From: Candidatus Helarchaeota archaeon
GTDB taxonomy: Archaea > Asgardarchaeota > Lokiarchaeia > Helarchaeales > RDOG01
Direction of reading: 5' to 3'
Length of the DNA: 64,000 nt
Assembly: GCA_019058315.1 (NCBI GenBank)
Contig: JAHPZH010000005.1
Location: 320,601-384,600 of the forward strand
Shown here: one piece after another, positions 1 through 64,000 of the stretch
Layout of the letters: every line of letters starts with the position of its first letter
How positions within the stretch are numbered: position 1 is the first letter of the stretch
The notes under the pieces: generated by a model
Databases searched by the model: none
Told to the model about the DNA's origin: nothing
The model's input: only the letters and a program-made list of their open reading frames with translations
Program-made: the position numbers and the translations under genes

Positions 1-423
1 GTCCATAATTTAAGAGAAACCACTGAACATAATTGGTTTGGAGAAGGTGATGATATGATTTTTATTGATGGTGATCCAAATCCTACAATTTATGGAACTG
101 GAACAGAGGATTATTTCAATACTGCTTATTGTCCAGAAACAGAATATAATGCCCCTTTTCATGGTATTCCCCTTCCAGGTGGAAAGAATTGGTCGGGAAA
201 AATTTCTTATTATCGATTTCACATTTTGGACCCAATTTATTTTGAAAAGTCAATAAAGGTTACGATCGAACATGGACATGCTAACAGAAGAACGGACGAT
301 ATTTCTACTACTGCGTATTGGTATCAAAAAGAACCCCATAAAAAATTCAAACCCTTATTACCTGCAGAACAAAGAGCTCCTCGTAAAAAACCAAAGGCAA
401 TAAAAAAAATAAAGAAAAAATAA
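1..423 (+). CDS. DUF2961 / glycoside hydrolase family 172-like protein, 3' part (runs off left edge)
   Basis: Frame open from base 1; WFGEGDDMIFIDG...YGTGTEDYF and YRFHILDPIYF..SIKVTIEHG motifs typical of DUF2961. Confidence 0.85.
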   Translation, partial: VHNLRETTEHNWFGEGDDMIFIDGDPNPTIYGTGTEDYFNTAYCPETEYNAPFHGIPLPGGKNWSGKISYYRFHILDPIYFEKSIKVTIEHGHANRRTDDISTTAYWYQKEPHKKFKPLLPAEQRAPRKKPKAIKKIKKK

Positions 424-500
424 TTACATTTTGAAATTATCAATAAAATTTTTTAAAATCTTTTTCTGGTTTATTTCCTTTAAGTTGCCAGTCGCCAAAT

Positions 501-1355
501 TCAATTAATTGTCTGTCCTTTTGCTGCTTGTACAGTATTTTCAAGGAGCATTGCAATAGTCATTGGACCAACTCCGCCGGTTGGTGGAGTAATATAAGAA
601 GATTTTTCTTTTAAATTCTCAAAATCTACATCACCAACGATTTTACCTTCAACTCTTGAAAAACCTGCATCAATAATTATGACACCATCTTTAACCATAT
701 CTTTTTTAATCAAATTCGGCACCCCTGCAGCTGTTATTATGACATCCGCCTTTTGTGTATGTTTTTTTAAATTATCTGTTTTGATATGGCATATAGTAAC
801 TGTTGCATCTCGATTTAATAGCAGCATTGCTAAAGGTCTTCCAATAACAGTACTATGATTAATTATGGTAATATTTTTTCCCTCAAGTGATGGTAAGATT
901 TGTTCTAACAAATATAATATACCTTTAGGGGTACATGGGATAAACCCAGACTCGTCCCTATTAGCTAATTTACCTGCATTTACGGGATTAAAACCATCAA
1001 CATCTTTTTCAGGTTTTATTTTTTCCATTATTCTAAGTTGCTCTAGATGGTCGGGAAGTGGTAATTGGACTAATATACCATGTATTTTATCATTTTCATT
1101 TAATTTCTTAATTGAAGAAAAAACTTCCGCTTCAGTTACATTGTTTGGAAAAACAATTTTTTCGGAATATATCCCAATTTCTTGACAAGCTTTTTCTTTA
1201 AGTCTGACATAGACTTTTGAACCAGGATCATCCCCAATTAAGATGGTTGCAAGACCGGGGATTATATTATGTGTTTTTTTTAAATTTTTTATTTCATTTG
1301 CTAATTCTTTTTTAATTTCATTTGCGGTTTTACTACCATCAATTATAATTCCCAT
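501..1355 (-). CDS. folD: Bifunctional methylenetetrahydrofolate dehydrogenase/cyclohydrolase
   Basis: YVRLK, HGILVQLPLP, KDVDGF, PCTPKG, GGVGPMT motifs. Confidence 0.97.
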   Translation of the reverse strand: MGIIIDGSKTANEIKKELANEIKNLKKTHNIIPGLATILIGDDPGSKVYVRLKEKACQEIGIYSEKIVFPNNVTEAEVFSSIKKLNENDKIHGILVQLPLPDHLEQLRIMEKIKPEKDVDGFNPVNAGKLANRDESGFIPCTPKGILYLLEQILPSLEGKNITIINHSTVIGRPLAMLLLNRDATVTICHIKTDNLKKHTQKADVIITAAGVPNLIKKDMVKDGVIIIDAGFSRVEGKIVGDVDFENLKEKSSYITPPTGGVGPMTIAMLLENTVQAAKGQTIN

Positions 1356-1424
1356 TTTTTCCCCCTTTTCAAAACTATTTGAATATTTTAAAGTGAATAA
1401 AATTAAAAAGAGTGTGTTAAATTT

Positions 1425-2729
1425 TTAATGGATATTTATGTACTGATAGGCTTGGGTTTTTGATTTAAAGCAATATTTGACTTCTTGAAAATCTTTTCGA
1501 AATTCCTTGACAAGTTGTTTTACTGATTTAATATCTTGTTGTTTGATGCAAATTCTTTCAATTAACTCTGCAATATAGTCCATCTCGCTTTCTTTCATCC
1601 CTAAACGAGTAACTTCTGATGTGCCTAATCTTATACCTGAAGGAGTCTTATAACTTCGTTTTTCTTTAATATCTTTAGGAATTAGGTTTCTATTTAAAAT
1701 AATTCCAGCCTGTTCTAGAACCTGTTCAACTTTATCGCCCCACCCAATTGTTTCTGAAAGCTTACTAATATCTGCTACTAGTGTATGAGATTCAGTAAAG
1801 CCCTTCTTTTCCGCCAATACTTCAAATCCGCGTTCATGTAATGCTTGTGCTAAAGCCTTTGCATTTTTTATAACTTGACCATGATATTCTTTTCCAAATT
1901 TTAACATTTCTGTTAATGTAATTGCCAATCCCGCTACATTATGAAGATGATGATTACTTAAAAGTGCTGGAAATGCAGCTAATCGCAATTTTTTGTTAAG
2001 TTCTTCATCCTCAATAGCTAAAACACTTCCATGTTGAGGTCCAGGAAAGGTCTTATGAGTACTGAGAGTAAAGACATCGGATCCTTCTTCCAATGGTTGT
2101 TGAAAATAACCAGATCCTATTAATCCTGCAACATGTGCTCCGTCATACATGGTATATGCACCAACTTCTTTAGCTGCCTCACTAATTTCCTTTACTGGGT
2201 GAGGAAATAGAAATACAGACGCTCCAAAAAGGACTAATTTTGGTTTATATTCTTTTAATTTCTTTATACTTCTATCTATATCCAAATTCATTTCTTCTTC
2301 ATTAAATTCAAAGAAATCAACTTTTAATCCATGAACATTTATAGCTGTACGATTGTGTGAAATGTGACCCCCTTGAGGTATTGGCATCGCCATCATTTTA
2401 TCACCGGGTTTAGTTAGACCGGTATAAACAATTAAGTTTGCAACAACTCCAGAGATAGCTCGAACATCTGCAAACCCTGCTCGCCAATATTTTTTTGCCA
2501 ATTCAATACATTTCAATTCAATTTTATCAATAAATTCGCAGCCAGCATATACTCGGCTACCTGCTACGCCTTCTGCGTATCGGTGAGCCAGATCAGTAAT
2601 TATCGCTTCCCGTACAGCGGGACTGCAAACATTTTCAGAAGCAATTAAAGGAATCGCATTAGCAAACATTTCATGGTGTTTTTTCATTAAATTCCTAATA
2701 TTCTTAAATTCATTTTCTTCCGAGGACAC
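1425..2729 (-). CDS. glyA: Serine hydroxymethyltransferase (archaeal type)
   Basis: LIASEN, RYAEG, GGHISH, YDGAHVAGLI, STHKTFPGP (PLP lysine), SGIRLGT. Confidence 0.97.
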   Translation of the reverse strand: MSSEENEFKNIRNLMKKHHEMFANAIPLIASENVCSPAVREAIITDLAHRYAEGVAGSRVYAGCEFIDKIELKCIELAKKYWRAGFADVRAISGVVANLIVYTGLTKPGDKMMAMPIPQGGHISHNRTAINVHGLKVDFFEFNEEEMNLDIDRSIKKLKEYKPKLVLFGASVFLFPHPVKEISEAAKEVGAYTMYDGAHVAGLIGSGYFQQPLEEGSDVFTLSTHKTFPGPQHGSVLAIEDEELNKKLRLAAFPALLSNHHLHNVAGLAITLTEMLKFGKEYHGQVIKNAKALAQALHERGFEVLAEKKGFTESHTLVADISKLSETIGWGDKVEQVLEQAGIILNRNLIPKDIKEKRSYKTPSGIRLGTSEVTRLGMKESEMDYIAELIERICIKQQDIKSVKQLVKEFRKDFQEVKYCFKSKTQAYQYINIH

Positions 2730-2890
2730 AGAAATTTCACCGTATGATAGTTTTTATTACATTAATTTTTGTATTCTTAATAAAAATTCCTAATGACAAT
2801 TTTTTTATGTAATAAAATTAATTCTCTATCTGCAAGTAAATTGTAATTTTAAATAAAATTTGAAAAGAAATATGAAAGGAGGTCAATAAT

Positions 2891-3136
2891 TTGGCAGATA
2901 CAATTGCATTCATCTTAATTGAAATCGCATCGGGTGAAGAATATAAATTTGTAAATGATGTTCGAGATTTAAAAGAAGTTACAGAGGCTTATATTGTCTA
3001 TGGAGCATGGGATATCATAGTAAGAGTTCAAACAGATAGTATGGGAGAATTAAATGCTGTTGTCCTTCAAATAAGAAAAATGCCGGGCGTGAAACGGTCT
3101 GCGACCTTAATAGCTCTAACTGGAGACAATATTTAA
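2891..3136 (+). CDS. Lrp/AsnC ligand-binding (RAM) domain protein
   Basis: AFILI...VTEAYIVYGAWDIIVRV pattern; GGAGG Shine-Dalgarno upstream of TTG start. Confidence 0.85.
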   Translation: MADTIAFILIEIASGEEYKFVNDVRDLKEVTEAYIVYGAWDIIVRVQTDSMGELNAVVLQIRKMPGVKRSATLIALTGDNI

Positions 3137-3286
3137 AATTCTTTCTTTTTATTCATACTAAAAGATAAAAAAAACAAGTAATAAGGAAAATTATTTTCCA
3201 ATTTTAGATTTATTTAAAAGAGAACAATAATTTAAATAAATAATAATTATCCTTTTATATTAAAGTACAAAATTGGAGTTATTTCC

Positions 3287-3640
3287 ATGGGTAAATCGAA
3301 AAAAAAAGCAAAATCCAAAACGACTAAAAAAGTGAAATCACTTGAATCCCAAGCAAAAAAGAAAAAGTCTTGGGGAGCTAAAGAATCGAAAGGAAAAGAG
3401 AGACTTGAACGTGCTCTACTTATTCCTGAAGATGTACAGGAACAAATCTTAAATGATATACCAAAAATGAAATATATAACTTCAACTCAGCTCTCACTCA
3501 AATATGGTATCAAAATAAGTGTGATAAAGCCTTTTCTTAAAGAATTAGAAGAAAAAGATAGATTAAATCTGGTCCTTGCTAACAGTAGAATAAAAATTTA
3601 TGTTTCAGGAGCTAAGAAAGAGGCTGAGGCTGCAAGTTAA
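3287..3640 (+). CDS. rps25e: Small-subunit ribosomal protein eS25 (S25e)
   Basis: Lys-rich N-terminus, KKKKSW, winged-helix core IPKMKYITSTQLSLKYGIKISVIK..LKELEE. Confidence 0.88.
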   Translation: MGKSKKKAKSKTTKKVKSLESQAKKKKSWGAKESKGKERLERALLIPEDVQEQILNDIPKMKYITSTQLSLKYGIKISVIKPFLKELEEKDRLNLVLANSRIKIYVSGAKKEAEAAS

Positions 3641-3655
3641 GGACTTGTCTAAATA

Positions 3656-4909
3656 CTATTTTTTCGATCCATTAAATTTATGAATCGCATCAAACATTGC
3701 TACGATGTTTTCAGGGGGAACATCGGGTAAAATATTGTGAACGGTACTCCAGATAAATCCACCACCTGGTGAAAATATTTCTAACAATTCAGTCACATGT
3801 TTCTCTACTTCTTTCGGGCTTAAACGATTAATTACATTACGAGTATCTGCACCACCCCCCCAAAATGTAATATCCTCACCGTATTCTTCTTTCAATTCCT
3901 TGGGATCCATGTTCTTAACGTTAATTTGGACTGGATTGAGTATATCAACCCCAACTTCAATTAGATCAGGGATAAATTGTCTAATTGACCCGCAAGAATG
4001 GAAAAATATTTTCATAGAACTGTGTTTTTTGATGTAATCACATATTTCAGCATGTTTTGGTTTGAACATCTTTCGATATAATTTAGGATTAATCAAAGGT
4101 CCTTTATTTTCCCCGAGATCATCCCCAATACGAATTACATCTATAACATCTCCAACATATTTACAAACGAGTGATAGAGATGCGATGTGAAAATCCATAA
4201 GTTTATCGAGAAGTTTTTCAATTTTTGAAGGATTGCTGACCATATCCATTAAATTATTATCTATTCGTCTCAATGTGTGTAACATTTCAAATACACTACA
4301 TCCAAGTTCGATAGTTAAAGCTTTATTTGAAATTTTTTTTAATTCAATTGCATTTTCTCTTAATTTTCGCCAAAATCTTTTTTGTTGTAAATTATCAAAT
4401 GGAGCTGGAACGTGTATAGCCCCAAGATATTTGTTCATAATGGGCATTATGTCTGAAATCTCGTCAGGATAACCTTCTAGAAATGGAAAAGAGCATTGCT
4501 CAAAATAAAATGCACCCTCACTCATTTTAAGAACTACAGTCCCATCTGGAAGAACTACGTCATAGGAATTGTCTTCATTATGCCTAGGATGGAACCGTGC
4601 AGGAAATTGTACTTTATTACCCTTTAAATCAATATCGTACCAATCTTCATCTTTTTTATTATATACCCGACCAATACCCAATACATCAATTTGAAATCGA
4701 TCAATTATAATATCTTCAACTTGGGCTAGTTGTTGCACTATATCAATAATTCGGGTTTTTCCAGTTGTGATACCTAAATATTTTTTTAGATTATTATAAG
4801 CAATTGCATTTATACCTGTAACAAGTGTGCTTCCCAAATCTATCGGAATTTTGTCTGGTTCTTTATGGTTTATTGCTGCAAGTACTCGTTCTCTTGAGTT
4901 CATTCTCAC
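3656..4909 (-). CDS. Uroporphyrinogen decarboxylase superfamily (MtaA/CmuA-like) methyltransferase
   Basis: MNSRERVLAAINHKEPDKIPID, GDDLG, FHSCG, DILNPVQ, FWGGG.DT, HNILPDVPPEN. Confidence 0.88.
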   Translation of the reverse strand: MRMNSRERVLAAINHKEPDKIPIDLGSTLVTGINAIAYNNLKKYLGITTGKTRIIDIVQQLAQVEDIIIDRFQIDVLGIGRVYNKKDEDWYDIDLKGNKVQFPARFHPRHNEDNSYDVVLPDGTVVLKMSEGAFYFEQCSFPFLEGYPDEISDIMPIMNKYLGAIHVPAPFDNLQQKRFWRKLRENAIELKKISNKALTIELGCSVFEMLHTLRRIDNNLMDMVSNPSKIEKLLDKLMDFHIASLSLVCKYVGDVIDVIRIGDDLGENKGPLINPKLYRKMFKPKHAEICDYIKKHSSMKIFFHSCGSIRQFIPDLIEVGVDILNPVQINVKNMDPKELKEEYGEDITFWGGGADTRNVINRLSPKEVEKHVTELLEIFSPGGGFIWSTVHNILPDVPPENIVAMFDAIHKFNGSKK

Positions 4910-5032
4910 AATTCTCCAATGGATTATAATAGTAGATTATAAATAGTTGAATCTATATTATAATAATCTAGAGTTAAATTAAAATCTAATTAAGATTTTT
5001 GGGGTTTTCTACCCAGACATTTACAAATATAA

Positions 5033-6331
5033 TTATGTTAATGATTTGAGGAATAATTTGAGTTTTCGTTTAACTTCCCTTCCTGTAACTGGTCTGGAAT
5101 CAACACAATCTACTTCAAAATTCAGGCATGGAATACCCAATTCTGCTTCAATAATTTCCTTCATCAAGGTGGCTATTGCGTGGGAGTGTTTACAGCCTAA
5201 ATGTCCGCCGTAAATTGCACAATCTGCCTTGTATTCTTTACCAATCCGAAGTAAATCATCAATGTAATATTCCGCAGGTCCTCTGGACTGTCTCCCCATC
5301 GGAACGTCTAAAATTTGTCTTGCTAACCCCTCAAAGATTGTATCATCATTACTCATATTTATAGGTTTACTAATTGTATAACCCAACATATCCATAACGG
5401 ATACAGCTCCGAATTTCCGCTCCATCCATTCAAATAGAAGAGGATCGAAGAATAAAGGAAGATACATCCACAGAACACGAATCTTTTCTTCTAAACCCCG
5501 GGATTGCAAAGCCCCGCGTTTTTCTTTAACTCGTTTCTTAGCCACATCTCGTTTGAATCTAGCATATTCAATAGGTCTGGGCAATCCCCCTGAAGTCAAT
5601 AACATGCTATAATTGTTTAGGGCTGCCCCAGATGGAAGAGGAGCTGGGATAGCCTTCATTAATTCCATTGCTTCCAAAATAAGTTCACGAGTTTTGTTAG
5701 AATTTTGTACTGTTTCAATAAAGTGATCATGATCCATTCTATGATTAATTCTCTCCTCTAACCATAGAACCAAATTTTTTAATTGTTGTGCAACATATGG
5801 AATGGTATTGGGATTATAGTGTTTATCTTCGGGATCGTGGGACCAATATGGAATATCAACAGTGAAGAATGGAGATTTTCCATAAATCTCTTTTAAAACT
5901 TGATATTGTGAATTCGTTGAATCGCAAGGTTGGCTCCCATAAATTACATAGTTTGGTACTGGAGCTTCCCCTACCATACTAGCTCCTATCCATACTTTTT
6001 GGGCATTGCATTGAGCACTATCGATCCCTCCTTCTTCTGCTATATCGATATATCTTAGGACCTCTTTGGACATAGCTATAGCAACTGAGCCGATCTCCTG
6101 GCACATCGGATAGCAGTCCATTGCATATATTATCTCTGGAGGGAAACAAAAATTCGTCATTACTGCTCTATGTTCTTTTTTAGCAACACGAAGGTTCTTA
6201 TAATAATTATAGTTAATATCTGCAAACTGCATGCCGGGGGATTGCTTTTTCGAACCTTTCACAAGGTTCATTGCCGTTTCGTAAGTATTTATAATTCTAT
6301 CCCATAAAAAGAATTGTGTTTCGTTCTCCAA
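5033..6331 (-). CDS. 2-hydroxyacyl-CoA dehydratase / benzoyl-CoA reductase family subunit (alpha/BzdO-like), paralog 1
   Basis: QCNAQK, SQPCDS, GHLGCKH, C-terminal EVDCVDSR. Confidence 0.85.
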   Translation of the reverse strand: MENETQFFLWDRIINTYETAMNLVKGSKKQSPGMQFADINYNYYKNLRVAKKEHRAVMTNFCFPPEIIYAMDCYPMCQEIGSVAIAMSKEVLRYIDIAEEGGIDSAQCNAQKVWIGASMVGEAPVPNYVIYGSQPCDSTNSQYQVLKEIYGKSPFFTVDIPYWSHDPEDKHYNPNTIPYVAQQLKNLVLWLEERINHRMDHDHFIETVQNSNKTRELILEAMELMKAIPAPLPSGAALNNYSMLLTSGGLPRPIEYARFKRDVAKKRVKEKRGALQSRGLEEKIRVLWMYLPLFFDPLLFEWMERKFGAVSVMDMLGYTISKPINMSNDDTIFEGLARQILDVPMGRQSRGPAEYYIDDLLRIGKEYKADCAIYGGHLGCKHSHAIATLMKEIIEAELGIPCLNFEVDCVDSRPVTGREVKRKLKLFLKSLT

Positions 6332-6457
6332 TTTGATTACCCAATAATTTGCCTCTATATTTCCTCCCTATAAATTAAAAAGGGATTATTAAGTAAATTG
6401 TATATACGAATATAAAAAAGTATGTTTTTAAGCTAATTAGAATATTTTTTTCTAATT

Positions 6458-7759
6458 TCATACTACAGATTTTAAAAACAGTTTCAATTTTCGTTTGACT
6501 TCGCGGGCTGTAACGGGTCTTGAATCGATACAGTCAACTTCAAAGGTTAGGCATGGAATACCTATTTCTTTTTCAATAACTTCCTTCATTAAAACTGCCA
6601 TTGCGTGGCTGTGTTTACAACCCATATGTCCCGAGTAGATCGCACAATCTGCCTTATATTCTTTACCAATTCGAAGTAAATCGTCAATATAAAACTCAGA
6701 CGGACCTCTAGATTGACGACCCATGGGGGTATCAAGAATTTGTTTAGCCAATCCCTCAAAAATTGTTTCATCGTTTTTCATATTTATAGGTTGGCTCATA
6801 GTGTAGCCCATCATATCCATTACACAGACGGCACCAAACTTTCGCTCCATCCACTCAAATAGAAGAGGATCGAAGAATATAGGAAGATACATCCACATAA
6901 CACGTATCTTTTCTTCTAAACCTCGGGTTTCCAAAGCTCCTGTCTTTTGCTTAACTCTTTCTTTTGCCAAATCTCGCATAAACTCAGCATAATCAATAGG
7001 TCCTGGCAACCCTCCTGAGGTTAATAGAACACTATAATTATTAAGTGCAGACATAGACGGCAGCGGGGCAGGAACAGCTTTCATTAATTCCATTCCTTCT
7101 AATATAAGTTCACGTGTTTTATTCGAATTTTCAACTGTTTTTATAAAGTGATCATGTTCCATCTGACGATCCGTTCTCTCTTCCATCCATGAGACAAGAT
7201 TTTTTAATTGTTTTGCGATATATGGGGTTGTTTCAGGATCATAATATTTATTACCGGGTTCATAAGACCAGTAGGGGACATCTATTGTGAAAACGGGAGC
7301 TTTGGTATAAATTTCCTTAAGAACTTGATATTGAGAATTTGTTGAATCACAAGGTTGACTTCCATAAATAATATAATCGGGATAAGGTGCTTCTCCTACC
7401 ATACTTGCTCCGATCCATACTTTTTGGGCATTACACTGAGCTTTATCAATACCTCTTTCTTCAGCTATATCAATATATCTTAATCCTGCATTTGCAATAG
7501 ATAGAGCGACACTCCCTATTTCCTGACACATAGGATAGCAGTCTATCGCATAAACTAATTCTGGAGGAAAGCAAAAATTTGTCATAATGACTGGTTTATG
7601 CTCTTTCTTAGCCTTACGAAGTTCTTTATAATAATTAAAGGACATATTTGCAAACTTTGAAGCGGGTCGTTCCTCATCCATACTGTCAATAAGCTGTAAT
7701 GCCATTTCATAAAGCTGTAATATTCGATCCCATAATATAAATTGTTTTTCATTCTCCAT
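6458..7759 (-). CDS. 2-hydroxyacyl-CoA dehydratase family subunit (alpha-like), paralog 2
   Basis: Close paralog of 5033..6331 with the same Cys motifs. Confidence 0.85.
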   Translation of the reverse strand: MENEKQFILWDRILQLYEMALQLIDSMDEERPASKFANMSFNYYKELRKAKKEHKPVIMTNFCFPPELVYAIDCYPMCQEIGSVALSIANAGLRYIDIAEERGIDKAQCNAQKVWIGASMVGEAPYPDYIIYGSQPCDSTNSQYQVLKEIYTKAPVFTIDVPYWSYEPGNKYYDPETTPYIAKQLKNLVSWMEERTDRQMEHDHFIKTVENSNKTRELILEGMELMKAVPAPLPSMSALNNYSVLLTSGGLPGPIDYAEFMRDLAKERVKQKTGALETRGLEEKIRVMWMYLPIFFDPLLFEWMERKFGAVCVMDMMGYTMSQPINMKNDETIFEGLAKQILDTPMGRQSRGPSEFYIDDLLRIGKEYKADCAIYSGHMGCKHSHAMAVLMKEVIEKEIGIPCLTFEVDCIDSRPVTAREVKRKLKLFLKSVV

Positions 7760-7832
7760 TTGAAAAACCTCTTAATTTAACCCTTTATAATTCCAACTCT
7801 TTGTAATTAATTAAATTAGAAATAAAAAAATT

Positions 7833-9167
7833 TTAAACTATATTAGTTAGGAACGTTTTAAGACGATTTTTTATCGTTTTTGAATCCACAACTCTTCCAT
7901 CCATTGTATCTAGCTCGAATGTAAGAAATGGGATATCAGTTTCTTTTTTAACTTCTTCTGCCATTAGAGATGCGACAGCCCAACTGTGCTTACAGCCAAC
8001 ATGACCACCCCAGATACAACAATCCCCCTTGAATTCTTTAATTAACCAGATAATATCATCAAGGTAAAATTCCATTGGACCCCGAGATTGACGAGCCATG
8101 GGCATTTCCAATACAACCTTTCCTAAATCATTGTAAATACGTTCTTCTGAACTTGTATCTACAGGTCTAGCCATTTGTAAGCCGAGCATATCCATAACTA
8201 CCGTTGCTCCGAACTTACGTTCCATCCAATCAAAAATATAAGGATCGAAGAAGATCGGAATGTATACCCAAATTATCCGGATTTTCTCTTCCTTTCCTCT
8301 TAAAGCCAAAGCACCTTGCTTCTTTTTTACCCTTTCCTTTGCGGTTTCCAAAGTCCATTTACAATAATTAAGTGGACTCTCAGTACCAGCAGCAGCTAAC
8401 AACACCATATAATTTGTAAAGGCTGTTAAACCTGGTAATGGTGCAGGAACTGCTTTCATTAATTCTGTTGCTTCAAGAATCCATTCTCTGGCTTGATTGG
8501 AGAGTTCTACTGTCTTTTTCAGATTTTCAAATTCCATTTTATGACCCGTTTGTTGTTCTAACCATTGAACCATGTTTTTGAGTTGCTTTCCGAAATACGG
8601 AATAACTTCGGGATCATAAAATTTGTTACCTTCTTCATAAGTCCAATAGGGCGTATCTAACGTGTATGTCGGTCTTTTATAAATATCTTGGATTACTTGA
8701 TATTGGATGTTAGTAGAATCACAAGGTTGTGAAGCGTAAACGATTAAATCTGGATCTGGGGCTTCATTAACCATGGCAGCACCCATCCAAGTTTTTTGAG
8801 CATTACATTGAGCTCTATCAATTCCCTTTTCTTCAGCTATGTCAATATATCTTAAATTTGAACCTGCCACTGCAATAGCAACTGAACCAGCTTCCTGACA
8901 AAGGGGGTATATATCCATTGCATAAAATAATTCTGGTGGGACACAAAAATTATACATGACTACTGGTCGACCTGTTTCCCTAGCTTTATAATAACCCATA
9001 CTATAATCATACATAACGTATAGGAATTCCGTATTTCCCATAAAACCTTGTTTAATCTTTGTCGCTTCATCCATAGTATCTGCCATATCTTTACCCATTT
9101 TCCAAAAGCCGGAAAATGTGTCCCATAATAAGTTTTTATTATCTTTTTCTACTGAATCCTCAGTCAT
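7833..9167 (-). CDS. 2-hydroxyacyl-CoA dehydratase family subunit (alpha-like), paralog 3
   Basis: QCNAQK, SQPCDS, GHVGCKH, ELDTMDGR; overlaps the beta-subunit stop (ATGA). Confidence 0.85.
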   Translation of the reverse strand: MTEDSVEKDNKNLLWDTFSGFWKMGKDMADTMDEATKIKQGFMGNTEFLYVMYDYSMGYYKARETGRPVVMYNFCVPPELFYAMDIYPLCQEAGSVAIAVAGSNLRYIDIAEEKGIDRAQCNAQKTWMGAAMVNEAPDPDLIVYASQPCDSTNIQYQVIQDIYKRPTYTLDTPYWTYEEGNKFYDPEVIPYFGKQLKNMVQWLEQQTGHKMEFENLKKTVELSNQAREWILEATELMKAVPAPLPGLTAFTNYMVLLAAAGTESPLNYCKWTLETAKERVKKKQGALALRGKEEKIRIIWVYIPIFFDPYIFDWMERKFGATVVMDMLGLQMARPVDTSSEERIYNDLGKVVLEMPMARQSRGPMEFYLDDIIWLIKEFKGDCCIWGGHVGCKHSWAVASLMAEEVKKETDIPFLTFELDTMDGRVVDSKTIKNRLKTFLTNIV

Positions 9168-10297
9168 TCTAACACTTCCAAAAATGCTTGGACTCTTGTT
9201 TTCATCTGACCTATTCCGCTTGTAACATATTCTCGTTCAAGATCTAAAATGGGAACACCGAGTTCTTTGAATCTTTTTTGAGTCATATACCGTTCACCAG
9301 TCCAAAAGTCGCAGAATTTCATATTTTCGAAAACTACACCGTCAATATGAAAATTTTTAATCATATCAAGCATAAATTTTTCACGAACTTTGAAATCTCC
9401 ACCAGCATCTATCATTCTGGGGCATGGACTTTTCGTTAGATATTTAATAGCAAGATTTTCTATGGGATCTTGAGAAGTATCAGGCATATCCCAGAAATAT
9501 CGAGTGCCAAAGCATAGGGAATCGGTCACAACCAATCCCCCTAAATCTTCAATGATTTTTACATAATCAGGTTCATCTAAAATACTACCAATTAGCATGA
9601 GACGTGGTTTTCCCACGATGTTTTCTCTATTTGGAAGTTCCTTCAAAAATTGGCTAAGCATTTCATTAAAATCCTCTTTAGGAATCGCTGTCGCCGCTGT
9701 GGTTATATTTAGAGCTTCAGTACCGCTAATTCTTGGTGCTTCTGTCTTTCTAGTTTCATATAATTTGCTTAAGAGAGCTCGAGTCTCATTATATAATTTT
9801 GTTGAAGATTTGATTTTATCTTCAGTAATTTGAACTTTGAAATGTTTTTCTAAACTCTCTTTTAAAGTTTTAATTTCTTTTATGAACCATTTTATAGCTA
9901 AATCATCAGTATGATGTGGAATGCTTAGAAAATGCATGTATTGAGTGGATTTAACTTTATATTTCCAATTATCGTACATTCGCCTCATATGGTCACATGA
10001 ATTGAATGCCACTAAACCATCAGAAAAATTAAATCCATCTGTTAATGCTTTATCTAAAATATAACGTGCAGATGAACAATTTAATCTTGATAATAATCCA
10101 TCTGCATGTGTAGTATCAGTATGTCCACGAGCAGAAATGCGATAGGGAAGAATACCTCCAGCATGAATGATTTCATCCGGAATATAACAACAAAAATAAC
10201 CAATTACTTTTTTTCCATCTTTTTTCCATTTAGTTATCCATGGATTAGGTAAAGGACTGGCAGCAGATTCAAATTTTTTCATTAATTCCTCAGACAA
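9164..10297 (-). CDS. 2-hydroxyacyl-CoA dehydratase family subunit (beta/BzdN-like), copy 1
   Basis: WKKDGKKVIGYFCCYIPDEIIHAGG, SCDHMRR, DSLCFGTR, KFCD, GQMKTRVQAFLE. Confidence 0.88.
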   Translation of the reverse strand: MSEELMKKFESAASPLPNPWITKWKKDGKKVIGYFCCYIPDEIIHAGGILPYRISARGHTDTTHADGLLSRLNCSSARYILDKALTDGFNFSDGLVAFNSCDHMRRMYDNWKYKVKSTQYMHFLSIPHHTDDLAIKWFIKEIKTLKESLEKHFKVQITEDKIKSSTKLYNETRALLSKLYETRKTEAPRISGTEALNITTAATAIPKEDFNEMLSQFLKELPNRENIVGKPRLMLIGSILDEPDYVKIIEDLGGLVVTDSLCFGTRYFWDMPDTSQDPIENLAIKYLTKSPCPRMIDAGGDFKVREKFMLDMIKNFHIDGVVFENMKFCDFWTGERYMTQKRFKELGVPILDLEREYVTSGIGQMKTRVQAFLEVLE

Positions 10298-10493
10298 ATA
10301 AATTCACCATATTCTAAAATTCACTCATATTTATAACACTATTATACTTAGAAATTGAAATTATAAAATCTTCTTTAATTATCACACTTGAACAATTTAT
10401 CTAACGGGCTTTAATTAGGAATTTGTCTCAAATTAAAAAACAATTCCAAGAATTAATGGATTTTTAAAAAGAGAATGAAAAAATAAAAAAGAG

Positions 10494-11651
10494 TTATAGT
10501 CTTTCAAGCAAGTATTCTGTAATATCATACAATTTTATCTTTGATCCAGATTTTTCAATTGCGTCTTGGAGGTTACGGTAACAAAATGGGCAAGAAGTAA
10601 TTAATATATTTGCGCCTGTGGCTTCAGCTTCTTTAATTCGTTCCACTGCAATATCAACAGACCAATCTTTAAAGGCAGATTTCACACCTCCACCCGCTCC
10701 GCAGCACCAAGCATTTTTCTCATTTCGGGGCATTTCAATAAGATTTTTTTTACCCACAATAGCTTTAATTAACTTCCTTGGAGGCTTATAAATTCCACAA
10801 TGTCTTCCCAAGTGGCATGGATCATGATATGTTACTTTCTCATCAACAGTTTTTATTTCTAATTTTTTTTCAGAGAGTAATTTAGATAAGTATTCAGTTA
10901 TATGTAAAATATCAAAATCAGGTTTCTTGCCATAGAGTTTTTCGTAATCTTTCTTTAATGTTCTATAACATCCAGCGCATGAAGTTACTACAATTTTTGC
11001 CCCTGTTTTCTGGACAACATCTAAGTTGTGATTTGCGATTTCTTTTACACTATTTATCTGTCCGGTTCTTAAAAGAGGTGAAGTACAACACCATTCTTCA
11101 GGAGAAATTGTAAAATCAACGGCCATTCTTTTAAGAAGATCATATGTTGCCCTTGCAATTTTATTTTGCCTATATGAAGAGGTACAACCAACGAAATAAA
11201 GAACTTCAGCTTTATCTTTTAAATCGGCTTTTTCTTTGTCAGTAAGCCAATTTAAACGATTTTTATGAGGCTCAGCATAGGGATTGTGCTCTTTGTCAAT
11301 ATAACCAGAATAACCCTTATGTTCTGGTAACGGACCACATCCTGCTTCTACAGCTTCTGTTCGAAGTGCTTCAATAATTTCTACGATATGGTCTCCAATC
11401 CTCATATCGCAGATCTCACCGCAATTACCGCAGACAGGGCATGAAAATATTTTTTTTACTATGGAATCTGAGAACTTAATTTTTCCTTCGATAATACCTC
11501 TAGCAATCCAGACTTTACCTGAACCAAAATAAGGCTCAAACATAAACCTTTCTCCTGCAGGACAAGAAGGTAGATAAGTTTCTGAAGTATATTTACAAGT
11601 ATTACATCTTGTACAAATATATACATATTCTTTGACTTCGTCTAATGCCAT
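10494..11651 (-). CDS. HdrD/GlpC-like Fe-S oxidoreductase with CCG domains
   Basis: CTRCNTC..CP and CPVCGNCGEIC ferredoxin motifs; YFVGC, WCC, SCAGC, YHDPCHLGR, CCGAGGG, SCPFC. Confidence 0.92.
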   Translation of the reverse strand: MALDEVKEYVYICTRCNTCKYTSETYLPSCPAGERFMFEPYFGSGKVWIARGIIEGKIKFSDSIVKKIFSCPVCGNCGEICDMRIGDHIVEIIEALRTEAVEAGCGPLPEHKGYSGYIDKEHNPYAEPHKNRLNWLTDKEKADLKDKAEVLYFVGCTSSYRQNKIARATYDLLKRMAVDFTISPEEWCCTSPLLRTGQINSVKEIANHNLDVVQKTGAKIVVTSCAGCYRTLKKDYEKLYGKKPDFDILHITEYLSKLLSEKKLEIKTVDEKVTYHDPCHLGRHCGIYKPPRKLIKAIVGKKNLIEMPRNEKNAWCCGAGGGVKSAFKDWSVDIAVERIKEAEATGANILITSCPFCYRNLQDAIEKSGSKIKLYDITEYLLERL

Positions 11652-11661
11652 ATTTTACACC

Positions 11662-13128
11662 TTATAGATTCCATCGTCCAGGATTCATAATTTCATTAGG
11701 ATCTAAAGCTTTTCTGACTCGTCTTGCTACTTTCACCCAATTTGGATCCATCGCTTTCAAGACTTTTTCAGAAGCCCAAGCGGGACATTTATACGGAATT
11801 GCACCAGAAGGTAAAGTAGCGGTTTCTAATAACTCTTGTAACATTGCTCGAACTTTCTCAGATTCTCCAGGAACAGCTTTATTAAATGGAACAAGATATC
11901 TTACAACCACAAAATGTCCAGCATCCATCATTTTTGAGAAGACTAATGGCTCAAAACCATGCTTCTCCATTACCTTCCAACCCTTATCATATGCATCTAT
12001 CCAAGTATTCGGGGGACAATATGTACCTAACCAACTCATCCCAGCCCCTTTATATTCTCCAATTTGTCCTCTAAATTCCATAAATGCTGGTAAACTTTGG
12101 GGTAATTTCATAATATCACCTTTCCCCATTGGAACAAAATCAATTTTCTTTCCATCTTCTTCTGCTACTTCTTGTGTAATTTCTTTTACTCTTTTTTGTT
12201 TTAATTTATCCTCTTCTTTTGTATCAGAGAATAAAATGATGATAGAAGTCAACATTGCTTCATTTAGACCTGCAGGAGGAAGTGGGTGCTTCATACCCGT
12301 CATCATTTTAATAGTAGGGGTGGAAAAGGTAGATTCTCCGTGAATAAGATCTCCATTAACTAGTCTCCGAAGTGTTTTATCAGCAGCAGAAAGACTTCTA
12401 TATGAAACGGTAATTGTGTTTCTCACAGTGGGGTTGGGAACAATTTTAACAGAACATTTTGTAACCACACCGGTCATTCCTTGCCAACCAATGAAGAGAC
12501 TTGTTAAGTCTGGCAAAGGGTATTTCATATTCCAGTTATCTGATATTGTATTACTCCCAATCTTTACGATTTCTCCCGTAGGAAGTACAACTTCCAATCC
12601 AACAATCCAATCACCCATAGCTCCCCATCTGACGCTAAATTCAGTGAGTCCTTCTAATAGAGCATTTGCTACTATAGATGTATATGGAGGAGAATAAGCA
12701 TAAGAATATATGAAGTCGGGATGATTTGTAGCAAGATATGCCTTCATATGCCCAAAAGTAACACCTGGTTCTACAATAGCATATTTTGCAACCTCATCAA
12801 CTTTGAGGATCTTGTTCATCCGTTTTAAATCAAGCATTATACCACCATGAACTGGAATGGTAAGACCCCCAATGTTAGCTGCTGCTATATAAGGTACAAC
12901 AGGAATTTTTTCATCATTTGCAATTTCAAGGACACCTCTAACTTCTTCCGTTGAATTTGGCATAACTATTGCTTCTGGATTACCTGGTTTGGCTTCTGTC
13001 ATATCTCGAGCATAAATATAGAGATCTTCTGGATCAGCTGACACCCATTGGTCGCCAACAACTCCAATAAGTTTATTAATTATATTTTCGTTTAATTTTC
13101 CATATTTTTCTGTCATTTTCGTCAACAC
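11662..13128 (-). CDS. FAD-linked oxidoreductase (GlcD/D-lactate dehydrogenase family)
   Basis: GGIMLDLKRMNKI, VEPGVT, GLEVVLPTGE, G.QGMTGVVT, LDPNEIMNPG; apparent operon with HdrD-like gene. Confidence 0.92.
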   Translation of the reverse strand: MLTKMTEKYGKLNENIINKLIGVVGDQWVSADPEDLYIYARDMTEAKPGNPEAIVMPNSTEEVRGVLEIANDEKIPVVPYIAAANIGGLTIPVHGGIMLDLKRMNKILKVDEVAKYAIVEPGVTFGHMKAYLATNHPDFIYSYAYSPPYTSIVANALLEGLTEFSVRWGAMGDWIVGLEVVLPTGEIVKIGSNTISDNWNMKYPLPDLTSLFIGWQGMTGVVTKCSVKIVPNPTVRNTITVSYRSLSAADKTLRRLVNGDLIHGESTFSTPTIKMMTGMKHPLPPAGLNEAMLTSIIILFSDTKEEDKLKQKRVKEITQEVAEEDGKKIDFVPMGKGDIMKLPQSLPAFMEFRGQIGEYKGAGMSWLGTYCPPNTWIDAYDKGWKVMEKHGFEPLVFSKMMDAGHFVVVRYLVPFNKAVPGESEKVRAMLQELLETATLPSGAIPYKCPAWASEKVLKAMDPNWVKVARRVRKALDPNEIMNPGRWNL

Positions 13129-13332
13129 ATTTGTATTAATTAGTTAATTAAATCTAATTTAATTGTAATTTGACTTAGAACTTACTTTGTTATAAGTCAA
13201 TTTATTAGATTTAAAAATAAATTTCGTTGTTATACAAATTATTTAATGAATATTATAATATTTTGAAAAATTGCACAATGCCTACAATTTATTATTAGAA
13301 ATCATAACTAATCAAAGTAATTTTAAAATAGC

Positions 13333-14511
13333 TCAAATTCTTCCTATTGTCTCAAATGGTATTTTATGACAAAACGGACAATCAACTGCACTATACATTT
13401 TTATCCAGCTTTTTAGATCTGATTCAAATTCTGGTTCAAACTCAAATAAGAGTTTTAATACTTGCGCTTTATTTAGTAGATAATTACCTTTCCAATTAAA
13501 ATTGACATAGTTTTTTTCATTTTTTACTTCAAAGTGAATATTTTTTTGTTGTTCAGTTTTTTCAAAGCTCAAATTGATCTCAAGCTCTTTATGATTATCA
13601 TACCAAATGCCACAACTAATTGGGTGTATATTTTTATGGATTTGGTAATTTAATTCCAAAGTATCTATATTTTCTAAATTTATTTGATAGAAAAAACAAG
13701 CCATGTAAGTTTTTTTTGTCTTTGGACAAGAATATAATCTCTTTTGATCAGCAATTTCAATAATATATGACTCTCCGATATGTAATTTTTGGAAAATATT
13801 CTTAAAAGTATCATGGGGAACAAGAGCATTTACTATATTTAGTTTTTTATTTTGATGTTCATAAATCTCGGGTTGGATTTCAAAAGGCTGTCGATTTTGA
13901 TCCAAAATCTGTAGATTGTACTTATCAGATTTTGAAAAAAGTGTTATATAATTAATGGGAGGTGTTATATTTGACAATTTCAAATAATTTCTTTTCTCAT
14001 TATAATCCATAAGACCATCTTTTTGGATTTTCCAATCAACAGATTTTTTTAATATCCATGTGTATCCTGTATAATTTGTAAAGAAGCTTGAAAGTTCTTC
14101 ATATTTTTTAAACCAGAATTCTTTTTTTCCTTCCAAGCTTGGTTTATCTTCATCTAAAGGTAAGAGTCGTAACAAACCATCTATCTTTTCTTTTATTCTC
14201 CAGAAATCAGAGATTACACGATATCTTTTTCTCTTTATTTTTTCAATTAAGCCAATATTTTTTAAATCATTTAAAGCACGACGGATATTATGTATTGGTT
14301 CATTTAATTTTTCACTCAATTCCTCTGTAAACTCACCCTTCTTGCTATGCAACAGTTCTTTATACAGATTTAGGGCTAGACCCTTTTTTCCACCTATAAC
14401 CCTTCTCCATGCTCCAATTACATTTTTACTAATCTTATTAAAATCAAGAGCTAAAGTTAAAAATCTCGAAATCTTATTTTCATACGGTTTATACTCTCTT
14501 ATTTCAGCCAT
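13333..14511 (-). CDS. Winged-HTH protein with uncharacterised C-terminal domain (putative regulator)
   Basis: FTEELSEKLNEPIHNIRRALNDLKNIGLIEK wHTH; C-terminal CPFC; divergent from the ArcS/RaSEA-like pair. Confidence 0.6.
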   Translation of the reverse strand: MAEIREYKPYENKISRFLTLALDFNKISKNVIGAWRRVIGGKKGLALNLYKELLHSKKGEFTEELSEKLNEPIHNIRRALNDLKNIGLIEKIKRKRYRVISDFWRIKEKIDGLLRLLPLDEDKPSLEGKKEFWFKKYEELSSFFTNYTGYTWILKKSVDWKIQKDGLMDYNEKRNYLKLSNITPPINYITLFSKSDKYNLQILDQNRQPFEIQPEIYEHQNKKLNIVNALVPHDTFKNIFQKLHIGESYIIEIADQKRLYSCPKTKKTYMACFFYQINLENIDTLELNYQIHKNIHPISCGIWYDNHKELEINLSFEKTEQQKNIHFEVKNEKNYVNFNWKGNYLLNKAQVLKLLFEFEPEFESDLKSWIKMYSAVDCPFCHKIPFETIGRI

Positions 14512-14563
14512 TTTTATTCACAATTTAATATATTTCTAATAAAAATAATTATTCATTCTAATG

Positions 14564-14582
14564 TATTACATTTTTTGTAATA
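14564..14582. promoter_or_regulatory. Perfect inverted repeat TATTACA-N5-TGTAATA, candidate operator
   Basis: Lies in the 128-bp divergent intergenic region between the wHTH gene and the ArcS-like gene. Confidence 0.5.
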
Positions 14583-14639
14583 AAAAGTTCTTTAAAAAAA
14601 TAGTTTTTTATATATTAAGACAATAAATAAAAGATTCTG

Positions 14640-15275
14640 GTGTATATTTTGAACGATAATCCACTTTTGTTCTTAAAAGGTGTCGGTAAGGATTATGTAG
14701 ACAACCCTATTTTCAATAATGCTCATAAAAAAATTATTGCTGAATATAAACCTTCTATTTCTGGTAAAATTGCGCTTTTTACTGTCTGTTCATGGGGTAA
14801 ACCTTATAGACAAAGCTATATTCATTATTTCATATTGAGATCCTTAATTAAAGCAAATTTATTAGATAAATTACAATTAATTGTTATTACTAATGCAGGT
14901 GTGGTCCCATATGAGTTAAGTGATAATTATCCATATTTTGCATATGATTGGGATCCACTACTTGAAACTCCAAAAATAAAGAAATTATATATTGAAATAT
15001 TAAATAAAAGATTAAATGAATTTTTAGAACATAAGAAGAAGTACTACAGTAAATTTTGCTGTTACTTAAGACATCAAAGCGAATCTTATCAATCTATAAT
15101 AAATATTGGGTTTGCATTAAAGTTAAAAATCCCAAATTTCGCAATTCATGAAGATAAAATCACACAAGACGAAATATCTCAAGTTTCTTTAGATTTCTAT
15201 GAAGATCATGATTTGGTCTTAATTACTAAACGTAATCTGGATAATCTTGTGAATAAAATAAAGGAGATAATTTAA
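14640..15275 (+). CDS. Stand-alone archaeosine synthase (ArcS)-like catalytic domain (DUF5591-like)
   Basis: VCSWGKPYRQSYIH resembles the ArcS PCSxxKPYxxSxSH motif; GVVPYEL..YP...YD resembles GxVPRELE..YP..YD; no TGT-like or PUA domain. Confidence 0.75.
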   Translation: MYILNDNPLLFLKGVGKDYVDNPIFNNAHKKIIAEYKPSISGKIALFTVCSWGKPYRQSYIHYFILRSLIKANLLDKLQLIVITNAGVVPYELSDNYPYFAYDWDPLLETPKIKKLYIEILNKRLNEFLEHKKKYYSKFCCYLRHQSESYQSIINIGFALKLKIPNFAIHEDKITQDEISQVSLDFYEDHDLVLITKRNLDNLVNKIKEII

Positions 15276-16000
15276 TGCTAGGTTCATGGTTTGATCAGGA
15301 TAAACAGGAAATTACTGTTATTTTAACTAATTTTCCATGTTCCTATAATCAATGCACTCATTGCCCTTTTGATATTGAAAGTATAGATGACGAGAAAGAA
15401 GTTACTATCACAAATAAACAAATAATTGATGAAGCTATAGAAAAGGTCGTGGAATTTGACCTTAAAAGAGTGAAGATTTTTAATGGAGGCAGTTTTCTTG
15501 AGTTACCAGATGAGGTATTTCCAATCCTTAAATCAATAACGGAGGGTAAGGATGTAAGCATAGAATCTAGACCAGAATTTCTCTCCAAAAAATCAATAGC
15601 ACTCATTTTTGATAAATTAAAACCTTTAAAACTTAATGTTTTCATTGGTTTTGATTCTGCGGATGATAATATTCGAAATGTCCTCCTTAATAAGGGTATT
15701 CCAAAAAGTGAATTAGACCGTATTTTAAATGAATTAAAAGATATTGAGAATGTCCAATTCTTTTCATATGTATTATTTGGTATCAGGGGAGTATCTGAAG
15801 AATCAGTTAAAGAAAGTGTTCTCTATTTTAATAATTATTTAAATGGAGTTTCCGCTATTGAATTTAGAGAAAATCCAAAATCTGAATTAAAACATCAAAA
15901 AATATCAGAATCGCTTAAAAAATTCCTAATTCAGAATTGTTTAAATGTTGATTTTATAGGGGATGATGATGAACAATGGTTATTGCCCGAAGAATCTTAA
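15275..16000 (+). CDS. Radical SAM protein, RaSEA (archaeosine biosynthesis, TIGR01210)-like, short form
   Basis: TVILT..CSYNQCTHC, VKIFNGGSFL, IESRPEF, IGFDSADDNIR..LNKG; TAATG stop/start coupling with the ArcS-like gene. Confidence 0.75.
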   Translation: MLGSWFDQDKQEITVILTNFPCSYNQCTHCPFDIESIDDEKEVTITNKQIIDEAIEKVVEFDLKRVKIFNGGSFLELPDEVFPILKSITEGKDVSIESRPEFLSKKSIALIFDKLKPLKLNVFIGFDSADDNIRNVLLNKGIPKSELDRILNELKDIENVQFFSYVLFGIRGVSEESVKESVLYFNNYLNGVSAIEFRENPKSELKHQKISESLKKFLIQNCLNVDFIGDDDEQWLLPEES

Positions 16001-16038
16001 GATTTTTGATTTAATAGTCTTTTATAAGGAATAAAGCT

Positions 16039-17361
16039 TTACATAACAACTTCTGTAAGGAATTCTCCAATTTTACCCCTGATAGTTTCTGATGTTACCT
16101 CTCTTGAATCATAGGGGTCACAAGCTATAATTAAAGATGGAACACCAGTCTCTTGACGAACTGATTCGGCAATTAATCGAGTAATTGAGTATGCATGCTT
16201 ACAAGCGAATTGGATTGGAATTATGACACAATCAATCTTATAATCCTTAACCCAGCGCATTACATAGTCCACATAGTATTCTGCGGGGCCTCTACACGTT
16301 CCAATCATGGAGAAGTCCAGAGTACCCTTTGCCAAGCTCTCAAAACATTTCTCTATTGTAGATGTATCATGAGGTTGGACTGGGTAAAACCCTAACAGGT
16401 CCATTATTATAGAAGCTTTGTAAGTCTCTTCTAGCCAAGGGAATAGCTCCCTATCGAAAAAGACGTGTGTATATGGCCAGGCTATGCGTATATTTTCGCC
16501 AGGGACGCCAGCTACTCCGTTTTTAACATTGTTTGCTGCATTATCTCTAATTAATTTTGTTGCTTTAACACCAACTTCAGTACCACCACGGGTGACCATT
16601 GTAAGAAAATTTTTCATAGGTTCAAGGCTGTTAACGGGACAAGGGACAGTTTTTAGGAGTTCATTGAATTCCGAGATATTTTCACGTGCTTGATTAACCC
16701 AGATCATTGTTTGTTTAAATTTCTCTTCATCTAATTTTCTATTCGTTTGTTGTTCTAACCAGGATATGAAATATTTTAATTGATTTAAAATATAATCCAA
16801 TGTTTTTTCATCAAAAAACTCGCTATTTGGGTCATTATAATCCCAATATGGAATATCAATGTTAAACTGGGGCACTCCTGTTAAATATTGAAAAACTTGG
16901 TAAGTCGTTGCTATTGAATTACACGGAGTCGAAAGAAAGAAAATAATATCAGGAATGGGTGCTATTCCATTTTCAAAAGCACCTATTAAAGGTCTTTGTG
17001 CATTACATAGAGTTGGGTTATCACCATATCCTATTTGATTTGTAAGATCGATGTAAAATTCATTTGCATGCATTGGAGCAAGACCAACACTAAAAACCTC
17101 TTGCATAAGAGGTTCTAAATCCATTGCATGAAATAATTCAGGACCATAATTAAATGGATGCATTACAATTGGTTTTTCTTTAATTCTAGCATTACCTACA
17201 TCAACGAACATATCTAGTACCATTTCCATAAATGGATCATATGGCTCGCTTTTAGCACCCACGAGAAATCCATCAAATAAAATTTTCCAAAGCTTAAAAT
17301 CCTTACCCCATTTTGCCCTTCTGTATTGCTTATATTTATTATACCATGGTTCCTCCATCAT
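16039..17361 (-). CDS. 2-hydroxyacyl-CoA dehydratase family subunit (alpha-like), paralog 4
   Basis: LCNAQR, STPCNS, QFACKH, CDPYDSR. Confidence 0.85.
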   Translation of the reverse strand: MMEEPWYNKYKQYRRAKWGKDFKLWKILFDGFLVGAKSEPYDPFMEMVLDMFVDVGNARIKEKPIVMHPFNYGPELFHAMDLEPLMQEVFSVGLAPMHANEFYIDLTNQIGYGDNPTLCNAQRPLIGAFENGIAPIPDIIFFLSTPCNSIATTYQVFQYLTGVPQFNIDIPYWDYNDPNSEFFDEKTLDYILNQLKYFISWLEQQTNRKLDEEKFKQTMIWVNQARENISEFNELLKTVPCPVNSLEPMKNFLTMVTRGGTEVGVKATKLIRDNAANNVKNGVAGVPGENIRIAWPYTHVFFDRELFPWLEETYKASIIMDLLGFYPVQPHDTSTIEKCFESLAKGTLDFSMIGTCRGPAEYYVDYVMRWVKDYKIDCVIIPIQFACKHAYSITRLIAESVRQETGVPSLIIACDPYDSREVTSETIRGKIGEFLTEVVM

Positions 17362-17418
17362 ATTACCTCAATTAAACATTTCCCAATATGAAAAATAAAA
17401 AAAATATCGATAATTAAT

Positions 17419-18204
17419 CTATTTCTTCTTTTCATACTCTTCTTTAGCTAGAAGAGCTGCACCGACTGCTCCAACAATCTGAGGGTCAACAGGTAACGGT
17501 TTGGTTTTTACTCCTAACCTTTTCTCTAAGTATGTAACCACACCAATATTTTTTGCGACTCCGCCAGTTATTGTTACATCTTCTTCAAGACCAACTTTAT
17601 AGACCTGAGACATGATTCTAGCTGCGATAGCATCATGTATACCTGCAACGATATCAGCAACTTCGGCACCATCAGCTATACGACTTACAACTTCTGTTTC
17701 AGCGAATACACTACATTGAGCAGTAATAGCTATTGGGCTTTTTGCTTGAAGAGAGATAGGACCGAGCTCTTCAAGCTTTAACTCTAGAGTTCTAGCCATA
17801 ACCTCTAAAAATCTCCCTGTTCCGGCAGCACATTTATCATTCATAGCAAAGTCAAGGAGCTTTCCATCCTTACTAACTTTTATAACTTTAAGATCTTGAC
17901 CACCCATATCAATTATCGTTCTTATCGATGGAATAAACGAATGGGCACCTTTTCCATGACAAGTTATTTCAGATATGTTTTTATCGGCAAAAGGTATTTT
18001 CACACGACCATAACCTGTTCCAACAATAAATTCTATATCCTCTTGAGTTAAATTTGATTTTTTTAGAACCTCATCCATAGCATTTCGAGCAGTTCTTTCG
18101 GGTTTAACAGTAGTTGGGACTATGCTATAGGCTATCATTGAACCGTTTTTATATATAACAGCTTTACCGGTCAAAGAACCGACATCACAACCTGCAATAA
18201 TCAT
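17419..18204 (-). CDS. CoA-substrate-specific enzyme activase (HgdC/BadF/BzdQ-like ATPase)
   Basis: GCDVGSLTGK, GTGYGR, EITCHGKG, DMGGQD.K, MNDKCAAGTGRFLE, CSVFAETE, TGGVAKN. Confidence 0.95.
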   Translation of the reverse strand: MIIAGCDVGSLTGKAVIYKNGSMIAYSIVPTTVKPERTARNAMDEVLKKSNLTQEDIEFIVGTGYGRVKIPFADKNISEITCHGKGAHSFIPSIRTIIDMGGQDLKVIKVSKDGKLLDFAMNDKCAAGTGRFLEVMARTLELKLEELGPISLQAKSPIAITAQCSVFAETEVVSRIADGAEVADIVAGIHDAIAARIMSQVYKVGLEEDVTITGGVAKNIGVVTYLEKRLGVKTKPLPVDPQIVGAVGAALLAKEEYEKKK

Positions 18205-18218
18205 TAATAAAACCTCTA

Positions 18219-19598
18219 TTACATGACTACTTCCGTTAAAAACTCTGAAATCCTTCCTCTGATAGTTTCAGCGGGTACTTCTCTTGCATCGAATGGATCA
18301 CACCCGAAAATTAAAGACGGAATTCCAGTTTCTTCCTTTACAACTTCTGCCATTATCCGAAGCATAGAATAATTATGTTTGCAAGCGAATTGCATTGGTA
18401 CAATCACACAATCGCATTTATATTCCTTAACCCATCGTACAACGTGATCTATATAGAACTCTGCTGGACCCCTACAACTACCGACCATAGACATGTCTAG
18501 TGTTCCTCTAGCTAGGCTTTCAAAGCATTTTTCTACTGTAGATGTATCGTGAGATGGAACGGGGTAAAATCCTAGGAGATCCATAATAGTAACTGCATTA
18601 AAATTCTGTTCGAGATATGGAAATAGGTTCATCTCATCGAAGAAAACGTGGATGTATGGCCAAGCAATCCTGATTTTCTCGTCAGCTATGCCTCCAACTT
18701 TCTTCTTAACATTTGCTGATGCAACATCACGGAGTGATTTAGTTACCTTGACAGCCCCTTCAGTACCTCCGCAAAGTGCCATAGTAAACCAATTACTAAA
18801 TCCTGCTACACTGTTAACGGGGCAGGGAACTGCCTTTAACAGTTCTTGAAATTCCATTATATTTTCACGTGATTGATTAAGCCAACCCATTGTTTGTTTA
18901 AATCTTTCTTCTTCAAATTTTTGATTTGTATTCTTCTCCATCCAAGATACAAGGTTCTTTGACTGATTCAAAATATATCCTAATGTTTCTTCATCGTAAT
19001 AATCCTTGAATTGTTTTCTTTCTGGGTCATACTCCCAATATGGGATGTCCATAACGAATGTTGGAAGGTTTCCAACTAAATGTTGAAAGACTTGATATGT
19101 TATGGCTATAGAATTACAAGGAGTACTGGTAAAAAATAGCAGATCTGGGATAGGTGCAGCTTCTTTGAAATATGCTCCAATTAGAGGACGAGAAGCATTA
19201 CAGATCGTAGGATTATCACCGAATCCCATTTCATCAGTAAGGTCAATGTAAAATTCGTTCATACGGACGGGAGATAAGCCCACACTAAATAATTCTTGCA
19301 TAAGAGGTTGGATCCCCATCGCATAGAATATTTCTGGACCATAATTAAAAGTATGCATAATAATTGGCTTTCCTTCTACTCTTGCACTGCCAACATCAAG
19401 GAAAACATTTAGCATCATTTCCATAAATGGAACAAGTGGTTGATCCTTCGTTTGAGCAAGCATTGCACTGTACATACCCTTCCATAAACTAAAGCCCTTA
19501 CCTTTAATCTTTTCTCGACCCATTTTTTTATACTTTTTAAAAGTTTCCGCGTCCATTATTTTAGTATCGCCACCTTCACTACCAAATATACTTGCCAT
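18219..19598 (-). CDS. 2-hydroxyacyl-CoA dehydratase family subunit (alpha-like), paralog 5
   Basis: ICNASR, STPCNS, QFACKH, CDPFDAR. Confidence 0.85.
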   Translation of the reverse strand: MASIFGSEGGDTKIMDAETFKKYKKMGREKIKGKGFSLWKGMYSAMLAQTKDQPLVPFMEMMLNVFLDVGSARVEGKPIIMHTFNYGPEIFYAMGIQPLMQELFSVGLSPVRMNEFYIDLTDEMGFGDNPTICNASRPLIGAYFKEAAPIPDLLFFTSTPCNSIAITYQVFQHLVGNLPTFVMDIPYWEYDPERKQFKDYYDEETLGYILNQSKNLVSWMEKNTNQKFEEERFKQTMGWLNQSRENIMEFQELLKAVPCPVNSVAGFSNWFTMALCGGTEGAVKVTKSLRDVASANVKKKVGGIADEKIRIAWPYIHVFFDEMNLFPYLEQNFNAVTIMDLLGFYPVPSHDTSTVEKCFESLARGTLDMSMVGSCRGPAEFYIDHVVRWVKEYKCDCVIVPMQFACKHNYSMLRIMAEVVKEETGIPSLIFGCDPFDAREVPAETIRGRISEFLTEVVM

Positions 19599-19602
19599 TT
19601 TT

Positions 19603-20730
19603 TCATCTCGCCTCTAATACTTCTAAGAATGCTTGAATTCGGGTTTTTATAGCTCCAGCTCCACTAAGCACATACTCTCTTTCCAATTCGAGGGATGGAA
19701 TACCTTGTTCTTTTAAATCTCTCCGAAGCATGAAAATTTCACCCCACCAGAATGGACAGAACTTCATCCTCTGGAATAAAACACCATCAACATTATATTC
19801 TTTAATCATATCATTCATAAATTTCAACCTTTCAGGATATCCATCTGTCATACGTGGGCATGGCACCTTTGATAAATAGCGCTTAGCAAGAGCTTCTAGT
19901 GGATCTCCTGTTTCATCAACAAGATCCCAGAAATATCTAGATCCAAAACATAGTGAGTCCATAACTACAACACCACCAAGGTCCTCAATAAGCTTCATGT
20001 ACTCTGGATCATCCAACATACTTCCAATTATCATAATTCGTGCTTTAGAATTAGAAATATCTTTTTTAGCTTCCGCATCTTTTAATAATTGGGTTAAAAG
20101 TTCATTAAATTTATCTCTAGGAATCGTAACTCCTGCCACAGTAACATTTAACATTTCAGTACCAGTAATGGGAGGGGGATCACGTTTTCTAAGCTCATAT
20201 ATTTTTTTTAGAAGTTTACGGGACTCATTATAAACTTTAATTGAGCGTCTAAGATTATCATCTGTAATCTCTACTCCAAAAGCCTTCTTCAAACTATCCT
20301 TGAATTTAACTAATTCATGAGTAAACCAATCAATAGTGACATCATTAACAAAACAGGGAATACTTAAGAAATGATGGAAAGGAAATGGAGCCTTATATCT
20401 TATATTATCATAAAGACGACGGATTTGATCGCAAGTATTACCACAAACAATACCATCAATGAAATTGTATTGTTTTCTGTTTGCCAATTCAAGACAACAA
20501 CGAGTAAAACTACATGTAGTAGCAGACATATAAGCATCACCCATTGGAGTATCGGTACATTCCATTCCTATTGCTCTCATTCTAATTGGAAGAATATCTG
20601 CAGCGTAAATAAGCTCATCCGGTATGTAACTACAGAAATAACCTAAAACCTTTTTTCCTTCTTTTCTCCAGTTATCAATCCAAGAATTTGAAAGAGGAAT
20701 TGCTTGAGCAAATTCATTAATATTAGACAT
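19603..20730 (-). CDS. 2-hydroxyacyl-CoA dehydratase family subunit (beta/BzdN-like), copy 2
   Basis: KKVLGYFCSYIPDELIYAA, TCDQIRR, KFCP, IKTRIQAFLE; ATG at 20730 preferred over upstream TTG by alignment with copy 1. Confidence 0.88.
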   Translation of the reverse strand: MSNINEFAQAIPLSNSWIDNWRKEGKKVLGYFCSYIPDELIYAADILPIRMRAIGMECTDTPMGDAYMSATTCSFTRCCLELANRKQYNFIDGIVCGNTCDQIRRLYDNIRYKAPFPFHHFLSIPCFVNDVTIDWFTHELVKFKDSLKKAFGVEITDDNLRRSIKVYNESRKLLKKIYELRKRDPPPITGTEMLNVTVAGVTIPRDKFNELLTQLLKDAEAKKDISNSKARIMIIGSMLDDPEYMKLIEDLGGVVVMDSLCFGSRYFWDLVDETGDPLEALAKRYLSKVPCPRMTDGYPERLKFMNDMIKEYNVDGVLFQRMKFCPFWWGEIFMLRRDLKEQGIPSLELEREYVLSGAGAIKTRIQAFLEVLEAR

Positions 20731-20886
20731 AATTAAAACCTTCAAATTAAATAAATTGAAAATGAATTTATGTTATATAAGAAAAACCAAAGTAACCTTA
20801 AAAAAATAATGATAACTCTTAGTTATTTCACAATTATAGTTTATTATTTACTAAATTCCGAATAAAATTGAGGCGAGGTAAAGAAA

Positions 20887-22206
20887 TTGGAAGATGAAGT
20901 ATATAAAAAGTATAAAAAAATTAGTAAAGAAAAATGGGGAAAAGATTTTAAATTATGGAAAATTATGTTTGATGGGATTCTGATAAGAGCGAAGACTGAA
21001 CCTTTTACTCCAGCTACTGAATTGTTACTCAATTATTTTGTGAATGTTGGTAGATCTAAAATGAAAGGTAAACCTCTTATAATGCATCCTTTTAACTATA
21101 GTCCTGAATTATTTCACGCTATGGGCATCGAACCGCTCATGCAGGAGATTTTTTCAGTCGGTCTTGCTCCACTTCACGCAAATGAATTTTATATTGATAT
21201 AACAAATCAAATAGGTTATGGAGATAATCCGACTCTTTGCAATGCACAGCGACCTTTAATCGGTTCTTATATTCAGAAGATGGCGCCTATTCCGAATCTT
21301 CTTTTTTTTCTATCTACACCATGTAATTCTATCGCCACCACTTACCAAGTTTTTCAAAACTTAACCGGAGTACCCCAATACAATGTTGATATTCCCTATT
21401 GGAACTATGATGACCCAAATAGTGAGTTTTATGATGAAAAAACATTGGATTATATTTTAGATCAATTGAAACGTTTCATATCCTGGTTAGAACAACAAAC
21501 GAATCAAAAATTAGATGAAGAGAAATTTAAACAGACAATGATCTGGGTTAATAAAGCACGTGAAAATATAATGGAGTTTAATGAATTATTAAGGTCTGTT
21601 CCATGTCCCGTTAACAGTATGCAATCTGGTGTAAATTTTTTAATAATGATAACCAGTGCTGGTACTGAAAATGCCGTTAAAGCGTCTAATTGGATACGTG
21701 ATCAGGCGGCAGAAAACGTCAAAAACAGAATAGCTGGCGTCCCTGACGAAAAGCTCAGAATAGCTTGGCCTTACACTCATGTTTTCTTCGATGCAGATTT
21801 GTTTCCTTGGTTAGAAGAAAACTACCATGCTGTTACAATAATGGATATTTTAGGTCATTATCATGTAAATCCTCATGGTACCTCAACCATTGAAAAATGT
21901 TATGAAAGCTTAGCTAAGGGTACATTGGACTTATCTATGATTGATACATGCCGTGGACCGGTTGAATTTTTTATAGACTACCTTATACGCTTTGTTAAAG
22001 ATTATAAAATTGATTGTATAATTATTCCAATCCAATTTGCTTGTAAACATGCATATTCATTTTTAAGAGTAGTTTTAGAAGAAGTTCGTAAAGAAATCGA
22101 TATACCCTCATTGATGGTCCCTTGCGATCCTTATGATTCAAGGGAAGTAACTTCGGAAACAATTAGAGGAAGGATTGCAGAGTTTCTTACAGAAATTGTA
22201 ATCTAA
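20887..22206 (+). CDS. 2-hydroxyacyl-CoA dehydratase family subunit (alpha-like), paralog 6
   Basis: Close paralog of 16039..17361 on the opposite strand. Confidence 0.85.
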   Translation: MEDEVYKKYKKISKEKWGKDFKLWKIMFDGILIRAKTEPFTPATELLLNYFVNVGRSKMKGKPLIMHPFNYSPELFHAMGIEPLMQEIFSVGLAPLHANEFYIDITNQIGYGDNPTLCNAQRPLIGSYIQKMAPIPNLLFFLSTPCNSIATTYQVFQNLTGVPQYNVDIPYWNYDDPNSEFYDEKTLDYILDQLKRFISWLEQQTNQKLDEEKFKQTMIWVNKARENIMEFNELLRSVPCPVNSMQSGVNFLIMITSAGTENAVKASNWIRDQAAENVKNRIAGVPDEKLRIAWPYTHVFFDADLFPWLEENYHAVTIMDILGHYHVNPHGTSTIEKCYESLAKGTLDLSMIDTCRGPVEFFIDYLIRFVKDYKIDCIIIPIQFACKHAYSFLRVVLEEVRKEIDIPSLMVPCDPYDSREVTSETIRGRIAEFLTEIVI

Positions 22207-22217
22207 AAGAGATTTCT

Positions 22218-22688
22218 TTAATAAGGTTTTGAAATTTCTTCCATAGAAATTTTCTTTTCCATTACGATAAATTTTTTTTCAAACCCATACTTATTAAATA
22301 GTTTTCCTTCTTTTTCTAAATCACGAACGTTAGTTTCGACCCTGCTAACTCCCATATTTTTAAAAAATTCAAACGATGCATCAATTAATGCTTTTCCAAC
22401 ACCTTTTCCACGACTAGTAGGAGAAACCACAAAATTAGAAATATTACCATAAGTTTCTACAAAAGGAGAGACCAAAACTTCAGCTATAATCATTCCCACA
22501 ATTTTATTTTCGTCTTCCGCTATCAACATACCTTGTTGATTATACTTATCTATAGTTCGCCTTTGAATACCATTTTTAAATCTTTTCTCATCAAATTGAG
22601 AACCGGTAACTTTACATAATTCGACCATTAAGTTTTTCATGCCTTTATAATCTTCATTACTCTCTGGGTTATATACTCTTGTTTTCAT
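22218..22688 (-). CDS. GNAT family acetyltransferase
   Basis: VVSPTSRGKGVGKALI acetyl-CoA binding motif A; FNKYGF. Confidence 0.9.
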   Translation of the reverse strand: MKTRVYNPESNEDYKGMKNLMVELCKVTGSQFDEKRFKNGIQRRTIDKYNQQGMLIAEDENKIVGMIIAEVLVSPFVETYGNISNFVVSPTSRGKGVGKALIDASFEFFKNMGVSRVETNVRDLEKEGKLFNKYGFEKKFIVMEKKISMEEISKPY

Positions 22689-22769
22689 TTCTCATCCCGT
22701 CAAATTTTATTTTTATTACAATTAAAAAAAAAAGATATTTGAATTTATTTATTTTCAAATATAGCCTAG

Positions 22770-24794
22770 TTATGCAACGGGAATATCTGGTTTTCCGTAC
22801 TTTTCTCTAATTTTTTGTCTTAATATCTTTCCTACAGGGGACATAGGAAAATCTTCAGCAAAAATTACTGATCTTGGTTTTTTATATCCTGCAATTTTCC
22901 CTTCAACAGTTTTAACTACTTCCTCTTTTGTCATAGTTTCTCCTTCTTTTAGGACTACTACAGCACGAACTGTTTCTCCCCACTCTTCATCCGGAACTCC
23001 AATTACAGCGACTTGATCGATTTTTGGGTGTTCTAGGAGGATTTCTTCCACCTCTCCTGGAAAAACTTTCTCGGCTCCAGTATTTATACATTCTTTCTTA
23101 CGTTCTACTACATAGACTTCTCCATTTTTAATGTAACCCAAATCTCCACTATGAAGAAACCCTTGTTCGTCGATTGTTTGTTTAGTTTTTTCTGGATCTT
23201 TATAATATCCTTTCATTACAGATCCACCCTTATAGCATAATTCACCAATTTCGCCTTCAGGTAATGGATTGTTATTCTCGTCAACAACCTTCATTTCGTG
23301 TCCTTCTAGAATTGTACCCACACAGCGATCTTGTACTTCCTTTGGATCTCCATCTATCCGCATTGTAGCCACTGGGGCCATTTCCGTTTGACCGAACGCG
23401 TCGACTACGATTGCATTTGGGAAATATTTTAAGATTTTTTGTTTATATTTAGCGCGTAATACAGCAGCACCTGATAAAGCAATAGCTACAGACCCCAAAT
23501 CGAATTTTTTATCGGTTTTTTCAAGATAATCCAAAACTCGTTTCCACATAGTTGGAACTAGAAATATTTGTTTTAATTCTTCACGTTCTACCATTTCCAA
23601 AAGTTCTTCACTACTGAATCCTTTACTCTTTAAGAATACGATAATCGAACCTCGAAACATCCAAGATATTAAGAACACAGCATAGGAAGCTAAATGGAAT
23701 AGTGGAGGGACCATAATTGATTTATCTATATCCTCTTCTTCGGGTCTACTCCTCATTGCCTTTTTTAATCTATTTGCTACCTCTTTTTCACCCGTGACTT
23801 TAATCCTTCCTTTCATCATCAATCTTATAATTTTAAACATAAGCTTGATTTTTCCCCATCTACTATAAGCTAATGGTTGAATGTTAGCCAAATCTCTTGC
23901 TTGGTCAGCAACTCCGAATGTGACTATTCCATGATATTGCCCTTCAGGTGGTATACCTACAAATGGCTTTATTTTATCTTCTCGAATTGCAAATGTCATA
24001 ACAGGAAGTGAAGGACCCTTTTTTGTGGGATTTTCTAAAACAATTACTTTTTCCTTCATATCAGGATCTTCATAAAAAATATCTGGAATCCATGAAACTG
24101 TAATATAATTTTCAAGCATTCTTCTCTGTAATTCATTTTTCGCAAATATGGGATCATCTAGATCTTTTATAGGAGGCAAAATTGCCCCTAGGAAAGCCAT
24201 TGCACTCTCTTCATTGTATAATATATTATCATAAGTTAACATTACACCTTTAGGCCTCCCAGTTGTACCTCCAGTGTAAATTATCACAGCTACATCTCTA
24301 TCCTTTACGTCTACTTTAATCACTTTATCTTTAGCCTTATCGATAAATTTATCATAATTTATCATATCTTTTGGAGTATTTGGACCGTCATGAATCAAAT
24401 ATTTTACCTTGGGAATCTTATCTCGTATTTTTTGAAGCTCCTCCATGGCATCGTCATCAAAAATGAAAATTTTGGAATCACTATTATTTAAGAGAAACTC
24501 CATTTCAGAAGCGACATAACGGAAATTCATAGGGACAGGGATTGCGCCAAGGGATTGTACAGCCAAGTTGTTTATTACGAATTGGGGAGAGTTATAACTC
24601 AGAAAACTGACTTTATCTCCTTTTTTTATACCTAAACTCCTTAATGCATTAGCTAATTTATTTATTCTTGTAAGTAATTGTTTCCATGTGTATTTTTCTT
24701 CACCATATATCATGGCGATACGATCTTTTGGGAAATATTTAGCTTTAATTAAAACTGCTTCAAAAAATTTACCTAATTGGACCATAAAATTCAC
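22770..24794 (-). CDS. AMP-forming acyl-CoA synthetase with internal insertion
   Basis: YTGGTTGRPKG, PLFH, FGQTE, HSGDLG, ERKKECINTGAEKVFP, SPVGKIL. Confidence 0.92.
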   Translation of the reverse strand: MNFMVQLGKFFEAVLIKAKYFPKDRIAMIYGEEKYTWKQLLTRINKLANALRSLGIKKGDKVSFLSYNSPQFVINNLAVQSLGAIPVPMNFRYVASEMEFLLNNSDSKIFIFDDDAMEELQKIRDKIPKVKYLIHDGPNTPKDMINYDKFIDKAKDKVIKVDVKDRDVAVIIYTGGTTGRPKGVMLTYDNILYNEESAMAFLGAILPPIKDLDDPIFAKNELQRRMLENYITVSWIPDIFYEDPDMKEKVIVLENPTKKGPSLPVMTFAIREDKIKPFVGIPPEGQYHGIVTFGVADQARDLANIQPLAYSRWGKIKLMFKIIRLMMKGRIKVTGEKEVANRLKKAMRSRPEEEDIDKSIMVPPLFHLASYAVFLISWMFRGSIIVFLKSKGFSSEELLEMVEREELKQIFLVPTMWKRVLDYLEKTDKKFDLGSVAIALSGAAVLRAKYKQKILKYFPNAIVVDAFGQTEMAPVATMRIDGDPKEVQDRCVGTILEGHEMKVVDENNNPLPEGEIGELCYKGGSVMKGYYKDPEKTKQTIDEQGFLHSGDLGYIKNGEVYVVERKKECINTGAEKVFPGEVEEILLEHPKIDQVAVIGVPDEEWGETVRAVVVLKEGETMTKEEVVKTVEGKIAGYKKPRSVIFAEDFPMSPVGKILRQKIREKYGKPDIPVA

Positions 24795-25034
24795 ATCTAT
24801 TTTTTAAAAGCAAGTCGGATTGAACTTAATACTTAAAAAAAATGTAATAAAAAAATCTAATACTATAATGTCTTTTTTTTTATTAAAGTCTAATTTAAGT
24901 ATTTAAATTAAGAATAAATCAATAAAGAAATCTTAAGGAATTATCAATCAAGGAGAAAAGGGCATCTCAAATAGCCATATTAAAAAATAATGGAATTTTT
25001 AAATGAGAAAAAAAAAAGAATGTAAAAGAATTGT

Positions 25035-25250
25035 TTAATAGCCTTTAATTGCTAGATCAATGTCTCCTTTTGTAATTTTCTTTCTTCCGGCATGTTTAGT
25101 GAGTGTATATGCTCTTTTTGAGACTCGAACTGCTTCGTCTTGTAACCAGACAATTAAATGTGCTATTGCATCTCTCGCGACAATCTTTGCCCCTGAATCC
25201 GCCATGACAGCACGGAGAGGCGACCAAGCAAAATATCTTTTCTTTGCCAT
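25035..25250 (-). CDS. Archaeal histone (Asgard/Loki-type), copy A
   Basis: Histone fold with TKHAGRKKITKGDIDLA; start set at ATG 25250 by alignment with copy B (71 aa). Confidence 0.93.
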   Translation of the reverse strand: MAKKRYFAWSPLRAVMADSGAKIVARDAIAHLIVWLQDEAVRVSKRAYTLTKHAGRKKITKGDIDLAIKGY

Positions 25251-25933
25251 ATTTCTTCCCTTCATAAATCATTTATTCTTATCTTTTTTTAATTTAGAGA
25301 ATTGAATCTCTTCAATTTTTCTATTTTTAAAATTTTGATAATTTATTTTGTTTATGAAATATATAGTTGTTATTATTAGAAGATCATTTAGTTTTTATAA
25401 AGATTTTGCTATTATGTCGAAATTTTCGGACACTATGTGATTTAATTCGAGTCAATTTTCTTATCATACTTTTTTGGAGAAATTACTATCCTAGAATTTT
25501 CTTGTTGTAATAAATTTTGATCATAATCAGATATATTTAGAATGTATAATTCAACACAATTTTCTTTTCTATAAACTATATTAATTAAATAATAATTCGA
25601 ATAATATCTAATTAAATTATGACTCGTCATTCTGATCATATATTATTTCAATAATATTCACAAATTATTTATAAAAAATAATTCAAAAACCTGCTAAACT
25701 AATCTTTAGCAAAAAAAATAAGGTTTTAAGAAATTAAAATTTAGCTTTTTTTCTCGTACATAAATTATTCAACAATAATGCGAAAACTTCGAAAAGGCGA
25801 TATCACATTTTATCATTGAAATTTTCAAGTGCATATTGTATTATTATGATATTACCGACGAAAAAACAAAATCTTTATTAAAATTAAATGAAACTTTAAT
25901 AACGACAAATAAAGTCAATATGAGGTAAGAAAT

Positions 25934-26149
25934 TTGGCGAAAAAAAGATATTTTGCTTGGTCGCCTCTCCGTGCTGTCATGAAAGATGCCGGAGCAAAGA
26001 TAGTAGCACGTGATGCATTGGCTCATCTTATAGCATGGTTACAAGACGAAGCAGTTCGAGTCTCAAAAAGAGCATATACACTCACTAAACATGCTGGAAG
26101 AAAGAAAATCACAAAAGGAGACATAAATCTATCAATTAAAGGTTATTAA
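25934..26149 (+). CDS. Archaeal histone (Asgard/Loki-type), copy B
   Basis: Near-identical paralog of copy A; TTG start after GAGGT. Confidence 0.93.
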   Translation: MAKKRYFAWSPLRAVMKDAGAKIVARDALAHLIAWLQDEAVRVSKRAYTLTKHAGRKKITKGDINLSIKGY

Positions 26150-26237
26150 ATCAGAATAATCTTTCATTCCTTCCTTTTTTTTATTTTTTAAAGATAAAAA
26201 TAGTTATCTTTTTCGATTTTTAGTAGCATATTGAAAA

Positions 26238-26906
26238 TTACTTTTCATATTCAATCGGATCAATTAGTCCTGCCATTTCAAAACCATTTAAGCGTAATAG
26301 GCATGAATCGCATTGTCCACAAGCTTTTTTACCACCTTTATAACAGCTCCAAGTTTTTTCATAGGGAACATTTAATTTTGACCCAAGTTGAATAATCTCT
26401 CTTTTATCCATATGGATAATTGGTGTTTTAATGTTAATATTTTGTGCTTTTGATCCTAATTGAATAGCTTTTTGCATCGCTTTTATGTATTCAGGACGGC
26501 AATCTGGATAACCAGAATAATCTATGAAGTTCATACCTGCAAATATAGTATCAGCACCAATTATTTCAGCATAAGCAGCTGCAAAAGCTAGAAAAATAGT
26601 ATTTCTCATAGGAACATAAGTTACAGGAATTTCACTTGTCATCTCTTCCATTTCTCTGTCTAAAGGAACCTCAATATTTTGATCGGTAAGAGCCGAACCC
26701 CCAATTTGAGTTAAATCAACTTTTAATATCTTGTGTTCTTTAGCTCCCACTGAGCTTGCAATATTTTTTGCGGCATCTAATTCTCTTTTATGTCTTTGTC
26801 CATAGTCAAAAGAGAGGGCATATACTTCATAGCCTTGATCCTTTGCATAATATATTACTGTAGATGAGTCCAATCCTCCAGAAAGTAAGCAAATTGCCTT
26901 TGTCAT
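26238..26906 (-). CDS. queC: 7-cyano-7-deazaguanine (preQ0) synthase
   Basis: LSGGLDS, DYGQRH, TYVPMRN, YSGYPDCR, WSCY..CGQCDSC. Confidence 0.97.
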   Translation of the reverse strand: MTKAICLLSGGLDSSTVIYYAKDQGYEVYALSFDYGQRHKRELDAAKNIASSVGAKEHKILKVDLTQIGGSALTDQNIEVPLDREMEEMTSEIPVTYVPMRNTIFLAFAAAYAEIIGADTIFAGMNFIDYSGYPDCRPEYIKAMQKAIQLGSKAQNINIKTPIIHMDKREIIQLGSKLNVPYEKTWSCYKGGKKACGQCDSCLLRLNGFEMAGLIDPIEYEK

Positions 26907-26919
26907 TCATTAATCCCCT

Positions 26920-27384
26920 TTATAAATCCCCATATGCAGCCCAAGAGCCCGTATTTTCATTAAGCATTATTTGAAATTTTTTAACATTAAGCCTTTCTTT
27001 TAAAATTGAATAGATATATTGAGCTAAACATTCCGCAGTTGATGCATCAATTGGTATTTGGGCTATATCTTCTTTGGGTATTGAATAGAATTTCTCAGTC
27101 TTTTTAATTTTAATGTCTAAATTATTTCCATTTTCATTAACATGGATAGCAGGATTTTTCATAGGTAGAATTAATTTATGATCCAGATGTTCTATCGATT
27201 CTAGAATTATCTTTTTTACTTTTAAAAAATCAATAATCATAGAATTATTATCCAAATCCCCAAAAATCTCAATTTTAACATAGTAATTATGGCCATGTAT
27301 CCGAGAACATTTATCATGTTCAATTAAAAAGTGGGCAGCACTGAAATTTAGTTTTGGATCATCTAAAATTAATTTGTGACTCAT
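26920..27384 (-). CDS. queD: 6-carboxy-5,6,7,8-tetrahydropterin synthase
   Basis: FSAAH, CSRIHGHNY (CxxxHGH), LDH, STAE; lies between queE and queC. Confidence 0.9.
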   Translation of the reverse strand: MSHKLILDDPKLNFSAAHFLIEHDKCSRIHGHNYYVKIEIFGDLDNNSMIIDFLKVKKIILESIEHLDHKLILPMKNPAIHVNENGNNLDIKIKKTEKFYSIPKEDIAQIPIDASTAECLAQYIYSILKERLNVKKFQIMLNENTGSWAAYGDL

Positions 27385-27396
27385 TTTATCATCTCA

Positions 27397-28182
27397 TTAT
27401 AAATATCCTAGAAATTTATGAGTTTGAACAGAAATTCCTATTTGATCTGGGGTGAGATACTTAGCTGCAGCTTCTGTTAATTTGCAAATATGTTGAAAAT
27501 TAGGAATTATTGCTTTATTTTTTTTCGCACTTACTATTTGAATAGCTAATGGAACATCTAATTCTGATAATCGACTGGCATACCATTCAATATTTTCAAC
27601 TTTTGTGGAAATTGTTACCACAACTTTCGCAAAAATCTTCTTCTGTGCATTTACAAAAAATTTTATGGTCTGAAATTCTTTTTCCACTATCTTTTTCCAT
27701 TCTTTTAATTTGATTGCCGTTTCATCTTTTATATCACAACAACAATAATCAAAAAACTCGACAATTTTTTTAGCATTTTCAGGTAAAGATCCATTAGTTT
27801 CAAGATAAAGTTTAAAATCTGATAATTGTTCTACCAACTCGCATAAAAATTCTATTTGGTAAAGAGGTTCTCCACCTGTAATACTGATTGAATGGAGATC
27901 TGGAGTGGAGATTTTATTAATCCAATTTAAAATTAATTCCACATCAACAGGATTTTGTAGATTGATGAAATCACCACATCCAGGAGTCTTTTCCACTTTA
28001 AAATCTTTGATTTTCACAGTTTGTGCAAACGGGGAATCACACCAGACACATGGATGCGAATCTTTAGAAAAATTGCAACCTGCAAAACGAATGAAGCATT
28101 GTCTTTTACCATAACAGCTACCTTCTACTGCAAACCCTTCGCCTTGAAATGAAGAAAAAATTTCTACTAAGTATCCTGGCAT
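27397..28182 (-). CDS. queE: 7-carboxy-7-deazaguanine synthase (radical SAM)
   Basis: EIFSSFQGEG, FIRFAGC, CVWCDS, ITGGEPL, LETNG, QTHK. Confidence 0.92.
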   Translation of the reverse strand: MPGYLVEIFSSFQGEGFAVEGSCYGKRQCFIRFAGCNFSKDSHPCVWCDSPFAQTVKIKDFKVEKTPGCGDFINLQNPVDVELILNWINKISTPDLHSISITGGEPLYQIEFLCELVEQLSDFKLYLETNGSLPENAKKIVEFFDYCCCDIKDETAIKLKEWKKIVEKEFQTIKFFVNAQKKIFAKVVVTISTKVENIEWYASRLSELDVPLAIQIVSAKKNKAIIPNFQHICKLTEAAAKYLTPDQIGISVQTHKFLGYL

Positions 28183-28675
28183 CTACAGATCCTTCAATAT
28201 TTTTTATTTTTTCTTAGATTTGTATATTAAAACCCTTTCCAAAAACTATAATTGTCAAATATAAACGCTTTTTATTTAAAAAAAACTTGAATCCCTTCCT
28301 TATTTTTATCGACAAAAAACAAAATAATCTGAAATCTTACTGATTTTAAAATATTTTCATAATCTAATATGAATTAACATGTAATGAATAACTAATTATA
28401 TTATTAATTTTAATTTGTTACAAAATTTGTAAAACAATTATAATTTTATAATAACCAAATTAAAAATTAAAATAAAAATGAGGAAAATATCAAATTTTCA
28501 AATATTTCCAACAAAAATAAAGACATTACTAAGATATTTTAGGTCAAATTATATTTTTTATTGGTACTGATATCATATGATTTTCAAAATTTACTATTAA
28601 TTCAATAGATATTATAAACATTTAAACAAAAACCTTAAATATTTCCCTTTTGAAACCTATTACGAGGGTATCAAT

Positions 28676-29062
28676 ATGGATCTGACCGATTTTAAAGCAA
28701 AGGATATTATGGTTCAAAAACTTGTCACTTCAAATCCAGATGAGAAAGTTGGTTCAACGGATATTTTAATGGTTCGGAGGGGTGTTGGTTGCTTATTAAT
28801 AACCAAAGATGAAAAATTAGTCGGAATTCTAACAAACCGTGACATTATTAGGTTAAAAAATTCTACTGACGCAATTCATAAAACTGTAGGTCAGATAATG
28901 ACGAAAAACCCAATGACAATAACTGCGGATACTGATTTGAAATCAATTATTAAAATTATGGTTACACATTCAATAGAACATCTACCTGTAATTGAAAATG
29001 GAAAACTTGTTGGTTTGGTCGGTCATAATCAAATTTTTAGGTCAATAATGAAATTAATATAG
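28676..29062 (+). CDS. CBS domain pair protein
   Basis: AKDIM, KLVGILTNRD, VGQIMTKNP, HLPVIENGKLVG. Confidence 0.92.
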   Translation: MDLTDFKAKDIMVQKLVTSNPDEKVGSTDILMVRRGVGCLLITKDEKLVGILTNRDIIRLKNSTDAIHKTVGQIMTKNPMTITADTDLKSIIKIMVTHSIEHLPVIENGKLVGLVGHNQIFRSIMKLI

Positions 29063-29098
29063 AGTAAAAATTGCTTCGAATTTTAAATTTGAATAATA

Positions 29099-29293
29099 TT
29101 AAGCTTTTACTTCATCTATTTCTGTTTCTGTTTTAGCTTCATATATTAAATAAACCCCAGTTAGAATAAACATTATGGGTATAATTACACCAATTGTGAA
29201 TAATACCTCACTTAAAATGAATAATGTAAGAATAATTCCTCCAAAAACCAAAATAATTATCCCTAAAATTAATTCAGTCTTATATAAAACCAT
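29099..29293 (-). CDS. Small two-TM membrane protein
   Basis: Two hydrophobic segments in 64 aa; fills a gap between genes. Confidence 0.6.
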   Translation of the reverse strand: MVLYKTELILGIIILVFGGIILTLFILSEVLFTIGVIIPIMFILTGVYLIYEAKTETEIDEVKA

Positions 29294-29410
29294 AATTTTA
29301 ATTATATTTGGTATTATTATAACTTTTTTGGAGTTCTAATTAAAATCCATAAAATTCTTTAAATCCTAAATTTAAATTAAAAATGAATAGTAAAAAGATA
29401 ATTTGTTCTG

Positions 29411-30238
29411 ATGTTGATTACTCTAACTCAGAACTCAATCAATTTAGGAGATTTGCATTTGTCGATAAATAATAAAGAAATTGTTGAAAAATTTAAATCA
29501 GTTTTTAAATTGAAAGATTTACCAATTGCTTTTTTTTATACAGATAATCCTCCTCAAGACGTCTATAAGCCAAAAGCAAAATCCATAGAAAATCTTCCTT
29601 GTATAATCCAATTTTTGAATGGAGTTAGGAAAGGTAGGACTCTTGTCCTTGGTAAAGAGAGTAGAAATTTGTGTCCTGGAGGATTAGCCTATTTAGGTTT
29701 TAAAAAGATATTTCCTGGGTTAGAATATTTTTTATCGACAGGAATAAGAGATAAAGAAGGTAATTTGGTAATAGAGGGGGAGAGATTTAAAAAAACTCCA
29801 GAAATAGCCAGAGAACTGTATGGCAACATTCCTTATAGAAAAAGTCCAGCAAAATATGCCGTATTCATGCCTTTAGATAAAGTAAATAACGAAATATATA
29901 AACCAAGTCTTGTAATTTTCTTCGTTAACATGGATCAATTAAGTGGTTTAATTCAATTAACACATTATGATTTGACTAATAATAGAACCGTAATAGGATA
30001 TGGTTCTGGCTGTAGTTCTATTGTGACAGAACCATTAGATGAACTTGAAAAAAGTGAGACCCCTAGAGCTGTAGTCGGTATGTTAACAGACATTTTATCA
30101 AGAGGACATATAAAAAGAGATGAAGCAACTTTTACTGTTGGTTATAAAAGGTTACTTCAATTATATGAAAACATTGAAGGAAGTTTTATTGAATTAGAAG
30201 CTTGGAAAAAAATACAAAATAGGAATAAGATTAATTAG
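29411..30238 (+). CDS. DUF169 family protein
   Basis: PIAFFY, CPGG.AYLG, EGERFKKTPE, GSGCSS; true start may be TTG at 29459 after GGAG. Confidence 0.82.
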   Translation: MLITLTQNSINLGDLHLSINNKEIVEKFKSVFKLKDLPIAFFYTDNPPQDVYKPKAKSIENLPCIIQFLNGVRKGRTLVLGKESRNLCPGGLAYLGFKKIFPGLEYFLSTGIRDKEGNLVIEGERFKKTPEIARELYGNIPYRKSPAKYAVFMPLDKVNNEIYKPSLVIFFVNMDQLSGLIQLTHYDLTNNRTVIGYGSGCSSIVTEPLDELEKSETPRAVVGMLTDILSRGHIKRDEATFTVGYKRLLQLYENIEGSFIELEAWKKIQNRNKIN

Positions 30239-30273
30239 TTAATAAAGTTTAGGTAATAGAAGGAATTTAGGAA

Positions 30274-30681
30274 ATGATGGAAGATCTACCTATAAATTCG
30301 AAAGATTTTCACTCTTTTGGTGAATTAATAGGATTAAAATTCACAAAAGTAGAAAAGGGATATAGTCAATGTGTAATAGAAGTAAATGAAAGATTATTTA
30401 ATCCACATAAAGTTTTACATGGAGCGGTACTTTATTCGATGGCTGATACTGGTATGGGAGGGGCAGTTTATCCATATTTAGAAAAAGGTGAACTGTGTGC
30501 AACTGTAGAAATTAAGATCACATATTTTTCAGCAGTAAAATCGGGTAAAGTTGTATGTGATACAAAAGTAATTCATAAAAGGAAAAAAATTGTTATTTTG
30601 GAATCGGAAATAAAACATGATGATCAGCTTATAGCAAAAGCTATAGGAACCTACTCAATTTTCAAAGTAAAACATGATTAG
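30274..30681 (+). CDS. PaaI family thioesterase (hotdog fold)
   Basis: NPHKVLHGAVLYSMADTGMG, TVEIKITY. Confidence 0.92.
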   Translation: MMEDLPINSKDFHSFGELIGLKFTKVEKGYSQCVIEVNERLFNPHKVLHGAVLYSMADTGMGGAVYPYLEKGELCATVEIKITYFSAVKSGKVVCDTKVIHKRKKIVILESEIKHDDQLIAKAIGTYSIFKVKHD

Positions 30682-30699
30682 AATCAGGTGTTATAAAAT

Positions 30700-31326
30700 T
30701 TGGAATGGAATCCATTAAAATGGCCATATTATTGCATTGCTGGTATTATTTCCATCTTGTTTTTTTTCATTTTCAGTTATATTGCTTACCTTCACTTTCC
30801 AATTAACTATTCAATATTTACAAATTATGTTTCTGAATTGGGTAATTCATTACGAAATCCAAGTGGTGCTATCTATTTCAACATTGGAGTAATTTTAACA
30901 GGAATTGCTCTTTTTCCATTCTTTATTGGGCTTTACTTATGGTATTCAGAAGTCACTTGGAGGACTACACTCATAATTATTTCTCAATTATTCGGTTTTG
31001 GTGCAGCTTTTTCTGTGATTATGGTTGGCTTTTTTCCCGAGCACCTTATAACTGCCCATTTATTCTGGAGTTATCTTTTTTTCATAATGCTTCTTATTTT
31101 TACTCTCTTGATTTCAATCTCTTTATTTACCCATCCCGATTTTAATAGAATAATAAGTATTTTTGGCTTTGTAATTGTAGCTCTTTATGTATTATTTTTT
31201 TATTTAGTGATTAATAATTTGTTCATAGGGCTTAATTATATACTCGAATGGCTTATGGTGATATTTATTTTTACTTTATTTGGTTTAATCACATTAAATA
31301 TGTTTAAATTAAAATATCCATCATGA
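30700..31326 (+). CDS. DUF998-like membrane protein
   Basis: YS...NYVSELG, YFN.G, VG.FPE, H in TM4, LEW in last TM. Confidence 0.7.
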   Translation: MEWNPLKWPYYCIAGIISILFFFIFSYIAYLHFPINYSIFTNYVSELGNSLRNPSGAIYFNIGVILTGIALFPFFIGLYLWYSEVTWRTTLIIISQLFGFGAAFSVIMVGFFPEHLITAHLFWSYLFFIMLLIFTLLISISLFTHPDFNRIISIFGFVIVALYVLFFYLVINNLFIGLNYILEWLMVIFIFTLFGLITLNMFKLKYPS

Positions 31327-31419
31327 AATTAAATATTTTCAAATATTGAAATAAGATTTTATTTCATTTAAATCAATTACAGATAAGATTTTTATCTAAA
31401 GATTTTAAGAATTAAACAA

Positions 31420-32823
31420 ATGATAAATTCTCCATTTGATCAACAAAAATTACGAATTAAAGCTGCAGCTATCTCAATAATATTACATATATTTTTACTT
31501 TCGATTAAATTGATAGTGGGTTTTTTATCGAACAGTTTAAGTATTATCGCTTTAGCTGCGGATTCTGGTTTTGATTTAATTGCTTCATTTGCAACCTATT
31601 GGGGCATTATTAAAATATCAAAACCTGCCGATTTAGACCATATGTATGGTCATGGAAAATACGAATTTTTGGCCAGCGTCTTTCAGGCAGTTATTCTATT
31701 TATTACAGCAATTTTAATAATTTTAGATGCAATCTTTCGACTTATTTATGGAGCTGAAGTATTAGTTAATATATATTCTTTCATTATAATGATAATAGGA
31801 ATTGTAACTAATATCTTTTTGAATAGATATTTGCTTAAGATAAGTAAAAAAACAAATAGTCTAGCTTTAGAGGCTAACTCAATAAATTCTCTATCAGATA
31901 TTTTAAATTATCTTATAGTTTTCGTAGGTCTGTTTTTTATTTTATATTTAGAAATGACTATATTAGATGCAGTACTTGCTGTAGTAATTTCTCTTTTTGT
32001 GTTCTATGGTGGATTAAAATTATCTAATAAAGCAATAGGAGGGTTATTAGATAAAGTTCCTCGGGAAGTAAAAATTGAACGAATAAAAGAAATTAGTGAA
32101 TCAATAGATGAAGTATTAGAGGCACATTCTATTAGAATGAGAGCTTCTGGACCATTTATTTTTATAGATCTTCATGTAATAGTTAGTGCAGCACAATCAG
32201 TTCAATTTTCTCACTTTTTGACTCAAAGGATAGAAAATGAGATAAAAAAAGAATTTCCCTCTGTTACTGATGTTCTAATTCATATTGAACCAAAAAAAAT
32301 AATGAGTTCGGAAATTAAAAACAATATTAAAAGAAAAATATTGGAGCTTGAAGAAGTTCAGAGATGTCATCATATCCATTTTGGTTCCGCTGAAGATAGA
32401 TATTTTTTAGATTGTCATGTAATTATTGATGGAATGGCATCATTAGATTATGTTCATGAAATCACTAAAAAAATTGAAAAAAATATAAAAAACGAAATAA
32501 AAGGCAAATTAAATATTGAAAACATCGATATTCTTGTACATGCGGAACCTTGTGATGATTTCTATAGAAAAGATTTAATTGATGATATTACTCAGATTGT
32601 CAAAAATGTTTCTGTGGTTGAAAACTGTCATAATATTAAAATTAGAGTCGAAGAAAAGGAAATTTTATGTAGCCTACATATAATTGTAAAGAAAGATATG
32701 AATATTAATGAGGGACATGAAATCTCTAATATGATCGAAAAGATTGTGGAAACCAAATTAAAAGAAGTATCTGATGAGAAACCATTCAATATCACTATAC
32801 ATTTAGAACCATTTGAACATTAA
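31420..32823 (+). CDS. Cation diffusion facilitator transporter with three C-terminal dimerisation domains
   Basis: PADLDHMYGHGKYE; three repeats ending IHIEP / VHAEP / IHLEP. Confidence 0.9.
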   Translation: MINSPFDQQKLRIKAAAISIILHIFLLSIKLIVGFLSNSLSIIALAADSGFDLIASFATYWGIIKISKPADLDHMYGHGKYEFLASVFQAVILFITAILIILDAIFRLIYGAEVLVNIYSFIIMIIGIVTNIFLNRYLLKISKKTNSLALEANSINSLSDILNYLIVFVGLFFILYLEMTILDAVLAVVISLFVFYGGLKLSNKAIGGLLDKVPREVKIERIKEISESIDEVLEAHSIRMRASGPFIFIDLHVIVSAAQSVQFSHFLTQRIENEIKKEFPSVTDVLIHIEPKKIMSSEIKNNIKRKILELEEVQRCHHIHFGSAEDRYFLDCHVIIDGMASLDYVHEITKKIEKNIKNEIKGKLNIENIDILVHAEPCDDFYRKDLIDDITQIVKNVSVVENCHNIKIRVEEKEILCSLHIIVKKDMNINEGHEISNMIEKIVETKLKEVSDEKPFNITIHLEPFEH

Positions 32824-33014
32824 TAAAAATAAATTCTTATTTTTTAATCCTATAATTTAAATTTAGTATTAAGGGTTATGCTTTATAAAATAATTTTCTT
32901 TTAAAATTACAATAAGCAAAATATAACATTGAAATATTTTTAAAAAAATCAAATAAGGTCTATTAAATAAAAATCATTTATAATTAATGAGATTAAAAAT
33001 ATTGAGGGTTTAAC

Positions 33015-34919
33015 ATGGAAGGAAAAAGAATTTCATACCATGAATCAGTTCGAAAAGTTTATGAAAGAATTAAAAAAGATGGAATGACTAATATTTGGGA
33101 TCGATTTAAAGCTCAAGGGTTTGGAGATGATCCAGATAAAAGATGTCCATTTTGTTTAGGTGGAGTCAGATGTGATTTATGTTCAAATGGTCCTTGTCGA
33201 GCAGATGTGGCAAAGGACAAAAGAGGGGTTTGTGGTATTACTGGTGATGGAATGGCAATGAGAATGATGCTTCTTAGGAATGTTATGGGAGCATCTACTT
33301 ATCATTATCATACCGATCAAACAATAAAAACGCTTCGAGCAACTGCAAATGGAAAAACTCCATTCGAGATAAAAGAACCAGATAAATTGAAAAATTTCGC
33401 TGAAAGATTGGGTGTCGATACTTCAGGGACAATAAAAGAAATAGCCATTCGGTTATGTGATTTTGTAGAATCTGATTTTAACAAAAAATACGATGAACCC
33501 AGTGCAATAGTCGAAGCTTTGGCACCCAGAGAACGCATAGAGCTCTGGAAAAAACTAGGTATTTTTCCAGGTGGTCTACATGGAGAGATAATGTTTTCTA
33601 CGAGTTCTTGTTTGACTAACGTAGATGGATATTATTTAAGCCTTGCTCTTAAAGCGATGCGTTTAGGTGTAGCAATGGCATATCAAAGCCAAATTGTAAA
33701 TGAATTTTGCCAAGATATTCTCTTTAATATCCCCAGACCACATAAAATGCGTGTAGATTTAGGAGTATTGGATCCTGATTATGTAAATATCTTACCTAAT
33801 GGTCATGAACCATTCCTAGGTTTTGCTATGATTCTTCAAGGCCGAAAAAAAGAATGGCAAGATAAAGCAAAAGCTGCTGGTGCAAAAGGTTTAAGGGTGA
33901 TTGCAAATATTGAAACGGGTCAAGAAATGATTCAAAGATGGGAAATGGACGATGTGTTTTATGGCTTTACAGGAAATTGGATAATGCAAGAAGCTGTTCT
34001 CGCTACTGGGTGTGTTGACCTATTTGCTTGCGATATGAATTGTTCAATGCCAATCGACCCAAAATATGCCGAAAAATATAAATTCAAGCTAATTCCAGTA
34101 AGCGAAGTTGTCGCTTTTGAAGGTATTGAAGAGAGAGTCGATTATATTCCCGAAAAAGCTGAAGAGCAAGCAGCTCAGCTTTTACAGATGGCTATTGATA
34201 ATTTTAAAGAACGTAGAAAAACAGTTGACCCTGTTACTAATTTACCAACCAATGAAGCTATAGTTGGATTTTCTTCAGAGAGCATTCTGGAAGCTCTTGG
34301 TGGAAAATTAGATCCATTATTGGATGCAATAAAAGCTGGAACCTTGCGAGGAGTTGTTGGAATGGTTTCTTGTACAAGCTTGAGAGATTATGGTCAAGAT
34401 GTACATACAGTAAATATTGTTAAAGAATTAATTAAACGTGACATTTTAGTACTTTCAATGGGGTGTGGTAATGGTGGCTTACAAGTAGCAGGACTTTGTA
34501 GCCCAGAAGCAAAAGAATTAGCAGGACCTGGTTTAAAAAGTATATGTGAGCAGTTAAATATTCCACCAGTTCTTAGTTATGGAACTTGTACTGATACTGG
34601 ACGTATTGCAGATTTACTTGCTGCGATCTCAAGTGCATTAGGAGACGTTCCTATACCAGATCTTCCCGTTGCTGCGGCTGCGCCAGAATATATGGAGCAA
34701 AAAGCAACAATTGATGCAGTATTTGCCTTGGCATTTGGACTTTATACGTACGTGAATCCAGTTCCAACCGTAACAGGAGGACCAGATTTGGTTAAACTTT
34801 TAACACAAGACATAAAACAAGTCACTGGAGGATTACTAAACGTCGAAACTGATGTTATTAAAGCAGTAGATGGCATTCAAGCGCATATAGAAGCAAATAG
34901 GAAAAAACTTGGTATATAA
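33015..34919 (+). CDS. cooS: Anaerobic CO dehydrogenase-family protein, atypical CooS-V-like
   Basis: CPFC..VRCDLCSNGPC..GVCG, NGHEP, DMNC, VSCT, GCG, GTCTD, EYMEQKA; ANIET where canonical CODH has G(I/M)CCT. Confidence 0.9.
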   Translation: MEGKRISYHESVRKVYERIKKDGMTNIWDRFKAQGFGDDPDKRCPFCLGGVRCDLCSNGPCRADVAKDKRGVCGITGDGMAMRMMLLRNVMGASTYHYHTDQTIKTLRATANGKTPFEIKEPDKLKNFAERLGVDTSGTIKEIAIRLCDFVESDFNKKYDEPSAIVEALAPRERIELWKKLGIFPGGLHGEIMFSTSSCLTNVDGYYLSLALKAMRLGVAMAYQSQIVNEFCQDILFNIPRPHKMRVDLGVLDPDYVNILPNGHEPFLGFAMILQGRKKEWQDKAKAAGAKGLRVIANIETGQEMIQRWEMDDVFYGFTGNWIMQEAVLATGCVDLFACDMNCSMPIDPKYAEKYKFKLIPVSEVVAFEGIEERVDYIPEKAEEQAAQLLQMAIDNFKERRKTVDPVTNLPTNEAIVGFSSESILEALGGKLDPLLDAIKAGTLRGVVGMVSCTSLRDYGQDVHTVNIVKELIKRDILVLSMGCGNGGLQVAGLCSPEAKELAGPGLKSICEQLNIPPVLSYGTCTDTGRIADLLAAISSALGDVPIPDLPVAAAAPEYMEQKATIDAVFALAFGLYTYVNPVPTVTGGPDLVKLLTQDIKQVTGGLLNVETDVIKAVDGIQAHIEANRKKLGI

Positions 34920-34997
34920 TGATATGTACCTAAAAAATCCTCGAAAATTAACTTTTTTTTATTCAATTTAATATAAATTCTGAAATTAAAAATGAAT

Positions 34998-35013
34998 AAG
35001 GGTGCATACCCTT
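34998..35013 (-). terminator. Small perfect hairpin AAGGGT-4nt-ACCCTT followed by U-rich tract
   Basis: Inverted repeat immediately 3' of the SECIS-like hairpin, between convergent genes. Confidence 0.35.
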
Positions 35014-35055
35014 CCATCAAAGCACCTCTAAATTTTTTAGGTGTTTCTCATTTGG
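35014..35055 (-). promoter_or_regulatory. SECIS-like kink-turn hairpin (eukaryote/Lokiarchaeota type)
   Basis: RNA CCA-AAU-GAG-AAACACCU-AAAAAAUUUAG-AGGUGCUU-UGA-UGG: CCA/UGG stem, 3-nt bulge, AUGA..GA tandem G.A core, 7 of 8 bp upper helix, A-rich apical loop. Confidence 0.7.
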
Positions 35056-35488
35056 TTTTAGAATATTGCTTCGTTATTGGATGTTCTTGTCCAAATCTCT
35101 TTGATAAAGCTTTTATAAACTCGTCGATTTTTAATCTTGCATCTATTTCATTTCATCAACAACCAGCATCGGGTGTCAAGAAGACGGAGGAAGACGGGGG
35201 GAGATTTAAAAAAGGATCATCAGCAAGAGGAAGAAATTCTTTATCTTCAGTTCGTGCATCAATTCCTAAATCTATATAAAAATCTCCAGATTGAGGATTC
35301 CAAAGAAGTTGAAGTAAATTGTCTAATATTTTTATAGGAAATGGTTTGTTCCCTAAAATTTCTTTTAGTTTTAGATCTGCAGCTGCAATTGCATCAATTA
35401 CATTACCGTCGTCAGGGATTTCGACTATGAATTTGTTCGTGATCTTGAGAATTTTATCATGTAAAACCATGAGGGTTATTTTCTTCAA
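35048..35488 (-). CDS. MoaD/SAMP-like (ubiquitin-fold) protein, predicted selenoprotein with G-C-U-U motif (146 aa if both UGAs are read)
   Basis: ORF track stops at 35156 (..SSVFLTPDAGC). Codons 35156-35158 and 35153-35155 are TGA TGA, then 34 sense codons NEIDARLKIDEFIKALSKRFGQEHPITKQYSKTK to TGA 35048-35050, which sits inside the SECIS-like hairpin. Confidence 0.68.
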
Positions 35489-35620
35489 ATTTTCTCAACC
35501 TTTATCATTTTTTCCTTTTTAATATAACAATCTTGTGGATATAAAAGACTTACAACTCAAGTCAAAGGAATAAATATAAACCAAATATCATAAAAGAAAT
35601 TATAAATTCATTGAAAGAGG

Positions 35621-35956
35621 ATGATTAAAATGGAAAAAGCTACTAATTCAATGAGGATTGATTTAGAGCAGATTTTTAAAAAGATAAGACCTCATATGGA
35701 TACAATAATAAAACAATATAATGTAGACGTGATTGGAATCATCGGATCTTACTTAAAAGGGGAACAAAAAACTGATAATGACCTCGGTTTTTATATAAAA
35801 TTTACAAGTGCTAATATTAAGTCAGATCATATAAATAATTTAAAGAAATTTCTTGAGGATGTATTTAATCTTAAAATTGATTTATTAATAGAGAATCAGC
35901 TTGATGAAAAGTTAAAGCCTAAAATTATTAAAGATGTAGAATTTATTGAAGGATAA
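35621..35956 (+). CDS. Minimal nucleotidyltransferase (MNT) domain protein, degenerate
   Basis: IGIIGSYLKGEQKTDNDLG corresponds to GSxxxGxxxxxSDxD, with the second Asp absent; LKKFLED.F..KIDL. Confidence 0.75.
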   Translation: MIKMEKATNSMRIDLEQIFKKIRPHMDTIIKQYNVDVIGIIGSYLKGEQKTDNDLGFYIKFTSANIKSDHINNLKKFLEDVFNLKIDLLIENQLDEKLKPKIIKDVEFIEG

Positions 35957-35961
35957 ATTTA

Positions 35962-36513
35962 TTATAAATCGAATTCAAAGTGTCTTATTCCGTACGCATC
36001 CTCCTTTATAAGGTTAAAACCACTTTCACCCATTATTTGCATCATTTTGTCATTTCGGAGAAACACATCACCTTTTACTTTTTTAACTCCTCTTTTTTGC
36101 ATAACTCTGAGCATATAGAGTAACATTTGAGTTCCTAAACCTTTTCCTTGCCATTTATCTGCAACTACAACAGCTAGTTCCGCAGAATCAGAACCTGGAG
36201 GGTCCAATCCATAGCGAACCACTCCAATCATTTTATCTTTTCCGTTTTCATTATAAATCGCGATAATTGCAAATTTATTTATGTAATCTATTTTTGTATA
36301 TTTATCTATCATTCTCTGATCAGGTGTTGGCATATTGGAGAAAAATCGCAAATATTTGGTATTACTACTTAAGGAATTATACAATTCAACCCATATATCT
36401 GCATCAGTGGGTTTGATGGGACGAAGTAATATTTTAGTTCCATCTCTTAATTTAATTAATTTCTCAAACTTTTTGGGATATTCATAAGGAACCAATTTTT
36501 TCATAATTTTCAC
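35962..36513 (-). CDS. GNAT acetyltransferase (Pat/PatZ GNAT-domain-like)
   Basis: LRDGT.ILLRPIKPTD, Y.RFF, IDY, AELAVVVADKWQGKGLG. Confidence 0.88.
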   Translation of the reverse strand: MKIMKKLVPYEYPKKFEKLIKLRDGTKILLRPIKPTDADIWVELYNSLSSNTKYLRFFSNMPTPDQRMIDKYTKIDYINKFAIIAIYNENGKDKMIGVVRYGLDPPGSDSAELAVVVADKWQGKGLGTQMLLYMLRVMQKRGVKKVKGDVFLRNDKMMQIMGESGFNLIKEDAYGIRHFEFDL

Positions 36514-36521
36514 AATTGGCT

Positions 36522-37316
36522 TTATTTTCCCTTATAATTAGGAGATCTTTTTTCAAAAAATGCAGTCACTCCTTCTTTGAAATCTTCTGTTTTACTAATT
36601 TCTATTTGATTTGCTCGTTCTTTTGAAAGTTGCGTTTTAAAGTCGTTCAAATAACCTTCTTCAATTAATTTTTTAGATGTTCCTATAGCTAATGGTGGAC
36701 CATTTGCTAATTTTAATGCGAATTCTTCAATTTCTTTATCGAATTCTGCTTCCGGAACATAAAAATTAATAAGCCCTAATCTTTCTGCTTCTTTGGCATC
36801 TATGGTTTTTCCTGTAAATATTAATTCTAAAGCTTTCGCTCTTCCAATTAATCTTGGTAACAAATATGTACCCCCATTATCAACTGCGAGACCTACATTT
36901 GCAAAAGCTTCACTTAATTTAGCTGTATCCGCTGCAATGATAATATCACATGCCAAAGCCAAATTAAGAGCTGCACCCATTGCAAATCCATTTATTGCAG
37001 CTATCACTGGTTTTTCCATAGTTCTTATTGAATAACTTAGTTTATGAAGAATTTTAGTAAGTTCAGAGATGAATTCCGCTTGTATCCCCTCATCTATAGC
37101 TTTTTTAAACTCTTTGACATCACCACCCGCTGAAAAAGCTCTACCTTGACCAGTCAGTATAATTACACGGATTTTATCATTGTTTAAACAATTATTAAAA
37201 GCGTTATCTAATTCATTTGCTGTATCTTTATTTAATGCATTCAATACTTTTGGTCTATTTATTCTAATTATTGCAATAGGTGTTTTCTCTTCAAGAATTA
37301 TATTTTGATAATCCAA
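36522..37316 (-). CDS. Enoyl-CoA hydratase/isomerase family protein
   Basis: NRPKVLNAL, AFSAGGD, KPVIAAING.A.G, DFKEGVTAFFEKR.P. Confidence 0.95.
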   Translation of the reverse strand: MDYQNIILEEKTPIAIIRINRPKVLNALNKDTANELDNAFNNCLNNDKIRVIILTGQGRAFSAGGDVKEFKKAIDEGIQAEFISELTKILHKLSYSIRTMEKPVIAAINGFAMGAALNLALACDIIIAADTAKLSEAFANVGLAVDNGGTYLLPRLIGRAKALELIFTGKTIDAKEAERLGLINFYVPEAEFDKEIEEFALKLANGPPLAIGTSKKLIEEGYLNDFKTQLSKERANQIEISKTEDFKEGVTAFFEKRSPNYKGK

Positions 37317-37523
37317 TAAATCTCACCATTTCTAAATTAAAAGTATTTTTTTAATAAAATTAATTTAATACTATTGTAAAATTTTATTTGAATTATTAAA
37401 ATAAATTCTTGTTATTCTTTGGTTTAATTTTTCTAATTATATAATGAAAGTGCCTAATCGAAAGGAACTTAGTTACATTCAAAAATAGAAAAAAAAGAAA
37501 TAGTTAGAATATTGTTCAAATTC

Positions 37524-37694
37524 TTATTTTTTTATAGTGAGTTCCTTTTCACAACAAACAAATTGGCAAGGAGCACATCCGCAAGCTTCGGGTTCGGTTC
37601 CACATTCTGTACATTCTTTGGAAACCGTGAGTTCAAGTCCACAATCAACACATACTAGGACCTGACCTTTTTTAAGTTCATGACAATGAACCAT
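37524..37694 (-). CDS. Small Cys-rich desulforedoxin/metallothionein-like protein (56 aa), absent from ORF track
   Basis: MVHCHELKKGQVLVCVDCGLELTVSKECTECGTEPEACGCAPCQFVCCEKELTIKK; 10 Cys; GGAGGT upstream of ATG. Confidence 0.85.
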   Translation of the reverse strand: MVHCHELKKGQVLVCVDCGLELTVSKECTECGTEPEACGCAPCQFVCCEKELTIKK

Positions 37695-37777
37695 TTTTTA
37701 TTACCTCCTAATTAAAAAATTAATTTAATCAAGACTATAAGAAAATGTTTTGATTTAAGACTTATCAAAGAAATAGA

Positions 37778-37900
37778 GCAGGATATAAAAAGCCAAGAAC
37801 AGTTGTATTTACTAATGAATTTCCTATTTCCCCTGTAGGTAAAATATTTAGACAAAAAATTAGGGAACTGTATGGGAAACCAGATACTTCCATCAATTAA
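37778..37900 (+). pseudogene. C-terminal remnant of an acyl-CoA synthetase
   Basis: AGYKKPRTVVFTNEFPISPVGKIFRQKIRELYGKPDTSIN* aligns with the C-terminus of 22770..24794; in-frame TGA at 37751 and no start codon after it. Confidence 0.85.
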
Positions 37901-37914
37901 TATTGGAAATTATT

Positions 37915-39054
37915 CTACTTTTCTTTTAGAAATCGGTTAGATAAAAATAAGGAGAGAAGATAATACTTCATTATTGATACTTTTTTTAAAAGTAGAACTA
38001 TATTAAAAATATAATAAGTTCTTTTAAGAAACCAAAATAAAAGACTTTTAATTGAAAATTTATTATAGAATCTGCCTAACCCGAAATGTGTTCCAATTGA
38101 AATTAAGAGAAAATCAACTTTAAGTTTTAGAGGTTTCCTTTTTTTATGTTTTACCCTTCTTATAATATCTTTAGAAACGAATTTTGCTTGTTCAACAGCA
38201 ACTTGTGCTAAATTAGGTGCAAATTTTCCTTCAAAAGGAAATAAAGCAGCGTCTCCAATTACATAAACATTTTCAATTGCTTTTAATTCACAAAAATTAT
38301 TCACAATATATCCATTTTCAAAACGTATATCTGAATTGATTAATGGGGGTTTAACACCCGTGCAATTAAAAATAAGGTCCGATTCATAACTTCTTTTTTT
38401 TGTTATAATCTTATTATCATCTATTTTGATTACGGGCTCAGAAGGATGAACTTTTATTCCTAATTGTTTCATTCTTTTTTTAATTATATAATCAAAGCCG
38501 GGATAATTCATAAAATAATTTTTAAAATATAGAAATTGATGGATTTCAAATTTTTTATTAAAATGATTTTTGAAACTGCCTAATTCTCCTACTAGTTCAG
38601 TACCAGTTGCTCCCTCCCCTATAACCGAGAAAACACATTTTTTCTTTTTTAGGGTTTTAATAAGGAGTTGTTTAATTTGTAGAGCATCTTTTAAATTATT
38701 TAATGTTGGTAGATTTTTAGATCCTTCTATTTTCTTATTTGGGATTGCACCAGAACAAATGGCTAGGAAATCATACGAGAGAGATTTATTATTATCTAAA
38801 ATTAGTTTTTTTTCTTTAAAAATGATTTTTTTCACTAAAGATTTTATAAATCTTGTTCTTTTAAGAGAATTTCGATAAAATAATTTCACAGAATTTGGTG
38901 GAATTTCCCCTACACATACTTCATGGATGAGAGGAGTATATTCAAAAAATTCAGTAGGGTTTATCAATATTGATTCTAATTTTTTATGCTTTTCTAGATT
39001 TTTGGCTAAATAAAACCCTCCAAATCCCCCACCAATTATTATAACTCTTTTCAT
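37915..39054 (-). CDS. Type II NADH dehydrogenase-like FAD oxidoreductase
   Basis: IIGGGFGG, YTPLIHEV..G, G.GATGTELVGEL, VYVIGDAA, PNLAQVAVEQA. Confidence 0.88.
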   Translation of the reverse strand: MKRVIIIGGGFGGFYLAKNLEKHKKLESILINPTEFFEYTPLIHEVCVGEIPPNSVKLFYRNSLKRTRFIKSLVKKIIFKEKKLILDNNKSLSYDFLAICSGAIPNKKIEGSKNLPTLNNLKDALQIKQLLIKTLKKKKCVFSVIGEGATGTELVGELGSFKNHFNKKFEIHQFLYFKNYFMNYPGFDYIIKKRMKQLGIKVHPSEPVIKIDDNKIITKKRSYESDLIFNCTGVKPPLINSDIRFENGYIVNNFCELKAIENVYVIGDAALFPFEGKFAPNLAQVAVEQAKFVSKDIIRRVKHKKRKPLKLKVDFLLISIGTHFGLGRFYNKFSIKSLLFWFLKRTYYIFNIVLLLKKVSIMKYYLLSLFLSNRFLKEK

Positions 39055-39141
39055 TTTCTTATCATTTTATAATTTAAATTATTTTAAATTCTATTTAAAT
39101 TTTCCAAGGTTCTACAATAATTTTTATCAATTTTGAACTCC

Positions 39142-39939
39142 TTAATCTGGAATAGTTGCTACTGCTCGAACCCATCCTGCACTAGCTTCAGCAATTTTTA
39201 CCGGAAAACAATAAATTGTCGCACCTACTGGAGGAACTTTATCTAAATTTGTAAGTTTTTCCATCTGAAAATAACCTAATTCAATACCAGCAAAATGTCC
39301 TTCCCAAATTATTGAGGGGTTTGGATTTTTATCTGCTATGGATTTTTTCCATTTTTGCGCAGTAATAGAAAATGGGGCGTCCCAACTCCATGCGTCCGTC
39401 CCCACTATATGAACACCTTGTCTTATTATATGTAAAGTTGCTTCTTTTCCCACTCCAACTCCTCTATCCATAAATTCTTTATTTCCAAAATGTTTTGCTG
39501 CGGTTGTATGAACACATAAGACATCTCCTTTTCTTAACTTATGATTAATACTGTCTAATTTTTCATCTATATCAGCAGGAGTCATGACATAGCCATCTTC
39601 TTTATCTGTACAATCTAATACGATTAAAGAACCGATTCCCCATTCTAGGTTGAATTCATCAATTGTTAAAGCTTTTCTTTTTCCCAACTCTTTATCTTGA
39701 ATCGGTGCAAAGTGCCAAGGAGCGTCCATATGTGTGCCGCTATGTGTGCTTAAAGTAATCTTCTCTACAGCCCATCCTTTTCCATCAGGAAGGTGTTCGT
39801 TTGGATTTAAACCTGAAAAAAATAGAGCCATTGATTTTGCTCCAGTCTCATGATCACTATACTCAACTTTAGGACCGGTTAAAGGTGGATCAGAAAAGGT
39901 ATCATTTGCTATTGATATGGATAAATCAATAAATTTCAT
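39142..39939 (-). CDS. Cyclase / kynurenine formamidase family metallohydrolase
   Basis: HSGTHMDAPWHF, GTDAWSWD, WEGH, EKLTNL. Confidence 0.92.
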   Translation of the reverse strand: MKFIDLSISIANDTFSDPPLTGPKVEYSDHETGAKSMALFFSGLNPNEHLPDGKGWAVEKITLSTHSGTHMDAPWHFAPIQDKELGKRKALTIDEFNLEWGIGSLIVLDCTDKEDGYVMTPADIDEKLDSINHKLRKGDVLCVHTTAAKHFGNKEFMDRGVGVGKEATLHIIRQGVHIVGTDAWSWDAPFSITAQKWKKSIADKNPNPSIIWEGHFAGIELGYFQMEKLTNLDKVPPVGATIYCFPVKIAEASAGWVRAVATIPD

Positions 39940-40094
39940 AATTATACTCTCAATTTAGTCTAAATTTATTTTTATGATTTTTATTCAAAAATTTTTACAA
40001 TGAATTTGGTATTTATTTCTAATTTGTATTATAAAAAAAAATTAATATTAAACCTATATAAAAAAAAGAGAATATTAGATTAATCGAAGGAAAT

Positions 40095-40346
40095 TTATGA
40101 TTTCCTTATAACAAACCAGTAGGCTATCCAACTAATTATTGGCATTAGGAAGAAAATTATTACCCAGAGCACTTTTGCTGTGTCGTCGACGCTTTGTTGC
40201 CCTAAATCTCTACAAAAGAAAAGTCCGATTACTATAACAGCTATAACAACTGCAAAAAAGAGAATTGCTCCTAAAGGATCAGGCTGTGGTTGAAGTCTTG
40301 CATATAATCCAGCTAGAAACCCTAATAGTAAATCTTCATTTGCCAT
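40095..40346 (-). CDS. Small membrane protein (PLDc_N-like tail), paralog 1
   Basis: K.LW.I.FF..PIISW..YW.V pattern; paralog of 40535..40813. Confidence 0.7.
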   Translation of the reverse strand: MANEDLLLGFLAGLYARLQPQPDPLGAILFFAVVIAVIVIGLFFCRDLGQQSVDDTAKVLWVIIFFLMPIISWIAYWFVIRKS

Positions 40347-40534
40347 TATATCATCTCATTACTTTAGATTCATCGTTAATTATTAATATTCTATTTCTAC
40401 TATAAAAATAGGTAATTAAATCTCATAAAATACTAATATTTTCTTGAAAATCATAAATTAAACTAATTCTAGAATATTTTGAAAAAGATTTTATTTTTAA
40501 TAAAGAAAAAAAAGAAAATTTTTATGTATTATAA

Positions 40535-40813
40535 TTATATTTTGCTTGTTTTTGATATACTTCTCCCTTTCTTCACCACAAAATAATATCCTAGCCATGA
40601 TATTATTGGAAAGACATAAAATGCTATTCCCCAAAGAGCTTTTGATGTATCTTCAATCACTTCTTCACCCAAATTTTTAGCTAATAACGTTGATACGACA
40701 AGACTTGTTGCAATGATAGCAATCCCAATTACAATTCCTAGTGGATTACGGGGAGGTGGTGCTTTCGCCATGAGTCCTACCATTAGACCATATAAGAATT
40801 CGATATCTGCCAT
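40535..40813 (-). CDS. Small membrane protein, paralog 2
   Basis: Aligns with 40095..40346 (PLG, LG, DT.K.LW, PIISW..Y). Confidence 0.7.
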   Translation of the reverse strand: MADIEFLYGLMVGLMAKAPPPRNPLGIVIGIAIIATSLVVSTLLAKNLGEEVIEDTSKALWGIAFYVFPIISWLGYYFVVKKGRSISKTSKI

Positions 40814-40882
40814 TAAATCATCTTCTTTTAAATTTTATTTATTATTGCTATATAATAGATAAAAAACACGAATATTTAAACG

Positions 40883-40899
40883 TTTGCATTTTTTGCAAA
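40883..40899. promoter_or_regulatory. Palindrome TTTGCA-N5-TGCAAA, candidate operator (copy 1)
   Basis: 70 bp upstream of the 40813 start, adjacent to TTTAAATATT TATA-like box on the minus strand. Confidence 0.6.
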
Positions 40900-40948
40900 A
40901 ATAATAGAATGGAGTTTTTTAATTAATAAATCTATATTTTTATAATTT

Positions 40949-41293
40949 TTACGATTCTTCCTTTATTGGCCATAATATTTTGATAATAAATTGATTTGCA
41001 GTGGCTCGATAATATTTCATCATTATGCCGTGCTCACTTTTCGCAGTTCTCGATTGTATTACAAGGTTTTTTTCAATCAAATCTTCGAGATGACGTTTAA
41101 TCGTTCCAGGATTCATGTTAGTTTCTTTTTTCAAGTCGATAATAGTCATCTCTTCATTAATTAATAATTTTAATATCATTTGCTTTTTCTCATGGAATAA
41201 TATAGGAACTGTTGCAGGATCGGTGATGAGCATTTCATCTTCTATCGGTTTATCTTTTGCTTCAGAATTTTCATTTGATTCTATACTTATCAC
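40949..41293 (-). CDS. ArsR-like winged-HTH transcriptional regulator
   Basis: ILKLLINEEMTIIDLKKETNMNPGTIKRHLEDL, KYYRATA. Confidence 0.88.
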   Translation of the reverse strand: MISIESNENSEAKDKPIEDEMLITDPATVPILFHEKKQMILKLLINEEMTIIDLKKETNMNPGTIKRHLEDLIEKNLVIQSRTAKSEHGIMMKYYRATANQFIIKILWPIKEES

Positions 41294-41329
41294 CGATTTT
41301 AAAAATTTTTTATATTTTTATTTAATAAA

Positions 41330-42283
41330 TTAGGGGTCTTTTTTTGTGTTGTTCTTTTTTAGAGGTTCGAAATTCTGTAAATCTATGCTATTGTAAATGC
41401 GTGTTGCCAGCAAACTCATCATTGGCGTCCCTATGAAAATAAAAATGAACCAAAGTATAGTGTTACTTAATCGTAGGATTTGTAATAATGGTGAGACCAC
41501 AAAGGGTTGAAACATTAAACGCGAGATAGTGATACCAGTGATTAATGGAATAAAGAAGATTAAGAAAAAAATTCCCCATGTAGTAATTAAACGCTTTGGA
41601 TAATTACGAAATATGCGAAAACTCTCATTAAAACTATTTTTAAAATTTTTAAATCCAGCTAACTTACCATTTCCCTTACCATGGCCTCTTGCTGTTACAC
41701 TTGGAATGGTGTTTATGAATATAAGAAACAAAATGAAATAAATTATAATCCCTATTATATCCCGTGTAATTGATGATATATCATTTTCTACAAACACATA
41801 GAATAATAAATTTGGAAATGGTCTATTTGGAGGTGGCATTGGGTCTCTTCCAGGAATGAATATACCCCAAGAGATGAGTATCATTAATATCGAATATTGC
41901 CACCAGTGTCGACGAAAATAAGTGAAACTTCCTTTAAATTCTGCAAACATATCTCCTGAAGACATTATATCATAAGCTAATCCATATTGACAGCTTAAAA
42001 ACGCGAAAAATATGAAAATTACTAAAAGAATTATTATAAAAAATGATAGAAAATAAATCAATCTAGTAAGTAAATTGGTAAAATCTTGTATAATATTAGG
42101 AATAAAAAAGTTGGGAATGAAATGTGCAATTATAAATAGTATAACAATTAATAAAATAAGGAAAAAACCAGCAAAAAGTATTGTGCTGAAAAATGCTTTC
42201 CAATTCTCTTTTAACAATTTCCAGCTTAGCTTAAAATCTAATTTTGTTTCTGAAAAGGATTGATATGAATTTGAAGATGACAT
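41330..42283 (-). CDS. Multi-pass membrane protein
   Basis: About six hydrophobic segments; DFKLSWKLLKENWKAF N-terminal amphipathic helix. Confidence 0.7.
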   Translation of the reverse strand: MSSSNSYQSFSETKLDFKLSWKLLKENWKAFFSTILFAGFFLILLIVILFIIAHFIPNFFIPNIIQDFTNLLTRLIYFLSFFIIILLVIFIFFAFLSCQYGLAYDIMSSGDMFAEFKGSFTYFRRHWWQYSILMILISWGIFIPGRDPMPPPNRPFPNLLFYVFVENDISSITRDIIGIIIYFILFLIFINTIPSVTARGHGKGNGKLAGFKNFKNSFNESFRIFRNYPKRLITTWGIFFLIFFIPLITGITISRLMFQPFVVSPLLQILRLSNTILWFIFIFIGTPMMSLLATRIYNSIDLQNFEPLKKNNTKKDP

Positions 42284-42350
42284 TATGAATATATGAATTA
42301 TTCACTCTTATATTTGTTTGGTTTAATGTGATTCGAAATAATATTTAATT

Positions 42351-42367
42351 TTTGCATAAAATGCAAA
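42351..42367. promoter_or_regulatory. Palindrome TTTGCA-N5-TGCAAA, candidate operator (copy 2)
   Basis: 68 bp upstream of the 42283 start, adjacent to TTAAATATT TATA-like box on the minus strand. Confidence 0.6.
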
Positions 42368-42523
42368 TAATTTAATAGAAATCAAAAATAAATTATGCCT
42401 GCAATTACGGGTTATTTAAATATAGATTATAATTGTAATGTATAGATCTTTACTTGGGTGATTAATGGCAATCTTATTGTTTTTTTGAGACAGTAAAAGG
42501 TTCTCTGGAAAAAGATTAACGTT

Positions 42524-43429
42524 TTATTTAAAAACCTCTTCAAGTTTATTTGCTTTTAGGTCTTTTCCGATTATTACTAAAACATGATCTGATGGTGCGT
42601 TTTTTTCTGTTATGGAAATTTGGCCTAAAACATAATCAATTTTCATGGTTGTTTTTTCATCTATAGAAAGAAAACCTTTCATACGAATAACATCGCCATA
42701 AGATTTTGACTTGATATTATTAAGAATTGAAAACACATCATCTTTAGAATAAAATCCTTTGGGTTTTACTAAAATATTTTCAAAACCATCAAGTAATTGT
42801 TCAAATTCACGATGTCGATGTGGGTTTTTTTGAGTACTGTTCTCTTTCTGATTCATATTTTCTAAACACTCTATGTTTAATTTTTCCCAACTTACATCAA
42901 TAATTGGTGCATTAGGATTTAGGTTATTTGCGTAATATTTAGCAAATTCTATATCAGAGGAAGACGCTTTTTCTATCTTACTCAGTATGATAATATCACC
43001 ATTGCAGATTTGATCCGTGAAGAATGTTCCAAAATTGCCAACAACCATTTCTAATTTTAGGACATCTAAAATCGTGATTATTAGATTGAACTGAAAAAGA
43101 GATTTATTAATATAATCAAATATTTCCAAAAGATCTGATAGGCTGGCTAAGCCAGTTGGTTCAATTATAATTCTATCAACACTTCCTTCTTCTCCTATGG
43201 TATCAAGAGTGCTCTTTAGATTTGTAGATAAAGTGCAGCAGATGCAGCCAGAAGTGATTTCCTCGATTGAAGCTTTGAGGTCTTGAAGATCCTTAGCGTC
43301 TATGTTGACTTCTCCAATTTCATTCTCAATAATGACAATTTTTTCTTTTTTAGAAACGTCTTTTAATAACTGCTTAATTAAAGTAGTTTTCCCTGCTCCT
43401 AAAAACCCTGCAATTATATCTATTTTCAT
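42524..43429 (-). CDS. CobW/COG0523 metallochaperone GTPase
   Basis: GFLGAGKTT, IENEIG, GCICC, IIIEPTG, RMKG. Confidence 0.93.
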   Translation of the reverse strand: MKIDIIAGFLGAGKTTLIKQLLKDVSKKEKIVIIENEIGEVNIDAKDLQDLKASIEEITSGCICCTLSTNLKSTLDTIGEEGSVDRIIIEPTGLASLSDLLEIFDYINKSLFQFNLIITILDVLKLEMVVGNFGTFFTDQICNGDIIILSKIEKASSSDIEFAKYYANNLNPNAPIIDVSWEKLNIECLENMNQKENSTQKNPHRHREFEQLLDGFENILVKPKGFYSKDDVFSILNNIKSKSYGDVIRMKGFLSIDEKTTMKIDYVLGQISITEKNAPSDHVLVIIGKDLKANKLEEVFK

Positions 43430-43461
43430 GTGTGTTTCGCCTCTAAGAACACTCCCTATTT

Positions 43462-44991
43462 TTAATCATTTATAGGTTCTTTCAGTTTATTTCTTTGATT
43501 TAAATATGTCTGATATTCATATAATTTTTTCAAAACAATAGTTGCTATCTCTGGATTCCCTCCATAAACTAAAATTTTATTTTGGTCGTATTTATCGAAC
43601 GCTGGATTAGTAAAAATTGGAGAGGGTGAAATAAAAATTACTTTATTGTCGGGAAATTTCAAACATGAATTAATTTCTTTTTTAGAAATGTCTTTTACCA
43701 TCCCTTCTAGCATAGGAGCTATCATTTGTTTCATTTCTTTCCCTTGCTCGCTAACTGGCTGAAATACATTAACCAATTGGTCGTAGACTACGGATGTCTG
43801 CGAAAATACTATATCAAAAATATTGTGTTTTAGGACTATTCTTAATACCTTTGGTAATAGATTGAAATCTATTGTGGCAACTAAATCTATGGGATTTTGA
43901 TGTGACCAGTAAAATGGCAAGTATTTTGAAAGTTCTTCGATAAGATTTCGACCTTCGGGGTTTTTCTTTAAATCCACCACATCGAATCCTTGTTTTTCGC
44001 AAAGATCACTTAGTAATACCCCAAATCCACCACCCGCGGAGATAATTCCAATTTTTAGAGGATCTTGAACAGGTAATGGTAATAAATATAATGCTGCTTT
44101 AACTAAATACATAAATTGCATAATATTTTCTGCGTGCATTACACCAGTTTGTTTAAATATCGATTTATAAATATCAATTGAGCCCCCCATTGACGCAGTA
44201 TGACTGGAAGCAGCTCTCGCTCCAGCTTTTGTTATTCCTCCTTTAAGCATAATGACTGGTTTTGTTTCAGTAATTTCAGAGCAAAGTCGCCTAAATCTAG
44301 ATCCTGCTCTTAAACCCTCCACAAAAAGCGCAATTGCTTCAGTTTTATCATCTTGGGAAAAGAATTCTAGATAATCTTCTAAAATCAGTGAGCTTTCATT
44401 ACCACTGGATACAAAATACCTTACCCGTTTCATTGTATTACACAGGAGAGTACCTACAGTCCCAGATTGCGAAATTATTGCTAAATTTCCAGGTTGTAAA
44501 GACATAAGTCCCATTCCGAGAAAAAGTGGGGATGATTCATCTTTAGATGTATACATTCCTAAAGAGTTTGGACCAACAAAGATCATACCAGCTTTGTCTG
44601 CAATTCTAATTAATTTTTGGGTCTGGTCTTGACAATCTTTTGATTTTACTTCGCCAAATCCTGCAGTAATTACTACTGCTGCCCTAATGCCAGCCTCTAT
44701 ACACTGCTTAACAGCATCGACAACTATACCTGGAGGTACTACAATTCCAGCAAGGTCTATTTGTTCGGGACATTTATCAAGACTTGGGTAAACTTTTACT
44801 CCAAATACTTTTTCATTTTCATATCTTGGATTTGGATTTATCGCATAAACGGTTTTTTTAAATCCAAGAGCCCCAATATTCATCGCAACGAGACCCCCTA
44901 TCTTCATTATTTTATCTGATGCACCAACTACTGCCACAGTCGTTGGGTTGAAAAGAGTTTTCATTAATTCTAATTTTTGTTCAGTCTTCAT
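43462..44991 (-). CDS. NDP-forming acyl-CoA synthetase alpha subunit, paralog 1
   Basis: VAVVGAS, ITAGFGE, GPNSLG, SQSG, S.GNE, AASSHTAS (phospho-His), NPIDL. Confidence 0.9.
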   Translation of the reverse strand: MKTEQKLELMKTLFNPTTVAVVGASDKIMKIGGLVAMNIGALGFKKTVYAINPNPRYENEKVFGVKVYPSLDKCPEQIDLAGIVVPPGIVVDAVKQCIEAGIRAAVVITAGFGEVKSKDCQDQTQKLIRIADKAGMIFVGPNSLGMYTSKDESSPLFLGMGLMSLQPGNLAIISQSGTVGTLLCNTMKRVRYFVSSGNESSLILEDYLEFFSQDDKTEAIALFVEGLRAGSRFRRLCSEITETKPVIMLKGGITKAGARAASSHTASMGGSIDIYKSIFKQTGVMHAENIMQFMYLVKAALYLLPLPVQDPLKIGIISAGGGFGVLLSDLCEKQGFDVVDLKKNPEGRNLIEELSKYLPFYWSHQNPIDLVATIDFNLLPKVLRIVLKHNIFDIVFSQTSVVYDQLVNVFQPVSEQGKEMKQMIAPMLEGMVKDISKKEINSCLKFPDNKVIFISPSPIFTNPAFDKYDQNKILVYGGNPEIATIVLKKLYEYQTYLNQRNKLKEPIND

Positions 44992-45084
44992 TTCTTGTCC
45001 CTTCTAATTTGATATTAAAAGGATATTAAAATCATTCCTAAGAATTGACGAAAAAAAGAGATTAGTGATTTAAAATGAATAATA

Positions 45085-46644
45085 TTATATTTTCTGGGAG
45101 ATGGATAAATAATTTTGCTTTGAATCTTTCATTTTATTAACATATTTCTGGTATTCATGAAGCTTTTTTAAAACTATACAGCCAAGCTCCGGATTTTCGC
45201 CAAACACCATTACTCTATTTTCATCATATTTCTGATAGAGGGGATTTACTAATGTTGAAGTTGGTGAAATAAAAATTATTTTTTTATCAGGATATTTTAA
45301 ACAAGTATCTTGAATTAATGCAAGTTCTCTTTTCATACTTTTTTGGATTCTTTCCTGCGCCACACTTTTTGTCATATTTACCATTTTTTTACTGAATTCA
45401 GTAGGGGGTTTGAATAATTCAACGATCCTAAAAAAACCAACAGAACTTTGAGTAAAAATTAGGTCAAAAGGACCATATTCTAACATTATTTCAACTATTT
45501 TTCTACCACTAGCATCTCTTGTTGCAACCATGTCTATAGGATTATTTTTCGACCAGTAAAATGGTAATCCTCCATGTTTTGATATCTCTTCAATGACTTT
45601 GGGACCATCAGGGTGTTTTTGTAAATCAACAACCTCAAATCCATGTTTTTCGCAGAGATCCGCAAGTAAGACACCAAAACCGCCACCACCTGTAACTATA
45701 CCAACCCGTAATGGATCGTGATCTGGTAATGGTAATAAAAACAAAGCTGCTTTGGACAAATACATGAATTCAGTCACATTGCCCGCATAGATAACACCAG
45801 TTTGTTTGAAAGCAGACTTATAAATATCAAGTGAACCACCAATGGAAGCGGTATGACTGTTTGCTGCCCTTGCACCTGCTTTGGTAGTCCCACCTTTAAG
45901 AAATACAATAGGAATTTTTGGAGTTATTTCTGAACACAATTGTTTAAATCTAGCTGCAGCTCGTAAACCCTCTGCGAATAATGCTATAAGTTCAATTTTA
46001 TCATCTTGTGCAAAAAATTCTAGGTAATCTTCCAGAATAAGTGAAGCCTCATTACCGCTTGAGACGAAATATTTTATTTTTCTTAACAAGTTGCTTACAA
46101 GTGCCCCTATTGTTCCAGATTGGGATACTACCGCAACACTTCCAGGATGTGGCATCATAAATCCCATACTGAGATGAAGGGGGGATTGTTCATCTTTGGA
46201 ACTATAAATACCAAGTGAATTAGGGCCAACAAAGATCAAGCCTGCCTTATCTGCGATTTTTATTAATCTTTTATTGTCATCTTGACGTTCTTTGGTCTTT
46301 ACTTCCCCAAATCCCGCTGTGATAATCGTTGCTGCTCTTATATCGCATTCAGTCGCTTGTTTTATTGAATCTACAACTGCATGTGGGGGAACAACTATAC
46401 CTACAAGATCTATTGGCTCGGGAACTTTATCAATACTAGGATAAACTTGGACTCCAAGGATACTTTTATTTTCATATTTGGGATTCGGATTCACCGCAAA
46501 TATCTTCTTTTTGAATCCACAACCCAATAAATTAGTCATTACTGAACCCCCAATCTTCATTAAATTATCAGTAGCACCAATTACAGCAACATTTTTAGGG
46601 TTGAACATGGTTTTCATAATTTCTAATTTTTCGTCGATTTTCAT
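45085..46644 (-). CDS. NDP-forming acyl-CoA synthetase alpha subunit, paralog 2
   Basis: Tandem paralog with the same motifs (AANSHTAS, NPIDM). Confidence 0.9.
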   Translation of the reverse strand: MKIDEKLEIMKTMFNPKNVAVIGATDNLMKIGGSVMTNLLGCGFKKKIFAVNPNPKYENKSILGVQVYPSIDKVPEPIDLVGIVVPPHAVVDSIKQATECDIRAATIITAGFGEVKTKERQDDNKRLIKIADKAGLIFVGPNSLGIYSSKDEQSPLHLSMGFMMPHPGSVAVVSQSGTIGALVSNLLRKIKYFVSSGNEASLILEDYLEFFAQDDKIELIALFAEGLRAAARFKQLCSEITPKIPIVFLKGGTTKAGARAANSHTASIGGSLDIYKSAFKQTGVIYAGNVTEFMYLSKAALFLLPLPDHDPLRVGIVTGGGGFGVLLADLCEKHGFEVVDLQKHPDGPKVIEEISKHGGLPFYWSKNNPIDMVATRDASGRKIVEIMLEYGPFDLIFTQSSVGFFRIVELFKPPTEFSKKMVNMTKSVAQERIQKSMKRELALIQDTCLKYPDKKIIFISPTSTLVNPLYQKYDENRVMVFGENPELGCIVLKKLHEYQKYVNKMKDSKQNYLSISQKI

Positions 46645-46826
46645 TCTTTAACTCCATTTTACTATTTAGAATCATTAATTAAGCAGAGCGGTTTTAATTT
46701 TTTTTATAAGATATATTACATATTTTTCTTCCAAAGAATTTTTTAGATAAAAGAACTCAAAAGAAATTATTAATTTTTTTTATAATTCAGAATATTATTG
46801 ATTTACACTATGGTTTGATGTCTTAA

Positions 46827-47555
46827 ATGAACGGATTGACTGCAAGACAAATAAACTTTGGGATAGGATTTTTAATTATGATAGTTATGGCAATTATAGT
46901 GGGTATTTTGATACTTCGCAAAGATGTGAAATATTGGGGCAATCGTTTTTTTGCTTTTGCTTTTTTCTTTTTTGCAGCAGCAGTAAGCTTGATTTTAATC
47001 TATTTATTTTCATATGATTCTTCTGTTATTGCTTTTTTAAACTATTTAAGTTTCTGTAATATCAATGCAACCCCAATTTGCTTATTGTTAGGTGTTTTAG
47101 TTATTTACAAAGGAGAAGATGAGGTAATTCAAAATAAATCAACATATATATTTATCATAATGATGGCAATTATTATGTTTATTCAGGGTCTCATTCCAGG
47201 AGGAGTTCGAGTTGAGTTCAACCTTCCAAAATGGTCCTTTCTCTTCGGATTATATGAAATCATTCTTGGTCAAGCAATATTTTTTTCAGTTGTATATTAT
47301 TCAATAAAGCTTTACAAGGAATTAACGCCAGAAATGCAAAAAAAATTGAAATATTTTATAACTGGTATTATTCTAGCTAATATATCAATTACGAGTGTTG
47401 TTATCAAGAACATGGATATTATAGGTGGTTTTCAACTAATTGAGAGCATTTTTGGTGTAGGATCACTCATTTCCTTTATATTTGTAGGTATATTTAGTTT
47501 AGGAACACTTATTTCCTTTATATTTATTTACTTTGGAATAGTTCGCCGTAGGTAG
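46827..47555 (+). CDS. Stand-alone 7TM receptor-like membrane protein, paralog 1
   Basis: About seven TM segments; ILILRKD.KYW.NRFF after TM1 resembles HisKA_7TM-type N-termini. Confidence 0.7.
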   Translation: MNGLTARQINFGIGFLIMIVMAIIVGILILRKDVKYWGNRFFAFAFFFFAAAVSLILIYLFSYDSSVIAFLNYLSFCNINATPICLLLGVLVIYKGEDEVIQNKSTYIFIIMMAIIMFIQGLIPGGVRVEFNLPKWSFLFGLYEIILGQAIFFSVVYYSIKLYKELTPEMQKKLKYFITGIILANISITSVVIKNMDIIGGFQLIESIFGVGSLISFIFVGIFSLGTLISFIFIYFGIVRRR

Positions 47556-48250
47556 TGGTTAAAATGGATGGATTAACTCCAAGACAAATAAACTTCGGGG
47601 TAGGATTTTCAATTATTGTAGTTTTTACAATTGTATTAGGTATTTTAATCCTTCGCAAAGATGCGAAATATTGGGCAAATCGATTTTTTGCTTTGACTTT
47701 TTTCTTTTTTGGAGCAGGAATAGTATTAAATTTAATCTATTTATTTTCATATAATCCTTTAGTAATTGCCATTTTAAATTATTTAAGTGTAAGTTGTATA
47801 ACATCGGGTACAACCTGCTTATTGTTAGGTATTTTAGTTATTTATAAAGGAGAAGATGTAATTGTTCGGAACTATTTAACCTATTTATTCATTATCCTAA
47901 TGGGAGTTATTATACTTATTCACGGTCTCATTCCCAATGGAGTGCGAATCGAGTTTAATATTCCAAAATGGTCAATTACCTTTGGACTATATCAAATTAT
48001 TCTTGGTCAATCAATATTTTTTTCAATTGTATATTTTTCATTCAAATTACATCAAGAACTTACACCGCCAATGCAAAAAAAGCTGAAATACTTTGTTATA
48101 GGTCTTATTTTTTCTAATATATCAATCACAAGTATCGTTATAAAAAATATGGATATTATAGCGGGTTATCAGCAAATTGACAGCATTTTTAATTTAATGA
48201 TGATCTTTTCCTTCATATTTATTTACTTTGGAATAATTCGCAGACAGTAA
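47555..48250 (+). CDS. Stand-alone 7TM receptor-like membrane protein, paralog 2
   Basis: Tandem close paralog; likely start ATG 47564 (MDGLTPRQ vs MNGLTARQ). Confidence 0.7.
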   Translation: MVKMDGLTPRQINFGVGFSIIVVFTIVLGILILRKDAKYWANRFFALTFFFFGAGIVLNLIYLFSYNPLVIAILNYLSVSCITSGTTCLLLGILVIYKGEDVIVRNYLTYLFIILMGVIILIHGLIPNGVRIEFNIPKWSITFGLYQIILGQSIFFSIVYFSFKLHQELTPPMQKKLKYFVIGLIFSNISITSIVIKNMDIIAGYQQIDSIFNLMMIFSFIFIYFGIIRRQ

Positions 48251-48384
48251 TGCAAATCTTAGGAATTTAAATAAATTTTTTTTGTATATAAAAATAAAAA
48301 TTAATATATCCATCAATAAGTTAGATCAATGTTTAATTTCATCAGGGTAGGAAATAAATCCAATTAATAAAAATGGATTAAAAC

Positions 48385-48846
48385 TTGGATAAGGAAAAAG
48401 AAATGGTAATTTTTGAATTAGGTATAGTCAAAAGTGGAGTACCTTTAGTATCAAGAGAGTATTATAAAGATTATAATGTCAATGTCGATCCAGTTTTGCG
48501 AGGTGGTTTTTTGAGTGGTTTGAATGCTTTTGTTCAGGAAGTATTTTCTGATAAAATTGATAGCTTCTCGATGGAGAACTTCAAGATCGCATTCATAAGT
48601 TATTTTTTAAAACATACTAAAGGTGAAAGTATTATTTTATATTGCATTGGGGATAAGAACTTAAATTTAAAATTCGCAAAAAAAGCTTTGACAAATGTTT
48701 TGGATAAATTTCTTGAAAAATATAATGAGTTAAAAGATTTTTTTGGCGATGTAAAAATTTTTGATGAATTCAATCAAACTATTGATGACATTTTAGGCGA
48801 TTTGGCTAAAAAACCCGATGATCGTTTTAGATCCGTATTTGAATAA
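48385..48846 (+). CDS. Longin-like domain protein
   Basis: IVKSGVPLVSR, DPVLRGGFLSGLNAFVQEV, C-terminal helices with F.EKY and FDEF; pattern typical of Asgard longin-like proteins. Confidence 0.7.
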   Translation: MDKEKEMVIFELGIVKSGVPLVSREYYKDYNVNVDPVLRGGFLSGLNAFVQEVFSDKIDSFSMENFKIAFISYFLKHTKGESIILYCIGDKNLNLKFAKKALTNVLDKFLEKYNELKDFFGDVKIFDEFNQTIDDILGDLAKKPDDRFRSVFE

Positions 48847-48877
48847 GTTTAGAATTAACATATTCGTTATAGTTTGA

Positions 48878-48970
48878 TTACCATACTCCTGGTAAGAGCC
48901 GATATCTTGTCTTTTTTGCATATTCTGAATATCCAGGTAGTTCTTGTTTCAAAGTTTTATCCTCTAACAA
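48878..48970 (-). pseudogene. C-terminal remnant of an isoprenylcysteine carboxyl methyltransferase (ICMT/PEMT) family gene
   Basis: LLEDKTLKQELPGYSEYAKKTRYRLLPGVW* matches the family C-terminal E(D/E)..L...LPGY.EY...RYRL.PG.W signature; the rest of the gene is missing. Confidence 0.8.
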
Positions 48971-49002
48971 ATTTAAGAACTTTATAGTAATAAAAGAAGA
49001 AT

Positions 49003-49776
49003 TTATTTAATTAATGAGTCAAATCGCTTCTTAATTTGTTTTATACCTTCTGGTTTATGTGAAATTATCTCACCGTTATATACGACGCAAAATGTACCAT
49101 AAGGGCTAAGAGATTTTTCCTTTATATCTTGGGGGCTTTTTAGATGCTCAATTTTTACTGGTACATTTATTTCTTTTCCCATTTCTTTGATTCTATCATT
49201 AAGATCATAAGTATAAGGACATTGACCGCTATCAATAATCGTTATTCCATCACCATAGGTTTTAAGCTTTTCTTTAGGGATTTTGATGAATTTAGGTAAT
49301 GGGGCATCTTCTTTGAATTTTTTAACATATAACTCAAAATAAGGAGGACTTTCATCGACTTTTTCAAACCCTTTTTTAAGGAATAATGTAGGTTTAGCTA
49401 AAGATCCTCCTTTTTTCGCAGTTACCATAGCAACACCGTACATATCTTGTTCTTTAGCATCATCAATACACTTCTGTAATAATTTTGACCCATTCCCCTT
49501 CTCTTTTGCTCTTCCAACCACCCAAAGGCAGTGTATAACCATCCAACCATTTGCCTCAATTCCTCGCCAAGCATATTTTCCTGGAATATATTCAATAAAA
49601 CCCCTGAAAGCCTCCTTTTTACCCTCCTTAACTTTTAACATTTTTATCTTCATCCCTTCTTTGAATCTCTCTTTTACCCAATTTTCCTTAAATTGGTTAC
49701 CTTCACTATCCCTTTTTGTTTGACGGCAGAATAAGCCATATTTGTCAATATTTTCTTCATTAATATCAATAATCAT
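49003..49776 (-). CDS. GNAT acetyltransferase with YoaP-like C-terminal domain
   Basis: GFIEYIPGKYAWR, IHCLWVVG..K.KG.GS.LL, QCPY, SPYGTF.VVYNG. Confidence 0.85.
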   Translation of the reverse strand: MIIDINEENIDKYGLFCRQTKRDSEGNQFKENWVKERFKEGMKIKMLKVKEGKKEAFRGFIEYIPGKYAWRGIEANGWMVIHCLWVVGRAKEKGNGSKLLQKCIDDAKEQDMYGVAMVTAKKGGSLAKPTLFLKKGFEKVDESPPYFELYVKKFKEDAPLPKFIKIPKEKLKTYGDGITIIDSGQCPYTYDLNDRIKEMGKEINVPVKIEHLKSPQDIKEKSLSPYGTFCVVYNGEIISHKPEGIKQIKKRFDSLIK

Positions 49777-49835
49777 AATTTAAACCTCTTTAACTATTTT
49801 TGACATCATAAAAATTAAAAAAAAATTAAATATTA

Positions 49836-50327
49836 TTATTCTTCCTCAAAACCTTGTTGGGCTGCCCATTCAGCTGCCTCTTCGAACCAATCTGGCCAAC
49901 CTTTAAGCCACGGAGGTATAGATGAATCCCTGATACGATCGCATACAGGAAAATAACCCTTAATATCTAATACGGGAGTACCATCAAACGCATCGATATA
50001 GGGAATAACTATCAACCCATTATCCATATCAACGTTTAGAATCTGAACTATTGTCATTGCGATGGGATTTGGACGGTATTCTGCTCTTGTAGCGAAGACT
50101 CCTGTTTCTGGCGTATTTTCACCATAGGGAGGAACACATATTAACTTCTTTCGCCATCTTTTACTAGCAACTCCGTGTGCCCACCAAAGCACATGGATAT
50201 GACTAAAGTTCTCTAACTGTTTTAGTCCTGGTCTATATTCTTCCATAATCTCTATGGCGAATTCTCCATTTTTACTTTTTACATTTCCTATTGGGAATAT
50301 TTTTAATTCTTTTTTGGTTGTGCTCAT
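49836..50327 (-). CDS. TsaA/TrmO-like SAM-binding protein
   Basis: PIG.V, FSHIHVLWW.H, GVFATRAEYRPNPI, IDAFDGTPVLDIK. Confidence 0.88.
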   Translation of the reverse strand: MSTTKKELKIFPIGNVKSKNGEFAIEIMEEYRPGLKQLENFSHIHVLWWAHGVASKRWRKKLICVPPYGENTPETGVFATRAEYRPNPIAMTIVQILNVDMDNGLIVIPYIDAFDGTPVLDIKGYFPVCDRIRDSSIPPWLKGWPDWFEEAAEWAAQQGFEEE

Positions 50328-50497
50328 TTTTCATTTCATCCTAAAAATTTTACTTCTTATTATTTCATTTTTTTTAGTCGTCATTCCTAGATAAAGTGAA
50401 TTTATATTTAAATCTTCCTACTCTTGGTGAATAATTCCTATTTTTGATGAATACATTTTTATACTTATGTTGTGTTATTTTTTAATGTGGATGAATA

Positions 50498-51010
50498 ATG
50501 ACTATGAAACCGGAAATAATCGACGAAAAAAAGTTTAAGATACTTGGTTGTGTTTTTTATGGAGACCCTTTCCATACGGCAGCAGAATGGACTTATGAAA
50601 ATGAGATAGGAAAGCTTTGGATGAGGTTTTATACTCTAATGCAAAAATATTTCGTGCTCATCAGTAAAATAATTGTTGATCAAGACGTTGCTTATGAAAT
50701 CCACATCGAACCTGAAGAATATATAAAAAATAAAAGATATTACGTGTTTGTCGGCATGGAAGTTAGCAATATTGAAGAGGTTCCCGTGGAAATGTTTTTA
50801 AAAATTCTCCCAAATACGACGTACTTGAAATTTACTACAAAAGTTACTGATAGGAACTCTTGTGAGGATGTCTTTAAAAAGTGGATGCCGAAAAATGGAT
50901 TCGAACAGGCTCATCCATACGTAATTCAGGGGTATGATAGGAAACGCTATAAAGATTTGAAAGATCCCAAATCAGAAATTGACTGGTACATTCCAGTGAG
51001 AAAAATTTAG
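50498..51010 (+). CDS. GyrI-like effector-binding domain protein
   Basis: IGKLW.RF, YYVFVGMEVS, ILP.TTY.KF, WMP.NG, EIDWYIPV. Confidence 0.85.
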   Translation: MTMKPEIIDEKKFKILGCVFYGDPFHTAAEWTYENEIGKLWMRFYTLMQKYFVLISKIIVDQDVAYEIHIEPEEYIKNKRYYVFVGMEVSNIEEVPVEMFLKILPNTTYLKFTTKVTDRNSCEDVFKKWMPKNGFEQAHPYVIQGYDRKRYKDLKDPKSEIDWYIPVRKI

Positions 51011-51412
51011 TTGGTTAAAATGGCAGAAAAAAAATCTTTAATCACGATAATCGAATCACTTGAAAAGTCCTTTGATTCAATTTTGATAGTTCTAAAAGCA
51101 ATGGGAAATGATAAGCGATTAAAAATCATGACCACGTTGCTCACAGGGGAAAAAACGTTTGATGCGTTGAAAAAGGAGACGAAATTGCAAAAAACCGCAT
51201 TATCAAACCACTTGGCAATGTTAATTGATAGTGAACTAGTTGAAAAGCCAGATCACGGAAAATACAAGCTTACCGATGATGGAGACTTGTTTATTCGCTC
51301 ATTAGAAGGAGCCTTTACTAAATCAGATATCTGGAAGAATAAAAAATCAAAAACGGTGGAGAAACGTCAATTCTCTGATGCTTTTGTTAAAGATTTTTTT
51401 CAAAGAGCCTAA
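51011..51412 (+). CDS. ArsR-like winged-HTH regulator
   Basis: LKAMGNDKRLKI..LL.GEK.F..LK, ALSNHL..L, GKYKLT..G. Confidence 0.88.
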   Translation: MVKMAEKKSLITIIESLEKSFDSILIVLKAMGNDKRLKIMTTLLTGEKTFDALKKETKLQKTALSNHLAMLIDSELVEKPDHGKYKLTDDGDLFIRSLEGAFTKSDIWKNKKSKTVEKRQFSDAFVKDFFQRA

Positions 51413-51574
51413 GGAGTCTAAATACATGAATGATCAGAAATTAAACGAAAAACTAAAATTTTCTTCAGAACAAAATTCCAAAATAATCTATAACCCATAC
51501 GATTATTGGTTAACAGAATAAACAGTTTTAATAATTAGAATTATCATAAAATTCTTCAATTAATTAGATATTAG

Positions 51575-53299
51575 TTGAAAAATTTCAAATCGGATCGAAT
51601 TAAAATGAAAAAAAAAGTATCTTTAGTTATTATAATGATGTTTCTTAGCTTTACGTTAATAACTTCGGCAAAATCCAATGTTTCAATATTTTCCAATAAT
51701 TTTCTATTAAATTCTAATTCCAAAATATCTACAAGCGAGACTGCATGGACCGATAATGGTACTGAAATCTCTGTTATGGCTAATTATCAAGAAGAAGTTG
51801 CAATTTGCAGTGATGGCGCGGGTGGTGCTATTATCGCATGGCAAGATTATAGAAGTGGTTCTAATTATGATATATACGCACAAAGAGTTCGTGCTGATGG
51901 AAATGTTGCATGGACAACTGGGGGAGTAGCAATCTGTACACAGACATCAGTTCAACTTTATCCAAAAATTTGTAGCGATGGCGCAGGTGGTGCTATAATT
52001 GCTTGGCAGGATTTTAGAGGTGGTTCTTTTGATATTTACGCACAAAAAATAATTGCTAGCGGAGTAGTAACATGGACAGGTAATGGTGTTGTTGTTTGTG
52101 CGGTAGCCATAACAAATGAACAATACCCAGAATTGTGTAGTGACGGTGCAGGTGGCGCCATTATAACTTGGCAAGATGAAAGATCTGGTTTAAATATATA
52201 TGCTCAAAGAGTTTTATCATCTACTGGAGTTTCAAATTGGACTCCAAATGGTATACTAGTCGCTTCCTCATCAGGAGCCTATCCTGAAATTTGTAGCGAT
52301 GAGGCTGGGGGTGCTGTTATGACATGGGAAATAGGTGATATCTTTGCACAGAGAGTTAATTCAACTGGGAATTTACAATGGTCAGCATCTGGGGTAACAG
52401 TATGTAATGCAACGGATTCGCAATCAAATCCAAAGCTTGTAAACGACGGTTCAGGAGGCGCAATCATCGCTTGGGAAGATCATAGAAATAATCCTGTCTA
52501 TGAAATTTATGCTCGTAGAGTAACTGCAGCTGGGGCTCCGCAATGGGCAGATGATGGTGAGGTAATATGCACTACCAGTAGTGGATCGCCTCAAATTTGC
52601 AGCGATGGAGGTGGTGGTGCAATCATAGCATATGTTAAAAGTAGCGATATCTCTGTTCAAAGAATCAATTCAGCTGGGACTGTACAATGGACACCCAATG
52701 GTGAAAATATTTGTGTAGCTGGAAATACTCAAAACCAGCCCCAAATTTGTAGCGATGGAGCTGGCGGCGCAATTATCACTTGGACAGATGAGAGAGTAGG
52801 AGCATCAAGTGATGATATATACGCACAAAAAATAAATCCAAATGGGAATGTTCAGTGGACATTTAATGGGATTGTGATATGCAACGCAAGCGGAGTTCAA
52901 GAAAAATCACAACTATGTGCCGATGGTACGGGTGGGGCAATTATTGCTTGGGATGATGAAAGAACAGGTGTTAATGATGATGACATTTATGCTCAAAAAA
53001 TCCAAAGAAATCCATCCTCTGATTGGGTAACACCAATTTCCTTGGCCGCACTAGCAAGCTATGGGGGGCTAATAGAGGATATCACCAAAATGATAGAAGG
53101 TTTTCTCAGCATACTATTATCTCCTATGGTATTGGGCAGCATCGTCTTAGGACAAACATTTGTCATCGTTATCTTGTCTTCCATCATCCGTCGTCAAAGA
53201 GGAACATCTGGGAAGAGAGAAAAAGGCAAGAGGCCCAAAACTTCTGCCGCTACTCCTCAAAGAAAAAAACCTGTCAAAAGTGAGAAAGATAAGAAATAA
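51575..53299 (+). CDS. Secreted, membrane-anchored repeat (beta-propeller-like) surface protein
   Basis: N-terminal signal-like segment; 8 repeats with consensus (I/L)CSDGAGGAIIxWxDxR...DIYAQ(R/K); C-terminal TM and basic tail. Confidence 0.82.
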   Translation: MKNFKSDRIKMKKKVSLVIIMMFLSFTLITSAKSNVSIFSNNFLLNSNSKISTSETAWTDNGTEISVMANYQEEVAICSDGAGGAIIAWQDYRSGSNYDIYAQRVRADGNVAWTTGGVAICTQTSVQLYPKICSDGAGGAIIAWQDFRGGSFDIYAQKIIASGVVTWTGNGVVVCAVAITNEQYPELCSDGAGGAIITWQDERSGLNIYAQRVLSSTGVSNWTPNGILVASSSGAYPEICSDEAGGAVMTWEIGDIFAQRVNSTGNLQWSASGVTVCNATDSQSNPKLVNDGSGGAIIAWEDHRNNPVYEIYARRVTAAGAPQWADDGEVICTTSSGSPQICSDGGGGAIIAYVKSSDISVQRINSAGTVQWTPNGENICVAGNTQNQPQICSDGAGGAIITWTDERVGASSDDIYAQKINPNGNVQWTFNGIVICNASGVQEKSQLCADGTGGAIIAWDDERTGVNDDDIYAQKIQRNPSSDWVTPISLAALASYGGLIEDITKMIEGFLSILLSPMVLGSIVLGQTFVIVILSSIIRRQRGTSGKREKGKRPKTSAATPQRKKPVKSEKDKK

Positions 53300-53400
53300 T
53301 AAAGCTTTATTTTTTTATTTATTTTTGTAATCCAAAAGATAATTGGCTCAATTTTAAGAAAAGTCTGTAATCTTTTTTTGTTTTTTATCTATATTTATAT

Positions 53401-54558
53401 TTATTTACTTATTGGTAATGAAAAATAAAAAGTCGACCCTTTACCTACCTTACTTTCAACGCCTATTTCCCCATTATGTTTTTCGACAATTTTTTTGGCA
53501 ATAGCAAGACCTAGACCAGTACTTTTTTCTCCTTTAGTCGATTTCACACTAGTTTTATGAAATTCTTTAAATAACTCTGACACTTCATCTTTAGGAATTC
53601 CTTGACCTTGATCTATAACTTTAGTAATTATAAAATCTGCGTCCTTTTCAATTTTTATAGTTATCATTATAGTTGTATTCTCATGGGAATACTTTATTGC
53701 ATTACTTAAGAGATTATCAAGAACTTGTTTAATCTTATTCTTATCAAATTGAAATTTTGGAATATCCTTCTCAATTTCTAATTTTACTTCAATATTTTTT
53801 TCCTTGGCAATTAATTTATTTAATTTTAAACATTCTTTAACAAATTCAACATAATCAGAATGAGTTAATTCTAAATTTAATTTACCAGATTCGATTTTTG
53901 AAACATCTAACAAATCATTTACTAAGTTAAGCATAAATTCGCTCGAATTTTGGACCATGGTTAATAAATCACCTCTCTGATCGTCCGAGACTCTATCAGA
54001 ATAGTCTAGTAAAATCGAAGAAGCATTCATTATTGCCGTAATTGGATTTCGTAAATCATGTGCAGCAATCCCCAAAAACTGGTTTTTCAATTCATTTAAT
54101 TCTTCTAATTTCTTTCTTTGTTCTTCAAGTTCTGTAATATCGAGAGCAATTATTAATCCAAAATCATGATTATGAAATTCAAAATATTTTAGAGTTATCA
54201 GAAAATGTTTAAGCACAAAGGAATCTCCAATGAAGAATTCTCGTTCAATTATAGTGGTTACTGGTTCACCCTTCTCCGCCATGATTTTTAATATACCTTC
54301 CCTTAAACTACAATCTTTGCAGTTGGGAGTTTTTCCGCAATCTAAATTTTGGGTAACGGGAAATACACACCCTATTGCATTTCCACATAGTTCATTTAAT
54401 ACTTCTTCTTCCGTTTTTTGAAAGAGTCTTTTAAATGATTCATTAACAACTTGAACTCTTACATCTCTATTAATAATAAATACAGCAGAATTCATATAAC
54501 GGAATAGATCTTCAAAAAAATCTTTTGAGGCTTTTAAATCAATTATATCTTCTGTCAT
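53401..54558 (-). CDS. PAS-domain sensor histidine kinase
   Basis: AAHDLRNP (H box), NLLSNAIKY, DQGQGIP, STGLGLAI; N-terminal PAS with Cys cluster (CGNAIGC..CG..PNCKDC). Confidence 0.93.
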   Translation of the reverse strand: MTEDIIDLKASKDFFEDLFRYMNSAVFIINRDVRVQVVNESFKRLFQKTEEEVLNELCGNAIGCVFPVTQNLDCGKTPNCKDCSLREGILKIMAEKGEPVTTIIEREFFIGDSFVLKHFLITLKYFEFHNHDFGLIIALDITELEEQRKKLEELNELKNQFLGIAAHDLRNPITAIMNASSILLDYSDRVSDDQRGDLLTMVQNSSEFMLNLVNDLLDVSKIESGKLNLELTHSDYVEFVKECLKLNKLIAKEKNIEVKLEIEKDIPKFQFDKNKIKQVLDNLLSNAIKYSHENTTIMITIKIEKDADFIITKVIDQGQGIPKDEVSELFKEFHKTSVKSTKGEKSTGLGLAIAKKIVEKHNGEIGVESKVGKGSTFYFSLPISK

Positions 54559-54665
54559 TTTTCTAATTCCTTTTGACTCTTGAGTTTCCTACATAGTATA
54601 AAACTTTTAAGAACAAAAATATTTTCTGATGTAAGTAAAAAATTTGTAAAATTTATTGATAATCG

Positions 54666-55817
54666 GTGATTAAAATTACTTTAAAGACCCTTTTTAGTCC
54701 TGGGAAAATAGGAATAGTTCAAATTAAAAATAGAATCGTTCGATCTGCAACATTTGACGGTATGGCATCTAGAGAAGGACATGTTACGGATCAACTAATA
54801 GATTATTATAAAGTTCTTGCTCAAGGTGGAACTGGGTTGATAATTTCAAGTGCATCTGCTGCGGATACGCGCTACACAGTTGGCTCACGATGTATGTGTT
54901 TTAATGATGATGAATTTATACCAGGTCAGAAAAAATTAGTAAAAGCGGTTCATGAATATTCTGGTGTAAAAATTGGAGCTCAGCTTGCACATAATGGACT
55001 ACAAGGAACTCATCCGAAATATAAACCTGTTGCACCCTCCCCTATTCTATATAAAGCTACAAATAAAGTTTCTGAAGAGTTAACTGGAGAAGAGATAGAG
55101 GAAATTATTAAAAAATTTGCAGCCGCGGGACGACGAGCATACGAAAGTGGGTATGATATGGTCCAATTGCATGGTGCCCACGGTTATTTATTGAGCAATT
55201 TTCTTTCACCATATACAAATAAGCGTACTGATGAATTTGGTGGCTCTACTGAAAGACGGACTAAAATTCTTGTTGATATTTATAATCAAATGAGGGATGA
55301 AGTTGGAAAAAATTTTCCAATTATTATTAAATTACAGGCATTAGATGGTGTTGAGGAAGGAATACAATTAGAGGAAGCAAAAAAGATTGCTCAAATTTTG
55401 GTACAAACGGGTTTTGATGCGATAGAACCGAGTGGTGGTCTGGCTGAGCTGCAGATGAAAACGGATAATGCATTACCAAGCAAAAAAGTGAAAACAGCAG
55501 AAGATGAAAACTTTCTTTTGCCTGCAGCAAAGATGCTGCATCCAATAATGAAAAATTGTGCCTTAATTCTAGTTGGAGGGATTCGTAATCCATTAATTGC
55601 AGAGGAACTTCTTCAAACAAATAATTGTGATTTTATTTCTTTGTCAAGACCATTAATTCGCGAACCAAATCTTCCAAATCGTTGGCAAGAAGGTGATCTA
55701 ACTCCCCCGAGCTGTATTAGTTGCAATTCTTGTTTAATTGCAATATTTACAGGGAAACCATTACATTGTGTTGTTGAAAAGAGATTAGCAAGAAGAAAAA
55801 AGAAAAAATCAACATAA
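54666..55817 (+). CDS. NADH:flavin oxidoreductase (old yellow enzyme family)
   Basis: KNRIVRSAT, QLAH.G, QLHGAHGYLLSNFLSPYTNKRTDEFGG, SRPLIREP, CISCNSC. Confidence 0.95.
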   Translation: MIKITLKTLFSPGKIGIVQIKNRIVRSATFDGMASREGHVTDQLIDYYKVLAQGGTGLIISSASAADTRYTVGSRCMCFNDDEFIPGQKKLVKAVHEYSGVKIGAQLAHNGLQGTHPKYKPVAPSPILYKATNKVSEELTGEEIEEIIKKFAAAGRRAYESGYDMVQLHGAHGYLLSNFLSPYTNKRTDEFGGSTERRTKILVDIYNQMRDEVGKNFPIIIKLQALDGVEEGIQLEEAKKIAQILVQTGFDAIEPSGGLAELQMKTDNALPSKKVKTAEDENFLLPAAKMLHPIMKNCALILVGGIRNPLIAEELLQTNNCDFISLSRPLIREPNLPNRWQEGDLTPPSCISCNSCLIAIFTGKPLHCVVEKRLARRKKKKST

Positions 55818-55861
55818 AATGTTATAGTTTGATCATAAAATAAGAAACATTATCTCAAGTT

Positions 55862-56524
55862 TTAGCCTCTATATCCTGTTCCAGGAATTCTTTTTTCAAA
55901 TTCTGGGCATAAATGAATTTCCTGAACGTCTTCCGTAACTTTTTTCATGATTTCCATATATTCTGATTTATTTTTTACTGCAAGATATTCTTCCTTTGTA
56001 TTACGATAACACATCATATGTCCAAATAACCCATGACCTGCTACAGAATAATCTGAATACAAACAACCGAAACAACACTTGAGAAAATAACCAGGAGGTA
56101 ATTTTTTTTGAATATCTAACATTTCATCCTCAAACCAACCACTTTTTCCGCCAGATTCGATTTTTTTATTGTTGAAAATTAACTCTAACTTTAAATCTTC
56201 GCGATCCAAGTTCCCTTTAGGAGTTGGCTTCCCTAAAATTAATTCCATTTTTAAGGTTCCAGTAATTATATCTGTATTTTTTCCTATTAAGATTGGAATT
56301 TCACATTCAAGTTTACAATCACATAGTTCTTCAAAATTATTTAAAGTGAAAGTCTTTAGCTTTTCAGAAGGAGTACCAGAAATAAGAGTTAAAAGATCAA
56401 AATCTGTATCTTTAAATTCAACCCCCCGAATTTTAATGGATAATTCCTCCCCGTTATTAATAATTTCAGTTTTTTCAGTTCCAAATTTATCAGTATATAT
56501 AGCAGGGTAGATATTTTTTTTCAT
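55862..56524 (-). CDS. DUF6304-like conserved protein with Cys motifs
   Basis: YTDKFG.E, GWFEDEM..IQK.LP, CCFGCLYSDYS..G, VQE.H.CPEF.KR..GTGYRG. Confidence 0.65.
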   Translation of the reverse strand: MKKNIYPAIYTDKFGTEKTEIINNGEELSIKIRGVEFKDTDFDLLTLISGTPSEKLKTFTLNNFEELCDCKLECEIPILIGKNTDIITGTLKMELILGKPTPKGNLDREDLKLELIFNNKKIESGGKSGWFEDEMLDIQKKLPPGYFLKCCFGCLYSDYSVAGHGLFGHMMCYRNTKEEYLAVKNKSEYMEIMKKVTEDVQEIHLCPEFEKRIPGTGYRG

Positions 56525-56765
56525 AACAATAATACCTACATTATAGTATTTAATTTAAATCTGGTTTGAAAAATTTGTATTTTCAAATGTGATTTTAATT
56601 AGAAAATCAACCTAGATACGGAAGATCTGGCTCTTTTTTTTGCAAATATAAGTCTTTGGATATCCTTGAAACAACATAACAAAAAGATTTATAAAGAGAT
56701 CATCATGCTTGACATTTTCAAAATTTTATCTAACTATTGTTATTAAAAAGAAGGTGTGATATTAT

Positions 56766-57056
56766 TTGCAAATATTAGAATTAAAAGATTTAAAAGGAAT
56801 GACAGATGAAATTTATCAAAAACTCCTTGAGAATGGAATTAATTCTATAGTTAGATTAGCAGAACTTCCTTATTCTCTAAAATATTATTTCGATATTTCT
56901 GAAAAATTAAGTGCTAAGCTCAAAAAGCAAGCTCAAAAAATTATAGATTCACAGGCATTTTCAAAATTTGTTGTTAACGATAAGGTCTTTGGTGAATACA
57001 AAGAAAAAGTAAAAACCTTAAAAAAACGCCATTTCTTTTCAAGCGGAAGCCAAAGC
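56766..57056 (+). pseudogene. N-terminal fragment of a RadA/Rad51-like gene
   Basis: LKDLKGM...YQKLLENGINSI..LA resembles the RadA N-terminal HhH domain; FSSGSQS resembles (I)STGSKSLD; sequence then runs into the antisense of the TPR gene. Confidence 0.55.
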
Positions 57057-57737
57057 CAATTTGTCTTTAGGATGAAATTTAATCTGCTTTTTATAGTATT
57101 TAAGAGCTTTTTCACAATTTCTTAATTTGTGAAAAACATTGCCTAATTTATTCCAATCAAATTCATAGGGGGCGATCTTTGCTGCCTTTTTATAAGCTTT
57201 CATGGCATCATCATATTGTTTTATATCTGTATAAATATCTCCTAATGAATCCCAACCATACCAATAATTTCCACCAAGATTTATTGACTTTTTGAAGTAT
57301 TGAATCGCATTCTTATTGTTATTCAATTTTTTATAAGCTTTTCCCAGCTCTAGCCAAGCTCCACATATTGATTCAATCTCAATTGCTTTTTCACAATATT
57401 CAATAGCTTTCTGTGGATTCTCTAATTCGTTATAAGAAGCGGCAATAAAATAATATATCATACTATCATTTTCAAAAAATTCTTCATCATTATAGTTTTC
57501 TGGAGCATTTTTAAGATATTTTTCACCAAATTCAATGACTTTTTCATGTTTACCTGCAATATTGTAACATAGAATTAACAAATGCCAAAATTTTTTCATC
57601 TTTGGTTCTTTTTTAATGATTAATTCGAAAAATACAGCTGCTTCTTCAAATTTCTCATTTTCGAACTTAGAAATACCTGTACCTGCCCACATTAACAAAT
57701 ATTCTTTACCTTTTTCTACATCCAATTGAATCATCAA
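57039..57737 (-). CDS. Tetratricopeptide repeat protein, probably 3'-truncated
   Basis: Repeated W..LG..Y......A..Y.KA pattern; ends mid-repeat (HPKDKLALASA*). Confidence 0.8.
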   Translation of the reverse strand: MMIQLDVEKGKEYLLMWAGTGISKFENEKFEEAAVFFELIIKKEPKMKKFWHLLILCYNIAGKHEKVIEFGEKYLKNAPENYNDEEFFENDSMIYYFIAASYNELENPQKAIEYCEKAIEIESICGAWLELGKAYKKLNNNKNAIQYFKKSINLGGNYWYGWDSLGDIYTDIKQYDDAMKAYKKAAKIAPYEFDWNKLGNVFHKLRNCEKALKYYKKQIKFHPKDKLALASA

Positions 57738-57767
57738 GAATTTTTTATTATGGGTTATCTACCCATT

Positions 57768-58430
57768 TTATTTAACACCTTTTTCTTCAAACAAGAGTAA
57801 AAGACTTAATAATAATCCCACGAAACTTAATGGAAGAAATGAAAAATACTTGTATAAATAATAAACGTTAAATATAGGGACCATTAAAATAAATTCATTG
57901 ATTAAGTAAGCCAAGAGAACAACTTGGATATTGTAGAAAACAATTGGTAACAAATTTATTGTATATATTAAATATATGTATATATTTGAAAGTATTGAAT
58001 GTAGGCATCCAAAAATTATACTTATAAAAGCAACAATTAAAACGATTTTTTTATTTAAGACCGATTTTGACTTTTTCGATAAACCTAGACCGAACATAAT
58101 AAAAAATGCACTTATCGAATTATACAATATTAACCTTATAATAAATCTGAATAATTCTGGAATTAAACGTGGGAATAAAAAATTTATGATTATATGATAA
58201 AAAATAATCAATATACTTGACGTTAGGGGGAAAACCACAACAATAATTGAATATTGAAACTCAATATCTGAGAAATAATCGAAAATGCTGATCCCCATTA
58301 ATATAAAACTTAGACTGAATAAAATTGTAATAAAAAGCGAGTAAAATTCAACCAAATAAGCGATACCTACCAATAAAAAAAATATTCCGCCCACTATTCC
58401 ACAAAGGTTTTTTGCATTCAATATTATCAC
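57768..58430 (-). CDS. Hypothetical multi-pass membrane protein
   Basis: Almost entirely hydrophobic segments. Confidence 0.6.
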   Translation of the reverse strand: MIILNAKNLCGIVGGIFFLLVGIAYLVEFYSLFITILFSLSFILMGISIFDYFSDIEFQYSIIVVVFPLTSSILIIFYHIIINFLFPRLIPELFRFIIRLILYNSISAFFIMFGLGLSKKSKSVLNKKIVLIVAFISIIFGCLHSILSNIYIYLIYTINLLPIVFYNIQVVLLAYLINEFILMVPIFNVYYLYKYFSFLPLSFVGLLLSLLLLFEEKGVK

Positions 58431-58517
58431 ATATAATTTTTCATTAACGAGGAGAAATGATCTTTTAAAAAATTTTATTACTATAAGAGTCTCTTTCTCA
58501 TATTTATTTTTGTTACT

Positions 58518-61500
58518 TCAACTATTATCTACCCAAGGAAGTTGATTACTAGGTCTACTCTCGACTGCCCCATCTCTACTTTTTGATCTTCTTTTAAAAA
58601 CTACAATTCCAATTATTATCGCACCAGCGATAGCACCAATTATGCTAAGCATTAATGGGGATAATAAGGAACTGAGCATTTCATTTCTTCCTTGTGCCAT
58701 TAATGCTAATAACCACAATGGAAATCCAATTCTGACAATCTCTGCGGGTATCATAATTTGATCATAATTTATACTTTCATTGTTCCCACTCGTATCATTT
58801 ACCCAAATTGAGTAATTTATTACAGTCCAAGCTGGCAATTTAGGAAAAGTAAAATTCCAATAGCCGTCTTGAATAGTTCCAGAAACAAAATTCATTGAAT
58901 ACTCAGTCATAGTCCCAGTATGGTTTGAGAAGATCAAAACTTTATCCACACCAACATTTTCAGTAATATGCACTGTTATAGTTACATTATCCTTTGGAGT
59001 ATAATAAAATGGACTAATAGAGGTTGAATTTATGTTTGGACTCTCACCATCCCTAATTACATATTGATATGGTCCATCACTATCCGTATTAAAATATAAA
59101 TCCGTTGCATATATTTGATAAACGATAGTTGTCCCTGTAGTATTGGCAGGAATTGTATAATTAAAATACCCGTCTTGAACAGTACCAGAAAGAAAGTCCA
59201 TTGGATAAATGTCTACTACTCCACTATAGTTTGAAATGAGGAATACATCAAATATAACGTAATTATCTGTAATATGTGCAGTAATATTTACGATATCTAT
59301 ATTAGTGGGGTTGATTGGATAGCGGGAAACAGAAGTTATATTGGGAGCCTCACCATCACCTACCGTATATTGATATGGACCATCGGAGGCGATATTATTA
59401 CTTGAATCATTCACCAAAATTGAATAAATTATTGTTGTTTCAAATGGAGAAACGGGGATAGTATAATTCCAATACCCATCTTGGTTACCTCCCGACAAAG
59501 GATCCATGGTATAATTTATTGTTACACCAGTATGGTTGGAATTGATCAATATAATATCCACTCCGACATTTTCGGTAACATGAACAGTAATATTTACCGT
59601 ATCGAATTGATTTGGAAACGTTGGGTCTCTGGAAACCGAAGTTATATTTGGATTTTCATTATCACGAACAATATATTGATAAGGTCCATCAATAACAGAA
59701 TTATTACTGGTATCATTTGCCCAAATTAGATAGGTTATTGTTGTTCCAGCAGGATACTTAGGGATAGTATAATTCCAATAACCATCCTGTTCATCCCCTG
59801 AAAGTAGATCCATTGGATAATATAATGGGGTTCCGGTATGATTTGAATTGATCAATGCTATATCGACTTCTAAGTTATCGGTAATATGAGCTGTAATATT
59901 AACTTCATCTAGATTGCCTGGATTTGTAGGGTATTTCAAGACTGAGGTAATATTAGGTTTTTTAAAATCGTAAGTCATATTTACATACATTATTTCGGTA
60001 TCTGTTCCCCACTGACCATCTGTAAAGTCGAACCAAACTACATGAAGGTTCGCATTATTATCTATCGTAATGTCTGGATACCAGCTATCGTCAATATTCC
60101 AAAGCGTATTATCATCCGAAATTACTGTCGCATTGGTCCAGCTTGAATAGGAATTAGTTGAGTACATTATTTCTACATCTGTTCCCCATTCCCCATCTGT
60201 ATAATCATACCAAACAACATGCACTTTTGATTCATTGTCGACAGTTAAGCTTGGAAATAGGCTCGAATCATCATTCCAACCTAAATTATCATCTGAAATG
60301 ACTGTGGCATTAGACCAACCAGTAATAGTACAATTTATATACATTATTTCCGCATCAGTCCCCCATTGACCGTCTGTATAATCATACCAGACTACATGTA
60401 AATTAGTATTATCATCTGAAACAATTTTTGGTGCTGAACTACTCCCAGTGTTCCATGAGTTGATATCAATTCCAGAAATTGCAGTGGCATTGGACCAGAC
60501 CGAACCAGTACGATTCACATACATTATCTCCGAGTCAGTACCCCATTCATCGGGTGAGCTTGTATCATCTTTCCACACTACATGTATATTATCATTTTTA
60601 TCTACGACAATACTTGGATTCTCACTCCAACCTGTATTCCATCTGTTGTTATCATCCGAAATCACTGTTGCATTCGACCATCCAGAGGTTGTTGTATAAT
60701 TTGTGTACATTATTTCGTCATCTGTACCCCATTCTAAAATAGAATCTGTACTATCTTCCCAGACAACATGAACATTTTCATTATTATCTACAGCTATAGA
60801 AGGATTAATGCTTTCACCATCATTCCAATTGTTAGTATTATCTGAAATTACTGTTGCATTAGTCCAACCTTTGCCGATTGTGTAATTCACATACATAATT
60901 TCGGTATCTGTTCCCCACTCAGCAAACGAATCTGTCTCGTCTTGCCAGACCACATGTATATTGTCATTATTATCTATAACTATTTTAGGTCGGGTACTAT
61001 TTCCATCATTCCATTGAGTACTATCATCTGAAATTACAATCGCATTTGACCAACCAGAACTAACGGTAAAATTTGCGTACATGATTTCAATATCGTTTCC
61101 CCATTGATTCCAAGCACCATTCGTATCGTCTTCCCATACAACATGTAAATTACCATTACTATCTGTGGTTATACTGGGATATCGACTTTCATCATCATTT
61201 TCCCATGGAATAATTCCAATTTTGTCTGATATCACTGTAGCATTAGTCCAACTTGCTACAGAATTATTTGTATACATAATTTCAATGTCGGTGCCCCATT
61301 CTGTAATTGTATAATCCTGCCATACTACATGTATTACTGAATTATTATCTATAACAGTCACGGGATAGCAACTTATACCGTTATTCCAACCATTACTGCC
61401 CGCTGAAATTACAGTAGCATTAGACCATCCACTTGTATAGTTTGCATACATTATTTCCTCATCACTTCCCCACTCTCCAATCGTTCCATCAAACCATACA

Positions 61501-62687
61501 ACATGTAAAACTCCATTTTCATCTGTAATAATATCAGGGTTCAAACTCCAACCATCATTCCAACCCGTAATGTCATCAGAAACTAAAGTTGCATTTGACC
61601 ATCCAGATACGGTATAATTTACATATAATATTTCGATATCATTCCCCCATTCACCATTAGTCTCATCCCACCATACAACATGAATATTACTGTTATTATC
61701 TATACAAATACTTGGATCTGCGCTTTGAAAATCATTCCATTTAAAACTATCATCTGATATTACTGTGGCGTTTGACCAACCCATTGCTGTTGTGTAATTC
61801 GCATACATGATTTCTTTATCTGTTCCCCATTCACCATCAGTAATATCTTCCCAGACGACATGGATATTGTCATTTTTATCAATAGCAATATCAGGCTCAT
61901 AACTACCGCCGTCATTCCATCCATAGACATCCGAAATCACGGTCGCGTTGGACCACCCCGTAGCAGTATAATTTACATACATTATTTCTGTATCAACCCC
62001 CCATTCACCATCAGTAAAATCTTCCCATACTACATGTAAATTTCCATTATTGTCAGTAGCGATTTGAGGAAGATTACTATCTAAATCATTCCATCCATAT
62101 AGATCGGAAATAACAGTCACATTTGTCCAACCCGAAATAGAACTATAATTTACATACATTATTTCTGAATCTGTTCCCCACTCACCATCAGTATGATCTT
62201 CCCATACTACATGAACTACCCCGTTCTTATCAATAGCAATGCTTGGATCTTCACAATATCCATTATTCCAACCTGTATAATCGTCTGATATAACGGTCGC
62301 ATTAGACCAACCCGCTGTAATTGTGTGGTTAGCATACATTATCTCTGCATCTGTTCCCCATTCACCATTTGTATCATCCATCCATACTACATGTAAAGTA
62401 CTTTCATTATCGATGGCGATACTTGGAGAATAACTATGATCTCTATTCCATCCAGCAATAATATCAATGGAATCCGAGACGACAGTTGCATTAGACCATA
62501 TTGAAGTAGATGTCTTTAAATCAAAATATTCATCATCAATTGTGGAAAAAGGCATAACTATAGATAAAGGTGTATTAAGAGAGGGATAATACATAACCCC
62601 GCTTAAAAATGAAAAGAATATAATTTGAGATAATATGATATGAAATAATAGATTTTTATTAAATTTCCTTTTTATCTTCATTTCCAA
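58518..62687 (-). CDS. Large membrane-anchored surface glycoprotein: 14 propeller-like repeats plus 4 Ig-like repeats
   Basis: 14 HVVW-containing ~60-aa repeats, 4 ~100-aa PNI(T/N)S..QDGY(W/F)N(Y/F)T repeats, N-terminal hydrophobic segment, C-terminal TM followed by KRRSK. Confidence 0.88.
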   Translation of the reverse strand: MEMKIKRKFNKNLLFHIILSQIIFFSFLSGVMYYPSLNTPLSIVMPFSTIDDEYFDLKTSTSIWSNATVVSDSIDIIAGWNRDHSYSPSIAIDNESTLHVVWMDDTNGEWGTDAEIMYANHTITAGWSNATVISDDYTGWNNGYCEDPSIAIDKNGVVHVVWEDHTDGEWGTDSEIMYVNYSSISGWTNVTVISDLYGWNDLDSNLPQIATDNNGNLHVVWEDFTDGEWGVDTEIMYVNYTATGWSNATVISDVYGWNDGGSYEPDIAIDKNDNIHVVWEDITDGEWGTDKEIMYANYTTAMGWSNATVISDDSFKWNDFQSADPSICIDNNSNIHVVWWDETNGEWGNDIEILYVNYTVSGWSNATLVSDDITGWNDGWSLNPDIITDENGVLHVVWFDGTIGEWGSDEEIMYANYTSGWSNATVISAGSNGWNNGISCYPVTVIDNNSVIHVVWQDYTITEWGTDIEIMYTNNSVASWTNATVISDKIGIIPWENDDESRYPSITTDSNGNLHVVWEDDTNGAWNQWGNDIEIMYANFTVSSGWSNAIVISDDSTQWNDGNSTRPKIVIDNNDNIHVVWQDETDSFAEWGTDTEIMYVNYTIGKGWTNATVISDNTNNWNDGESINPSIAVDNNENVHVVWEDSTDSILEWGTDDEIMYTNYTTTSGWSNATVISDDNNRWNTGWSENPSIVVDKNDNIHVVWKDDTSSPDEWGTDSEIMYVNRTGSVWSNATAISGIDINSWNTGSSSAPKIVSDDNTNLHVVWYDYTDGQWGTDAEIMYINCTITGWSNATVISDDNLGWNDDSSLFPSLTVDNESKVHVVWYDYTDGEWGTDVEIMYSTNSYSSWTNATVISDDNTLWNIDDSWYPDITIDNNANLHVVWFDFTDGQWGTDTEIMYVNMTYDFKKPNITSVLKYPTNPGNLDEVNITAHITDNLEVDIALINSNHTGTPLYYPMDLLSGDEQDGYWNYTIPKYPAGTTITYLIWANDTSNNSVIDGPYQYIVRDNENPNITSVSRDPTFPNQFDTVNITVHVTENVGVDIILINSNHTGVTINYTMDPLSGGNQDGYWNYTIPVSPFETTIIYSILVNDSSNNIASDGPYQYTVGDGEAPNITSVSRYPINPTNIDIVNITAHITDNYVIFDVFLISNYSGVVDIYPMDFLSGTVQDGYFNYTIPANTTGTTIVYQIYATDLYFNTDSDGPYQYVIRDGESPNINSTSISPFYYTPKDNVTITVHITENVGVDKVLIFSNHTGTMTEYSMNFVSGTIQDGYWNFTFPKLPAWTVINYSIWVNDTSGNNESINYDQIMIPAEIVRIGFPLWLLALMAQGRNEMLSSLLSPLMLSIIGAIAGAIIIGIVVFKRRSKSRDGAVESRPSNQLPWVDNS
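59970..62500 (-). repeat. Coding tandem repeat, ~180-nt unit x14
   Basis: Recurrent WSNATVISDD..WN...S..P.I..D....HVVW.D.T.GEWG.D.EIMY.NYT; boundaries approximate. Confidence 0.85.
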
Positions 62688-62848
62688 TGGATCTTTTATA
62701 TTATTAAATTTCAGAATATATACCCCCGATTTTATATCTTTTCCATTAATCCTTTTTAATCAATATTTTGTTAATATTTTATTTAAATACCTTGCATTAA
62801 TTTTATTCATTAATTTTGTTGATATATACAAAGCAATTTTAAAAAGTA

Positions 62849-63526
62849 TTAGATAATAGGGTTTGTAAGGTTAATATTAAGAAAATGCAGAAAGAATTCT
62901 TCAAAAGAGTCGAAAAATTCTCTATATAATGCTGGATACATCCGGACCCATCGTACAAGGCGTTCTTTTCCACCAATTATCATGGTTTCTTCATTTGGGA
63001 CTCCCCCAAAATGTAATAAAGCGTCTAAATTAATAAATTCGGGTTCAAAGTTATAAAAATCTATTCTATTATCCGCCCTTATAACTATGTCTAGACTTCT
63101 GTTAATCCCCAGCCTGTTTCTTAACTTATGGACTCCACGAACCTCCCGATTGAACTTAAAAATAAGGAATTTTACCCCATATTTATTATATCCTTCCATG
63201 CAATAAGCCAATTCTGGGTAGGATTGGGTAATATTATTGCGAATCACCTTCGTTCCTTTTAACATCAAGCTGTAAATTATATCCTGCAATTGTAGCACTT
63301 TTCGCTTGAGTTTAAGTTTTATGTTACATGTCACATCTTCTTGCCTTATATGGGTTATATGAAGTTTAAAAGCGCTATTTTTATCTTTTTTCAAGAAAAT
63401 TGAGGTATCAAAGCTAATTGAGTTATAGAGGTAGGGTGTCTTGGTCTTAAATACTTTGTGCCAATTTACGTGGTGGGTAAGCAAGAATATAGTACCTGTA
63501 TTTCGTGCTATCTTTTTAATTTTCAA
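62849..63526 (-). CDS. Hypothetical protein, possibly 5'-truncated
   Basis: 225-codon ORF with no recognised motif; TTG start directly preceded by in-frame TGA at the junction with the TnpB-like relic. Confidence 0.5.
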   Translation of the reverse strand: MKIKKIARNTGTIFLLTHHVNWHKVFKTKTPYLYNSISFDTSIFLKKDKNSAFKLHITHIRQEDVTCNIKLKLKRKVLQLQDIIYSLMLKGTKVIRNNITQSYPELAYCMEGYNKYGVKFLIFKFNREVRGVHKLRNRLGINRSLDIVIRADNRIDFYNFEPEFINLDALLHFGGVPNEETMIIGGKERLVRWVRMYPALYREFFDSFEEFFLHFLNINLTNPII

Positions 63527-64000
63527 TCAATTAGACGATCTTATGAGAGAGTTTGGGAATATCTATAACCAATATTTGGAACATTGGAACAAATCTGGCA
63601 GACACTCTAAAACTTTTCTTGAGAAATGTCAAGTAAAAGCGAATATATTGGCAAATACTAGGCAATGTTGCCGGGATGTGGCTAATGAATCGATAAAATC
63701 ATACTTAGCAAAGCGAAAAGCAGACTCCCGTGCAAGCCCACCGAGTCTTGTAAATGGATTAATGACTTCCCGTCTATAATTATAGAGAAGGATATAAGAT
63801 TTTAGCAAAAAATCGAGTTAGAATTAGCGTGAGAAAGAATGAAAGGTTGGTTTTGGAATTTTTAGGCTCAAAGCTACACATGACGTTGGTCGAGCTTGGA
63901 CTTGCAGAAACTCTGAAATTTGGAGCTGCAAATTTAAAAAAAATGGGTAAAAAATATTATTTGATTGTTAATATGGACTTAGGAAAAAAACCGATATTTG
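63525..64000 (+). mobile_element. Degenerate TnpB-like (IS200/IS605 OrfB) relic, frameshifted, runs off right edge
   Basis: QLDDLMREFGNIYNQYL...RDVANESIKSYLAKRK...P then, after a frameshift near 63775, NYREGYKI..NRVRISVRKNERL...KFGAANLKKMGKKYYLIV; resembles TnpB REC/WED region; RuvC not visible in window. Confidence 0.55.

Follow-up and report, generated by a model that had tools for sequence, protein, structure and literature searches.

Two coupled genes and their surroundings

The window analysed here (a stretch of 64,000 nucleotides from a Candidatus Helarchaeota genome) includes two short, adjacent genes, referred to below as mini-ArcS and mini-RaSEA. They lie divergent to a gene for a 392-aa protein and about 10 kb from queC, queD and queE. 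The features considered are:

13333-14511, minus strand: protein of 392 aa whose N-terminal part has a weak wHTH at residues about 48-100 (profile matches, all weak)
14512-14639, no strand: divergent intergenic region, AT-rich, 128 bp (read directly from the sequence)
14640-15275, plus strand: mini-ArcS, a stand-alone DUF5591 protein (ArcS C1 catalytic core) of 211 aa with a GTG start
15263-15277, plus strand: coupling junction of mini-ArcS and mini-RaSEA (read directly from the sequence)
15275-16000, plus strand: mini-RaSEA, a short radical SAM partner of 241 aa with a CX4CX2C cluster
26238-26906, minus strand: queC (TIGR00364 at 239.7 bits, above cut-off)
26920-27384, minus strand: queD (match to the QueD model below cut-off but specific)
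27397-28182, minus strand: queE (match to the QueE model below cut-off but specific)

The pair overlaps by one base in the sequence TAATG (stop TAA at 15273-15275, start ATG at 15275-15277), and a GGAG is present at 15263-15266, ahead of the mini-RaSEA ATG. The translational coupling of a 211-aa gene to a 241-aa radical SAM gene with CX4CX2C spacing, as claimed in the earlier note, is thus read directly in the DNA, and the queEDC genes that it placed about 10 kb away are found at 26238-28182 on the minus strand. An alternative TTG start at 14649 would give a mini-ArcS of 208 aa, the same length as its closest homologues. In the intergenic region, a TATA-like TTTATATA (nt 14607-14614) lies approximately 26-33 nt upstream of the mini-ArcS GTG start, and this putative promoter may possibly give rise to a leaderless mini-ArcS transcript. 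The locus had also been described as an AT-rich block. The GC contents of the pair genes (26.6% and 29.6%) are, however, normal for this genome (30.5%), corresponding to the 10th-50th percentile of its 1-kb windows, and this genome-wide comparison ruled out the block as foreign DNA. There is partial synteny with another Helarchaeota genome (the pair and a GNAT gene) which, together with the normal GC content, argues for a resident gene rather than a mobile island.

The divergent gene had been proposed to encode a dedicated wHTH regulator of the pair. The gene is present and occurs once in the genome, and its wHTH is weak, the matches being to TrmB (22.5 bits), Sta1 (23.1 bits) and phrog_1368 (27.5 bits), with TrmB/Lrs14/Sta1 below cut-offs. 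No homologue was found in 80 loci related to the pair, and with no conservation across these loci a role as dedicated regulator was ruled out.

Family membership of the two proteins

Both proteins belong to their families at the superfamily level. Mini-ArcS exceeds the 26-bit cut-off of Pfam PF17884 (DUF5591) with a score of 38.4 bits and contains the ArcS motif reported in the earlier note, here C50-SWG-KPY-RQ-S-YI-H62, corresponding to (P->V)C-X3-KPY-X2-S-X2-H. In an alignment of 18 mini-ArcS homologues the residues C50, K54-P55-Y56, S59 and H62 are invariant, while the leading P of the motif is replaced by V in Asgard members. Against the NCBIfam ArcS equivalog (NF040592/NF053620) the protein scores 26 bits versus a cut-off of 440, and aligns only with model positions 283-416, the C1 region; the N-terminal TGT-like, C2 and PUA domains of the ArcS model are absent. 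An AF2 model (pLDDT 91) returned 2Q07 (AF0587) as the best PDB fold match (E 3e-4, prob 1.0), a protein we take to be a fragment of ArcS. In the DUF5591 tree, mini-ArcS falls inside a 'mini' clade (SH-aLRT 99) that unites the DUF5591 domains of separate pairs with those of single-chain fusions. The viral family phrog_34505 matches mini-ArcS at 43.8 bits, compared with 89.7 for the short DUF5591 proteins of Asgard archaea that are linked to TGT genes. The descriptions of mini-ArcS as the catalytic core of ArcS without RNA-binding domains, and of its partner as a RaSEA-like radical SAM protein, are right, and the absence of such domains from the pair as a whole agrees with what the earlier note had seen.

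Mini-RaSEA matches TIGR01210 (RaSEA) at 59.6 bits, under the cut-off of 212, and covers only positions 13-185 of a model of about 313 positions. Its cysteine triad is C22-X4-C27-X2-C30, and the triad is invariant in the mini-RaSEA family together with FNGGSFxELP and ESRPE (SAM-binding motifs). It has the partial TIM barrel of radical SAM enzymes, and its closest solved structure is queuine lyase, QueL (PDB 6P78; sequence E 1.2e-15, fold TM 0.71/0.74). Identity to a canonical Asgard RaSEA is 26% over 206 aa. Mini-RaSEA proteins form a monophyletic clade that is separate from, and sister to, the QueL clade (SH-aLRT 99; FastTree 94) and apart from canonical RaSEA, in a tree rooted with one long outgroup, so that its root is unreliable. 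The score to 6P78 is 61 bits for mini-RaSEA and 128-183 bits for members of the QueL clade. The radical SAM domains of the fusions branch near canonical RaSEA while those of the separate pairs group with QueL; a common mini lineage for both was not rejected (p-AU 0.45). A tblastn search of 50,697 phage records returned no mini-RaSEA homologue. Prediction of a complex from the alignments of the two proteins gave a score of 0.00, and was counted neither way.

The pair resembles the ArcS-RaSEA complex of Euryarchaeota (T. kodakarensis; NF040592 and TIGR01210) in both catalytic folds and motifs (PC-X3-KPY-X2-S-X2-H and the [4Fe-4S] triad), in the coupling of the genes and in the co-occurrence with TgtA and a preQ0 supply. 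It differs in that both mini proteins form clades of their own and score far below the equivalog cut-offs. Canonical ArcS has about 575-700 aa, with the domains TGT, DUF5591, TGT_C2 and PUA in Asgard archaea, whereas mini-ArcS has 211 aa. Compared with canonical RaSEA (about 370 aa), mini-RaSEA is missing about 130 C-terminal residues, and its cluster is CX4CX2C rather than the CX9CX2C of a canonical Asgard RaSEA. The same minimal domains occur in RaSEA-like::DUF5591 fusions (414-472 aa; Altiarchaeota, DPANN and some Asgard), likewise with TgtA and without canonical ArcS, although the pair described here consists of two separate, translationally coupled genes.

7-Deazaguanine genes in this genome and in other archaea

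A genome profile search for arcS, raSEA, tgtA and dpdA showed that the pair comprises the only ArcS and RaSEA homologues of this genome. A canonical TgtA is encoded on contig C10, and neither full-length ArcS, another RaSEA nor DpdA was found in the assembly, which lacks 6% of the genome, the best match to NF041059 being the bacterial-type Tgt at 24 bits. The QueF is considered a true QueF and not QueF-like, since it carries the NADPH motif ELKSLKLY and its gene adjoins that of the bacterial-type Tgt. The QueC is unfused. No QueF-like protein or Gat-QueC was found in the genome; it is uncertain how sensitively PF14489 detects the QueF-like type (the S. acidocaldarius control was detected only at E<=0.1). 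With TgtA, queCDE, a bacterial Tgt accompanied by a true QueF, a single ArcS/RaSEA set and no DpdA, this genome has no candidate archaeosine synthase other than the pair.

The earlier note had allowed for an ordinary split archaeosine pathway, in which the two genes are the only ArcS and RaSEA of the genome and the missing domains are encoded separately. This is largely what is seen, but the second part is half true. A free C2-PUA protein does exist, on contig C1 at about 203.0-203.5 kb, and was rejected as a detached piece of ArcS because this type of protein adjoins tgtA in five genomes and represents a split TgtA subunit. No conserved, separate TGT-like N-terminal domain was detected, and no gene in the vicinity of the pair is TGT-like. 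An orphan TGT-like protein of 324 aa was considered both as the detached N-terminal domain of ArcS and as a DpdA; it is not retained in other genomes bearing the pair, has no match to the phage DpdA family phrog_887, and is not significantly similar to the DpdA-like proteins encoded by genomes G195 and G199.

The pair, or its single-chain fusion, is found in about 78 of the 80 related loci (Asgard, TACK, Altiarchaeota and DPANN), a set that includes Helarchaeota, Nitrososphaeria, Bathyarchaeia, Desulfurococcales, Acidilobaceae, Pyrodictiaceae and Thermoproteales. The two genes are adjacent or overlapping in about 60 of the 80, in both gene orders, and fused (RaSEA-like::DUF5591, 414-439 aa) in 18, from Altiarchaeota, DPANN and others; one further fusion of 472 aa is from an Asgard genome. 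The minimal two-gene form is widespread in uncultured archaea. In 12 genomes carrying the pair or fusion (G000, G004 and G301-G310), TgtA is always present in a single copy (484-572 bits) and full-length ArcS is always missing. A QueF-family gene is absent from nine, and QueC from eight, of the 10 genomes from outside the Asgard sample that were screened for them (G301-G310). The most common neighbour, in 23 loci, is PF02592 (Vut_1/YhhQ, or QPTR), a preQ0/preQ1 transporter (PMC11130926), and other flanking genes have housekeeping functions (MCM, Hef, TatD, HisA/F) rather than roles in defence.

A few genomes depart from this pattern. G240, from the same order and 93% complete, has TgtA but neither DUF5591 nor RaSEA, so TgtA is not strictly dependent on the pair. 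In G195, a DUF5591 gene of the mini clade adjoins a DpdA-like TGT without RaSEA, which indicates that contexts other than the pair can also recruit the core, and at locus L065 a DpdA-like ORF is situated 1.8 kb from a pair. Other Asgard genomes carry a separate clade of short DUF5591 proteins (support 97), linked to TGT/DpdA-like genes and co-occurring with canonical ArcS-RaSEA. It is this clade, and not the pair, that is a candidate for an ArcS2-like role on DNA.

Proposed function and alternative readings

We consider the pair to be a minimal, two-subunit archaeosine synthase that performs its ordinary task on tRNA, with a probability of roughly two in three. The route would begin with preQ0 supplied by queCDE, which TgtA would insert in tRNA at G15. 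Mini-ArcS would then attach lysine, through its epsilon-amino group, to the preQ0 nitrile, and mini-RaSEA would cut the lysine C-N bond so that the amidine remains, giving archaeosine (G+). This chemistry is attributed to the pair by homology with the ArcS-RaSEA of T. kodakarensis, and we infer that the substrate is preQ0 bound in tRNA. Support comes from the invariant catalytic motifs, the obligatory coupling or fusion and the phyletic pattern. The non-tRNA amidine pathway suggested in the earlier note did not gain support, as genomes with the pair or fusion have TgtA (12/12) and no full-length ArcS (0/12). Several observations count against the tRNA reading: the proteins score far under the equivalog cut-offs, the radical SAM subunit groups with QueL and not with canonical RaSEA, a tRNA-binding domain is neither present nor dedicated, and G240 and G195 depart from the pattern. 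As to tRNA binding, ArcS of T. kodakarensis requires neither the L-shape nor the sequence of tRNA, and its minimum substrate is the preQ0 nucleoside, a 5'-phosphate speeding the reaction (PMC11298593). The pair can probably do without the TGT-like, C2 and PUA domains, given that even full-length ArcS works on a preQ0 nucleotide. A passage in PMC10516641 already notes stand-alone C1 domains in archaea. In the literature we found no protein of the pair family that had been assayed biochemically or genetically.

An unlikely alternative is that the pair uses a 7-deazaguanine in free form (preQ0 base, nucleoside or nucleotide), producing the G+ base or a lysine adduct for insertion by TgtA or for salvage; archaeosine would then be formed ahead of its insertion, or the product would have a role outside tRNA. 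The cellular end product of such a route could still be archaeosine in tRNA. Full-length ArcS takes preQ0 nucleoside and its 5'-monophosphate (PMC11298593), and the alternative would also fit the lack of an RNA-binding domain, the YhhQ base transporter alongside in 23 loci, and the kinship of mini-RaSEA to QueL, an enzyme of free queuine with the same size, CX4CX2C cluster and fold. A minimum substrate of nucleoside means, however, that the free base is not taken by the T. kodakarensis enzyme, and the tRNA route is the more parsimonious one, both subunits being homologous to those of a complex that acts on tRNA. The ArcTGT of H. volcanii is also not known to insert archaeosine base, which counts against the free-substrate route.

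Very improbable is a function in DNA modification, in which dPreQ0 would be converted to dG+ in DNA for self-marking or anti-restriction, as by viral ArcS2 with DpdA. Like the pair's DUF5591 protein, viral ArcS2 (Vibrio phage nt-1, Sulfolobus virus STSV2; phrog_34505) stands alone without RNA-binding domains, and the core-only ArcS2 of phage nt-1 makes dG+ with DpdA2 (PMC10516641); the DpdA-like genes near DUF5591 at G195 and L065 point the same way. The partner of viral ArcS2, however, is a DNA transglycosylase and not a radical SAM enzyme, while the reverse is true here, in a genome without DpdA whose orphan TGT-like protein is not conserved. The short DUF5591 proteins linked to TGT form a different clade, closer to phrog_34505 and found alongside canonical ArcS-RaSEA, and the pair has a housekeeping context and no mini-RaSEA homologue in the phage collection. 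Least probable of all is that mini-RaSEA is a queuine lyase supplying preQ1 to the bacterial-type Tgt, with an unrelated DUF5591 partner, for although QueL is its best solved relative and the genome has bacterial-type Tgt and QueF, mini-RaSEA is not part of the QueL clade and in every case comes coupled or fused with DUF5591, in genomes that for the most part have TgtA alone and lack QueF or bacterial Tgt, and the present genome makes preQ1 de novo via queCDE and queF.

QueL (6P78, from Clostridium spiroforme) is a bacterial queuine salvage enzyme that works without a DUF5591 partner and converts free queuine to preQ1, whereas mini-RaSEA is coupled to DUF5591 in an archaeal TgtA context; in the side chain at C7 of a 7-deazaguanine, QueL breaks a C-N bond and mini-RaSEA would do likewise. 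The sister position of the pair-type radical SAM subunit suggests that QueL may be derived from, or share a common origin with, an archaeal archaeosine enzyme, and connects, in a concrete and testable way, two C-N lyase chemistries that act on 7-deazaguanines.

The proteins of this family are currently annotated only as 'DUF5591' and 'hypothetical'. If the pair is a minimal archaeosine synthase, a catalytic core of about 450 residues would be enough for both steps of archaeosine formation, and the TGT-like, C2 and PUA domains of the textbook ArcS would be accessories. Such small proteins would be convenient for structural and mechanistic study of the lysine-adduct route, and the final step of archaeosine synthesis would be assigned in many genomes of Desulfurococcales, Nitrososphaeria, Bathyarchaeia and Helarchaeota.

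The gene pair and its relatives

The pair comprises two plus-strand genes, specifying a short DUF5591 protein (mini-ArcS) and a short radical SAM protein (mini-RaSEA). These and nearby features of the window are as follows.

13333–14511, minus strand: ORF, weak-wHTH protein, 392 aa
14640–15275, plus strand: ORF, DUF5591 protein (mini-ArcS; Pfam DUF5591), 211 aa
15275–16000, plus strand: ORF, radical SAM protein (mini-RaSEA; TIGR01210, CX4CX2C), 241 aa
15263–15277, plus strand: junction of the pair, read from the sequence; GGAG at 15263–15266, stop codon TAA (15273–15275) overlapping the start codon ATG (15275–15277)
26238–28182, minus strand: queC, queD and queE, confirmed

The 211-aa protein matched Pfam DUF5591 at 38.4 bits (cut-off 26), and of the ArcS models it matched the C1 region alone, at 26–30 bits (cut-offs 440–600). 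Its motif, C-SWG-KPY-RQ-S-YI-H, is the published C1 motif PC-X3-KPY-X2-S-X2-H with V in place of P. The 241-aa protein scored 59.6 bits against the TIGR01210 RaSEA model, below the cut-off of 212, has a CX4CX2C cysteine triad, and returned no match in a Pfam search. An earlier note, made from the sequence alone, had correctly described the three ORFs, the ArcS catalytic motif, the RaSEA-like protein with its cysteine spacing, the TAATG overlap and the nearby queCDE. Its AT-rich block was not borne out, as the 26.6–29.6% GC of the pair is ordinary for a genome of 30.5% GC, nor was its dedicated wHTH regulator, a single-copy gene that adjoins none of 80 related loci.

Those 80 loci came from a scan of species genomes. 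The two genes are adjacent or overlapping, in either order, at about 60 of them, while 18 (Altiarchaeota, Iainarchaeota, Micrarchaeota and others) specify a single chain of 414–439 aa, in which an N-terminal radical SAM domain is followed by DUF5591 at the C-terminal end; a 472-aa fusion occurs in an Asgard genome. Proteins homologous to the 211-aa one range from 200 to 240 aa and are found in Hel-, Hod- and Lokiarchaeota as well as Desulfurococcales/Pyrodictium, the nearest homologues of the pair being in Helarchaeota and Hodarchaeota MAGs. The contigs that carry homologues of the 241-aa protein match these in length. The commonest other neighbour (23/80 loci) is PF02592 (Vut_1), the YhhQ/QPTR family of preQ0/preQ1 transporters (PMC11130926); the other genes that recur beside the pair have housekeeping roles.

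Archaeosine and queuosine genes

Among the genes by which the earlier note proposed to judge its reading, the host genome (5.8 Mb, 12 contigs, 94% complete) was found to carry a canonical TgtA (542 aa; TIGR00432, 490 bits). Neither full-length ArcS nor canonical RaSEA was found in it, the window genes being the best or only matches for both families, and a search for DpdA was also negative. Of ten diverse genomes that encode the pair or a fusion, each carries one TgtA (487–557 bits) and none has a detectable full-length ArcS; a QueF-family gene was not found in nine and QueC not found in eight, absences being given as 'not found' because all genomes other than the host's are MAGs. The Asgard genome with a fusion (G004) shows the same pattern of TgtA without full-length ArcS. 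In a genome of the same order (G240, 93% complete), TgtA scored 484 bits and searches found no DUF5591 or RaSEA-like gene; either these genes are unassembled or its tRNA ends at preQ0.

The host genome also carries, on contig C3:

535258–536830, minus strand (loci L018/L015): QueF (126 aa, NADPH motif) and bacterial-type Tgt (373 aa, TIGR00430)

The QueF retains the NADPH motif E-L-K-S-L-K-L-Y and is therefore a true reductase rather than a QueF-like archaeosine synthase. The Tgt (461 bits) lies immediately downstream, an arrangement indicating a bacterial-style preQ1/queuosine branch alongside the archaeosine branch. The QueF-Tgt arrangement recurs in G301, a Helarchaeota relative, whose QueC is 8 kb distant. 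QueC of the host is single-copy and unfused, and there is thus no Gat-QueC.

We consider the pair to be a tRNA archaeosine synthase, with a probability of roughly two in three. By analogy with ArcS-RaSEA of T. kodakarensis, from which the chemistry is inferred, TgtA would place at position G15 the preQ0 supplied by QueCDE (or, in many relatives, imported via YhhQ); the DUF5591 core would join lysine to the preQ0 nitrile, and the radical SAM subunit would yield the amidine by stripping off the carbon skeleton of the lysine. That the RNA-binding domains could be lost is plausible, since the full-length enzyme acts on preQ0 nucleoside 5'-monophosphate and has no need of a tRNA-shaped substrate (PMC11298593). 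The earlier note had proposed a non-tRNA amidine pathway; the presence of TgtA without full-length ArcS in the host and the ten diverse genomes, and the lack of a detectable DpdA in the host, favour the tRNA route.

A free-standing TGT_C2+PUA protein (171 aa; C1:203027–203542, L154) is encoded beside the gene for a proteasome-activating AAA ATPase. Every TACK and Asgard genome tested has this small protein, those with canonical ArcS among them, and in five of these genomes its gene adjoins tgtA. It was therefore rejected as a detached piece of ArcS and assigned as the split C-terminal subunit of ArcTGT, which is split in all TACK/Asgard genomes examined and unsplit (576–580 aa) in two fusion-bearing genomes (G309, G310).

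Contig C3 also carries at least ten tRNA genes within 4 kb (627504–631274; ARAGORN), for Asn, His, Tyr, Val, Phe, Trp, Ala and Cys plus one without assigned type; among the matches listed, C1 had one tRNA and C2 none. Such an array seems out of the ordinary for an archaeal chromosome and perhaps reflects a mobile element or virus. An arrestin-fold protein is among the products of this genome. On C5, the gene for an arrestin N+C domain protein is followed by that of an orphan 324-aa protein (about 116.1–117.1 kb; L017:955–1926) in which the TGT fold is represented by the C-terminal zinc-binding half only (PF01702, 31.9 bits). Compared with phrog_887 it is not DpdA-like, and it is not conserved among other pair-bearing genomes.

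Relationships to QueL and to viral ArcS2

Both in sequence (E = 1.2e-15) and in fold (TM 0.71/0.74), the best solved relative of the 241-aa protein is 6P78, the queuine lyase QueL of bacteria. Canonical Asgard RaSEA shares 26% identity with it over 206 residues, and differs in having a CX9CX2C triad and about 130 more C-terminal residues. In an exhaustive profile search, no more than about four clusters (full-length, 50% identity) scored above 270 bits, after which scores dropped to 94 bits or less. In radical SAM domain trees, which were quick searches rooted unreliably on one long outgroup, pair-type proteins (SH-aLRT 96) were sister to a bacterial clade of proteins of up to 262 aa (100), the joint clade having a support of 99. 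The bacterial members score 128–183 bits to 6P78, which identifies them as the QueL family; they include Auribacterota proteins, and P0132, P0172, P0071 and P0169 are listed with the family. A tree uniting pair, QueL and fusion proteins was not rejected (p-AU 0.45), so that the subunit histories are compatible with a single mini lineage, QueL arising from or beside it. These sequence relationships suggest that QueL originated in an archaeal archaeosine enzyme, or that both had a common origin. As QueL acts on a free base, the relationship also speaks for a variant of the pair that uses a free substrate, which we regard as unlikely.

Most DUF5591 domains in a 301-genome Asgard sample lie in ORFs of 630–760 aa, representing canonical ArcS. 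Several genomes with canonical ArcS-RaSEA also have a short DUF5591 gene followed directly by a TGT-superfamily gene (350–392 aa), with no radical SAM gene alongside. The DUF5591 tree (IQ-TREE mixture model, quick search) resolved three clades: mini forms, both pair and fusion (99), canonical ArcS (95) and TGT-linked short forms (97). The 211-aa protein falls in the mini clade, sister to a Helarchaeota protein and nested among Bathyarchaeia and Nitrososphaeria. Viral phrog_34505 matched TGT-linked forms at 89.7 bits versus 43.8 for the window's protein, and the TGT-linked forms, not the window's pair, are the likely cellular counterparts of viral ArcS2+DpdA. DNA modification by the pair in the host genome is poorly supported and very improbable; queuine salvage there, equally poorly supported, is slightly more improbable again.

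An exception to this division is G195 (Lokiarchaeia), in which a long-branch mini-clade member stands beside a DpdA-like gene. At this locus (L030, C48:11693–15256), a fragment of an archaea-specific SMC-related ATPase precedes the 200-aa DUF5591 protein and a 350-aa DpdA-like TGT, and the genome also has a canonical ArcS-RaSEA operon; the locus may be a cellular island for 7-deazaguanine modification of DNA. ArcS2-like short DUF5591 genes (194–287 aa; phrog_34505 up to 89.7 bits) adjoin TgtA-like genes (373–392 aa) at L053 (G199:C135), L043, L052, L035, L044 and L144, in the Asgard families f30 and f23 and in one MAG of the Pyrodictiaceae; canonical ArcS-RaSEA is present in the f30 genomes as well. 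A Desulfurococcaceae MAG has, 1.8 kb upstream of its mini-ArcS/mini-RaSEA pair, a 338-aa DpdA-like TGT homologue (L065:1479–2495, minus strand) that matches the protein of G195 at E = 2e-12.

Stand-alone C1 domains have already been noted in archaea (PMC10516641), and a literature search found no paper on the short radical SAM protein or its link to QueL, nor any that treats the two genes as one module. The pair is a variant form of the known archaeosine system and not a new kind of pathway.

Follow-up and report, generated by a model that had tools for sequence, protein, structure and literature searches.

A probable type I Asgard SECIS element, with its core UGA as stop codon and a conserved side hairpin, behind a candidate tandem-selenocysteine gene of a Helarchaeota archaeon

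The locus

The window, the whole 64,000-nucleotide stretch of Helarchaeota DNA analysed here, carries on its minus strand a candidate selenoprotein gene of 146 residues (35488-35048) with a TTG start at 35488. Its first 110 codons (35159 to 35488), found in the list of open reading frames with their translation, encode a ubiquitin-like beta-grasp domain that ends in ...PDAGC. Two adjacent in-frame UGA codons follow (codons 111 and 112, 35153 to 35158), which the reading frame and the homologues suggest are read as Sec-Sec, and then a C-terminal extension of 34 codons (35051 to 35152). The extension is composed of helices in the AlphaFold2 model and bears a conserved R...F...G...Y pattern; R118, F124, and Y142 are invariant or nearly so in the protein alignment (A6). 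Its last two codons, ACC AAA, include the 5' strand of the basal stem (C-stem) of an RNA hairpin.

Downstream, the convergent neighbour is a prismane/CO-dehydrogenase-family gene on the plus strand (33015-34919), and on the other side a small nucleotidyltransferase gene diverges from 35621, also on the plus strand. Genes for cation efflux, a GNAT protein, and an enoyl-CoA hydratase lie further out. No Sec-related or arsenic-related gene adjoins the candidate gene at this locus. A general recoding of TGA in the genome was considered and rejected: TGA ends 15% of the long ORFs, and the neighbouring genes are intact under table 11.

The AlphaFold2 model, made with 34 relatives, has a whole-model pLDDT of 94.7 and a pTM of 0.90, with values of 82-98 for the extension. 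The closest solved folds are the beta-grasp proteins of the SAMP1, Urm1, and MoaD type (Foldseek E ~4e-3, probability 1.0), which, together with the model, identify the domain. The Sec-Sec position falls at the Gly-Gly terminus of these proteins, and three helices come after it. No Pfam or NCBIfam family was matched by the gene product. A weak Rfam match to the bablM sRNA (35268-35344, plus strand; 29.9 bits, E 0.07, below the gathering score) lies antisense within the coding sequence and is probably due to chance.

The gene family

A six-frame search found the gene in 135 of the 161 genomes of the class. Every one of the matches listed has in-frame TGAs, two in each apart from two matches with three, and homology extends beyond the UGA pair to the end of the extension. 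The in-frame TGA-TGA pair is kept in all 76 family genes traced in 70 fetched loci, and in all relatives the coding signal carries on beyond it. Among 1.8 billion representative proteins, a profile search matched 88, which fall into three groups. Most of these public entries end at the UGA pair, and a few gene calls (P0018, P0023, P0052) show WW there, TGA having been taken as Trp, as it would be with table 4. In a distant branch Sec is missing; there Cys is kept and U-U is replaced by I-T or I-S (P0044, P0046, P0054, P0059, P0082), with V-S in P0016. The Cys-Cys form was not seen among the 14 of the 88 public matches that were inspected.

One family member (L024:2043-2468, minus strand) has a third in-frame UGA two codons ahead of the pair (...SSS-U-G-U-U-GG...), and the public protein P0023 has the same three-UGA pattern, with W at all three sites. 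Tandem paralog pairs, each with a ...GC-UU type ahead of a ...HAD-UU type, occur at L019:1029-1968 and L020:1450-2392, and also at L024, L055, L066, and L067.

The hairpin at the end of the gene

The end of the gene overlaps a 42-nt hairpin (35014 to 35055, minus strand), recognised from its sequence, from a covariance model of other elements in the genome (R2), from covariation in relatives, and from the published definition of the lokiSECIS. From the base upward, the sequence provides a C-stem, CCA/UGG (35055-35053 with 35016-35014); a 3-nt bulge, AAU (35052-35050); G35049 and A35048 opposite G35018 and A35017, the arrangement of tandem sheared G.A pairs; a main stem of nine positions (35047-35039 with 35027-35019), of which eight are standard pairs (one of them G-U) and one is an A.C mismatch; and an apical loop of 11 nt, six A followed by UUUAG (35038-35028). 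The AUGA core (A35051, U35050, G35049, A35048) is immediately 5' of the main stem, and in the reading frame its UGA (35048 to 35050) is also the stop codon of the gene. The order of C-stem, 3-nt bulge, and GA opposite GA is that of a K-turn. The C-stem has only 3 bp, and the pair that flanks the bulge is A-U; in 17 of 19 relatives that pair is G-C.

Three nucleotides after the core GA a second hairpin begins, the side hairpin (34998 to 35013, minus strand), AAGGGU-AUGC-ACCCUU, with a perfect stem of 6 bp, and 5 nt beyond it a scan for terminator patterns found a tract of five U (34988 to 34992, minus strand). A helix closing both hairpins from the 3' side of the side hairpin was sought and rejected: only a weak and distant AUUCU/AGAAU pairing is available in the window, and for this reason the adjacent CCA/UGG stem is preferred.

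Likeness to published SECIS elements

Mariotti et al. 2016 (PMC4989117) defined the lokiSECIS by AUGA directly before a 9-bp stem and GA (rarely AA) after it; by an 11-nt loop with a preference for A in its first five positions and an ultraconserved G, mostly after an A, in its last; and by a location close to or overlapping the end of the CDS. The lokiSECIS is the Asgard type I eSECIS-like structure of Huang et al. 2024 (PMC11227280). The window element has the AUGA, the stem (8 of 9 positions paired), the 11-nt loop with its run of A and final AG, the GA, and the position at the end of the CDS, and it lies behind an in-frame UGA; its genome encodes Sec machinery, the PSTK-like gene of which scores below the cut-off. 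It differs from the published elements in that it serves a family missing from the published lists, with two adjacent UGAs that would be decoded, and in that it is accompanied by a conserved 3' side hairpin, a feature not mentioned in the main texts of the two papers. The family is absent from the five families listed by Mariotti et al. 2016, from the seven that Huang et al. 2024 found by homology to known families, and from a 2026 review that counts eleven archaeal families.

The eukaryotic type I SECIS (RF00031) shares with the window element the AUGA...GA non-Watson-Crick K-turn core and the unpaired apical A's, as well as the 3' location, the action at a distance, and the requirement for a minimal spacing. 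The window element, however, has a shorter upper helix, comprises 42 nt in all, overlaps the CDS, and is not matched by the Rfam SECIS. At the gathering threshold Rfam gave no SECIS match in the window, and none of its matches with E up to 10 in 34800-35600 belongs to a SECIS family; other lokiSECIS elements have likewise been reported to go unmatched by standard SECIS tools. SBP2 has been reported to be absent from Asgard archaea (PMC4989117, PMC9723677).

The SECIS elements of Methanococcales and Methanopyrus resemble the window element in lying in the 3' UTR near the stop codon and in that one element may serve several UGAs or genes, and the VhuD SECIS elements of methanogens also carry AUGA...GA. 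Inspection showed that the GAA/A bulge and the G+C-rich upper stem of the euryarchaeal GAA_A bulge-type SECIS are absent from both hairpins in the window. With kink-turns such as Kt-7 or those of box C/D RNAs the element shares the canonical stem, the 3-nt bulge, the tandem G.A/A.G pairs, and then a non-canonical stem, which in the window begins with G-U. Both the kinked geometry and a partner of the L7Ae family are predictions made from sequence.

Comparison within the genome

The significance of the hairpin rests on comparison, thermodynamics alone saying little. Shuffling gave z-scores for the folding energy of just -1.7 to -2.1, and the minimum free energy (MFE) fold of a longer stretch does not select the hairpin, so that folding of the single sequence fails to single it out. 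A loose version of the pattern (ATGA/GTGA, 9 bp, a loop, and GA) has 105 matches in the genome (5.8 Mb, 30% GC), or about one per 64-kb window. Such a frequency and the weak z-scores are what would be expected of a K-turn-like motif present by chance, and without function, in AT-rich intergenic DNA.

Against chance stands, first, an independent covariance model. R2 was built from the SECIS elements of seven other genes of the same genome (HdrA, VhuD, VhuU, and four others), none of them from the family under study. VhuD had been confirmed by Pfam, HdrA has the expected domains and predicted Sec at the canonical position, and VhuU was identified by its motif; the DsbA-like SECIS was excluded because of its 14-nt loop, which was misaligned in A3. 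Run unfiltered on both strands of the window, R2 found 35013-35060 (minus strand) with 41.1 bits and E 2.2e-6, a score that is partly by construction, because the training elements had been picked by a pattern that the candidate also fits. This was the sole significant match in the window, the second best having 18.2 bits and E 0.23. In the reverse test, a model of the family itself (R1) found the SECIS of another candidate small-protein selenoprotein gene of the genome with E 4e-6; the genome search with R1 scored 150 of 13,134 candidates and is thus no census, a purpose for which a pattern scan in Python served instead.

The genome also contains Sec machinery. A tRNA-Sec (63.5 bits) is adjoined by SepSecS, a SelD with one in-frame TGA is predicted to contain Sec, and a PSTK-like gene is present with a score below the curated cut-off. 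The pattern scan, combined with inspection of the upstream frames, placed the same kind of element behind HdrA, VhuD, VhuU, a DsbA-like protein with a UPWC motif, three small proteins, and a small membrane protein. HdrA has the expected set of domains, with predicted Sec at residues 22 and 206; VhuD matches Pfam FlpD with 195 bits and has one predicted Sec; and VhuU, identified by its motif, lies downstream of the NiFe hydrogenase large subunit. When Pfam FlpD was used to look for VhuD loci of the Sec type in other genomes, nearly all matches were Cys forms.

Conservation in relatives

Behind 65 of the 76 traced family genes, orthologues or paralogues, the element follows directly. Its core is AUGA_GA in 62 of these, AUGA_AA in two, and GUGA_GA in one; put differently, AUGA is present in 64 and GA 3' of the stem in 63. 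The loop has 11 nt in 49 elements and ends with G in 58 and with AG in 47, and AAA occupies loop positions 3-5 in 61.

Covariation was assessed on gapless subsets (A2, A5, A7), a first MAFFT alignment of 29 elements (A1) having been disrupted by outliers with longer loops. In a gapless alignment of 19 elements, 88% of the cells of the K-turn hairpin are paired, compared to 38-51% in slid controls, and 11 of its 13 pairs have changed on both sides. None of 500 shuffles reached the observed covariation values, a statistic that overstates significance because the relatives are not independent. Even in the short C-stem all 4 pairs have changed on both sides, with 78% of cells paired among the 19 relatives, and this covariation of the lower stem supports the K-turn reading. 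RNAalifold, run unguided, recovers both hairpins, and all 13 of the pairs that it predicts show compensatory changes. With the same element in the same place behind 65 related genes, and with compensatory changes within it, a chance motif is barely credible; conservation has effectively refuted it.

A first-pass annotation of the sequence had described a stem, an AAU bulge, tandem G.A/A.G pairs, and apical adenosines as a K-turn SECIS, followed by an AAGGGU/ACCCUU hairpin and a U-tract. All of these features are present, on the minus strand, at the coordinates given above, and the changes on both sides of every C-stem pair suit the K-turn that it proposed. It had suggested scoring the hairpin with a covariance model from the organism's own selenoprotein genes and looking for compensatory changes at orthologous loci, and both searches, as described, turned out in favour of a SECIS. 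It had also named a lack of likeness to bona fide SECIS elements as the result that would speak against it; the hairpin instead resembles the elements of HdrA, VhuD, VhuU, the DsbA-like gene, and SelD.

The distance from the UGA pair to the core is 108-145 nt in the family, with a median of 129. Four upstream members of tandem gene pairs depend on one element behind the downstream gene, some 600-690 nt from their own UGA pair. At L019, L020, and L024 a single SECIS was found, behind the downstream copy, and at L055 and L066 there is an element behind each copy.

The core UGA as a stop codon

The reading frame from 35488 passes through the UGA pair and ends at the core UGA (35050-35048), as had been noted from the sequence at the outset; the codons predicted to be recoded lie 108 and 105 nt upstream of it. 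The same use of the core is seen elsewhere. Ten of the 65 family genes, spread over several families of the class, end at the core UGA, as do the HdrA and VhuU genes of this genome. Ten further family genes have a UGA stop 4-27 nt upstream of the core, so that all 20 UGA stops of the family lie 0-27 nt from it, and the other 45 genes have a UAA or UAG stop 8-31 nt upstream. UGA stops account for 31% of the family genes vs 15% of long ORFs genome-wide. Recoded UGAs, by comparison, are at least 105 nt from the core in the family, and 84 nt in the VhuU of the genome.

A UGA that adjoins the SECIS is thus clearly tolerated as a stop, and the spacing fits a rule of minimal distance. This agrees with the proposal of the first-pass annotation that a single UGA serves both as RNA motif and as stop, being too close to be recoded. 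The overlap of stop and core is not a conserved design. Nor is the argument new, since both the overlap and the spacing were published in 2016 for VhuU: Mariotti et al. (PMC4989117, Discussion) reported that the core UGA of VhuU.1 doubles as the stop, and they took the UGA stops close to the element as a sign that recoding needs a minimal distance. Both points, overlap and spacing, reappear in Huang et al. 2024 (PMC11227280).

In 36 of the 65 family genes, with ~22 expected, the core UGA shares the frame of the ORF, and stop codons located 9, 12, or 15 nt before the core are common. Stopping at the core may be ancestral, or the excess of in-frame cores may merely reflect shared descent.

The side hairpin

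Across the 65 family elements the side hairpin starts 1-4 nt after the core GA in 61, its stem is mostly 5-7 bp, and its loop is typically UGC, UUGCY, or AGC. It is present in 86% of them vs 3% of 600 control 3' flanks, taken behind ordinary long ORFs of this genome, and the mean folding energy is -5.76 kcal/mol for the family tails vs -1.35 kcal/mol for the controls. A nearly gapless alignment of 46 tails yields a consensus of a 6-bp stem and a 5-nt loop with G at its third position in at least 90%. In this alignment 88% of cells are paired vs 68% in shuffles, and 56 cells show a double change vs 16, a level that none of 500 shuffles attained; slid controls have 45-56% of cells paired. A side hairpin also stands beside each of the nine other SECIS elements examined in the genome (HdrA, VhuD, VhuU, SelD, the DsbA-like gene, and four small genes), with a GC dinucleotide in the loop of most, the exceptions being the DsbA-like gene and one small gene. 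By these observations the side hairpin proved to be a conserved part of the SECIS element.

Elsewhere in the genome, most SECIS elements have a closing helix around the two hairpins, which makes a three-way junction. The covarying lower stem of the studied family closes the K-turn hairpin only, and here, therefore, the two hairpins stand in tandem. The main text of Mariotti et al. 2016 (PMC4989117), like that of Huang et al. 2024 (PMC11227280), mentions neither a side hairpin nor a three-way junction, and a literature search for SECIS together with "three-way junction" turned up nothing relevant.

Since genes converge at this locus, both hairpins might simply be transcription terminators that the two convergent genes share, with the UGA pair a true double stop. 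The side hairpin and its T-rich tail do fit a loose pattern for intrinsic terminators in the window, and such tails are somewhat enriched behind the hairpin, being found in 25 of the 65 relatives with ~16 expected. Yet 62% of the relatives lack the T-rich tail, so the U tract appears not to be a conserved partner of the side hairpin, and termination probably does not account for the conservation of the latter. Archaeal termination, moreover, requires oligo-T and is not known to need hairpins. Comparable hairpins occur in just 3% of ordinary 3' flanks of the genome; AUGA, GA, the A-rich loop, and the G at its end persist regardless of the neighbouring genes; and both protein homology and a confident fold extend past the UGA pair. 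A pair of plain terminators behind a double stop is thus very improbable. The U5 tract itself is probably an archaeal transcription stop.

It is harder to decide what the side hairpin has to do with the K-turn hairpin. The first hairpin could be the SECIS and the second a separate 3'-end element, either an mRNA stabiliser or a terminator, with SECIS elements marking the ends of transcripts. Published SECIS models do without a second hairpin, the one in the family lies outside the K-turn C-stem as a tandem hairpin and not as the arm of a junction, and in the window a U tract follows it. A separate element would not be expected, however, to keep so close to the core GA (1-4 nt away in 61 of 65), to conserve its loop G in at least 90%, to be enclosed with the K-turn hairpin by a closing helix in most other SECIS elements of the genome, or to be almost absent from ordinary 3' flanks. 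Taken together, these points make two independent elements rather unlikely. Overall, what lies at the 3' end of the mRNA is very probably a type I Asgard ("loki") SECIS, its core UGA being the stop codon of the gene and the side hairpin a conserved side arm.

A model for decoding of the UGA pair

As a SECIS with a side arm, the element could work as follows. The folded K-turn hairpin would recruit the Sec-specific elongation factor with Sec-tRNA, and the adjacent UGAs 108 and 105 nt upstream would as a consequence be decoded as selenocysteine. Translation would then run for 34 more codons, into the 5' flank of the SECIS, and terminate at the UGA of the AUGA core. A ribosome with that codon in its A site would have unwound the C-stem and the core, and the unwinding would leave no SECIS to recode the stop, an argument already made by Mariotti et al. 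2016. The side hairpin would act as the side arm of the SECIS and not merely as a terminator, with the U5 tract probably ending transcription.

A more specific model can be put forward tentatively, at somewhat less than even chances. In it, the Asgard SECIS is bipartite, consisting of the K-turn hairpin and a required side hairpin, 1-4 nt after the core GA, whose stem has 5-7 bp and whose loop of 3-5 nt carries a nearly invariant G. The side hairpin would be the place where the substitute for SBP2, such as archaeal SelB, docks. Bacterial SelB, which reads a hairpin loop, offers an analogy.

Both the SECIS and the overlap of its core with the stop codon bear out what has been published, and the element is a regular, well-formed representative of a class already described. 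It adds a well-documented case in which two adjacent UGAs would be decoded from ~105 nt and UGA stops are tolerated at no more than 27 nt. As a marker, the SECIS certifies a widespread and uncatalogued tandem-Sec family that has a ubiquitin fold and in which the predicted Sec-Sec stands at the place of the terminal Gly-Gly of SAMP and MoaD. The side hairpin is the part that goes beyond the main texts of Mariotti et al. 2016 and Huang et al. 2024. If functional, it would call for a revised view of SBP2-independent UGA recoding in Asgard archaea, and this revision would in turn bear on the origin of the eukaryotic system.

Sec machinery and other candidate selenoprotein genes of the genome

The Sec cluster of the genome (G000:C5:125922-128115) comprises SepSecS (125922-127046), tRNA-Sec (127141-127228), and an AIR-synthase/SelD-like ORF without Sec (127366-128115), which scores 46 bits to the selD model.

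Outside the window, four small ORFs with an in-frame UGA are followed by a lokiSECIS with a side hairpin: L116:36-446 (plus strand), L117:77-433 (plus strand), L118:155-475 (minus strand), and L119:136-366 (minus strand). They are missing from the archaeal selenoprotein lists of Mariotti et al. 2016, Huang et al. 2024, and the 2026 review. Three of the ORFs encode soluble proteins, 107-137 aa long, of which one weakly matches Pfam Fe-S_biosyn. The remaining one encodes a 77-aa membrane protein with a U-P-L-C motif, and it ends with UGA-UGA 12 nt before the core.

Mariotti et al. 2016 described HdrA as always preceding VhuD, using the SECIS of VhuD, and always ending in UAA or UAG. The HdrA gene of this genome (L122:44-2044, minus strand, equal to G000:C3:41543-43543) has a SECIS to itself and ends at the UGA of that core; upstream of the gene, at C3:43566-43934, is an MvhD gene of the Cys type.

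Follow-up and report, generated by a model that had tools for sequence, protein, structure and literature searches.

On the minus strand of the window (the whole analysed stretch of 64,000 nucleotides from a Candidatus Helarchaeota archaeon), a TTG-started open reading frame of 110 amino acids (35156..35488) ends in ...SSVFLTPDAGC. It is followed in frame by TGA TGA and then by 34 stop-free codons, and the frame of this tail contains no ATG, GTG or TTG codon. The end of the frame, the tandem and the open tail had been described in an earlier reading made from the letters alone (the sequence-only reading), and they are confirmed in the sequence. The GC contents of the tail and the intergenic DNA, 28% and 17% in the hand counts of that reading, were computed as 29.3% for the tail and 16.7% for intergenic positions 34920-34997. 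The TTG start of the gene is aligned with ATG or ATT starts of homologues. The gene is probably a selenoprotein gene, in which both adjacent UGA codons are read as selenocysteine (Sec); a probability of roughly 0.8 is assigned to this reading, which is based on comparative sequence evidence. Under this reading the locus is composed as follows.

35051..35488, minus strand: read-through coding sequence of 146 residues, TTG start at 35488-35486
Residues 1-110 of its product: predicted beta-grasp body, followed by Sec111 and Sec112 and then by a helical tail of 34 residues
35159..35161, minus strand: Cys110 codon TGT, a conserved Cys after Gly (after Gly-Gly in Sec-less relatives)
35153..35158, minus strand: tandem in-frame UGA codons of the putative Sec111 and Sec112 (TGA 35158-35156 and TGA 35155-35153)
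35051..35152, minus strand: C-terminal tail, 34 stop-free codons, translation NEIDARLKIDEFIKALSKRFGQEHPITKQYSKTK
35048..35050, minus strand: true stop UGA, shared with the AUGA core of the putative SECIS
35017..35051, minus strand: putative Loki-type SECIS, AUGA at 35051-35048 and GA at 35018-35017
35047-35039 and 35027-35019, minus strand: 5' arm (9 nt) and 3' arm of the putative SECIS
35038-35028, minus strand: loop of the putative SECIS, AAAAAAUUUAG, 11 nt, A-rich, ending in AG
34988..35013, minus strand: second GC-rich hairpin, AAGGGU-AUGC-ACCCUU (35013-34998), followed by a U-rich run

The ribosome would decode both UGA codons (35158-35153) as selenocysteine. The product would be a single domain of 146 residues, in which the last strand of the body ends in Pro-Asp-Ala-Gly and is followed by Cys-Sec-Sec, and the helical tail of 34 residues would pack back on the beta-grasp body.

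Alternatively, the protein could stop at Gly-Cys or at Gly-Cys-Sec, the codons could be passed by some other read-through route, or the tandem could reflect an assembly error or a pseudogene. Existing annotation is in line with a non-Sec reading, since all public gene calls examined end at the first UGA or mistranslate UGA as Trp: gene callers shorten the product to 104-110 residues, and certain metagenome callers give GCWW. However, TGA terminates 9 of the 43 long open reading frames of the window and is thus a normal stop in this genome. A Logan contig (DNA assembly) is identical to the window over 34900-35600, TGA TGA included, although its source sample is perhaps the same. Considered together with the conservation of the tandem, the tail and the SECIS described below, a reading without selenocysteine is very improbable. 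As regards other sequencing data, a soil sequencing run matches only 176 bases of the region, and no RNA run is among those listed.

Conservation of the tandem UGA codons and the tail

In profile searches the family was found in 138 of the 161 genomes of Lokiarchaeia, the class to which the window belongs, and in none of the 239 other genomes of the phylum. At least two in-frame TGA codons are kept in all 150 matches listed, which come from these 138 genomes, and the two codons are adjacent in each of the 32 homologues extracted. A check of homologues had been proposed together with the sequence-only reading; about 180 homologues with 25-48% identity retain both the tandem TGA and a conserved tail, and none ending at Gly-Cys with TAA or TAG was found. 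The homologues terminate in TAA, TAG or TGA at the point of the true stop of the window gene.

The tail is formed by helices carrying the family motif RL..(D/E)F...L...(F/Y)G....I...Y, and R118, L119, G133 and Y142 are conserved in the homologue alignment. Values of pN/pS are 0-0.43 for the tail and 0.04-0.67 for the body, which indicates purifying selection on the tail no weaker than that on the body. Such selection contradicts the variant mentioned in the sequence-only reading, in which only the first UGA is decoded and the protein ends G-C-U. Ratios well below 1 in a tail that lacks a start codon argue in the same way against termination at Gly-Cys and against a pseudogene. In a single sequence, a run of 34 open codons would be only a mild surprise where the DNA is AT-rich; it is the comparative conservation that places the tandem-TGA reading far beyond chance.

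The site of soft ligands takes different forms in the subfamilies: C-U-U, His-Ala-Asp followed by U-U, and U-G-U-U. One column is occupied by Cys in the GCUU subfamily and by Sec in the HADUU subfamily; the Cys110 column hardly varies in either the Sec-bearing or the Sec-less branch, except that it holds Sec in the HAD-U-U subfamily. Sec-less relatives carry Ile-Thr or Ser-Thr at the two Sec positions and keep the single Cys, which forms part of Gly-Gly-Cys. No homologue with Cys at both Sec positions was found. Redox selenoproteins without Cys-for-Sec homologues are unusual.

No family was assigned in Pfam and NCBIfam scans, whether the query was the whole read-through protein, either half of it or one of ten relatives. 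A word-indexed protein search returned only 9 unnamed, shortened open reading frames. The best ESM Atlas match of the 110-residue frame was a cluster of Bathyarchaeota hypothetical proteins; by Atlas features, the clusters of ThiS, MoaD and Urm1 were weaker look-alikes (0.78-0.83).

The recoding element and the decoding machinery

A hairpin with an AUGA..GA core had been noticed in the sequence-only reading about 105 nt downstream of the UGA codons. This hairpin is real and begins 102 nt past the second UGA. The same layout is present 3' of 28 of the 31 homologue genes having enough 3' sequence; the helix is 95% paired, compensatory changes occur in 8/8 pairs, and none of 500 shuffles reaches this level. 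In the published lokiSECIS (Mariotti 2016, PMC4989117; Huang 2024, PMC11227280), AUGA is followed by a stem of 9 bp with an A-rich loop of 11 nt that ends in AG, and then by GA; the stem-loop of the window fits this description. It is this likeness, together with the covariation, that suggests its assignment as a SECIS. Rfam scans at gathering thresholds and by E-value gave no match to a SECIS family, which agrees with the reported failure of standard tools, said to overlook lokiSECIS.

The Loki-type SECIS would direct the recoding, and its AUGA core would include the true stop. The overlap of AUGA and stop (offset -1) is common to the window gene and loci L019, L020, L024 and L025. In tandem gene pairs one shared SECIS is placed after the second gene.

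The second hairpin, at 34988..35013, is terminator-like. It is 81% paired with compensatory changes in 5/5 pairs, and a comparable hairpin occurs 3' of other SECIS elements in the genome. It is a candidate part of the Sec-insertion element, or else a terminator.

A model built from the SECIS of the window family (R1) was run on the same genome. R1 matches lie 12-31 nt past other TGA-containing open reading frames; the genes so matched include that of a DSBA-domain (DsbA-like) protein with U-P-W-C, and a further match lies 3' of a VhuD gene that has a TGA in frame. The 10 VhuD copies that lack TGA are not followed by any R1 match bearing AUGA. For a second VhuD gene with two TGA codons (L125), no lokiSECIS was found within 1.5 kb by R1 or by a pattern scan. 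Two other TGA-containing frames found by R1 (L046 and L048) had no TGA-bearing homologues in 40 relatives and are only weak candidates for selenoprotein genes.

The components of Sec synthesis and insertion, whose presence the sequence-only reading proposed to check, are found in the genome: tRNA-Sec (63.5 bits), SepSecS (482 bits), SelB (287 bits), and a SelD gene which itself has an in-frame TGA (Sec-containing SelD). A PSTK-like gene is also present; its score of 170 bits falls short of the 290-bit equivalog cut-off, but it is full length (E 1e-49). SelB, tRNA-Sec, SepSecS, the PSTK-like protein and SelD would together serve as the decoding machinery of the window gene.

Fold, gene context and possible function

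The structure model was computed with Cys substituted for Sec. AF2 gave the read-through protein a pLDDT of 93.4 and a pTM of 0.89, and placed the tail against the domain (pLDDT 97 across residues 121-140). The beta-grasp pattern suspected in the N-terminal part was recovered in this model, whose closest folds are the beta-grasp proteins CysO, SAMP1, MoaD and Urm1. CysO is aligned with Z 8.7 and an rmsd of 2.4 over 84 residues, SAMP1 with Z 8.5 and a Foldseek probability of 1.0; both alignments span the whole carrier and reach model residue 111. In the model, Cys-Sec-Sec is thus placed at the Gly-Gly terminal position of the carriers (about residue 111), as the sequence-only reading had supposed.

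This position raises the question of a selenium or sulfur carrier, in which Cys-Sec-Sec would hold a persulfide or perselenide for biosynthesis in the manner of the Gly-Gly end of MoaD, ThiS and SAMP. The nearest folds, the location of the triad, Gly-Gly-Cys in the Sec-less relatives and the ESM Atlas look-alikes are all consistent with such a role, which was among those offered by the sequence-only reading. However, a free Gly-Gly terminus is lacking, and the tail is a confidently folded, integral part of the domain. Pfam ThiS (PF02597), MoaD and Urm1 (PF09138) give no match to the protein at E up to 10, and no PDB sequence is matched by the family profile. Furthermore, no E1-like adenylase, JAMM protease, MoaE, ThiG or cysteine synthase is found among the recurrent annotated neighbour families of 21 Loki and 32 Bathyarchaeia loci (the annotation covers the recurrent families of these 53 loci). 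The carrier role is therefore improbable.

Two products could also be formed from the gene. In this case termination at the first UGA would compete with Sec insertion, and selenium supply would set the ratio of the 110-residue form, ending in Gly-Cys, to the 146-residue form, with both forms of importance and the gene acting as a selenium-sensing switch. The 110-residue part alone is a complete beta-grasp in the AF2 model. Two consecutive UGA codons are expected to reduce the efficiency of read-through, which also favours two outputs. The strong selection on the tail, on the other hand, speaks only for the importance of the long form, and a switch of this kind has a low probability.

Gene context of the relatives points to arsenic handling rather than to the roles proposed by the sequence-only reading. 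Of the 23 loci of the sister family, 17 carry at least one of four genes no more than 1.5 kb away, namely those for ACR3, ArsR, a Trx-fold CxC protein and a DGC protein, and relatives in this family are located in arsR-acr3(-arsC) operons; in one genus the gene order is arsR, acr3, family gene, arsC. For the Loki representative of ACR3 the score is 270.6 bits, slightly below the cut-off of 282.8. The arsenate reductase found beside the gene in relatives is of the LMWP type, and its best match is the thioredoxin-coupled type. Among the Sec-less relatives in Bathyarchaeia, whose loci were searched with a narrow alignment as query, some adjoin ArsR-ACR3 (322.7 bits), and others adjoin PadR, a Cys/His-rich protein and an ABC exporter. 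None of the 7 loci of the window's order, the window copy included, has ars neighbours; in the window genome arsR-acr3 and the Trx-fold gene are on contigs other than that of the family gene.

Arsenic handling as the function of the family is accordingly put forward only as a tentative suggestion drawn from gene context, and it is less probable for the window copy, since this copy lies outside any ars operon. Three vicinal soft ligands could form a site binding or reducing a soft metalloid. The ACR3 pump could receive As(III) from the protein, or the protein could instead act in a thiol/selenol relay of arsenate reductase. In a more specific form, a selenolate site of three ligands (CUU, UU or UGUU) would capture As(III) or another soft metalloid and deliver it to ACR3 or ArsC; a Sec-less ancestor with a single Cys would have been shared with Bathyarchaeia, and two adjacent Sec residues would have been added in Lokiarchaeia. 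This scheme is possible, though doubtful as a whole. If true, the protein would be the first selenoprotein with a beta-grasp, found in nearly all Lokiarchaeia, and would hold the first natural metal site built from vicinal Sec residues.

The same site could be used for redox chemistry with no metalloid binding. Cys-Sec or Sec-Sec would then close an eight-membered selenenylsulfide or diselenide ring, and the protein would be a reductant for a Trx-type arsenate reductase or in peroxide or disulfide stress. An adjacent chalcogen pair (C-U or U-U) is common to both main subfamilies, G-C-U equals the first three residues of the thioredoxin reductase (TrxR) motif, and in relatives the gene adjoins the Trx-fold CxC protein and the LMWP-type arsenate reductase. 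However, in the Sec-less relatives from Bathyarchaeia, which keep one Cys, no intramolecular dithiol cycle is possible. Each subfamily has conserved a third ligand (second Sec, third Sec or His), which fits coordination better, and the fold is not thioredoxin-like. A purely redox carrier is therefore rather unlikely.

Comparison with known systems

The family is absent from the 7 Asgard and 11 archaeal selenoprotein families of the 2024 and 2026 catalogues, as well as from Pfam and NCBIfam. The catalogue searches used homology to known families and so could not detect it. It would be a new entry in the short list of archaeal selenoproteins and, with 138/161 genomes, among the most widespread families of the class; public annotations of the family need correction. 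The selenoproteins with lokiSECIS described in Loki genomes are SelD, HdrA, VhuD/FrhD, VhuU/FrhA, Prx-like and DsbA-like proteins (Mariotti 2016, PMC4989117; Huang 2024, PMC11227280). The window gene resembles their genes in the in-frame UGA, in the element of AUGA, 9 bp, 11 nt and GA near the stop, and in the use of the same Sec machinery; in both, one SECIS can serve several UGA codons, even in two tandem genes. The window protein differs from these selenoproteins by the adjacent Sec pair and by a beta-grasp in place of Fe-S, hydrogenase and thioredoxin-like folds, and the window copy differs in that its stop codon belongs to the SECIS core. One compact SECIS would serve two consecutive UGA codons, or as many as four or five where genes stand in tandem, which offers a natural test case for the efficiency of Sec insertion in the archaea nearest to eukaryotes.

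Selenoproteins with several Sec residues include SelP, SelL (UxxU), Loki PrxL.1 (UxxU), VhuD and the bacterial 'metal-binding double selenoprotein' MbdU (motif CU; table in PMC13188914). The window protein is similar to them in having more than one Sec per SECIS, and for some of these proteins it has been proposed that Sec is a metal ligand; the window protein has no sequence relation to these families (no NCBIfam match). Neither UU nor CUU appears among the motifs in the list of the 2026 review. NCBIfam names in '_UU' were considered as a precedent for adjacent Sec and rejected: the suffix means 'double selenoprotein', and the motifs in the review are UxxG and CxxU.

With MoaD, ThiS, CysO, SAMP and Urm1 the window protein shares the fold and a last strand followed by Pro-x-x-Gly, Gly-Gly being present in the Sec-less relatives. 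It differs from these carriers in having Cys-Sec-Sec and a folded tail instead of a free Gly-Gly end, and in the absence of an E1-like neighbour.

The C-terminal redox centre of animal TrxR is Gly-Cys-Sec-Gly, in which neighbouring chalcogens can form a selenenylsulfide ring. Gly-Cys-Sec is also found in the window protein. Unlike in TrxR, the centre is not C-terminal and is followed by a second Sec, and it belongs to an archaeal beta-grasp with no flavoprotein domain.

ArsD is a thioredoxin-fold As(III) metallochaperone encoded in ars operons, with vicinal Cys12-Cys13 and Cys18. Both ArsD and the window protein are small, cytosolic and combine vicinal soft ligands with a third ligand, and relatives of the latter are found inside arsR-acr3(-arsC) operons. 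By analogy, the vicinal Cys-Sec-Sec could bind As(III) and hand it over to the pump. The differences are an unrelated fold (beta-grasp), selenols in place of thiols, no ArsA ATPase seen adjacent, and the location of the window copy outside an ars operon; Pfam and NCBIfam scans gave no match of the window protein to the ArsD family. A ubiquitin fold bearing Cys-Sec-Sec, with relatives in the ars operons of two archaeal phyla, would provide a testable link between selenium and arsenic.

Read-through gene and its homologues

The gene is composed of the following parts:

35488-35159, minus strand: 110-codon open reading frame with a TTG start, ending in ...Thr-Pro-Asp-Ala-Gly-Cys
35158-35156, minus strand: first in-frame TGA
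35155-35153, minus strand: second in-frame TGA
35152-35051, minus strand: tail of 34 sense codons
35050-35048, minus strand: final stop TGA

The tail contains no ATG, GTG or TTG in frame, and its GC content is 29% versus 17% in the next intergenic stretch. TGA serves this genome as an ordinary stop codon, since 9 of the 43 long ORFs of the window end in it. A sediment-metagenome Logan contig (depth 18), which may represent the source sample, is identical to the window over 34900-35600. TTG 35488, preceded by GGTTGAG (window 35486-35500), is in line with the starts of the homologues, and the 146 residues counted in the sequence-only reading are therefore borne out. In many homologues (loci L021, L022, L026, L028, L031, L032, L034 and others) ATT or ATA stands exactly where others have ATG, 5-8 nt 3' of a Shine-Dalgarno-like GGTGAT motif, which suggests non-canonical initiation.

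The read-through product was searched against 60 related genomes with stops read through. A homologue is present in 55 of 61 genomes (the window's own included); this and the other genome counts overstate independence because related genomes are not independent samples. Almost all matches have exactly two in-frame TGAs and align to about residue 138. The pair is adjacent in all 32 extracted copies, which terminate in TAA, TAG or TGA. The tail motif R-L-(D/S/N)-x-x-x-F...(F/Y)-G-K...Y is seen in the homologue protein alignment, and pN/pS between close pairs is 0-0.43 in the tail (0.04-0.67 in the body), so the tail is translated. Both the paired UGAs and the coding tail postulated earlier are thus conserved. 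In a profile search that covered 400 genomes of the phylum, 138 of the 161 from Lokiarchaeia contained the family and none of the 239 outside this class did; all 150 hits listed have at least two TGAs. The majority of the 92 family representatives from an exhaustive profile search end at the first TGA; gene calls of some render TGA as Trp (GCWW, HADWW).

SECIS element and Sec machinery

The published Lokiarchaeota SECIS comprises AUGA, a stem of 9 bp, a loop of 11 nt that is A-rich towards its 5' side and closes with (A)G, and GA, near the stop (PMC4989117). The window element consists of A-UGA (35051-35048) followed by GAAACACCU, AAAAAAUUUAG and AGGUGCUUU, then GA. The UGA of its AUGA core is the true stop codon of the gene, as in L019, L020, L024 and L025 (window 35048-35051), so one triplet both terminates translation and forms the kink-turn. 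The published layout occurs 0-28 nt past the stop in 28 of the 31 homologue genes whose 3' sequence is long enough. Two exceptions are first genes of tandem pairs, with the element 3' of the second gene. The main helix is 95% paired across an alignment of 29 elements, with compensatory changes in 8/8 pairs, a level of covariation reached in none of 500 shuffles; sliding the pairing by 1-3 columns leaves only 44-53% of cells paired. The reading of the hairpin as SECIS-like in the earlier note is supported by this layout and these changes.

Tandem family copies with a single common SECIS 3' of the second gene are found in L026 (G037:C27), L027 (G048:C32) and L040:904-1905 (G039:C209). One SECIS serves four UGAs in such pairs, and five in the G039 pair, whose upstream copy carries three Sec (U-G-U-U).

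A second short hairpin (81% paired, 5/5 pairs compensatory in the 29 elements) follows. Such a GC-rich hairpin, often with a U-run, lies a few bases past each Loki-type SECIS seen in the genome (window 34998-35013; L045, L046, L047, L048, L116), and no description of it was found in the lokiSECIS literature examined. It may be part of the SECIS or a terminator.

The genome encodes tRNA-Sec (63.5 bits; ARAGORN call SeC, anticodon tca), adjoined by SepSecS, with SelB directly upstream of both; the cluster (contig C5:124363-128115) runs SelB, SepSecS, tRNA-Sec, SelD-like paralogue. The Sec-containing SelD lies away from it (C11:696903-697751). A PSTK-like gene is full length and scores under the curated cut-off.

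A covariance model built solely from SECIS elements of the family marks four further places in this genome, each 12-31 nt 3' of an ORF with an in-frame TGA. One ORF is a DSBA-domain protein with the active site U-P-W-C; this selenoprotein family is already known for Lokiarchaeia (PMC11227280). The other three have no Pfam family:

L046, C5:240970-241395: 142 aa, S-A-I-U-G-T-G-G
L047, C10 ~42.1-42.4 kb: small membrane protein, H-V-U-P-L-C and P-P-I-U-K
L048, C2:186054-186374: 107 aa, F-S-U-C-T-T-Q

Among 40 relatives L046 has no homologue and L048 has one, without TGA. Three of the 14 FlpD/VhuD-domain paralogues of the genome (L114-L125 and two more) contain one or two in-frame TGAs. The model was run on 12 of the 14, including two TGA-bearing copies; it found a textbook element 3' of one of these two and no AUGA-bearing element after any of the ten TGA-less copies. 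L125, with two TGAs, has no Loki-type SECIS within 1.5 kb.

Predicted fold and active-site forms

AlphaFold2, run on the homologue alignment with Sec entered as Cys, predicts (pLDDT 93.4, pTM 0.89) a beta-grasp body (residues 1-106), C110-U111-U112 on a loop, and three helices (114-143) packed against the body. Foldseek against PDB (probability 1.0, E 3e-3) ranks SAMP1 best, then Urm1, MoaD and CysO; VIA-align gives Z 8.7 for CysO and 8.5 for SAMP1. Model residues 2-111 cover SAMP1 from first to last residue, which places the predicted Cys-Sec-Sec at the Gly-Gly end of the carriers, as the sequence-only reading had it. At sequence level there are no matches in Pfam, NCBIfam or PDB.

Three active-site forms are distinguished:

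Form 1: ...P-D-(A/S/P)-G-C-U-U-...
Form 2: ...H-A-D-U-U-A-...
Form 3: ...S-S-A-U-G-U-U-A-..., three Sec

The Cys of form 1 occupies the column of the first Sec of form 2 in a gapless alignment, a classical Cys/Sec exchange. A distant Sec-less branch, ...P-x-G-G-C-(I/S/T)-(T/S/G)-(D/E)-(W/F)-E-E-P...Y..F.KA, belongs to Bathyarchaeia, so the Cys after Gly(-Gly) is old and the Sec pair was added in Lokiarchaeia. In the Bathyarchaeia-rooted tree the window's order lies in a basal grade, and all ars-linked copies fall into one well-supported clade, later dividing into HADUU and GCUU-EKV subfamilies.

Seven Asgard selenoprotein families were described via homology to known ones (Huang et al. 2024, PMC11227280). 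A 2026 review counts 11 archaeal and >110 prokaryotic families and contains neither a motif string CUU, UUx or xUU nor an entry for MoaD, ubiquitin or beta-grasp (PMC13188914). NCBIfam (June 2026) holds no model, and literature text searches found no account; within what could be searched, subscription journals apart, the family is unpublished.

Gene context and possible function

The window gene is monocistronic, flanked by a convergent gene of 634 residues and by a divergent one that is nucleotidyltransferase-like; no neighbours are conserved in its order. Loci of the large sister family typically begin with a divergent arsR and acr3, in some cases followed by a CpaM/HgcA-like fusion with an HgcB-like ferredoxin, and continue with a Trx-fold CxC protein and the Sec-Sec gene; one genus has arsR, acr3, the Sec-Sec gene and an LMWP-type arsenate reductase. 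Such genes occur within 1.5 kb in 17 of 23 loci. In Bathyarchaeia the Sec-less gene directly adjoins ArsR-ACR3 (322.7 bits, above cut-off) in about four loci, and in nine it comes after PadR, a small protein rich in Cys and His, and an ABC exporter. That the context recurs in two phyla speaks for a part in dealing with arsenic or some other soft metal. The link of the window copy would be by homology only, since its genome's own arsR-acr3 and Trx-fold gene are located elsewhere.

The fusion, which joins a CpaM-like methyltransferase to an HgcA-like corrinoid protein, may together with the ferredoxin (L059, L064, L068; e.g., L064:5238-7407) make up a corrinoid-dependent module for metalloid methylation within the arsenic operon. 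The small protein with an invariant C-x-C, whose gene immediately precedes the Sec-Sec gene in 11 loci (L054-L068), matches no family. Its predicted fold is that of thioredoxin (pLDDT 80), and thioredoxins match it at probability 1.0. The N-termini of some copies are rich in SCC...SCC, and the genome's own copy lies at C5:774405-774665 (L113:1474-1764).

For the sulfur carrier suggested earlier, nothing was found that supports such a cycle: a free Gly-Gly end is lacking, and among the recurrent families annotated around the gene in 53 loci none is E1-like or JAMM. The main rival of metal handling is a redox role resembling that of the Cys-Sec pair in thioredoxin reductase, in which the protein would feed ArsC. 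For arsenic handling, every subfamily retains a trio of neighbouring soft ligands (C-U-U, U-G-U-U, or His plus U-U), which would suit three-coordinate As(III). ArsD carries vicinal cysteines, and the neighbouring soft ligands of the family recall them.
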